Assembly: GCF_001272835.1 (NCBI RefSeq) | Contig: NZ_CP010546.1 | Span: 120,001 to 152,000, forward strand | Reading direction: 5' to 3' | DNA length: 32,000 nt | Source of the DNA: Mycoplasmoides pneumoniae FH | Lineage (GTDB): Bacteria; Bacillota_I; Bacilli_A; Mycoplasmatales; Mycoplasmoidaceae | Shown here: one piece after another, positions 1 through 32,000 of the stretch | Numbering within the stretch: the stretch's first letter is position 1 | Layout: each line of letters starts with the position of its first letter | The notes under the pieces: generated by a model | Told to the model about the DNA's origin: nothing | Seen by the model: the letters and a program-made list of their open reading frames with translations, nothing else | Databases searched by the model: none | Translations under genes and position numbers: made by a program

Positions 1-25
1 CAAATAAATACCAAAGGATCAATAC

Positions 26-2929
<2,904 letters not shown>

Positions 2930-2967
2930 AAGCCTTTGGTAGGAAATACGCAGGATTGTCGTTTTTG

Positions 2968-3075
2968 TTTGGTGCCCATGTCGCTGTGGAAACACCTGGT
3001 TCCATTTCGAACCCAGCAGTTAAGCACAGTGGAGCCGAATGTAGCTGTTTCAGTGAGAATAGGAAAGCACCAAGC
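2968..3075 (+). rRNA. rrf: 5S ribosomal RNA
   Basis: tttggtgcccatgtcgctgtggaaacacctggttccatttcgaacccagcagttaagc...aggaaagcaccaagc is colinear with Firmicute 5S rRNA (helix I ends tttggtg/caccaagc, loop ccgaac-like tcgaacc). It lies ~40 nt after the 23S. Confidence 0.9.
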
Positions 3076-3091
3076 GTCAAGAAGATAAAAG

Positions 3092-3120
3092 AGACTTAGG
3101 CCTATGCCTAGGTCTTTTTT
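3092..3120 (+). terminator. Rho-independent terminator of the rRNA operon
   Basis: 10-bp stem agacttaggc/gcctaggtct (one G-U pair), 4-nt loop ctat, followed by a T6 run. Confidence 0.8.
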
Positions 3121-3208
3121 ATTGTTTTGGTAAGCCAAAATAGTCCATTTTATAGCTGTTTTTACTTTGCGAAAAAAACAGAAAACTCCAAGCAATCAAT
3201 TAAAGCTT

Positions 3209-3217
3209 TGAGATAAT
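3209..3217 (+). promoter_or_regulatory. Candidate extended -10 promoter element (TGaGATAAT)
   Basis: tgagataat matches TGnTAnAAT-type extended -10 elements. It lies ~40 nt upstream of the permease ATG. No experimental support. Confidence 0.3.
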
Positions 3218-3221
3218 TAAA

Positions 3222-3257
3222 GGCTTTGGTACTAGTCAAAACCAAAGCCGATTTTTT
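3222..3257 (+). terminator. Terminator-like hairpin abutting the permease start codon
   Basis: Perfect 9-bp stem ggctttggt/accaaagcc, 10-nt loop, then gattttttc. The T-run ends 2 nt before the ATG at 3259. Confidence 0.6.
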
Positions 3258-3258
3258 C

Positions 3259-4818
3259 ATGAACCAACAATTAAATACCACCAGGAAAAGTACAGCTGCT
3301 AGGGGCAGAATGGGACTTGTTGGTGGTATTTTACTCGTCATTGGTACCTGCATAGGGGCAGGTATTTTCTTTAAGAGTGAACGGGTGTTGCAAAACATGG
3401 GCGGAAACACCACTTTAGCCTTACTGGTGTGGTTAATGGCAGGGATTACCGTGATCTTAATGGGGTTGGCGCTGGTTGAAATTACTGCTAAAGCAGCCTT
3501 TGATGACTTGGCATTATTGTCATGAACACAAAAGTTTACCAATAACACCTTTTACAAGGCCTGTAAGCGCTTTTTAATCTGGATTTACTTGCCCACTACC
3601 TTCTTCTTTATGCCGTTGTATTTGGTGCAATCACTCCAAGATGGTTTGCGTGGTTTTGGGGTCGCCAACCACTTCAATACACCACATGATTGGGCCATTT
3701 GAATGGTCATAGTGCTGTTGATTAACCTGTGATTTTTCTTTACGAGTGGTCTTAGTGTTAAGTGAACCAGTGTGCAGAATGTCGTGCTATTATTGCTCAA
3801 AGTAATTCCCCTAATAGCAGTGGTTATTTTAGCGCTGTGATTGGGTGCAAGTGCTGAACAAATGGAACGCCAACCAGTGGTTCCAGTCAAAGATTTTACT
3901 GCCATTTTACCCTTCTTTGGTTGGTTTAGTGCTATGGGCGCGATTTTCTTTGCTTTTGATGGTTTTTACGTGTCAGCAGCAGCGAAAACGCAGTTGAAAA
4001 AACCAAAAAAATTACCGCAAGTAATGTTGTTGGGCTTAGGGATTGTGGTACTGATTTACAGCTTAATTGCACTAAGTGTGAGTTTAACCACACCTAACGG
4101 TGCCTTTTCGGGACTTGGTGATTGGTTAAAGCACAAAAAGCTTGGTTGATTCTTTGGCGTGCTCAATCTCTTAATAGCGCTTGGAGTAGCTGGGATTATT
4201 AACGGTTTTGTAATGTGAACGGGAAAGTTAACCCAAAGCTTAATTAAATCAGGAGAGTTGTGGGTACCTGATAAGTGTAAGCTCTGTTTAAATAAGCCCA
4301 AGCCAGTAGTGGGTTTAATCCATGCAGGGATTTTGATGGTGTTAACTACCGTAGCACTTTCTAGTTTAGGTGGTTTGTTGTACTTACCTAAAGTTAATGC
4401 TTCCTATGACGGCAAGGGCTTTAAATCAATGGGGTGCTTACTGGAGTTTGCTGACTTAATTGCCACTTGGACTAGTGTCGGGATCTTTTGGTTCTTGGGC
4501 TTAGTTTTACTGGGTGGTTTATTGCAAATCAAGAAACCGAAGCGGTGGTATTTTAGAACAACGGGTTGGCTAGCTGTAGTAGTGATTGGTCTCACTACTT
4601 TAGTGGTCATGGTGCAACCGTTTGTAGATTTAGGAATAGCAGTGTTTAACCGTAGTTATGAACGGATTGTGGCTAACACTATTTTGATTGCTATTCTTGT
4701 GATAATTGTTTTAGTAATGTTCTTTCCAACCGAACCAATTAAGCTAAGACTTTGACGCAAACGAATCCAAGCCATGGAAGCGTGCGGTGAGGATTGTGAC
4801 GCTTGCGTGGAGTATTAA
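3259..4818 (+). CDS. Amino-acid permease (APC superfamily), 519 aa with 8 in-frame UGA (Trp) codons
   Basis: Track ORFs 3226-3525, 3841-4149 and 4258-4755 are all frame 1 and join through TGA codons. N-terminal [10 protein letters not shown] permease signature and about 12 hydrophobic segments. True stop is TAA at 4816-4818. ATG 3259 chosen; the TTG at 3226 lies inside the hairpin. Confidence 0.85.
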
Positions 4819-4993
4819 CTAAAACTATAAAAAATAAAACTGGATAACCAAGCATGTAATATGAACAAGTTAAAGCGGCATAGTTAATTTGCGCTTAATT
4901 TCTTTTGGGGAGTTACACCGGGTAGAGGGCGAGTTTTGCTGGTATGCTTAGCGCGTTTTTGTAAGATTTGGCTTTCTTTCTAGTGTTGCTGAA

Positions 4994-6619
4994 ATGCAAT
5001 TTAAGTATGGTGCGCTAATTTTTAGCGGCTTTTTAGGACTTTCAATAGTTCTAGCTAGTTGTGGGGCGAGGGGTAAATTTGATCAAGTTGATGATGGTAA
5101 GATTAAGCTAGCTTCATCTTTAACTTCTAGAAGTGCGTCAGCGGCTTTACAAAAAGTTGTTGAAAAGTACAACAAGGTTAAAGGTGTAAATGATTACCCC
5201 ATTGAGATTACCCAGATTGCTGGTGGTTATGATGGCGGGCGAACTGATCTCCAAACCCGGGTTAGTGTAAAGGATAAAACCAGCTTTTACAACATGATTC
5301 TAAACTACCCTGATTTAGTGTCGGTGTTAGCCCGTAACGGGATGGAATTACCGTTTGATGGAGTCAATGTTGACAAGTTATCTCCCAACTTCTTAAAGTT
5401 CAATGAACGCATTAGTGGCGTAGCGAAAAAAGCTAACTATGCCATTCCCATTTCGATGTCAACCGATATCTTAATCCTGAATGCACCGGTGTTGCACTAT
5501 ATTTTGAACAGTGTTAAGAAGAATGATGGCAACACTAAAGTTCAAGTTAAAGCTCAGTCAAAAGATTCACAAACAAAAGTTAAAGGTACTATGGAAATTG
5601 GCACTGATGAAAGTACTAAAAACTTATGAAGTGATATTCAAAAGAAAGCTGGCGAAAATGGCAAAGCTACTACTGAAGGCACGAAGAAGGCAGCAGCAAA
5701 GTCTACTCATTTAACTCTGTTAACTAAGTCGGAACAAAGTACTCAAGGTAATAATGGAGCATCTGAAAGTGATAAAAAAATTGAAGAAACTTGGGGTACT
5801 TACAGTGAAGTTGATGGTGGTCTAAAGAATTACACCTTTAAAGCCGATGTGTTTGATACTTGACATGGGTTGATCGATTTTTCAACGCGCGTAGCAAAAT
5901 CATTTAAAAACAAAGTTAGTGATATTTCCACTAAAAAGGGCACTGACATTCAGGGCGTTTTAGGTCTAGACAGTACACCAAATGCTTTGTTTACCTCAGT
6001 TTTTGCTGCAGGTGATAGTAACTTTGATAACTTCTTTTATAAGGTTAAAGATGGTCGCGCTGACTTTAGTAACTTTAACGAAAACGGTACCTCTTACAAA
6101 AATCTGGAAAAGGTTTTTAATGACTATAAAAAACTCACAGACAGCAACGGTTTGTTTGTCAATAAAGGGGGTTCTTACACCTCTAACTTCCAGAAGTTTC
6201 ACCAGTTAGCCTACAGCATTTCCTCCTCTTCTGGTTATGCTTATGCGTTTGCTGGTGAAAATTCAAAACGTTTAAAGTTCAACGACGATACTTTCATTGA
6301 GTACCCTAGTTTTACCCAGGAAATTCATGCGCCTGGTCAAAGTAGTCAAAAAGAAGGTGGACAGCAACAAAGCAACAGTAAAGATAACGGCAATCTTTTA
6401 GGCACTTTTACTATTGAAGCAGCGAAAAGTAAAACAAAAACAGAAGTTAAAAAAACTGAAGACACACAAAATCAAGGCAAGAAGGCTGAAGGCACACCTA
6501 ACCAAGGTAAAAAAGCCGAAGGGACCGAAAACCAAGGTAAGACTATTTTCCTTTATAAAACATCAATTCCTAATGATAAGCAAGATGGTGTTGACGCTGT
6601 ATTAATTAAAGACAAGTAG
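4994..6619 (+). CDS. Lipoprotein, N-terminal part of a solute-binding-protein-like (MG185/MG260-type) lipoprotein; ends at an in-frame TAG
   Basis: Signal peptide [23 protein letters not shown] with a lipobox Cys. Track ORFs 4994-5629 and 5870-6619 are frame 2 and join via TGA. Sequence resembles family-1 extracellular solute-binding proteins ([14 protein letters not shown]). Confidence 0.85.
6470..6541 (+). repeat. Tandem 30-nt (10-aa) repeat NQGKKAEGT(P/E), 2.4 copies, inside the lipoprotein gene
   Basis: aatcaaggcaagaaggctgaaggcacacct / aaccaaggtaaaaaagccgaagggaccgaa / aaccaaggtaag. The units differ mainly at synonymous positions. Confidence 0.8.
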
Positions 6620-7360
6620 TTAATTCAAAAACTAGAGCAAGCTAAAAATAATAACGGAGCCGAGAAAAAGGATAAGTCTGAAACTAAAACCAATGAAAAC
6701 AAAGGCACAGTCATCGGTTACACCACTACGAGTTTCCTGAATGCTGACAAAAAGCATGTCTTTGAAATTAGCAAGCTTAATGATGAAAAATACGACCGCA
6801 AGATTATCGTTGGTGCTACTGAGGAACAATTAGATCAATCAAGTACGTTACAAAGTGCGGAAGCAATTATCCTGCCAGCACCTGGTAAATACAGTGCCGA
6901 AAACCAGCATAAGGTAATGATGACTCAAGGTCCTAATCTAATTGGTATCCATACTAATACCAAGGAAAATGAAGAAACGCAAAAGTTTGTTAACTGGTTC
7001 TTAAATACCAGTCTAACTTGAGATAACAACGAAAGCAAAACACCAGCGCAGTACTTTACCGAGTCTGCTTCTTACATCCTGCCTTTAAAAGAAACTTTTA
7101 CCGGCTCTAACAACAAAGGTCAAAGCGGCAAGAATGACGGTAAGAATTCCAATAACACCTTTAAAGCCAAAGCACTAGAGCTCTTTAAGGAACAGAGCGA
7201 AAACAAAATAGTGGGTTACAGTGATCCAAGCGATTTCAGGGGTGGTAAATTCCGCGAATCAATTGGTTCTGCCTTTAACGCCACGGTCAATTCACACGTT
7301 GACTTTAATACTTTCGTTGCTAACTTCCGTGCTAACTTAGGTTCTGGTTACGATAAATAG
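6620..7360 (+). pseudogene. In-frame continuation of the lipoprotein ORF after TAG (C-terminal solute-binding-like half)
   Basis: Frame 2 stays open for 246 codons (one UGA) after the TAG at 6617-6619, ending at TAG 7358-7360. There is no ATG/GTG/TTG until ATG 6917. The ending ...[29 protein letters not shown] is typical of the C-lobe of binding proteins. Confidence 0.6.
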
Positions 7361-7364
7361 TTAA

Positions 7365-9056
7365 TCCCACTTCTCCCCCACGCTTTCCCGTTTCTCCACC
7401 GGGTTCAACCTCGCGGGGGCACTCCTCGACCAGGTGTTGGATTATATTCCCTGGATTGGGAATGGGCACAGGTATGGGAATGATCACCGGGGTGTGGATG
7501 ATATAACCGCGCCTAAAACCGGCGCGGGGTCGTCCAGCGGAACTAGTACGAACACAAGTGGTTCGCGTTCCTTTCTCCCGACGTTTTCGAATGTCGGCGT
7601 CGGTCTCAAAGCGAATGTCCAAGCCACCCTCGGGGGCAGTCAGACGACGACTACGGGGAAAGATATTCCCAAATGACCCACCCTCGACCAAGCCAACCTC
7701 CAGCTCTGAACGGGGGCGGGGTGAAGGAATGATAAGGCTACTGGGAATAACACCTAAGGCAACGAAAACCACACCAAGTTCGCGAGTGCTACGGGCACGG
7801 GCCAGCAGCAGGGTGGTTCTTCAGGTACAACTAATTCCGCGGGGAATCCCGACTCGTTAAAGCAGGATAAGATTAGTAAGAGTGGGGATAGTTTAACCAC
7901 GCAGGACGGCAATGCGACCGGTCAACAAGAGGCCACCAACTACACCAACCTCCCCCCCCAACCTCACCCCCACCGCTGATTGACCGAACGCGCTGTCATT
8001 CACCAACAAGAACAACGCGCAGCGCGCCCAGCTGTTCCTGCGCGGCTTGTTGGGCAGCATCCCGGTGTTGGTGAATCGAAGTGGGTCCGATTCCAACAAA
8101 TTCCAAGCCACCGACCAAAAATGGTCCTACACCGACTTACAGTCGGACCAAACCAAACTGAACCTCTCCGCTTACGGTGAGGTGAATGGGTTGTTGAATC
8201 CGGCTTTGGTAGAAACCTATTTTGGGACGACGCGTACGTCTAGCACTGCGAACCAAAACAGTACAACCGTCCCCGGTATCGGTTTTAAAATTCCCGAACA
8301 AAATAATGATTCCAAAGCCACCCTGATCACCCCCGGGTTGGCTTGAACGCCCCAGGACGTCGGTAACCTCGTTGTCAGTGGCACCACGGTGAGCTTCCAG
8401 CTCGGCGGGTGGCTGGTCACCTTCACGGACTTTGTCAAACCCCGCGCGGGTTACCTCGGGCTCCAGTTAAGTGGCCTGGATGCCAGTGACAGCGACCAAA
8501 GGGAGTTAATTTGGGCCCCCCGGCCCTGAGCGGCCTTTCGTGGCAGTTGGGTCAACCGGTTGGGCCGCGTGGAGAGTGTGTGGGATTTGAAGGGGGTGTG
8601 GGCGGATCAAGCTCAGTTGGCCGCGCAAGCAGCTACAAGTAGTGCCACCACCGCAACAGGGGCTACCTTACCGGAACACCCGAATGCTTTGGCGTACCAA
8701 ATTAGCTATACCGACAAGGATTCGTACAAGGCTTCCACTCAAGGTTCGGGTCAAACCAATTCCCAAAACAATTCGCTCTACCTCCATTTGATTAAACCTA
8801 AGAAAGTCGAAAGCACGACCCAACTCGACCAGGGCTTAAAAAACCTGTTGGACCCCAACCAGGTTCGCACCAAGCTGCGCCAAAGCTTCGGTACAGACCA
8901 TTCCACCCAGCCCCAGCCCCAATCGCTCAAAACAACGACACCGGTGTTTGGAGCCATGAGTGGTAACCTCGGCAGTGTGCTTAGTGGTGGGGGTGCTGGA
9001 GGAGCAGGCAGCACCAATTCGGTGGACCTCTCCCCCGTTGAACGGGTGAGTGGGTC
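7365..9056 (+). pseudogene. RepMP2/3 copy (silent paralogue of the C-terminal half of the P1 adhesin gene), interrupted by a TAA and a +1 frameshift
   Basis: Translation [34 protein letters not shown]...[20 protein letters not shown]...[20 protein letters not shown]...[11 protein letters not shown] is colinear with the remembered P1 sequence. Frame 3 runs to about 7959 with a TAA at 7755-7757, then frame 1 after a C8 run at 7952-7959. No start codon or promoter. GC-rich. Confidence 0.9.
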
Positions 9057-9292
9057 ACTAACCATTAATAGGAATTTTTCTTATTAATAGGAACTTTTCT
9101 TTCAAAAAAGTTTTGAAGTTATTTTGGTGTCTTTACTAACTTAAAGCAATTTAGTGAACGAATACCCAAAAAGTATGAAATTAGTTAAATTAACGAGGCT
9201 TCACCGCTTTTTAAAACAAGTTCAATTGCAACTTGTTCCTTTGTTTAGCCAAAACTTTTTGCAAGTTTTATTGGCGCTTCTCAATAAACCGG

Positions 9293-9307
9293 TCAATTTA
9301 TTTAGTG
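9293..9307 (-). repeat. Inverted copy of the 15-16-nt motif CCACTAAATAAATTGA (left boundary of cassette 1)
   Basis: tcaatttatttagtg is the reverse complement of the motif that ends the three ~190-bp repeats at 10325-10340, 13712-13727 and 15565-15580. Confidence 0.7.
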
Positions 9308-9425
9308 AAAACACAACAATGAAAACAAATAAAAAATACGCCTTTGCAGCGTTGCTAATGCAAGCTCAAGCTAAGCTCCCAAATTCATTTAAATTCTTTC
9401 TTTCAAAGAAAGGAGGTATGGCTTA

Positions 9426-9977
9426 ATGAAAGAGAAAATTCCGTTTTATAACGAAAAAGAATTCCATGACATGGTAAAAAAGACCAAAAAGGGCACTTTT
9501 TCGGGATGATACATCATTGACAAAGATAACAAAAGTGTGGAATTCTCTGGCAGTTTTAACAGACAATTTAAACTTAACAAACCGGTTATACCAGTGAACA
9601 CGGAATACGTAACGCGTAAAGAATTTAACGAATATAAAGTTTCAAACGACCAACGGCTTACAAAGATTGAAACCACTTTGGCCGCCCAAGGTGAACAAAT
9701 CAACAAATTGACTCAAACTGTTGAAAAACAAGGCGAGCAAATCAATCAATTAGTTCAAGTTGTGCTTCTTCACGGTGAACAAATCAACAAATTGACTCAA
9801 ACTGTTGAAAAACAGGGCGAGCAAATTAAAGAACTTCAAGTGGAGCAAAAAGCTCAGGTTGAGCAAATTAAAGCTCAAGGAAAACAAATAAAAGCTCAAG
9901 GAAAAACGCTTAAGTCGATCCTACAAGCACTTGGAGGAATAAATAAACGCTTGGACAAAATTGATCCACCTAAATAG
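9426..9977 (+). CDS. DUF16/UPF0134-family coiled-coil protein, 183 aa
   Basis: Strong SD aaaggagg lies 8 nt upstream of the [34 protein letters not shown]...[10 protein letters not shown]...[21 protein letters not shown] heptad repeats match the remembered M. pneumoniae DUF16 family. One UGA codon joins to track ORF 9537-9977. Confidence 0.9.
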
Positions 9978-9998
9978 TTTTTAGGCTAATAACAAAAG

Positions 9999-10041
9999 TG
10001 CCAGCAATTAATTTTATAAAGCTTATTTGCTGGTATTTTTA
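9999..10041 (+). terminator. Rho-independent terminator after the DUF16 gene
   Basis: 9-bp stem tgccagcaa/ttgctggta followed by ttttt. Homologous to the terminators at 14875 and 15327. Confidence 0.75.
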
Positions 10042-10059
10042 TTCACAACCAATAAACAA

Positions 10060-10340
10060 ATAAAAAGCCATCCACCGCGAGGTGAACGGTAGACGGCTAA
10101 AAATTTTTAATGATTTTGAAAACTAACGAAAAGTGTTAGTTTGAGTTGTAAAGCAGTTATGAATGTTTGTTCCTTTAAAAATTTGTTTGTTGTTTAGCTA
10201 AATATGTGCTGAAAGCCATTGCGTTAACATAAATAAATTAAGACATAAAAAATAAACACATTAATCAAATAAGTGTGGGAACAGAAAATCAGGCTTTCAA
10301 CACAAAATTTTCGTTTTTCTGCTCCCACTAAATAAATTGA
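10060..10340 (+). repeat. Structured dispersed repeat, copy 1 (diverged, longer middle); probably RepMP1/SDC1-related
   Basis: Shares aaaaagccatccacc..aggtgaa.gg.agac.gct, the hairpin aaactaac..aaag.tgttagttt, and the terminal ctgctcccactaaataaattga with the copies at 13538 and 15390. Confidence 0.75.
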
Positions 10341-10391
10341 GTTGGTTTTTAAAAACCGCCAAAAAATTTTTAATTTAGTTTTTGCTACTTT

Positions 10392-11711
10392 CCCCTCCCC
10401 CTCACGGGTGAAAACCCCGGCGCTTGGGCCTTAGTGCGCGACAACAGCGCCAAGGGCATCACTGCCGGTAGTGAAAGTCAACAAACCACGTATGATCCCA
10501 CTCGAACCGAAGCGGCTTTGACCGCATCAACCACCTTTGCGTTACGCCGGTATGACCTCGCCGGGCGCGCCTTATACGACCTCGACTTTAGTAGGTTAAA
10601 CCCACAGACACCAACGCGCGACCAAACCGGGCAGATCACCTTTAACCCCTTTGGCGGCTTTGGTTTGAGTGGGGCTGCACCCCAACAGTGAAACGAGGTC
10701 AAAAACAAGGTCCCCGTCGAGGTGGCCCAAGACCCCTCCAATCCTTATCGGTTTGCCGTTTTACTCGTGCCGCGTAGCGTGGTGTACTATGAGCAGTTGC
10801 AGCGGGGGTTAGCGCTCCCTAACCAAGGGAGTTCGTCAGGCTCCGGTCAACAAAACACCACCATTGGCGCGTATGGGCTGAAGGTGAAGAACGCCGAGGC
10901 GGACACCGCGAAGAGCAATGAAAAACTCCAGGGCGATGAATCCAAGTCTTCCAATGGATCTTCAAGCACTTCCACCACCACCCAACGTGGGGGTTCGTCA
11001 GGGGACACCAAAGTCAAGGCGTTGCAGGTGGCGGTGAAAAAGAAATCCGGGAGTCAGGGCAACTCCGGTGAACAAGGCACCGAACAGGTGGAACTTGAAT
11101 CTAATGATCTCGCCAACGTTCCCATTAAGCGGGGCGAGGAGTCGGGTCAGTCCGTCCAACTCAAGGCAGCCGACTTCGGCACCACCCCATCCAGTTCGGG
11201 ATCAGGCGGCAACTCCAACCCCGGTTCCCCCACCCCCTGAAGGCCGTGGCTTGCGACCGAGCAAATTCACAAGGACCTCCCCAAATGATCCGCCTCGATC
11301 CTGATTCTGTACGATGCGCCTTATGCGCGCAATCGTACCGCCATTGATCGCGTTGATCACTTGGATCCCAAGGTGATGACCGCGAACTATCCGCCCAGTT
11401 GAAGAACGCCCAAGTGAAACCACCACGGGTTGTGGGACTGAAAGGCCAGAGATGTTTTGCTCCAAACCACCGGGTTCTTCAACCCGCGGCGCCACCCCGA
11501 GTGGTTTGACCAGGGCCAAGCGGTCGCGGATAATACCCAAACCGGGTTTGATACAGATGACACCGATAATAAAAAACAAGGCTTTCAAAAGGAAGCTGAC
11601 TCCGACAAGCCGGCCCCGATCGCCCTCCCGTTTGAAGCGTACTTCGCCAACATTGGCAACCTCACCTGGTTCGGGCAAGCGCTTTTGGTGTTTGGGATTT
11701 GTTTGTCTTAA
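10392..11711 (+). repeat. RepMP4 copy (silent paralogue of the N-terminal half of P1); uninterrupted ORF once UGA is read as Trp
   Basis: Frame 3 is open from 10374 to TAA 11709-11711. Translation [60 protein letters not shown]...NRTAIDRVDHLDPK...FEAYFANIGNLTWFGQALLVFG is colinear with remembered P1 residues ~60-520. The only possible start is GTG 10434, with no SD. Confidence 0.9.
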
Positions 11712-11749
11712 TTAACTAACAAATTAATAAATAGGTCTATGGATTAATT

Positions 11750-13535
11750 ACCTCACCCCCTACACGCCCTTTACGACACCGCTCAATGGGGGGCTGGATG
11801 TCGTGCGGGCCGCCCATTTACACCCCTCATACGAACTCGTGGACTGAAAGCGGGTGGGACAGAACAAGTTGGTGGCGCTGGTCCGCTCAGCGTTGGTCAG
11901 GGTGAGGCTTAATGATGGGACGAGTTCGGATTCCAATACCACCACTGATGGGGCGCTTACGTTTGACACGAATGAAAGTCAAAAAGCTTTAGGCTCCACG
12001 GACACGCAGGGTTCCGGGTCTAACTCCCAAGACTTCGCCAGCTACATCCTCATCTTTAAAGCCGCGCCCAGGGCCACGTGGGTGTTTGAACGGAAGATTA
12101 AGTTGGCGTTGCCCTACGTTAAAAACGAATCGGGAGCAGGGGACTCCACCACAACTAACAGTGGCTCCCTCTACAAAACCCTCCAAGACCTCCTCGTCGA
12201 ACAACCCGTGACCCCTTACACGCCCAATGCGGGGTTAGCCCGGGTGAATGGGGTTGCTCAGGACAAGGTGCATGGGTTGGAGTCTGGGTGAGACAACCAA
12301 CGTTCCCAAAAAAACCTCACCAACAACCCCGGACCCAAAGCCGTCACCGGCTTTAAGCTCGATAAGGGCCGCGCGTACCGGAAGCTAAATGAAGCTTGAC
12401 CGGTGTATGAACCCCTGGATTCGACCAAGGAGGGGAAGGGGAAGGATGAGAGCTCTTGGAAAAATTCGGAAAAAACAACGGCGGAAAATGATGCCCCGTT
12501 GGTGGGATCAACCGGGAGTCAAATGGCTTCTAGTACCAGTTTGGGCAATGTTGGGGACACCACTGCCCTAACTCCACTTTTAAGAGGTGCTACTACTACT
12601 ACTACCGTCCAGCTAAAACAAACAGATTCTAACAGTCAAGATCAACAAAAATTCCAAAAATATTTAAACACCGCCCAGGCCCTGCACCAGATGGGGGTGA
12701 TAGTGCCAGAACTTAGCCAAGGCGGTTGGCAAAGCCAAACAGCGCGGCACAGTTCCACCCGGGGACTACAGTCAGCCGGGGCCAATCGTGGCGCTAGTTT
12801 AGCGGCACGCACCACCACAACTGTGGGGGTGGGTAGAAGAGATTCCACTTCCACCACCTTGGAACTACCAAACGTCATCACCCAGCTTTATCATACCTCC
12901 ACGTCCCAACTCGCTTACTTAAATGGCCAGATCGTTGTGATGGGTTCAAACGCGGTACCGAGTTTGTGGTATTGGGTCGTGGATGAGCGAACCACGTCCG
13001 GGAGGGCGACTTGATGAGCGAAGACACATTTGAACTTCGGCACTGAAGTTCAAAAAAACTTCGTCGAAAACCAGTTGGGGTTTAAATCCGAAGACAACTC
13101 CAACACCTCCTTGACGAACTTCAAGAGTCAAGGCTTAACTCAGCCAGCTTACTTAATCAGTGGCCTTGACGTTGTGGCCGACCACCTCGTCTTTGCGGCC
13201 TTTAAAGCGGGCGCGGTGGGGTATGATATGACGACTGATTCGAACGCTTCGACCTACAACCAAGCGCTCACCTGGTCGACCACGGCCGGGTTGGACAGTG
13301 ATGGGGGGTACAACAACCTGGTGACGAATACTGCGGGGTTAAACGGTCCGATTAACGGCTTGTTTACCCTGTTAGACACCTTTGCCTATGTGACCCCGGT
13401 GAGTGGGATGAAAGGGGGGAGTAAGAATAACGAAGAAGTGCAAACGACCTACCCGGTCAAGTCCGACCAAAAGGCCACCGCCAAAATTGCGTCCTTAATT
13501 AATGCTTCGCCCTTAAACAGTTATGGGGATAATGG
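11750..13535 (+). repeat. RepMP5 copy (silent paralogue of the P40/P90 ORF6 gene); uninterrupted ORF once UGA is read as Trp
   Basis: Frame 1 is open from 11731 to TAG 13627-13629. Translation LTPYTPFTTPLNGGLDVVRAAHLHPSYELVDWKRVG...AWPVYEPLDSTKEGKGKDESSWKNSEKTTAENDAPLVG...LDVVADHLVFAAFKAGAVGYDMTTD...ASPLNSYGD is colinear with the remembered Mgp-operon protein 3 (P40/P90). No ATG start. Confidence 0.9.
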
Positions 13536-13537
13536 CG

Positions 13538-13727
13538 ATAAAAAAGCCATCCACCTAAGGTGAAAGGCAGACAGCTCCAAAATATTTTTGACTATTGGAA
13601 AACTAACAAAAGCTGTTAGTTTGATGTAGAGGCAAAACTATGAATTTACTAAATTTATTTAAATCAGCGGGAGCAGGCTCGTTTTTTCAACACAAGTCAC
13701 TCTACCTGCTCCCACTAAATAAATTGA
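13538..13727 (+). repeat. Structured dispersed repeat, copy 2
   Basis: Nearly identical to 15390-15580, with only a handful of mismatches. Contains hairpins aaactaaca/tgttagttt and gggagcagg(c)/(a)cctgctccc. Fused directly to the end of RepMP5. Confidence 0.85.
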
Positions 13728-14095
13728 GACAGATTTTCAAAGTAGCCAAAGAGTTTGAATATTTTTGCAATTTGGGTTTACAACTCCATCTAACTATTAG
13801 TAGGGTTTTCACTTTTGAAAATTTTTTTGGATTAATTTTGGCACCCCGCCTTTTTTAAAGGCATTTAAGAGATATAAAAGAACAACTCATGTTTCTAGAT
13901 ACTTTCAAAAGATTTTTCGGGTAACTTAGATCACCTTTAATGTTGTTGTGGTTGGAGTTGATTTGGTTTAAATGGCAAAGGTTATGGTAAAGGTTTTTGG
14001 CACCTTTCTTTTACTTGTGCAATTCATTTATTAGAAGGGCAACAAATGGTCTTTTTGAACTAATCAGTTGTTGCCTAGCTTTATTTATTTAAAAA

Positions 14096-14671
14096 ATGAT
14101 GAGTAAAAATAAATTCTTTACCATTACTAAAGAACAGTACAGGAAGTTTACACGCAATAAAATTGAACTTCTTTTTAAGGTCCAATGTACCGAAAAGAAA
14201 AAGGGTAAACGTAGGTTCAAAATATTTCAGCAAGTCGAGGATAAACCAAAACCACCAGTTAAAATAATTGAAAAGGAATCTAAGGGACCGGAAGAACCAA
14301 AGGATCCTGGTATTAAAAATGGACCTAAGGGTCCCGGTGGACCAAAAGGACCTAAAAAGCCACCTGTTCCCGATGATCCTGATACACCAGATGTTCCTAA
14401 AGGCCCCAAAGAACCAGGCGGTTCAAAAGGTCCAGGTGGTCCCGATGATCCTAATGGAGGAAAGAAGAAAGTGCCTAAACCAGATAAGTATGTAACCCAT
14501 CGCGAGCTTGATGAGAAACTTACTGAGTTTCATGACAAGCTTATGGTAGAACTTGATGGTAAGTTTGCTACTAAAGCTGATTTAAAACGGGTTGAAGATA
14601 AAGTTGATGTTTTGTTTGAATTGCAAAAAACGCAAGATGAACAAATCAAGGTTCAAGGAAAACAAATCTAA
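14096..14671 (+). CDS. DUF16-related protein with a Pro/Gly/Lys-rich insert, truncated by an in-frame TAA (191 aa)
   Basis: Track ORF 14096-14671. The C-terminal part [18 protein letters not shown]...[17 protein letters not shown] aligns with the DUF16 coiled coil. The central segment is [59 protein letters not shown]. Confidence 0.75.
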
Positions 14672-14857
14672 CAGTTAACTGAAACTGTTCAAAAACAGGG
14701 CGAACAAATAAAGGAACTTCAAGTTCAGGTAAAAGCCCAAGGTGAAGAAATAAAAGAAATTAAAGTTGAACAAAAAGCTCAAGGCCAAACCTTGCAGTTA
14801 ATTCTGAAAGCACTTGAAGGAATAAACAAGCGACTAGATAATTTGGAATCGAAATAA
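14672..14857 (+). pseudogene. In-frame DUF16 C-terminal tail stranded after the TAA
   Basis: In the same frame after TAA 14669-14671: [61 protein letters not shown]. This parallels the C-terminus of the 9426 gene ([22 protein letters not shown]...[15 protein letters not shown]). Confidence 0.7.
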
Positions 14858-14874
14858 TCCCATTCCAAAATAAA

Positions 14875-14918
14875 AATACCAACAGTCAATCCTTAAAAAG
14901 TTCACTGTTGGTATTTTT
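14875..14918 (+). terminator. Rho-independent terminator
   Basis: 12-bp stem aataccaacagt/actgttggtatt followed by ttt. Confidence 0.8.
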
Positions 14919-14978
14919 ATTCACTCAAAAAATTCTTAAAATTTTTTTGTAATTTGTCGTCACTTCGAAATAACTGAA

Positions 14979-14994
14979 TCAATTTATTTAGTGG
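14979..14994 (-). repeat. Inverted copy of the motif CCACTAAATAAATTGA (left boundary of cassette 2)
   Basis: tcaatttatttagtgg is a perfect 16-nt reverse complement of 15565-15580. Confidence 0.7.
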
Positions 14995-15053
14995 AGGAGT
15001 AATTATGAGTAACTTTGAATTTTGATTAATCCTTCAGAAAGGAGGATTTGATT

Positions 15054-15320
15054 ATGAAAGATGAAACAAATATTTGTTCTCAATCTTTAAAAAGACCTTT
15101 AAGCGAAGACCAATTGATAGAGTATTTGAGTACTTATGAAATAACTTTATTTGAGGTTTATGCTGAGGATATGCTAGATGGCAATTGCAAAATTTATATA
15201 CATGCTAAAGGACGTCCAAAAGACCCAGATTGAAAAAGAAAGACTGATAAAAAATCTTTAGAAATTGAACGATATGTAAAGAAATTTATTAAGTTTTTAA
15301 AGAGAGAACAGAAAAAATAA
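15054..15320 (+). CDS. Hypothetical small basic protein, 88 aa
   Basis: Strong SD gaaaggagga lies 8 nt upstream of the ATG. Track ORF 15048-15233 extends through one UGA to TAA 15318-15320 and is followed by a terminator. The leader and start (aaaggagg..tatgaaaga) are homologous to those of the DUF16 gene at 9426. I recognise no family. Confidence 0.55.
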
Positions 15321-15326
15321 AAACAA

Positions 15327-15370
15327 AATACCAACAGTTAATTCTTAAAAAACGCGCTGTTGGTATTTTT
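15327..15370 (+). terminator. Rho-independent terminator
   Basis: 11-bp stem aataccaacag/ctgttggtatt followed by ttt. Confidence 0.8.
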
Positions 15371-15389
15371 ATTCAACGCAAATAAAGGA

Positions 15390-15580
15390 ATAAAAAAGCC
15401 ATCTACCCAGAGGTGAAAGGCAGACAGCTCCAAAATATTTTTGACGATTGGAAAACTAACAAAAGCTGTTAGTTTGATGTAGAGGCAAAACTATGAATTT
15501 ACTAAATTTATTTAAATCAGCGGGAGCAGGCTCGTTTTTTCAACACAAGTCACTCTGCCTGCTCCCACTAAATAAATTGA
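15390..15580 (+). repeat. Structured dispersed repeat, copy 3 (110 nt upstream of pheS)
   Basis: Near-identical to 13538-13727. Perfect 10-bp GC-rich stem gggagcaggc/gcctgctccc. Ends in ccactaaataaattga. Confidence 0.85.
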
Positions 15581-15690
15581 CAGGGTTTTATAAAAAAGCC
15601 AAAAGCTTTTAAAGTAACTATTTATTTGCAAATTAGTGCAAATATTCGTGTGCTATTTAAATTAACTATAGCACAATTAATAACAGTTGC

Positions 15691-16716
15691 ATGATTGATC
15701 AAAGTAAGTTAATTGAAAGGTGAAAAACTACCTTTGAAACAGCACAAAATCCTACTGAATTATTAGCTTTTAAAAACAGCTTCCGCAATGCTGATTTAAA
15801 GCCTTTACTTAGTCAAATTAAGGAAACCACGGACATCGAAACTAAGCGCCATTTAGGCCAACTTTACAAGCAATTGGAAAGCACCTTGCAAACACTCCAT
15901 GATACACAGCTACAAGTCTTTACCCAAGCCCAGTCTAGCAGTGTATTAACTCATGGTGATGTGATGTTGCTAGCAACCTCTTTTGCCCCTGGTTCTAGCA
16001 ACATTATTTACCAGGTAATTGATGAGTTAGTGAACTATTTTAAGAAGTTCTTGTTTACGGTTAACTATGACAGTGAATTGACTACTATTGCAGACTGTTT
16101 TGACCTGCTAAACATTCCCAAAGACCATCCTAGTCGTAACCTTACTGACACCTTTTACTTAGACAAAAACCGCTTACTGAGAACACATTGTACTGCTGCT
16201 ACTTTACGTGCTGTTAAGGAAACGAAAAAGAGTAATAACCCCGATATTCGGATTGCTTCCTTTGGTGCTGTTTTTCGTAAAGATGATGACGATGCCACCC
16301 ACTCACACCAGTTCAACCAACTGGACTTCATGTGGATTAAAAAGGATTTTTCTTTAACTAACCTCAAGTGGTTTATGCAGAATATGATTAACCACATCTT
16401 TGGCGAAAATACTTCAGCGCGTTTTCGTCTGTCCCACTTCCCTTTTACCGAACCTTCCTTTGAAATTGACATCCGTTGCTGGTTGTGTCAGAATGGTTGT
16501 GGTGTATGTAAGAAAACACGTTGGATTGAGGTATTAGGGGCGGGTATCCTCCACCCTCAAGTGATGGCTAACATGGGCTTTAGTGACACGGATAATATAA
16601 GGGGTATAGCAGCTGGCATTGGGATTGAGCGGTTGGTAATGTTGAAACACGGCATTAGTGACATCCGTGACCTTTACGACAATAACTTCAAATTTTTAGC
16701 CCAGTTTACTGATTAG
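15691..16716 (+). CDS. pheS: Phenylalanine--tRNA ligase alpha subunit, 341 aa
   Basis: Class II aaRS motifs: DHPSR, FRKDDDDATHSHQFNQLD, FPFTEPSFEID, WIEVLGAGILHPQV, GIGIERLVMLKHGISDIRDLY. ATG 15691 joins track ORF 15874-16716 through one UGA. Confidence 0.95.
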
Positions 16717-16718
16717 CG

Positions 16719-19136
16719 ATGTTAATTTCTAAAAAAACTTTAGCTGTTTTAATTCCCGAAATTACCCACGTTTCCAACAATGAAATTTGTGAAAAGTTAC
16801 AGCAAATCGGGATTGAAGTGGAAGCAATTCGCGCCTTTAAAAACCCTGATTACTTACAGTTGGGTATTCTCCGCGCTGTTACCCCCCACCCCCATGACAA
16901 CCACTTGTATGTGTGTCAAGTTCAAATAGACAAAAACAAACAGCTCAATGTGGTGACTGGGGCAGTTAACATAGTTGATCCCAATAATCTCAATAAACAC
17001 GTGATTGTCGCCAAAAAAGGGGCAGAACTGCTCAATGGTTTAATCATTAAAACGAAGAACATTAAGGGAATTATCTCGGACGGGATGTTGTGTAGTTATG
17101 TTGATATTAATCCGTTTAGTAAGCATTTAATTGCTGACGGTGATGACACGCATGCGATTGTGCTAGACAACATTAACCGCGATGAATTTGGTGATTATTT
17201 AAGTTTTTTAAACCTCGATGACGTGGTGTTTGAGGTTACTTTACCTACCAACCGTTCTGATTTACAGAGCTTAATCTTCCTCGCTAAGGAACTAGCAGCA
17301 GTGTTGAAACGTCCGATCTTCTTGGAACAGAAAACCACCATGACCCTGCGCGAGTTCTACCGCTTTCCGCTTAACTTAAGAAACCGTGCTCAGGCCAATT
17401 TCTTTGGTGGACTTTTTTTGCGTGATGTAGCAATTACCAGTTCCCCTTGAACTACTAAGGGTTTGTTAATTAACCAGGAGTTACGTCCAGTCAACTGCTT
17501 TGTGGACCAGGCTAATATGGTAACTGTTTACACTGGTCAACCAATCCACTGCCATGATGCTGACAAGATCCATGGAAGTGTGGAACTTAAACTAGCCACC
17601 CAATTGGAAACGATGTTGGCCTTAGACAACAAGGAGTATGAGATTAAACCGGGTGATCTAGTGGTAGCTGATGAACAGGGCACAATTGCCATAGTCGGTA
17701 TTATTGGTAGTAAGCGCACTATGGTCGACAATACGACCAACAACATCTTTTTTGAAGTTGTTAACTATAACCATGAGCGAATTAAGCAAACCGCTCAGCG
17801 TTTAGGAGTTGCTAACTTTGCTAGTAGGTTAATGAGTAAACCAATTAGTTTACAAGCTACCGAAAACTGCTTGAACTATTTGCAAAATAACTTCCTCAAT
17901 CCCGAAAGCATTGGCAAGATTAGTAAGTTTTCCAGCACCATTAAAGCCCCAGCTTTTAACCGCAAAATTTACCTCAACTTTAATCAGTTACGGGAGTTAA
18001 TTGGAGTGACTAAAAAGCAGTTAAATGACTACATGATCCGTAACTACCTTACTAGTTTAGGGTTCAAAATGGAAAACCAAATTGCCCGCGCCCCCGCTTA
18101 CCGGCAAGACATTACGGTTTGACAAGACATTAGTGAAGAGTTGTTAAAGATCTTGGACCTCAACAAGATTAAAGAGGATGAAATTTTAAGCACCACTAAA
18201 CTAGAGAAACACGAAAAACTCAATGCTTACGATGCGTTGCAAAAGCTACGCACTAAACTGCAAACCTTGGGCTTTCACAATGTGATTACTTACCAGTTAA
18301 TTTCACCAGAACGAGCGCGTAACTTTAACCTGTTTGGGTTGAGTAATTTGTGGGAAATTAAAAACCCGCTTTCCAACGAACGGAGTGTTTTACGGGTTGG
18401 TTTAATTGACTCCTTGTTGCGAGTAATCCAAAAGAATGCCGCATACAAAAATAAGTTAGGCAACATCTTTGAGTTTTCTTTTGTCAAAACTAAGGACAGT
18501 AACCAACTCCACATTGCTGCTCTTTGATTGGAAAAAATGTTTGGTTCTACCTACCAAAAGGATCAAGGCGTTAGTGTCGATATTCCCGCCATGAAGGGCT
18601 TAGCGCAGTTAATTATTTCCAACTTTGGTTTTAACTGCGACTTTGAACCAATTACTGAAGGTGAGTACTTCACTAAGAACGTCGGTTTAAAACTAGTGGT
18701 GTTTAACGAACAGATTGGTTATGTTGGTTTAATTAAGGATGAGCTGTTGGCGCCTTATGATTTAAAGGGTAGACCGGTGTATGGTTTGGAAATTAACCTA
18801 GACCGCTTGTTGAACTCCTTAAACCGGTTGGAGCGCAGTTATACCCCGATTAGCAAACTACAAGATGTCTTTAAGGATATTACCTTTAGCTTCCCCCGTG
18901 ATGAAAGTCACTTTGAAACGTTTGTGAAAGCGATTAAAAAACTACAAACGATTTTTAAATGGGAATTGATCTCGGTGTTTGACACCGAAAAGGATGGTGT
19001 ACCAATCACCAAATATACAGTGCGCTATTACTTAAAGAATTTCACTAATACACCATTAACGTTAGAACAAATTAAAGCAGTGGAAACGCAGTTAAAACAA
19101 CAGTGTGAACTAGCTAAAATAGCACTCGATCTTTAG
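16719..19136 (+). CDS. pheT: Phenylalanine--tRNA ligase beta subunit, 805 aa
   Basis: Four frame-3 track ORFs (16719, 17463, 18141, 18528) join through three UGA codons. The start is 2 nt after the pheS stop. Typical N-terminus MLISKKTL..., tRNA-binding and B3/4-like regions. Confidence 0.9.
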
Positions 19137-19248
19137 AAAACGTACTTTTTAAAAGATTTCGTTAGGTCTGTTCGGTTTTCGGTGTCTTCTTTTATTAAAC
19201 TGATTCGGTTTCTATTTTTAAAGTAATAGAAATAAAGCTAGCCAAACA

Positions 19249-20003
19249 ATGACAAACCAAAACCTACAAGACTTTCTGGACGGAGTTTTGTTAAAAGAGG
19301 AAAATTTAAACAAAATTACTGAAGTTTCCCTAGAAAAGGGATTACCGCACCTTTTAGATGAGGGTATCCATAACGAAGATAACTTTCAGATCTTTACGAG
19401 CCAAAAGATTGTGGCAGACATGATCAAAATGGTCGGTGTAAAGGAAATGAAAAATGTCCACACTACTGTTTTAGAACCAACTAGTGGTGATGGTGCTTTT
19501 ACTTGTGCTATTTTGGATTTACGTTTAAAAAACATTAAAAAATCAGACAGCTTTTAAAAGAAGCTTTAACCGGTCTATCCACCATTTATTCAGTTGAAAT
19601 TGACGAAGAGTTGGTTTGGTTACAACGCAATAACCTTTACTCTATCTTTTTAGCCTTCTTAAAAAAGCACGGTATTTTTAACGAAGAGTTAAGTCTCTTA
19701 GTGAAAAAAATCTTGATGATTAATGTGAGTTGGGGCGAGTTAATCACAGAAACCAAAGATAACGAGAACTTCGTTTGTAACTACGATTATTTTTTAAGGA
19801 ATAAAAAGACAAAGAAAAAACCCGCAAAGCATAAACATGAATTTCCAGAGGGTTTATTTTCCAATGGAGAAGGTAAGTGCAAAAGTTTGTTTGTTAATTG
19901 GTCATTTGCTGATGTCATTAATGAAATTGCTCATAATTCCAATTTTGACTTTGCCAAAATAGCAAAGATACCTGGTGAAATAATTCAATTTCAAATTAAT
20001 TAG
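19249..20003 (+). pseudogene. Small methyltransferase-like gene (SAM-binding motifs I/II, no clear NPPY) split by a -1 lesion in an A6 tract
   Basis: Frame 1 ORF 19249-19557 encodes [13 protein letters not shown]...[11 protein letters not shown]. Frame 3 is open from 19539 and encodes [25 protein letters not shown]... to TAG 20001-20003. One extra A in aaaaaa (19537-19542) would fuse them into ~251 aa. Confidence 0.6.
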
Positions 20004-21254
20004 TATGAGTCAAAATGGCGATAAAGACCACGAATTGATTCAGGGAAAGGTCAAAAGCAAAACTGAAATAGAAGATTCCGTTATATTGGATCAAGACACT
20101 TTGCAAGGCAAGGGTGAAGAAAAAACTAAATTAGATGAGTTGATTAGGTGAGAAGCCGAGAAAAACGACTTGCTCAAGTTAATTGATAACGTCGGTAATG
20201 ATGAAGTTTTTACTACTGTAGAAACTTGTCAAAGAATGCTTGACGATCTCTTTCCTCAAGACCATGAAGTTTGATCGAATCCGGACTTAAAGTGATTAAA
20301 TCCTTGTGATAAAAATGGTGTTTTCTTTCGTGAAATTGCGTTAAGGCTAGACAAAGGCTTGGCCAAAGTTATACCGGATGAATATGAACGCAAGAAACAC
20401 ATCATGACCAAGATGCTTTTTAGTATTGACTTAACTAAATTTACTAGCTTGATGGTTCGTCGTACGCTTTACTATTGCATTAAAGCTAACAAGCGTAAAA
20501 CTAGTGAAGATGAGGGCTGTGCAATTGCAAATGGCGCATGATTTAATAACGAATGCGGTAATGTTGTTAAACCTTACAAGGAACATTATTTCGACAAACA
20601 AGGAAAAAATAAAAAATGTAAGTTTTGTAGAACAGATGAGAAATTTAAATACCAACAATCTTCTTCAAATGAAAAATACGCCTATGACTTCATTCATTTA
20701 AATCCAAACGAATATGAAAGCTACTTTAAAACTAATTTTGGTGTTATGAAATTTGATGTAATTATTGGTAATCCACCTTATCAGTTAGCAAATAATCGTG
20801 GTGGTGATGCTGGTGATGGTAATGGAGCAAACCCCATTTTTCAAGAATTTATCTTAAGAGCACTTGAATTACAACCAAAATATTTAGCAATGATTGTTCC
20901 TGCAAGATGAATTAATTCCTCTGAAAAAGTTTTTCTAAAGTTCAGAGCAAAATTACAAAAATCAAATGGTTTTAAAGGAATTAATATTTTCTTTGACTCT
21001 AAACATTGCTTTCCAAACAGACAAATAAAAGGTGGTGTTTGTTACTTTAATTGACAGAATGGCTATGAGGGTCAAACACTCATAACCACTAAATCTTCAA
21101 AAAAAGGCAAACAAGAAGAAATTGAAACTTATAAGAGGGACTTTTTTGCACCTGTTTTAAACAATACTGAGCAAGTTATTTTCCGCAAAAAATTTAACAC
21201 GACATTTATAAAAAGGTAGATTCTTTTCACGCTAATGAATTAATCCATGCTCTC

Positions 21255-21268
21255 AGAGAGAGAGAGAG
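21255..21268 (+). repeat. (AG)7 dinucleotide tract followed by gcaacttagaag
   Basis: Read directly. It is the first of two repeat modules in copy A. Confidence 0.95.
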
Positions 21269-21300
21269 CAACTTAGAAGATCAGCCTTCTAATGGAATAA

Positions 21301-21328
21301 CACACACACAGAGAGAGAGAGAGAGAGA
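21301..21328 (+). repeat. (CA)5(GA)9 compound dinucleotide tract followed by gcaatttagaaa
   Basis: Read directly. It sits at the junction of the methyltransferase core and the C-terminal domain. Confidence 0.95.
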
Positions 21329-21905
21329 GCAATTTAGAAACTAATTTCGAAAGTTTCTCTAAACGTGTATCTGGCAAGGATCTGTTTAATTTAGCAACTA
21401 ATTTTTTTGATAAGTTTCCCTTAGTTGTAAAAGACAAAAAATTTCCTGGTGCAATTTCCATTTATAGCAGTTCGGGCGTAAAATACGCCGAACTGAAAGA
21501 GATCCCTAATATAAAGAATAAGGAACAAATTTCCAAATACAAGATCATTATGCCCAGAATAACTGGTAGCGGTGTGTTTGGTGATTACAGACCCAATATA
21601 AAAATTGTTGAACCTACTGGAGTTTGCACTCATAGTTATGTAGTTGCTTATTTAACGACAAATAAGTTTGAAGTTGAAAATGTCTTTTTATACATGAAAA
21701 CTAAATTTTTTAGATTTTTTGTCGAGATTTTTAAAGCAACCATCAATATCAGTTCACATAACTTCAAATACGTTCCCATTCAAGATTTTTCCCGTCCTTG
21801 AAATGACAGGGAGCTTTATCAAAAATACAACTTAACTCAAGAAGAATGACAATACATCGAGAACAATATTAGTTCTTATGAAAATTAGCTTTAAAATTAA
21901 GGAAC

Positions 21906-24900
21906 ATGAAATTTAAGCTTAATTTTCACGAAAAAATCAACCAAAAAGATTGCTGACAATCTCTAATTGATCACAAGGAACGTTCCTACTCATTAGACTT
22001 CGTTAATAATACGGAAAAGGAACTACCACTTATCTATGGATACGAAGTAAAAGACTTTGAAAATCACGGGGTTAAAATTGGTTATACAACATGTAAACCG
22101 TCTGAGAAAATTCAATCAGCGATAGAAGAACGTATCCTTTCACAAGAAAAAGAATTTCGCTTTTTAGATGAAAATATAGAAAAGATAGAGGAAGTTAAAG
22201 TTATCTTTTGAGCTATTGCCATCAATGAAAAGGATGAATCATTCAAGGATTATTCACTCCATTCATTTATTAAGGAAAAAAACTTATTAAAAGAATCGCA
22301 AGCTGGCGGTGAATGGTTCATAGTTGATGAAAATAAGGATAAGTTTGAATATCTTAGCCAAATTTTTAGACAGTTTCGCGCACCTTTTCTTTTTAAAAAT
22401 AAGGAAATTTATACACCTAGAAAAGAGCAAGCCGCATGTGTTGAAGTGTTAGAAAGATACTTTCAAGCCAATCCCGAAAACGGTAGGTTTTTAATGAACT
22501 GCAAAATGCGGTTCGGTAAATGTTTCACCTTGTACTCTTATGCACAAAAGAATAACATTAACAAGATTTTGATCCTAACGTTTGTTCCAGCTGTCGAAGA
22601 ATCTTGAAAGGATGATTTAAATCACATTGAAAAGAATTACAAATTTTATACCGATGATGATTTGCAAAAATCTAATTTTGATTTAAAGAATCAAAACGAG
22701 CCTTATGTAGTCTTTTTATCACTGCAAAACGTCTTAGGTAAACAAAGAATAGATGGCGCCAAAACTGATTTTGATAAAGAGCGAATTAGTAAGCTACAAG
22801 AGATTGATTTTGATTTAATTGTTTTTGATGAGTACCACTACGGAGCCAACAAAAAACGAACCCAAATCAAAGTTGAAAAAGTCAATAAAAAGATTGATAA
22901 TCCAGAACAGCAAGATAATCAAGATGATGCTGAGGAAGAATTGGCAAGTACTTTTAAGTTAAAAGACATCAAAAGTAAATTTCAATTTTCATACAAACAA
23001 TTAGTTTGTCTGTCAGGTACTCCTTTTTCCTCTTTAAGAAATAATGAGTTTTCCAGTAAAGATCAGGTGTTTACTTATTCTTACTTTGATGAACAGAAGG
23101 CCAAATCAGCAGAAAATCACCCACTCAAATTAGGGCAATACGGAATATTTCCGGAAATGAATATTTACTGTTTTGAATTGGCGGAAATTTTTACTGCACA
23201 AGAACAAGAAATATTCATAACTCCAGGTAAAGGTAAAAATAAGTTACCTGAAATTAGTTTTCGAAAGCTGTTTCAAACGGAAAACGTTTCTAAAGAATCA
23301 AGCAAACCAGTTTACAGATTTGTAAATGAAAACCTGGTTGAAAAGCTTATAGATTCTTTAATTGATAAACGTAAAGGTTTTAGCCACACACCTTTAAGTT
23401 GGGAAAACATTGACAAGCATAAGCATTCCTTATTAATTTTGCCAACTAGAGTTGCTTGTTTTGCGTTGGCCAATTTACTTAAAAATCACTGGTACTTTGA
23501 AAACAATGATTTTCAAATTATCAACATGTCAGAGAGCCAGTTTGGTAATGGCAAAAAAGCTTTAATTGAGCTTAATAAACACTTAGATGAAGCTAAAAAG
23601 ACTAATAAAAATACTTTAACTATTACTGTAGCTAAATTAACTATTGGTATTACAGTTAAAGAGTGATCGACAGTATTTTTCTTGAAGGATTTAAAGGGTG
23701 CTGAATCTTATTTCCAAACGATTTTTAGAATCCAAACTCCATATATAAAGAACTGTAAAAATCTGAAAGAAATTTGTTATGTTTACGACTTCAACATGTA
23801 TAGGTGTTTGGAAGTTACTAACGAGTATTCAAAACAAACACAAACAGACCCTAAATTTAGTGCTAGTTGATTCCAAAACTTAGACAAATTTTTACCTATC
23901 TATTTAGTTAGAGGCGATGAAATTCAAAAGACAGATCCAGAAATATTGCAGAAGTATGAGTACTTCATTATGGACAAGCGTGCATTCTCTACAAGATGAA
24001 TGGATGAAAGTAACATTATCGACATAGATGTACTTTGCAATGTTGGGCAAGATGAAGATGCGCAAAAAATATTGAAAAAAATATTAGCTCATAAAAAATT
24101 TAAATCATCCAAAAAGAAGCGAGAGTTTGAAGACGTTCATTTGGAAAAAAGTCCAAAAAGTGAGGCATTTAGTGAAGGCGTTCGCTCTGGTAAGGATTAC
24201 GCCGCTGAACAAGGTAATGTTTTAGAAGAACTTGAAAATTTCTGAAACTTTAACCAAGCATTAGAACAAAAAGCAAAAGCTGAATTTCAACAAAAAAACT
24301 TTGATGATAATGAATGAAACAATTACAAAAAAGGGTTTAATTTTGGAGTTAATAAGCATTTTGAAGATAAAGTTTCCATAAAGAAAATTGTTCAGAATAA
24401 AATCAAAGACTTTAAAAAAAGAAAAGGAAGAACAACTTCAACTTTTAAAAAATGAAAATGGTTATATTTCTGATGAGAATAACTTAAAAAAGCTAAGAGA
24501 TTTAATTAAAGAATATGTACAAAACAGAAGCAACATACCTCCAGAATTAGACTGATTTTTTTACCGAGACCGTTTTATTCAGCTCTTTGAAAAGAGTTGT
24601 TACCAGCATTTCAAAAAGAAGACTTTAACTGAAGAACAAAAAGAGAAAAAGAAAAAAGTTAATGACAACTTTGATAGTTTAATGCATACATGGGCACGTG
24701 TTCTGCACTTTCTTTATGTATCTGTTTATAGAGAAAAAACTTTAAGAGATGTGTTGAATAAAACTGATCCCAAAGTTTTTTCAGTGGCAGTCGGAATTGA
24801 AATGGATGAGTTTTCCAAAATCCAAAAATTTTTTAAAGTGGAAAATATGAATAGACTCATCGAACAGTTTAGTTTTAGAGAAAGTGTTAAAACTGAAAAC

Positions 24901-24969
24901 ACAGAAAAATCACAGTATAGAAACAGTTTCAATTGATTCGGTTTTGGCCCCGATAGTTTAAAGAGCTAA
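21906..24969 (+). pseudogene. GIY-YIG/T5orf172-like domain + SF2 (DEYH) helicase, Res-like protein, ~1020 aa if an A7 frameshift is corrected
   Basis: ATG 21906 follows aaggaa. Frame 3 runs through track ORFs 22662, 23682 and 24000 (joined by UGA) to TAA 24480-24482. Frame 1 is open from 24382 to TAA 24967-24969. Motifs: LIYGYEV..VKIGYTT...LHSF...GGEWF; helicase I-like MRFGKCFT, II VFDEYHYG, III LSGTPF, VI-like YFQTIFRIQT. Changing A7 (24414-24420) to A6 fuses the two frames. Confidence 0.75.
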
Positions 24970-24985
24970 ATTTCACATTTTTAGT

Positions 24986-26811
24986 ATGAACAAAAATAGT
25001 GGTAAAGACTACGAATCGATTCAAGGTAAGATTAAGAGTAAAGCTGAAATAGAAGATTCAGTTATATTGGAAAAAGAAACTTTGCAAGGCAAGGGTGAAG
25101 AAAAAACTAAATTAGATGAGTTGATTAGGTGAGAGGCCGAGAAAAATGACTTACTCAAGTTAATTGACAACGTCGGTAATGACGAAGTTTTCACTCCCGT
25201 AGAAACTTGTCAAAGAATGCTCGATGAGCTCTTTCCTGAAGATCATGAAGTTTGATCAAATCCCGATCTCAAGTGATTAAATCCGTGTGATAAAAACGGA
25301 GTTTTCTTTCGCGAAATTGCGCTAAGACTTGATAAAGGATTAACCAAAATTATTCCCGACGAATATGCCCGCAAGAAGCATATTATGACCAAGATGCTTT
25401 TTAGCATTGGCTTAACTAAATTTACTAGTTTGATGGTGCGTCGCACGCTTTACTATTGCATTAAAGCTAACAAGCGTAAAATCAGCGAAGATGAGGGTTG
25501 TGCAATTGCAAATGGCGCACGATTTAATAATGAATTTGGCAATGTTGTTACCCCTTATAAAGAACACTATTTTGGAAAAGAATCGAAAAGCAAAAACTGT
25601 CACTTTTGTGGGACAAATAAGAATTCTAAATATGTAAATTCTATGACTGAAGAAAAGTATGCCTATGACTTCATTCATTTAAATTCGGATGAATATGAAA
25701 ACTACTTTAAAACTAATTTTGGTGTTATGAAATTTGATGTAATTATTGGAAATCCGCCTTACCAGCTATCTAATGGTAGCGGTTCTGATGGCAATGGAGC
25801 CAAAGCAATTTTTCAAGATTTTGTTTTAAAAGCAATTGACTTAGAACCAAAATATTTAGCGATGATTATCCCAGCAAAATGAATGATTTCTGCTGAAAAT
25901 ATTTTTTTAAATCTAAGAGATAAATTAAAGAAAAATAAAGGTATAAAAGAAATTAATATTTTTTTCGACTCTAAAGACTGTTTTCCAAAGAGAGAAATAA
26001 AAGGTGGCATTTGTTACTTTATCTGGCAGAATAACTATCAAGGTAAGACTCTTATAAATACCAAATTTTCAAAGAAAGGAAAAAGCACAGAGATCGATAG
26101 TTCTAAAAGAAACTTATTTGTTTCCGTTTTAAACAACACTGAACAAATCATTTTTCGCAAAAGGATTTGACAAGACATTTACACAAAGATTGATTCCATC
26201 TCTGCTAGTGAAATGAAGAACACACACACACAGAGAGAGAGAGCAATTTAGAAGTTAGATTTCTTAATTTCTCTGATTACGTTTCAACGCAAAAATTCTT
26301 TAATCTAAGAAGTAATTTTTTCGATAAATTTCCTTCGATTTTGAAAGCAGAAAAATTTCCCGGTTTGATTGCAATTTATGGAAGTCATTCGGTTATTAAA
26401 CACGTGGATATTAAAGATATTCCGCAAATAAAAAATAATGAAGAAATTGCTAAATACAAAATTATTGTTCCACACGTTTATAGCCGTGGCAATGGAACTT
26501 TTGGAAATTACAAACCAAAAGTAAAAATTATTAAACCTAATGAAATTTGCACCGAAACTTATTTAGTGGTATATCCCACCGAAAGTAAAGTTGAGATTGA
26601 AAACGTCGCTTCTTATATGAGAACTAAATTTTTCAGATTTTTAGTTGAAATTTTTAAGGATTCTATTAACACAAATTCTCAAAATTTCAAGTTTATTCCT
26701 CTACAAGATTTTTCACGTCCTTGGAACGATAGAGAACTTTATGAAAAATACGGTTTAACACTCGAAGAACAGCAATACATCGAGGCGAACATAAGTGCTT
26801 ACGAGGACTAA
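24986..26811 (+). pseudogene. Gamma-class N6-adenine DNA methyltransferase, copy B; out of frame only at the (CA)n(GA)n tract
   Basis: Frame 2 from 24986 to 26251 gives 421 aa with [26 protein letters not shown] and [12 protein letters not shown]. Frame 1 is open from 26209 to TAA 26809-26811 (C-terminal domain ...TKFFRFLVEIF...PLQDFSRPWNDRELYEKYGLTLEEQQYIE). Removing one dinucleotide gives a single stop-free ORF of 607 aa. Confidence 0.85.
26221..26242 (+). repeat. (CA)6(GA)5 compound dinucleotide tract followed by gcaatttagaag
   Basis: Read directly. It is positionally equivalent to 21301-21328 in copy A but the unit numbers differ. Confidence 0.95.
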
Positions 26812-26957
26812 ATTGCCGCTAATTGAATTGATTAAAGTTTTGTTTTTAAGCGTTTTAAGTACTACTTTTAATACTTCGAAAAACGCAATCAAAACAAATA
26901 CTCCCAAAACTAAATTTTAGATACAAAAATAACAACTAAACACATTAAAAAGTGGTT

Positions 26958-26966
26958 TGCTATACT
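26958..26966 (+). promoter_or_regulatory. Candidate extended -10 element TGcTATACT
   Basis: Good match to TGnTATAAT in the 306-bp AT-rich spacer, ~150 nt upstream of the MFS gene. Sequence match only. Confidence 0.3.
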
Positions 26967-27117
26967 CTTTTATTACTAGTGGTTTTACACATTTTTTCAC
27001 TTAACAAAAAGTTTTAAAAAACACCAAAATTGCCACCAGCTAGCAAATCCAACACATAAAGAAAAACGTTCTTTTAAGGCTTATTAGAATAAGGGTAGAT
27101 TATTCATTAGTTGTTGT

Positions 27118-28730
27118 ATGCTAGATAAATTACTCCAGAAATTTCGAGACCAAAAGAAGCCCGTCTTCCACAAAGAAGAGGGCTACTGGGAAATTAGTGC
27201 CTTGCGGAAATGGGCAGCCATTTTAATAATTGCCTTTGGAGCTGGCATTATTTACATTGTGCCCTACTTTGCCTTCTTTCAGTTTAAGACAGCAGTAGCT
27301 AATGTAACGGGAGTGGAGCCCAACAGAATCTCCCTTCTCTTAACTGCTTACGGGATTGTTTCATTGCTGTTTTATATTCCTGGTGGTTGGTTAGCTGACC
27401 GGATTTCAGCTAAAGCGCTGTTTTCGGTATCAATGTTTGGTACTGGCATTATTACCTTCTGGTACTTCTTAGTTGGTTTGAAGGGCATAGTGTGGATTAC
27501 ACCCAACTAGTTATTATCCACGTCCTGTATGCCCTTAGTACGGTCTTAACCTTCTGGAGTGCCTTCATTAAAAGTATTAAGTTATTGGGTCCAGCGGATG
27601 AACAAGCGAGGTTGTATTCCACATCTGAAGGATCACGCTACTTAATCCAAGTAATTACTGGTTACATTAGTGCTGGTTTGGGTGCTATTGTCCTTATTAG
27701 TACTCCCTTTCTCATTTACAAAGCACCAACTGCTGCTGACCCTAAAAACTTAGCTTCTTCCTCAGGGATCTTCTTTGCCTTACTGTTTTATGCCATTTGT
27801 TATGTGTTAGCTGGTTTACTGTCACTGTTTTTTTTACCAGGAAAGTTCTGGGAAAAGCGCAAGATTTACTTGGAAGATGAACGAATTGAATACTTTAACC
27901 CTGTGGACCAGGCTTATCACATCTTTAAATCGGAAGCAGAATTAGAAGCCTTTAAGAAACATAACACTAAGGTTTTTTGAACGAAGGTATGAACTGATAC
28001 CAAAGAAACTTTGAGTTCTACAAGCGTTTGGTTAATTGCCTTTCTGATCTTCTTTATTATGAATGTGTACCAAACGATTGCTAACTTTGGTGCTAACATT
28101 TTGGAATCGCTAGGACTAGAGGCAGCACTCTCCCCAACTTTAAGTAATACCTATATCTATGGGATTCCGGTGTTAGGGGCAATCTTTTCTGGTTTGATTA
28201 ACAAAAAGTTAACTAAATCAACCGCTAAAAGTCTGATTGTGCAAGCCTTGTTTGTCATTTTGGGTACCTTAGCCTTTTTAGTAATAACACTAGCTTCCCC
28301 AGCCAAACCAGAAACTGGTGCATTTAACCAAGCTACCTTGTGAATAGCATTTGTGGTGATTTGCTTCATCATGTTCTTTATTGGCGCGAACCGTTCCATT
28401 TTTTGGAGTACGATCACAGAACTGAAAGTCAATAAGGAAATAGTAGGACTGGCAGTTGGTTTTATTTCGATTATTGGTTTTTCCAAAGATGTGTGGTTAA
28501 GTCCCTTACTGACTGGTACTACTAACCAGTTCATTGTCAAAAACAGTCAGGGTACCTCGTTTTACAGCCAGCAAGCCTTGGTAGCCTGAGCCATTTTTGC
28601 CCTAATTAATGCTTGTTTAGCACTACTAGTGACTTACATGATAGTGCGCAAAGTGAAGTATGGCAAAGTGTGAGTTAACCCTAAATTTAAAAAAGTCTTT
28701 GCACTAGGAGAACAACAATATGGACACTAA
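27118..28730 (+). pseudogene. MFS-type transporter split by a frameshift near 27489-27495 (~536 aa if repaired)
   Basis: Frame 1 from 27118 to 27510 (stop TAG) contains the MFS loop motif GGWLADRISAKA. Frame 3 is open from 27414, and track ORFs 27492, 28011 and 28353 join via UGA to TAA 28728-28730. Multiple hydrophobic helices on both sides of the shift. The sequence gtgtg at the junction suggests a 2-nt insertion. Confidence 0.75.
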
Positions 28731-30522
28731 ATTAACACCACCCTGGTTGCGTCAAGAAAATAACCTGCTCAACCCCGAAGTTACCCAACGTTTGTTTATC
28801 AACCAGGACAACATTCCGAACTTACCCACTGAAGCCCCCCAAGTTTATTTAGCCCGTTTTTTGGAATGAGTTGAACCACTAGTCTCGAAAGTAAAATTTG
28901 TGAAAGCACAAGCAGCAGTTCAGGATTACCTCAATTCTAAAGCCTGTGCACAAATTGAAACCATTATTGCAGAACGGGCGCAAAACACCCATTCGAGTTG
29001 GTTAGCTAACTGGTGGGTGCAGTACGCTTATTTAACTTCGACTGGCCCGGTTAGTCCGGAAGTTAATGCACCCTATTATTTAGAGCTCCCGACTGTTGGT
29101 TGAAGTCAAGCCGAGTTAGCAGCAGCATTGTCAGCCCAGCTATGACACATATACCAGCAAGTCCAAAAACGGCAGTTAACGAGCTTTAGTGTCAAGGACA
29201 AGCTGTTTTCACTCGATACCTTGCAATCAATCTTTGCTAGTTGCCAGATTCACCGCGCTGATGGGGATGTGTACTTTGTTAATGATCAACCTGCTAACTT
29301 CATTGTGGTGATTAAGAACAATGTCTTCTATAAGTTAGTAATAGATAACAGTGGTAGCTTAGAACAACTGCAAGCGCAACTGCAGTTAAGCTTTGTGCAA
29401 ATCTTAGACAATGAGCTAAGTCACCCACCGCACTGGAACTTACTCACTGCTACCACAACCAAAGCGGAGTCACAAAGTTTACTCGATCAGTTGTGAGCGC
29501 AAAACCCAGAAATGTTGTTGGACATCTATAACAGTGCCTTTATTGTGAACTTGGACAACGTCGAATTAACGACTCCCTTACAACTGTTGCGCAATTCGAC
29601 ATGAACCCCTAACTTTAACCGTTGGCACGCTAAGGGGATTCAGTTGGTCATTACTAAGAACGCTCAGTTAGTCATTCTAGCGGATCACACTAGTTTTGAC
29701 GGTTCTAGTGTAGCTACCCTAGCCAACATCTTTGTCTCTAAACTCCAAAAGGTCAACACTGAGGGTGCCAGCGCTTTAACACCGACCATGCTTTCCTTTC
29801 CAACAGTAGACCAGGATAAGCAAAAGTATTTTAAGCAATTGAGCAAAAATTTTAAGGACTATGTGTACAATGCCGTTATGTTTGAACTGAAATGGGACTG
29901 GTTTACGAAGCCACTTATCAAAGCCAAAGGGATTAAGAACTCCGAAGCCTTTATCCATCTCTGTTACCAAATTGCCCAGTACCAAACGAACAAAAAGTTG
30001 CAGAACACCTATGTGGCCGTGGACATGCGTCAGTACTTCCGGGGACGCACCGAGTGTCTTCGTCCTTTAAGTAAACAATCAGTTGCCTTTGTCAAACGCT
30101 ACTGCAAAGATCCGAAAGGTACCTTAAAGCAGTTCCGAAAGTACTACCCAGCGATTGAAAGTCTCCACTTTGAAAAAACCCGGTTAGCGCAAAAGGGTAG
30201 TGGGGTCAACCGTCACTTGCTGGGAGCATATTTGGCTTGGAATGAACACCAAGACACAATAGCTAAACCCGCTTTATTTGAAACAAAGGCTTGAAAAACG
30301 ATTGCTGCCAACCCACTGTCCACATCGAGCATTGTGGACAAGTATTTGCGCAACTTTTCCTTCGACCCCGTAGAGCCAAACGGCATTGGTATTGCCTATG
30401 CCATTGATGACACTAATTTCCGTGCCATTCTCAGTGTGTATCAGCACAACTTACAGTACCTCAAAGATTGGATGAAACACTTTGAACAAACAGTGAAAAC
30501 AATCCTTAAAACTCTTAAATAA
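28720..30522 (+). CDS. Carnitine/choline O-acyltransferase-family protein, 600 aa
   Basis: Five frame-1 track ORFs (28900, 29221, 29644, 30334 and the ATG at 28720) join through UGA. Catalytic-His motif LADHTSFDG (His codon 29686-29688), LSTSS motif, and FDPVEPNGIGIAYAI resembling GFGPVVPDGYG of eukaryotic carnitine acyltransferases. The start overlaps the MFS stop by 11 nt. Confidence 0.8.
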
Positions 30523-30564
30523 AATTACTCCTTAATGGTTAATTGAGTTAAAACGGTTGGAGAT

Positions 30565-30573
30565 TGTTAAAAT
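30565..30573 (+). promoter_or_regulatory. Candidate extended -10 promoter TGtTAAAAT for infC-rpmI-rplT
   Basis: ttgttaaaat lies ~40 nt upstream of the infC ATG. Sequence match only. Confidence 0.4.
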
Positions 30574-30611
30574 ATTGGCGCTATACAAAGTAGTCTTTAC
30601 GACTCGCCCGA

Positions 30612-31217
30612 ATGCCGTTGATTCTTGATCAGGGCTGTTTTGTTAGTGAAAGTAGATTTCATAGATTGGCACAGAACATAAAACAAGGTTCCAGGCGTGA
30701 GCGCGAACAAAAACCGTTAATTAACGATAAAATTGGCTTTAATGAGTTCATTTTAATTGACGAAAATGGCTCCAATTTGGGGACGGTTAGAAGGACCGAT
30801 GCCCTCAAGATGGCTGAGGAAAAACAACTCGATTTAGTCTTAATTGGTTCAAACCCAGCCAAACCCATTGTTAAGCTCTTAGACTTTGGTCGTTACACTT
30901 ATGATTTAAAACGCAAAAAACGCCAGTCCAAGAAAAACCAAACCATTATCCAAATAAAGGAAGTGGTAGTGAAACCGACAATCGCTAAACATGATCTGGA
31001 ATTTAAAGCTAAGCAAACGACGGGATGAGCTGAAAAGGGTTATCACGTTAAGTTTGTAGTGCGCGCTTTTGGTAGAGTAAGTACTAGGATTGAGTTAATT
31101 GAAAAAGTCTTTAATGACTTTTATCTGCTAGTAGAACCAGCAGTGGAGGTCCAAAAACCACTAACTGCTTCTTCCAAAACAATGTATTCTGCTTTGTTAA
31201 TTCCCCGTAAGAAATAA
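30612..31217 (+). CDS. infC: Translation initiation factor IF-3, 201 aa
   Basis: [61 protein letters not shown]. One UGA joins track ORF 30612-31028 to the C-terminal domain ([13 protein letters not shown]). Conserved infC-rpmI-rplT order. Confidence 0.9.
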
Positions 31218-31222
31218 AAATT

Positions 31223-32000: not shown

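Follow-up and report, generated by a model that had tools for sequence, protein, structure and literature searches.

The MPN107-111 restriction-modification remnant of Mycoplasma pneumoniae: a decayed nuclease-helicase and a methyltransferase whose reading frame varies among isolates at a dinucleotide repeat

The closest described systems are the dnmA-yeeB-yeeC cluster of Bacillus subtilis and its homologues in Vibrio crassostreae. The B. subtilis cluster is a non-functional restriction-modification (R-M) relic whose methyltransferase (MTase) acts as an orphan, and it showed neither restriction nor antiphage activity; its Vibrio homologues have a part in phage resistance (PMC9973331). In M. 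pneumoniae, the published methylome of strain M129 contains just two motifs, CTAT and GAN7TAY. Cloned mpn107/mpn108 showed no activity, MPN111 has low RNA levels and no detected peptide, Lon removes truncated methylase fragments in M129, and mpn109-110 are already labeled pseudogenes in the literature. These genes make up the locus described here, which is the already-annotated MPN107-111 R-M remnant. The initial annotation had suggested that its MTases are silent in laboratory strains, and for M129 this fits both the two-motif methylome and the inactive clones.

We analyzed a 32,000-nt window of the M. pneumoniae FH genome. Reading frames were called with the Mycoplasma code (table 4, TGA = Trp), since a default table-11 ORF list breaks the region at every TGA. 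Positions 19249-26811 then resolve into four genes on the forward strand, separated by 1, 17, and 16 nt (Table 1), and each has a small lesion in FH, as the initial annotation had described. Its other descriptive calls also held: the NPPY and helicase motifs lie where it placed them, and its domain assignments stand, namely a small SAM-binding MTase-like protein, a pair of N6-adenine MTases of Eco57I type, and an SF2 motor to which a GIY-YIG/T5orf172 domain is fused. The island-like appearance is likewise real, with a GC content of 31.9% in the locus versus 39.9% in pheS/pheT and 41.3% in the downstream flank, which we take as a sign of horizontal acquisition.

Table 1. Features of the locus in the FH window.
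Feature	Position	Strand	Remarks
Gene 1, MPN107 homologue	19249-20003	+	251-aa protein when intact; like N-terminal SAM-binding half of an MTase
Gene 1 motif X, FQIFTS	19384-19401	+	
Gene 1 motif [11 protein letters not shown]	19471-19500	+	
Gene 1 lesion, T4 where others have T5 (1-nt deletion)	19548-19551	+	Nine-genome alignment, direct comparison
MTase A (MPN108 plus unannotated C-terminal part), Eco57I-family gamma-class N6-adenine MTase	20005-21888	+	Pfam Eco57I, E 1.8e-22
MTase A NPPY	20770-20781	+	
MTase A lesions	21187-21197	+	1-nt deletion in A-run 21187-21192; TAA at 21195-21197; copy A vs copy B alignment
MTase A repeat region	21255-21329	+	(AG)7 at 21255-21268, then out-of-frame (AC)5(AG)10 at 21300-21329
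Nuclease-helicase, MPN109/MPN110 homologue	21906-24969	+	1020 aa after repair; pseudogene
Helicase N-terminal T5orf172/GIY-YIG-like domain	about 22017-22385	+	
Helicase SF2 dsDNA-translocase core	about 22414-23860	+	Followed by C-terminal helical domain
Helicase GKC	22509-22526	+	
Helicase DEYH	22824-22838	+	
Helicase SGTP	23010-23027	+	
Helicase Q..FR	23709-23741	+	
Helicase lesion, A7 run	24414-24420	+	One A removed gives 1020-aa frame
MTase B, paralogue of MTase A	24986-26811	+	MPN111 plus downstream fragment
MTase B NPPY	25751-25762	+	
MTase B (AC)6(AG)6 tract	26220-26243	+	Junction of catalytic domain and variable C-terminal region; 24 nt = OFF in FH

The profile searches proposed in the initial annotation gave Eco57I matches for the two MTases (E 1e-21 to 2e-22) and a ResIII match for the helicase (E 5e-7), but Helicase_C and T5orf172 were not found in the Pfam search of the FH helicase protein. 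For the M. pneumoniae copy itself, the GIY-YIG assignment falls below the Pfam threshold, with MUG113 at E 0.05. The Helicase_C and T5orf172 calls are instead supported by family-level and structural evidence. T5orf172 matches occur in 12 of 18 helicase family members, the N-terminal domain has a set of invariant residues (Y44, Y46, K57, G59, R76, H119, and E136-W-F), and a model of an intact family member matches Chd1/Snf2, LlaBIII, and SauUSI, with LlaBIII ranking second among the structural matches to the motor (E 3e-12, 914 aligned columns). The gene 1 protein lacks NPPY, and its structure model matches just the first ~100 residues of adenine MTases (CamA, BsaXI, MmeI, and LlaGI).

The initial annotation found no match for this gene arrangement among canonical layouts, a view that did not survive wider comparison. 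In 36 of 36 loci examined in other bacteria, the gene immediately before the helicase encodes the Eco57I MTase, and the first gene is either MPN107-like (19 loci) or an alternative ~330-aa gene (16 loci). The MPN107-like family has 257 members that co-locate with the helicase family, and the helicase has ~1600 homologues, many of them full-length at 97 to 100% coverage. A Rhizobium plasmid holds the same trio, annotated as "N-6 DNA methylase" (homologous to gene 1, E 9e-9), "Eco57I methylase," and "GIY-YIG nuclease family protein"; another of the loci (L013) is flanked by defense genes (GmrSD, MrcB/NOV_C). A single PADLOC Type IIG REase-MTase profile matches both proteins, with the helicase aligning to profile positions 82-602 and the MTase to 988-1356, and REBASE and UniProt already name the M. 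pneumoniae genes. The layout is thus a widespread, conserved three-gene module plus one extra downstream MTase copy, which among the loci examined occurs only in M. pneumoniae (0 of 33 elsewhere).

We compared eleven M. pneumoniae genomes (the FH window and ten other isolates), with alignments and substitution counts based on nine. The lesions fall into three classes. Gene 1 carries a private one: its frameshift is confined to the FH lineage, the T5 run is present in 10 of 10 other isolates, and the resulting 102-aa fragment occurs on only 8 contigs. The lesion had initially been placed at an A6 tract, which is incorrect, and the statement that none of the four genes is intact holds for FH but not elsewhere, as gene 1 encodes its full 251-aa protein in all ten other isolates.

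The helicase and MTase A share a second class of lesion. The helicase A7 frameshift, correctly located in the initial annotation, is identical in all eleven genomes, and further breaks have arisen by lineage (M129-like strains have +A at 22394, and one lineage has CAA>TAA at 23514). In MTase A, alignment with copy B confirmed the three lesions initially listed (A-tract indel, TAA, and dinucleotide tract). The 1-nt deletion in the A-run is common to all isolates examined, and one stop terminates the 404-aa N-terminal fragment in all 11 genomes but L066, in which a stop comes even sooner. Where FH has TAA, copy B and M129-like isolates have TGA (Trp); the base at 21196 is A in the FH window and L006-L009, and G in L005 and L010-L012. 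There is also a lineage-specific +T at 21638. Because a frameshift is shared by all 11 genomes in each gene and lineage-specific stops have been added, both genes represent plain decay and are broken in every isolate examined. The 404-aa truncation, which lacks the recognition region, explains why cloned mpn108 was inactive. The dinucleotide tracts of MTase A all vary in length among the 11 genomes: the first, which sits within a 53-nt duplicated segment that is extra relative to copy B, is (AG)6-13, and the second is (AC)4-9(AG)3-10. MTase A fragments of 213, 215, and 217 aa differ accordingly in their RE/TH repeat counts.

The third class is MTase B, which is affected at its tract only. Removing 2 nt from (AC)6(AG)6 gives a 607-aa frame, and an end-to-end alignment of the repaired protein (residues 26-602) with intact MTases from other species shows 37% identity. 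Copies A and B are 93 to 97% identical over residues 41-160 and 28 to 68% identical after residue ~400, the latter region being the putative target-recognition part. Within the 32-kb window, dinucleotide tracts of at least 5 units occur only at homologous positions of the two MTase genes, so these repeats are not background. In-frame tract lengths for MTase B are 22, 28, 34, and 40 nt. The alleles seen in DNA, written as (AC, AG) units, are (5,5), (6,6), (7,12), (9,5), and (7,10), i.e., 20, 24, 38, 28, and 34 nt, and protein fragments show eight different OFF tails across both wrong frames. M129-like isolates hold a short, apparently stable (5,5) OFF tract; M129 itself carries this allele, consistent with its two methylation motifs.

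Open alleles exist in nature, in line with the initial suggestion that slippage in this tract can restore copy B. Five wild-type ON proteins of 609 to 611 aa, all with NPPYQ, are on record on 10 contigs: (7,10) on 4, (9,5) on 1, (6,8) on 1, (8,6) on 2, and (8,9) on 2. Assemblies GCA_030159415.1 and GCA_001296805.1 are among the ON isolates. The DNA of two ON isolates shows a single open 611-aa frame, and one ON isolate (L007) has Q260H right behind NPPY, where family members are at least 90% conserved. ON alleles are rare (~10 contigs versus OFF C-terminal fragments on 285 and 89 contigs), and all those found are on one lineage background. MTase B therefore toggles between open and closed frames among isolates through a slippery dinucleotide repeat, and we found no earlier report of this switching in the literature. 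The initial annotation held that identical lesions in all isolates would point to plain decay; the comparison gives that result for the helicase and MTase A, but not for MTase B.

The best explanation, to which we assign a probability of roughly 0.7, is that the locus is what remains of an ATP-dependent R-M system gained by horizontal transfer, with a dead restriction arm and a repeat-switched, putative orphan MTase B. An intact member of the family would have three components. The first is a small MPN107-type protein that looks like the N-terminal, SAM-binding half of an MTase; the second is a gamma-class N6-adenine MTase of the Eco57I family, which has a variable recognition region of its own at the C-terminus; and the third is a T5orf172/GIY-YIG-type nuclease domain joined to an SF2 double-strand-DNA translocase in a single polypeptide. 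Domain content and analogy suggest that this family restricts DNA. In intact hosts, by a mechanism probably akin to that of Type ISP and Type III enzymes, the MTase would mark its own site on host DNA; on unmarked DNA, the motor would translocate with ATP and the GIY-YIG domain would cut. In M. pneumoniae, the MTase was presumably duplicated downstream of the helicase, and the recognition region of the copy would then have diverged. The helicase and MTase A would subsequently have been lost to the frameshifts now common to every isolate examined, with lineage-specific stops still accruing. Slippage in the hypermutable (AC)n(AG)m linker tract would shift MTase B among three frames, so that most isolates would make a ~420-aa truncated protein (OFF), whereas a minority encode the full 609 to 611 aa (ON). 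The ON form may be an active orphan methylase that adds a third m6A motif.

A possible but less probable account is that the whole locus is decaying, MTase B included. The tract would then be a mutational hot spot, in-frame alleles would arise by chance about one-third of the time where it is long, without effect, and the MTase B protein might lack activity, be unstable, or need partners that have been lost. Substitutions do look neutral: across nine genomes, MTase B shows 4 nonsynonymous changes against 0 synonymous ones and thus no sign of purifying selection, and the locus as a whole has 14 nonsynonymous plus 1 nonsense versus 2 synonymous. However, a within-species dN/dS on 4 substitutions has almost no statistical power. 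The tracts of the clearly dead MTase A are equally variable, so that variation needs no selection, and ON alleles make up ~1/3 of those seen in the variable lineage, which matches chance. Lon clearance of truncated methylase fragments in M129 and the low MPN111 RNA with no detected peptide also suit this account. Against it, MTase B has no frameshift or stop codon outside the tract in 11 genomes and is the sole large gene of three for which this is true, while neighbors of similar age have 2 to 3 breaks each. Its catalytic motifs are all intact, and 10 of the 11 genomes also have an intact gene 1, the likely partner of MTase B.

The initial annotation pointed to a different possibility, a poised, reversible R-M system in which two slippages (helicase A7 to A6 and -2 nt in MTase B) restore the restriction pair as a form of bet-hedging. 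Exactly those two changes do restore both frames in the FH window, and the repaired helicase aligns full-length with intact homologues. A poised pair is nonetheless highly improbable: A7 is invariant in 11 of 11 genomes, the 193-aa C-terminal helicase fragment occurs on 312 contigs, and the protein collection contains neither a 1020-aa nor a 1021-aa form. Most isolates also have further helicase breaks (M129-like strains have pieces of 165+718 aa, and the 309-like lineage has 536+318 aa), and helicase substitutions number 7 nonsynonymous and 1 nonsense versus 1 synonymous. Least credible of all is that mistakes in sequencing or assembly produced the differences in tract length. Some platforms do make errors in dinucleotide and homopolymer tracts, and many records are draft assemblies. 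However, alleles recur independently, with (7,10) on 4 contigs, two separate assemblies among them, and (5,5) in 6 of the nine genomes; patterns are consistent by lineage, e.g., the second MTase A tract is (4,3) in 4 of 4 M129-like genomes; the 20- to 38-nt tracts lie well inside read length; and the differing genomes include complete ones.

Among known systems, the REBASE and UniProt entries RM.MpnORF109P/RM.MpnORF110P and "uncharacterized adenine-specific methylase MPN_108/MPN_111" are the same genes in strain M129, labeled putative Type II R-M and putative pseudogene. They take the fragments singly, without the three-gene family, the shared versus private lesions, the tract polymorphism, or the full-length MTase B alleles. 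DnmA (YeeA)-YeeB-YeeC and the Vibrio homologues have the same domain inventory of Eco57I-superfamily N6-adenine MTase, SF2 helicase, and T5orf172/GIY-YIG (PMC9973331). Like the M. pneumoniae locus, the DnmA cluster is a low-GC acquired island, and the orphan fate of DnmA is the one we propose for MTase B. However, DnmA is an MmeI-type MTase of ~880 aa, whereas the M. pneumoniae MTases are ~560 to 610 aa and gave no match to MmeI_* Pfam domains. In the DnmA cluster, the MTase gene is followed by one gene for the helicase and another for T5orf172, whereas in M. pneumoniae they form one polypeptide with T5orf172 N-terminal, and the locus begins with an extra small MTase-like gene. Repeat-driven switching is not reported for DnmA. 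That this closest studied analogue is inactive in restriction counts against our preferred explanation.

Type ISP enzymes (LlaGI, LlaBIII) share the order of nuclease, SF2 dsDNA translocase, gamma-class adenine MTase, and recognition domain, and the fused helicase-MTase PADLOC profile, which spans both M. pneumoniae proteins, reflects the same likeness. Type ISP enzymes are nevertheless one polypeptide with an Mrr-type PD-(D/E)xK nuclease, in contrast to three genes and a T5orf172/GIY-YIG-like nuclease here, and there was no sequence-level match to any PDB chain, family profiles included. MTase B, a putative phase-variable enzyme, belongs to a different family from the MTases of phasevarions. 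Its repeat is a compound dinucleotide, (AC)n(AG)m, in an interdomain linker, whereas phasevarion repeats lie near the 5' end. In both MTase B and phase-variable MTases (Type III mod phasevarions and the Campylobacter jejuni Type IIG cj0031, PMC4889913), however, a simple repeat inside the MTase reading frame toggles expression ON and OFF, and isolates are found in both states; several phasevarions also have an inactive cognate restriction gene.

Because TGA encodes tryptophan in M. pneumoniae, we read the locus with translation table 4. A table-11 ORF listing was rejected, as it shatters the region artificially at TGA codons. On the table-4 reading, the coordinates, motifs and gap sizes of the initial annotation are correct: a small first gene (gene 1), two paralogous methyltransferases (MTase A and MTase B) and, between these, a nuclease-helicase are separated by gaps of 1, 17 and 16 nt. 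The block has a GC content of 31.9%, compared with 39.9% and 41.3% in its flanks, and lies between pheS/pheT upstream and an MFS transporter, a carnitine-acyltransferase-like gene and infC-rpmI-rplT downstream. Dinucleotide tracts of at least 5 units occur in the 32-kb window only within the two MTase genes. Outside the block, the MFS gene (27118-28730) is divided between a 130-aa ORF (27118-27510) and a second, overlapping ORF of ~412 aa. The split is identical in the window and all ten other isolates and may reflect a conserved frameshift or a mis-called start. Two GC-rich blocks (7332-9087 and 10374-13629; 52-58% GC against the window's 40%) have long open frames on both strands and are probably RepMP/adhesin-related repeat elements.

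Genes, lesions and repeats of the four-gene block (window positions)
Feature	Position	Description
Gene 1 (MPN107 homologue)	19249-20003	same strand as the other three; table-4 translation
MTase A (MPN108)	20005-21888	same strand as the other three; table-4 translation
Nuclease-helicase (MPN109/MPN110)	21906-24969	same strand as the other three; table-4 translation
MTase B (MPN111)	24986-26811	same strand as the other three; table-4 translation
Gene 1 lesion	19548-19551	one T missing from a T5 run; from isolate comparison
MTase A lesion, A-run	21187-21192	1-nt deletion; from alignment with MTase B
MTase A lesion, TAA	21195-21197	MTase B has TGA there
MTase A extra segment		53-nt duplication carrying (AG)7; from alignment with MTase B
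MTase A repeat		(AC)5(AG)10 tract, out of frame
Helicase lesion, A7 run	24414-24420	frame change; removing one A gives 1020 aa
MTase B lesion, (AC)6(AG)6	26220-26243	frame change; removing 2 nt gives 607 aa

This is a known locus, and most of it is dead. It appears as a putative Type II system in the 2013 methylome paper, where strain M129 showed methylation at no motifs other than CTAT and GAN7TAY; mpn107 and mpn108 were cloned without detected activity, and mpn111 was set aside as a duplicate. The mpn108 fragment was cloned without the recognition region, which explains the absence of methylation in that experiment. UniProt/REBASE name MPN109 and MPN110 'RM.MpnORF109P N-terminus / 110P C-terminus, putative pseudogene', and a 2020 study describes mpn109-110 as frameshifted pseudogenes and reports that the methylase fragments rise upon Lon depletion. 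In the literature, we found neither switching driven by a repeat nor a third motif described for MPN107-MPN111.

We aligned the locus of the window with that of eight other M. pneumoniae genomes and then added two more, giving eleven in all. Gene 1 is intact (251 aa) in all ten other genomes; its frameshift is private to the window, and the resulting 102-aa fragment is recorded on 8 contigs. The break had initially been placed in an A6 tract, where an inserted A does open the frame, but the isolates locate the lesion at the missing T of the T5 run. In MTase A, the A-run frameshift leads to the same 404-aa fragment in 10 of the 11 genomes, and one genome (L066) stops earlier, at 282 aa. Only the window's lineage has the TAA at 21196, and the M129-like genomes have an extra T at 21638. 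The A7 frameshift of the helicase is common to all eleven genomes, and its 193-aa C-terminal fragment is found on 312 contigs. Further breaks are an added A at 22394 in M129-like genomes, which leaves 165 + 718 aa, and a CAA>TAA change at 23514 in one lineage, which leaves 536 + 318 aa. A repaired helicase of 1020 or 1021 aa does not occur in the 15-billion-protein collection. With the A7 frameshift shared by all eleven genomes, further breaks present and no such protein on record, a recoverable pair of helicase and MTase B, as the initial annotation had proposed, is unlikely. That annotation had also held that identical lesions together with additional substitution-type stops would indicate plain decay. 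Such a pattern is what we see in the helicase and MTase A, and not in MTase B; the restriction arm and MTase A are therefore plain pseudogenes. In the M129-like genomes (L005 and L010-L012), the added A at 22394 leaves a separate 165-aa ORF, MPN109, which contains the T5orf172/GIY-YIG-like domain and nothing else. Mass spectrometry in the 2013 paper detected its product, at about 42 copies in each cell, so the part of this pseudogene that carries the nuclease-like domain is in fact expressed as protein.

In contrast, MTase B has no lesion besides its tract in any of the 11 genomes. The tract, (AC)n(AG)m or (n,m) for short, lies inside the coding frame, which is open (ON) at tract lengths of 22, 28, 34 and 40 nt. 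Five alleles were seen in DNA: six genomes have (5,5), the window has (6,6), and (7,12), (9,5) and (7,10) occur elsewhere. Protein fragments of MTase B have eight different tails from closed (OFF) frames, representing both wrong frames, and full-length proteins with wild-type NPPYQ are on record for five alleles, as predicted from the in-frame tract lengths: (7,10) on 4 contigs, (8,6) and (8,9) on 2 each, and (9,5) and (6,8) on 1 each. At the DNA level, two ON isolates have a single open 611-aa frame, with gene 1 intact and the helicase and MTase A still broken. The assemblies GCA_030159415.1 and GCA_001296805.1 are among the ON isolates, and an OFF product of MTase B measures 421 aa. Natural in-frame alleles thus exist, and the slippage suggested in the initial annotation holds for this gene. 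All ON alleles are on a type-2-like background; M129-like isolates carry a short, apparently stable (5,5) OFF tract. One ON isolate, L007 (GCA_002128205.1), came from unbiased sampling and has a Q260H change directly after NPPY (window-equivalent 25765). Q260 is conserved in at least 90% of the MTase family, and its replacement may be a compensating, activity-reducing change in an open-frame strain.

Does this variation reflect a working switch, or simply the slippage of one more gene in decay? In the dead MTase A, the tracts are equally variable, (AG)6-13 and (AC)4-9(AG)3-10, so slippage is intrinsic and is not itself proof of selection. Substitutions number 14 nonsynonymous and 1 nonsense versus 2 synonymous across the locus, and 4 versus 0 in MTase B, a pattern near the neutral expectation in a very small sample. 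On the other side stands the lack of any second lesion in MTase B. From its sequence, MTase B appears to behave like a simple-sequence contingency locus: the hypermutable compound dinucleotide tract, which lies in an interdomain linker, moves the gene among three frames, all of which are represented in natural isolates. We therefore favor, at a probability of roughly 0.7, the reading that the locus combines a dead restriction system with a repeat-switched, structurally intact orphan methyltransferase. That the ON form of MTase B would also be active and biologically meaningful is a tentative proposition, with the odds somewhat against it.

What would the intact system have looked like? The repaired helicase has about 1600 homologs, many of them 990-1120 aa long and covering 97-100% of its length, so the repaired frame corresponds to a genuine protein. 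It contains Walker A, DEYH, SGTP and motif VI. Pfam gave a ResIII match covering the N-lobe only, with no T5orf172, GIY-YIG or Helicase_C match to the M. pneumoniae protein alone, and NCBIfam gave no match for the helicase or the MTase. The N-terminal ~165 residues form a conserved domain in which Y44, Y46, H54, G55, K57, G59, R76, E83, H119 and E136-W137-F138 are invariant. When only the N-terminal domains were searched against Pfam, 12 of 18 family members matched T5orf172 (best E 1e-4) and none matched Mrr; the M. pneumoniae copy had a weak match solely to the sister family MUG113 of the GIY-YIG clan (E 0.05, below the curated cut-off). Plasmid relatives are named 'GIY-YIG nuclease family protein' by NCBI. 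Of the domains called initially, the Eco57I methyltransferases and the ResIII motor are thus borne out by Pfam, and the putative nuclease domain is assigned from family-level and structural evidence. Some homologs (P0017, P0083, P0092, P0093, P0100 and P0120; ~1250-1266 aa) have an additional AIG2/GGACT-like domain (PF06094, PF13772). A structure model of an intact homolog, P0015, standing in for the M. pneumoniae helicase (pLDDT 77, pTM 0.61), has a beta-beta-alpha-alpha-beta-alpha N-terminal domain, two RecA lobes and an all-helical C-terminal domain. Its best Foldseek matches in the PDB are dsDNA translocases, namely Chd1/Snf2 remodellers, SauUSI and LlaBIII, the last of these a Type ISP enzyme (4xqk; E 3e-12, 914 aligned columns). 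PDB sequence searches, with a single protein and with family profiles of the helicase, its N-terminal domain, MPN107 and the MTase, returned nothing useful.

Both MTases match Eco57I (PF07669; E 1e-21 and 2e-22) as their sole Pfam family, with no N6_N4_Mtase (PF01555), no nuclease domain and no MmeI_* match at E<=0.1. Both have NPPY at residue 256, and their motif order is X, I, IV, with a variable region C-terminal to these. The copies are 93-97% identical over residues 41-160 and only 28-68% after residue ~400, and the latter region, which varies across the family, probably determines target specificity. Between the SAM-binding motif I and NPPY, the family has invariant H167, C175, C178 and H201 (alignment numbering), with a counterpart at residues ~200-215 (CHFCGT) of MTase B; this His...CxxC...His pattern suggests a zinc-binding insertion. 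Gene 1 has no Pfam match. Proteins of its family are 190-250 aa long; their motifs X, I and II ([25 protein letters not shown]) are near-perfect, and SNF(I/V)WG stands at the position expected for NPPY. The model of gene 1 weakly matches only the first ~100 residues of the adenine MTases CamA, BsaXI, MmeI and LlaGI. The gene 1 product is half an MTase and probably binds SAM without being catalytic by itself, in line with the lack of detected activity for cloned mpn107.

The gene order, which the initial annotation could not match to known layouts, turns out to be a conserved and already-annotated module with a duplication. We examined 36 loci of other bacteria for which sufficient upstream sequence was available, and in all of them an Eco57I MTase lies immediately upstream of the helicase as a separate gene. 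The first gene is MPN107-like in 19/36, an alternative gene of ~330 aa in 16/36, and neither in 1/36; the two types compare at a BLAST E of about 0.04 and an hhalign probability of 40%. A second MTase downstream of the helicase was found in none of 33 other loci, so that, among the loci examined, M. pneumoniae alone has the duplication represented by MTase B. The 36 loci come mostly from uncultured gut Bacilli, Mollicutes, Acholeplasmatales, Anaeroplasmataceae and Erysipelotrichaceae, and defence genes adjoin some of the modules. The same trio, with a small gene homologous to MPN107 (E 9e-9), is carried by a Rhizobium phaseoli plasmid. There (L064, 585-7445), the module lies on the mobilizable alphaproteobacterial plasmid pRphaN671a beside tcmP and a DUF5131 gene, and its helicase is shorter (847 aa), without much of the C-terminal helical domain. 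Intact trios span 2649-7445 in L064 and 4626-9976 in L013. In three of the 36 related modules, the MTase gene itself contains a poly-G tract: in L047 (G9, at 5515) the reading frame switches exactly at the tract, and in L017 (2189) and L040 (5293) a G8 tract is in frame. Slippery tracts may recur in the family, with homopolymer errors possible in these metagenome assemblies.

M. pneumoniae, a major pathogen of the respiratory tract, has very few transcription factors, and on the strength of strain M129 its methylome is regarded as fixed at two motifs. If the ON alleles are active, isolates would differ epigenetically by a reversible switch, the first simple-repeat phasevarion candidate in this species. 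Type-2-like ON isolates would then carry a third genome-wide motif, absent from M129, affecting gene expression or DNA uptake, and this could bear on strain variation, on type 1 versus type 2 differences and on transformation barriers in the engineering of Mycoplasma chassis. Should MTase B prove inactive, the locus would remain a clean, well-dated case of an R-M system decaying step by step. The intact relatives form a strictly syntenic three-gene system, in which a GIY-YIG-type nuclease appears fused to a chromatin-remodeller-like motor, and are candidates for defence-system characterization; we found no experimental study of such a system in the literature. It is tempting to join the two ideas, with MTase B a working repeat-switched orphan m6A methyltransferase and the intact family an uncharacterized class of ATP-dependent restriction in Bacillota, Actinomycetota and Pseudomonadota, but we consider both being right together rather unlikely. 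As far as we have found, two things are new: that a repeat-switched methyltransferase of an important pathogen has natural ON alleles, and the definition, from sequence comparison, of a widespread and unstudied three-gene family of putative GIY-YIG-translocase R-M systems.

How does this family relate to known systems? BREX, DISARM, Hma and MADS were rejected, as PADLOC gave only generic Type II/IIG R-M models and a weak N-terminal MAD2 match for gene 1. The PADLOC 'Type IIG REase-MTase' profile PDLC03626 (1359 positions) covers the helicase at 82-602 and the MTase at 988-1356, which implies that fused single-chain relatives exist, with nuclease, motor, MTase and recognition domain in Type ISP order; none is among the best 120 matches of either the helicase or the MTase search. 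The family would act like Type ISP or Type III, pairing a site-specific adenine MTase with an ATP-driven translocating nuclease, and it shares the SF2 dsDNA-translocase motor of Type ISP. However, Type ISP enzymes hold all functions in one polypeptide and have an Mrr-type PD-(D/E)xK nuclease, whereas M. pneumoniae and all 36 related loci have separate genes, and the N-terminal domain gives T5orf172/MUG113 matches. In Type III, Mod is a beta-class MTase (PF01555) with a central recognition domain and Res an SF2 helicase with a C-terminal PD-(D/E)xK nuclease; here, the MTase is gamma-class with a C-terminal variable region, the nuclease-like domain is N-terminal and apparently GIY-YIG-type, and the helicase C-terminus is all-helical. 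With its three genes, apparently GIY-YIG-type rather than PD-(D/E)xK nuclease and gamma-class MTase with a putative C-terminal recognition region, the family belongs to neither type. Type IIG/IIL enzymes (Eco57I, MmeI) share the gamma-class domain with NPPY but join endonuclease and MTase in one ATP-independent chain, while here nuclease-free MTases have an ATPase motor as partner. By description, the closest studied analog is DnmA-YeeB-YeeC (PMC9973331), with an Eco57I-superfamily MTase, an SF2 helicase and T5orf172 in one operon, a relic R-M system with an orphan MTase in B. subtilis and antiphage in Vibrio. There, an MmeI-type MTase, the helicase and T5orf172 are separate genes in a different order, whereas the M. 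pneumoniae-type module has T5orf172 fused to the helicase, a shorter MTase and an extra first gene. The switching of MTase B, for its part, has parallels in Type III mod phasevarions and in cj0031, a phase-variable Type IIG gene of C. jejuni, in that a repeat within the reading frame sets ON or OFF and both states occur among natural isolates.

Follow-up and report, generated by a model that had tools for sequence, protein, structure and literature searches.

Methylases whose genes are controlled by simple sequence repeats are established in Haemophilus, Neisseria and Helicobacter, to which a Type IIG enzyme in Campylobacter can be added. For dinucleotide repeats the accepted threshold is five units, and Mycoplasma pneumoniae is named in the same survey only as an example of disease (Atack et al., 2018). 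A mycoplasma case is M.MmyCI of M. mycoides, which is on and active with a tract of AG10 and off with AG12.

M. pneumoniae, one of the major pneumonia pathogens, encodes very few regulators and has been regarded as genetically static. Its genome has been described as extraordinarily stable. Active methylation systems known in the species number just two, both from the methylome of strain M129, in which only two motifs were found, assigned to enzymes other than the ones discussed here. In the M129 methylome paper the genes MPN107-MPN111 are regarded as putative or without activity, and mpn107 and mpn108 showed no activity when cloned in E. coli. One study found the genes of this group, except mpn109, to be identical in M129 and in the ST3 strains it examined. 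The only repeats described for M. pneumoniae in the searchable literature are the 12-bp in-frame repeats of hsdS.

A sequence-only reading of a 32-kb stretch of DNA (here called the window) had proposed that compound dinucleotide tracts in two methylase paralogues form a candidate phase-variation switch, one not known to have been described at this locus. The latter stands for the searchable literature, in which we found no description (subscription journals and REBASE notes fall outside that search). The former, as we argue below, has to be split between the two genes.

Results

Two interrupted methylase genes in one locus

In-gene TGA codons in conserved genes, and proteins that match Mycoplasmoides pneumoniae records, identify the window as M. 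pneumoniae DNA, and we translated its 19.2-26.8 kb region with genetic code 4 (Mycoplasma). The region contains two paralogous Eco57I-family adenine-methylase genes, copy A and copy B, interrupted at the same point, each by a pure (AC)m(AG)n tract; all the features of this region are on the plus strand. The locus begins with a gene at 19249..20000 that shows methylase motifs X and I (FTS...) and encodes 251 aa in other isolates. Neither Pfam nor the 323-aa gene at the head of the homologue cassettes described further on gives a match to it. A T5-to-T4 deletion (19551-19555), common only to the window and L016 (GCA_001296525.1), splits it into ORFs of 102 aa and about 130 aa.

The N-terminal methylase part of copy A follows at 20005..21219 (404 aa, with an NPPY motif and a TAG end at 21217-21219). 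Its 404-aa protein cluster contains the UniProt entry 'Uncharacterized adenine-specific methylase MPN_108', and it can be aligned to copy B, the paralogue in which the Pfam Eco57I domain is found. Copy A then carries a cluster of fixed lesions (21187..21197), a first tract, A1, which is (AG)7 at 21255..21268 followed by caacttagaag and a 20-nt spacer, a second tract, A2, which is (AC)5(AG)10 at 21300..21329, and a C-terminal domain at 21330..21888 that is in frame 1 and free of internal stops. Between the two copies lies a gene for a ResIII-domain helicase (21906..24482, 858 aa, Pfam ResIII), separated by a fixed frameshift in an A7 run (24414..24420) from its own C-terminal remnant, a 193-aa ORF in another frame (24382..24969). 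Against a 993-aa homologue, the 858-aa ORF aligns to residues 16-704 and the 193-aa ORF to residues 831-992. The N-terminal methylase part of copy B occupies 24986..26251 in frame 2 and yields a 421-aa product (OFF); the frame switches at the tract, (AC)6(AG)6 at 26220..26243, and the C-terminal domain, likely a target-recognition domain, is in frame 1 at 26244..26811. Since mpn111 is given in the M129 methylome paper as a duplicate of mpn108, the N-terminal part of copy B is most likely MPN111.

Elsewhere in the window, the gene for an MFS transporter 3' of copy B (27088-28727) is broken into overlapping ORFs of 130 aa and 412 aa; its T8 run (27828-27835) is T7 in L008, where the second ORF is broken again, another lesion linked to a homopolymer. 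DUF16-type coiled-coil genes at 9687-10144, 13538-13750 and 14652-15613 share dispersed repeats of 70-94% identity and have tandem repeats of 42 and 84 nt inside them, on which recombination could possibly act. Further simple repeats are (CTA)5 (12590-12604) and a C8 run (7952-7959), which lies in a reading frame of the region at about 7.3-9.1 kb that is rich in G+C and proline.

The tracts lie where the sequence-only reading had placed them, the (CA)5(GA)9 it had given for copy A being (AC)5(AG)10 at 21300-21329 in another register. Their five sub-tracts are the sole dinucleotide runs of at least four units in the 32-kb window. Runs of at least five units number 5, against 0.145 expected and a maximum of 2 in 200 dinucleotide-preserving shuffles of the window, and (AC)6(AG)6, (AC)5(AG)10 and (AG)7 all sit in ORFs and reach the five-unit threshold for contingency-locus repeats. 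The frames that had been read in copy B are correct: the upstream part, in frame 2, stops at TAG 26249-26251, and the downstream domain is in frame 1. Deleting one AG unit opens, as had been said, a stop-free ORF of 607 aa from ATG 24986; the addition of two units, for which the same length had been given, produces 609 aa instead. In the productive frame the tract does encode the repetitive linker that had been foreseen, (Thr-His)n(Arg-Glu)n.

These frames follow a simple rule, in which the sum m+n of (AC)m(AG)n sets the reading frame of copy B. In two of the three phases translation meets a stop 2 or 4 codons past the tract and ends in a product of 421-428 aa without the C-terminal domain (OFF). 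In the third, with totals of 11, 14 or 17 units, it reads through the (Thr-His)n(Arg-Glu)n linker and gives a full-length product of 607-613 aa (ON).

Copy A cannot be restored by its tracts

A change of frame at the tract had been claimed for both genes. It is present in copy B, and absent from copy A, both halves of which are in frame 1 in the window. The homologous reading path of copy A (frame 3) requires, as proposed, one further unit in A2 together with the repair of other lesions. Among these are the loss of one nucleotide from the A6 run at 21187-21192, found in 15/15 genomes, and a TAA at 21195-21197 in place of the TGA (Trp) of copy B; this codon of copy A is TAA in most genomes and TGA in L001. 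In the window, the break in copy A also includes four frame-1 stops, and the proline of the FTP motif has been lost from copy A. Because of the fixed 1-nt deletion, accompanied in most genomes by the TAA, copy A is OFF at any tract length. Judged by its reading frames, it is dead in all 15 genomes and no tract length would turn it on, and its tracts slip without coding consequence. Copy A therefore does not alternate between intact and truncated states as a contingency locus does, its extra lesions being fixed.

An internal duplication of about 45 nt in copy A created A1 and A2. We found no sign that recent gene conversion is the cause of the tract common to both copies, as the two copies differ in their 5' flanks and agree over only 10 nt on the 3' side. 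The copies are also more distant than the 85-90% identity once estimated by eye, as we measured 75.7% for DNA (1909 nt) and 68% for protein. With a dS of about 0.8-1.9, the difference in unit number between paralogues, which had been taken as a signature of slippage, is not evidence in itself; the evidence for slippage has to come from the comparison between isolates.

Tract lengths differ between otherwise identical isolates

Counting repeat units across isolates had been suggested as a way to check the tracts, and the count supports slippage: in 15 M. pneumoniae genomes (the window and the locus from 14 other genome records, with L002 and L005 being the same and treated as one), the flanks are identical in 15/15 and all three tracts differ in length. 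A1 ranges from 6 to 13 units, A2 from (4,3) to (9,9) and copy B from (5,5) to (10,7), where the figures in brackets are AC and AG units. The window has 7 units in A1, (5,10) in A2 and (6,6) in copy B, and is OFF. Its closest relative, L016, with which it has a private frameshift in common, has 7, (5,9) and (6,6), and is also OFF; the two are one AG unit apart at A2, their longest tract. L006, with 11, (8,11) and (7,9), is OFF as well. Three genomes are ON, namely L008 with 12, (9,8) and (8,6), L009 (CP010548.1) with 9, (5,10) and (10,7), and L010 with 11, (8,9) and (7,10). All others are OFF with (5,5) in copy B. Their A1 and A2 are 13 and (7,7) in L004, 7 and (7,10) in L002, 7 and (8,9) in L003, and 7 and (9,9) in L007; A2 is (4,3) in L001, L023, L024, L025 and L026, with A1 of 10, 6, 8, 6 and 12 units respectively. 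L001 has many private differences and could have been a poor assembly, an explanation we ruled out since four further genomes of the same lineage share its features.

This variation stands out from a nearly invariant background. In a 7.9-kb alignment of 11 sequences, just 18 substitutions and 3 single-base indels are found outside the three tracts. The window, L006, L008, L009 and L010 have 0 substitutions among them in the 7.9 kb and five different copy B alleles [the window's being (6,6)]. L003 and L007 differ at A2 with 0 substitutions over 15.2 kb and, more generally, different tract alleles are found between isolates that are 0-3 substitutions apart in 15 kb. Length matters too. Sub-tracts of five units or less are invariant, as seen for (4,3) at A2 in five genomes and (5,5) at copy B in nine, and the longer ones change almost every time among the 15 genomes. 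Variability that increases with tract length is what slipped-strand mispairing, through which the tracts would gain or lose 2-nt units during replication, is expected to produce. Mollicutes, M. pneumoniae among them, are not known to have MutS/MutL mismatch repair, an absence that would favour slippage. The tracts are hypermutable simple-sequence repeats that undergo length-dependent slipped-strand mutation.

Dinucleotide runs are prone to miscalls, especially in nanopore-only assemblies, so the differences could in principle be errors of sequencing or assembly at low-complexity DNA. We find this scarcely credible, because the differences reach up to 10 units with the AC and AG parts changing independently, because they recur across several projects independent of one another and in complete genomes, because the short tracts are perfectly reproducible in nine genomes, and because protein records from different submitters show the same spread. 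We also searched the supplements of PMC5081376 (contigs and MUMmer coordinates), where the copy B flank is found in eight contig files; it had no match in the same-patient pairs.

In-frame and out-of-frame alleles of copy B

Copy B is uninterrupted in L008 (609 aa), L009 (611 aa) and L010 (611 aa). To these can be added the 76 distinct proteins that cluster with the copy B protein at 90% identity, whose C-terminal tails decode uniquely to tract alleles. Public data hold 16 copy B alleles, of which six are in frame, (6,8), (7,10), (8,6), (8,9), (9,8) and (10,7), and ten out of frame, (5,5), (6,4), (6,6), (7,9), (7,11), (7,12), (7,14), (8,5), (8,7) and (9,7). Five of the ON proteins are recorded in the public collection as called full-length proteins, and the OFF protein of the window (421 aa) is identical to a public protein record. 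The intact and the truncated state of copy B are thus both natural, with 609-611 aa when ON and 421-428 aa when OFF. When five OFF alleles were repaired in silico all of them opened to 611 aa, and the phase of the tract is therefore the sole lesion in copy B.

The states are not spread evenly over the species. (AC)5(AG)5 is found in the major lineage, which contains the M129 protein accession AAB95694.1 and is uniformly OFF with this allele, and in four further genomes, nine in total. Where the tract is of this length copy B would be effectively locked OFF, and switching would act in the sub-lineage in which the tract has expanded beyond about 6+6 units. Among the genomes examined, the long, variable alleles are confined to those that keep the 858-aa helicase ORF, an association that is confounded with shared ancestry.

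In-frame copy B is annotated inconsistently, either as the full protein of 609-611 aa or only as a C-terminal ORF of 200-202 aa that starts at a Met just 5' of the tract, as seen for example in L009 (11986-13821). Surveys based on annotation would miss the ON state.

Protein family and structure of copy B

Once repaired, copy B shows one Pfam domain, Eco57I (PF07669, E = 1e-20), at residues 138-333, and the order FTP, motif I, NPPY is seen in the alignment of its motifs. A search with the repaired protein returned thousands of single-protein matches; among those listed are Eco57I-family proteins of 547-590 aa that are 36-46% identical, mostly spanning 90-96% of the query, and the best listed match from outside M. 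pneumoniae is 41% identical. A contig scan of genomes with one query protein found one Clostridiales locus and none in other mollicutes. There is no NCBIfam family for the methylase or the helicase, and the PDB, searched by sequence, returned no relative. With Eco57I as its only Pfam domain, and with matches to the Type II and Type IIG methylase profiles of PADLOC, the protein falls outside the Type III Mod family. On the REase_MTase_IIG profile (1359 positions) the methylase matches 999-1359 and the ResIII protein 179-595, so that the modules of a fused Type IIG polypeptide are here in two adjacent genes. As to a nuclease domain, Pfam finds ResIII alone in the helicase proteins of 858 aa and 993 aa, their N-terminal 150 residues having been assessed by Pfam only. 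From these profile matches, the pair of methylase and helicase looks like a split helicase-methylase restriction enzyme.

The nearest solved folds are those of CamA, M.TaqI, M.BseCI, BrxX and BpuSI, and the first three have the same two-part layout as copy B. In these enzymes, adenine methylases of the gamma class, recognition of the DNA target falls to the C-terminal domain. By analogy, the C-terminal domain of copy B is a probable DNA-recognition module, and the truncated product would lack it. The AlphaFold model is weak overall (mean pLDDT 61.8), with 25-55 in the N-terminal domain and 82-94 across most of residues 430-610. The linker encoded by the tract, at residues 414-429, has a pLDDT below 50. 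Together with its surroundings, MKNTHTHRERERESNLEVRFLN, it makes up a 22-residue insertion that is absent from 13/13 aligned homologues and falls at the poorly conserved junction between the methylase part and the C-terminal domain.

The position of the tract raises the question of whether it mainly tunes the length of this linker, as is thought for the 12-bp repeats of hsdS, rather than turning the gene ON and OFF. In-frame alleles do vary in linker length (609 to 611 aa) and in their content of Thr-His versus Arg-Glu, and variation in hsdS repeat number is known in M. pneumoniae. However, with a unit of 2 nt two thirds of the changes destroy the frame, 10/16 copy B alleles are out of frame, and the linker is an insertion that homologues lack and that is predicted to be disordered. 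We consider linker tuning very unlikely as the main role of the tract.

Signs of selection and signs of decay

A more serious competitor is neutral microsatellite instability in a decaying restriction-modification locus, in which copy B would be non-functional even in frame and changes of the tract would have no phenotype. We regard it as a minority possibility, albeit a substantial one. Variability alone is no proof of function, as the dead copy A is as variable as copy B. In addition, the share of in-frame alleles (6/16) is about one third, as expected without selection on phase. Codon 179 of copy B (25520-25522) is CGA (Arg) in every M. pneumoniae copy B sequence read, at an invariant position that is Trp in 13/13 homologues and TGA (Trp) in copy A; from the alignment, W179R could impair the enzyme even in frame, and the structure model is silent on its effect because of the low N-terminal pLDDT. 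The helicase partner has decayed. The frameshift at its A7 run, a run that shows no length difference among the 11 aligned sequences, cuts off roughly the final 160 residues in every genome examined. Two lineages have further breaks, one being Q537* (CAA to TAA at about 23514) in three genomes (L003, L007 and L002, the last the same as L005) and the other, in the major lineage, a frameshift at about codon 166. That commonest lineage is, moreover, fixed OFF, and MPN111, the copy B protein, was not detected by mass spectrometry in M129 (methylome paper, Table 1).

The last of these points loses its weight when one considers that the M129 lineage is OFF, so that absence of the protein is expected there. 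The inactivity of the mpn107 and mpn108 clones fits with truncated products being inactive. Against a locus in plain decay, the genomes examined show no lesion in copy B beyond the phase of its tract, but several in copy A and in the helicase gene. Copy B keeps 111/132 of the residues that are invariant among homologues, and its catalytic motifs (FTP, motif I and NPPY) are intact. Between copies A and B, dN/dS is close to 0.15 (0.16 in the N-terminal part with a dS of 0.77, and 0.14 in the C-terminal part with a dS of 1.87), and from this low ratio, together with the same compound tract at the same site in both, it follows that tract-bearing genes were long kept by purifying selection. Finally, the tract is cleanly inserted into a linker that tolerates it, and in both OFF frames a stop comes directly afterwards, within 2-4 codons, which is the usual design of a contingency locus.

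Discussion

Our comparison of isolates divides the phase-variation switch that had been proposed for both paralogues. The proposal survives for copy B, with its hypervariable tract, a phase that is its sole lesion and natural ORFs of 609-611 aa, and it fails for copy A on account of the fixed deletion. The tract of copy B is likely, with a probability that we put at roughly 0.6, to be a stochastic and heritable ON/OFF switch of a putative DNA methylase, which possibly extends to what remains of the helicase partner. Its reversibility within a clone is an inference, as are an enzymatically active ON form and whatever consequences would follow for methylation, expression or restriction.

A stronger version of the switch is that the sub-lineage carries a working phasevarion. 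The in-frame copy B would then be a third active N6-adenine methylase, adding a new m6A motif genome-wide and altering expression, or DNA uptake or restriction via the helicase remnant. We hold this as tentative and rather doubtful. It would further imply, and here our confidence is equally low, that the commonest lineage lost the switch through contraction to (AC)5(AG)5. No methylome of an ON isolate was found in the searchable literature. Isolates whose locus is the same except for an ON or an OFF allele are already public: CP178943.1 with (8,6), CP010548.1 with (10,7) and GCA_054661895.1 with (7,10) are ON, and the nearly identical CP179190.1 with (7,9) and CP017335.1 with (5,5) are OFF.

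Such a switch would make cells, and isolates too, heritably heterogeneous in a way that typing and comparative genomics have overlooked. The three tracts are also ready-made and highly discriminating markers for outbreak isolates that are nearly identical.

How does this locus compare with what is known? Homologues in genomes from Firmicutes metagenomes sit in conserved three-gene cassettes, which consist of an uncharacterised protein of about 320-330 aa (Type II methylase profile), a methylase of the Eco57I family (550-558 aa) and a ResIII helicase (about 990-1000 aa). The methylase is 37-43% identical end to end and the order of methylase, then helicase, has been kept. The cassettes differ in that the repeat-coded insertion is found in 0/13 aligned homologues, and in M. 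pneumoniae two methylase copies flank the helicase gene. Within the species, the 12-bp tandem repeats of hsdS are likewise found in restriction-modification genes and vary in copy number by strain and passage (Xiao et al., 2015), but they are in frame, add 4 aa per unit and are thought to alter specificity, with no on/off effect.

Among mycoplasmas, M.MmyCI (M. mycoides subsp. capri) resembles copy B in having an AG repeat inside a methylase ORF and an OFF-frame stop directly after it, and the GA[5-25] mod genes of Mycoplasmataceae also differ in repeat number between strains (Atack et al., 2018). Those mod genes are of Type III, whereas the methylase studied here is of the Eco57I family and gamma class, with Type II and Type IIG profiles, and its tract is a compound (AC)m(AG)n in which both parts vary and which lies before the C-terminal domain. 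The same distinction applies to the phasevarions with which the locus had been compared (ModA, ModB, ModD, ModH and ModM, from Haemophilus, Neisseria, Helicobacter and Moraxella). The comparison is right about the mechanism, a methylase switched by a repeat, and does not extend to the family, since these are not Type III mod genes. Like copy B, phasevarions have an N6-adenine methylase with a simple repeat within its ORF, and their restriction partner is often inactive, which leaves an orphan switching methylase. They differ in methylase family and repeat type, and in that one M. pneumoniae lineage is seemingly locked OFF.

A further case is found in Campylobacter jejuni, where Cj0031 is reportedly a single polypeptide in which nuclease and methylase are fused, with a poly-G tract as its switch, unlike the M. 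pneumoniae methylase, a separate protein of 550-610 aa encoded beside a ResIII helicase gene. Cj0031, a phase-variable Type IIG restriction-modification enzyme (PMC4889913), is related to Eco57I, stands outside Types I and III and is controlled by an intragenic repeat, as we propose for copy B. Taken together, what we describe is a known mechanism in a new enzyme family and a new species, built on a compound tract.
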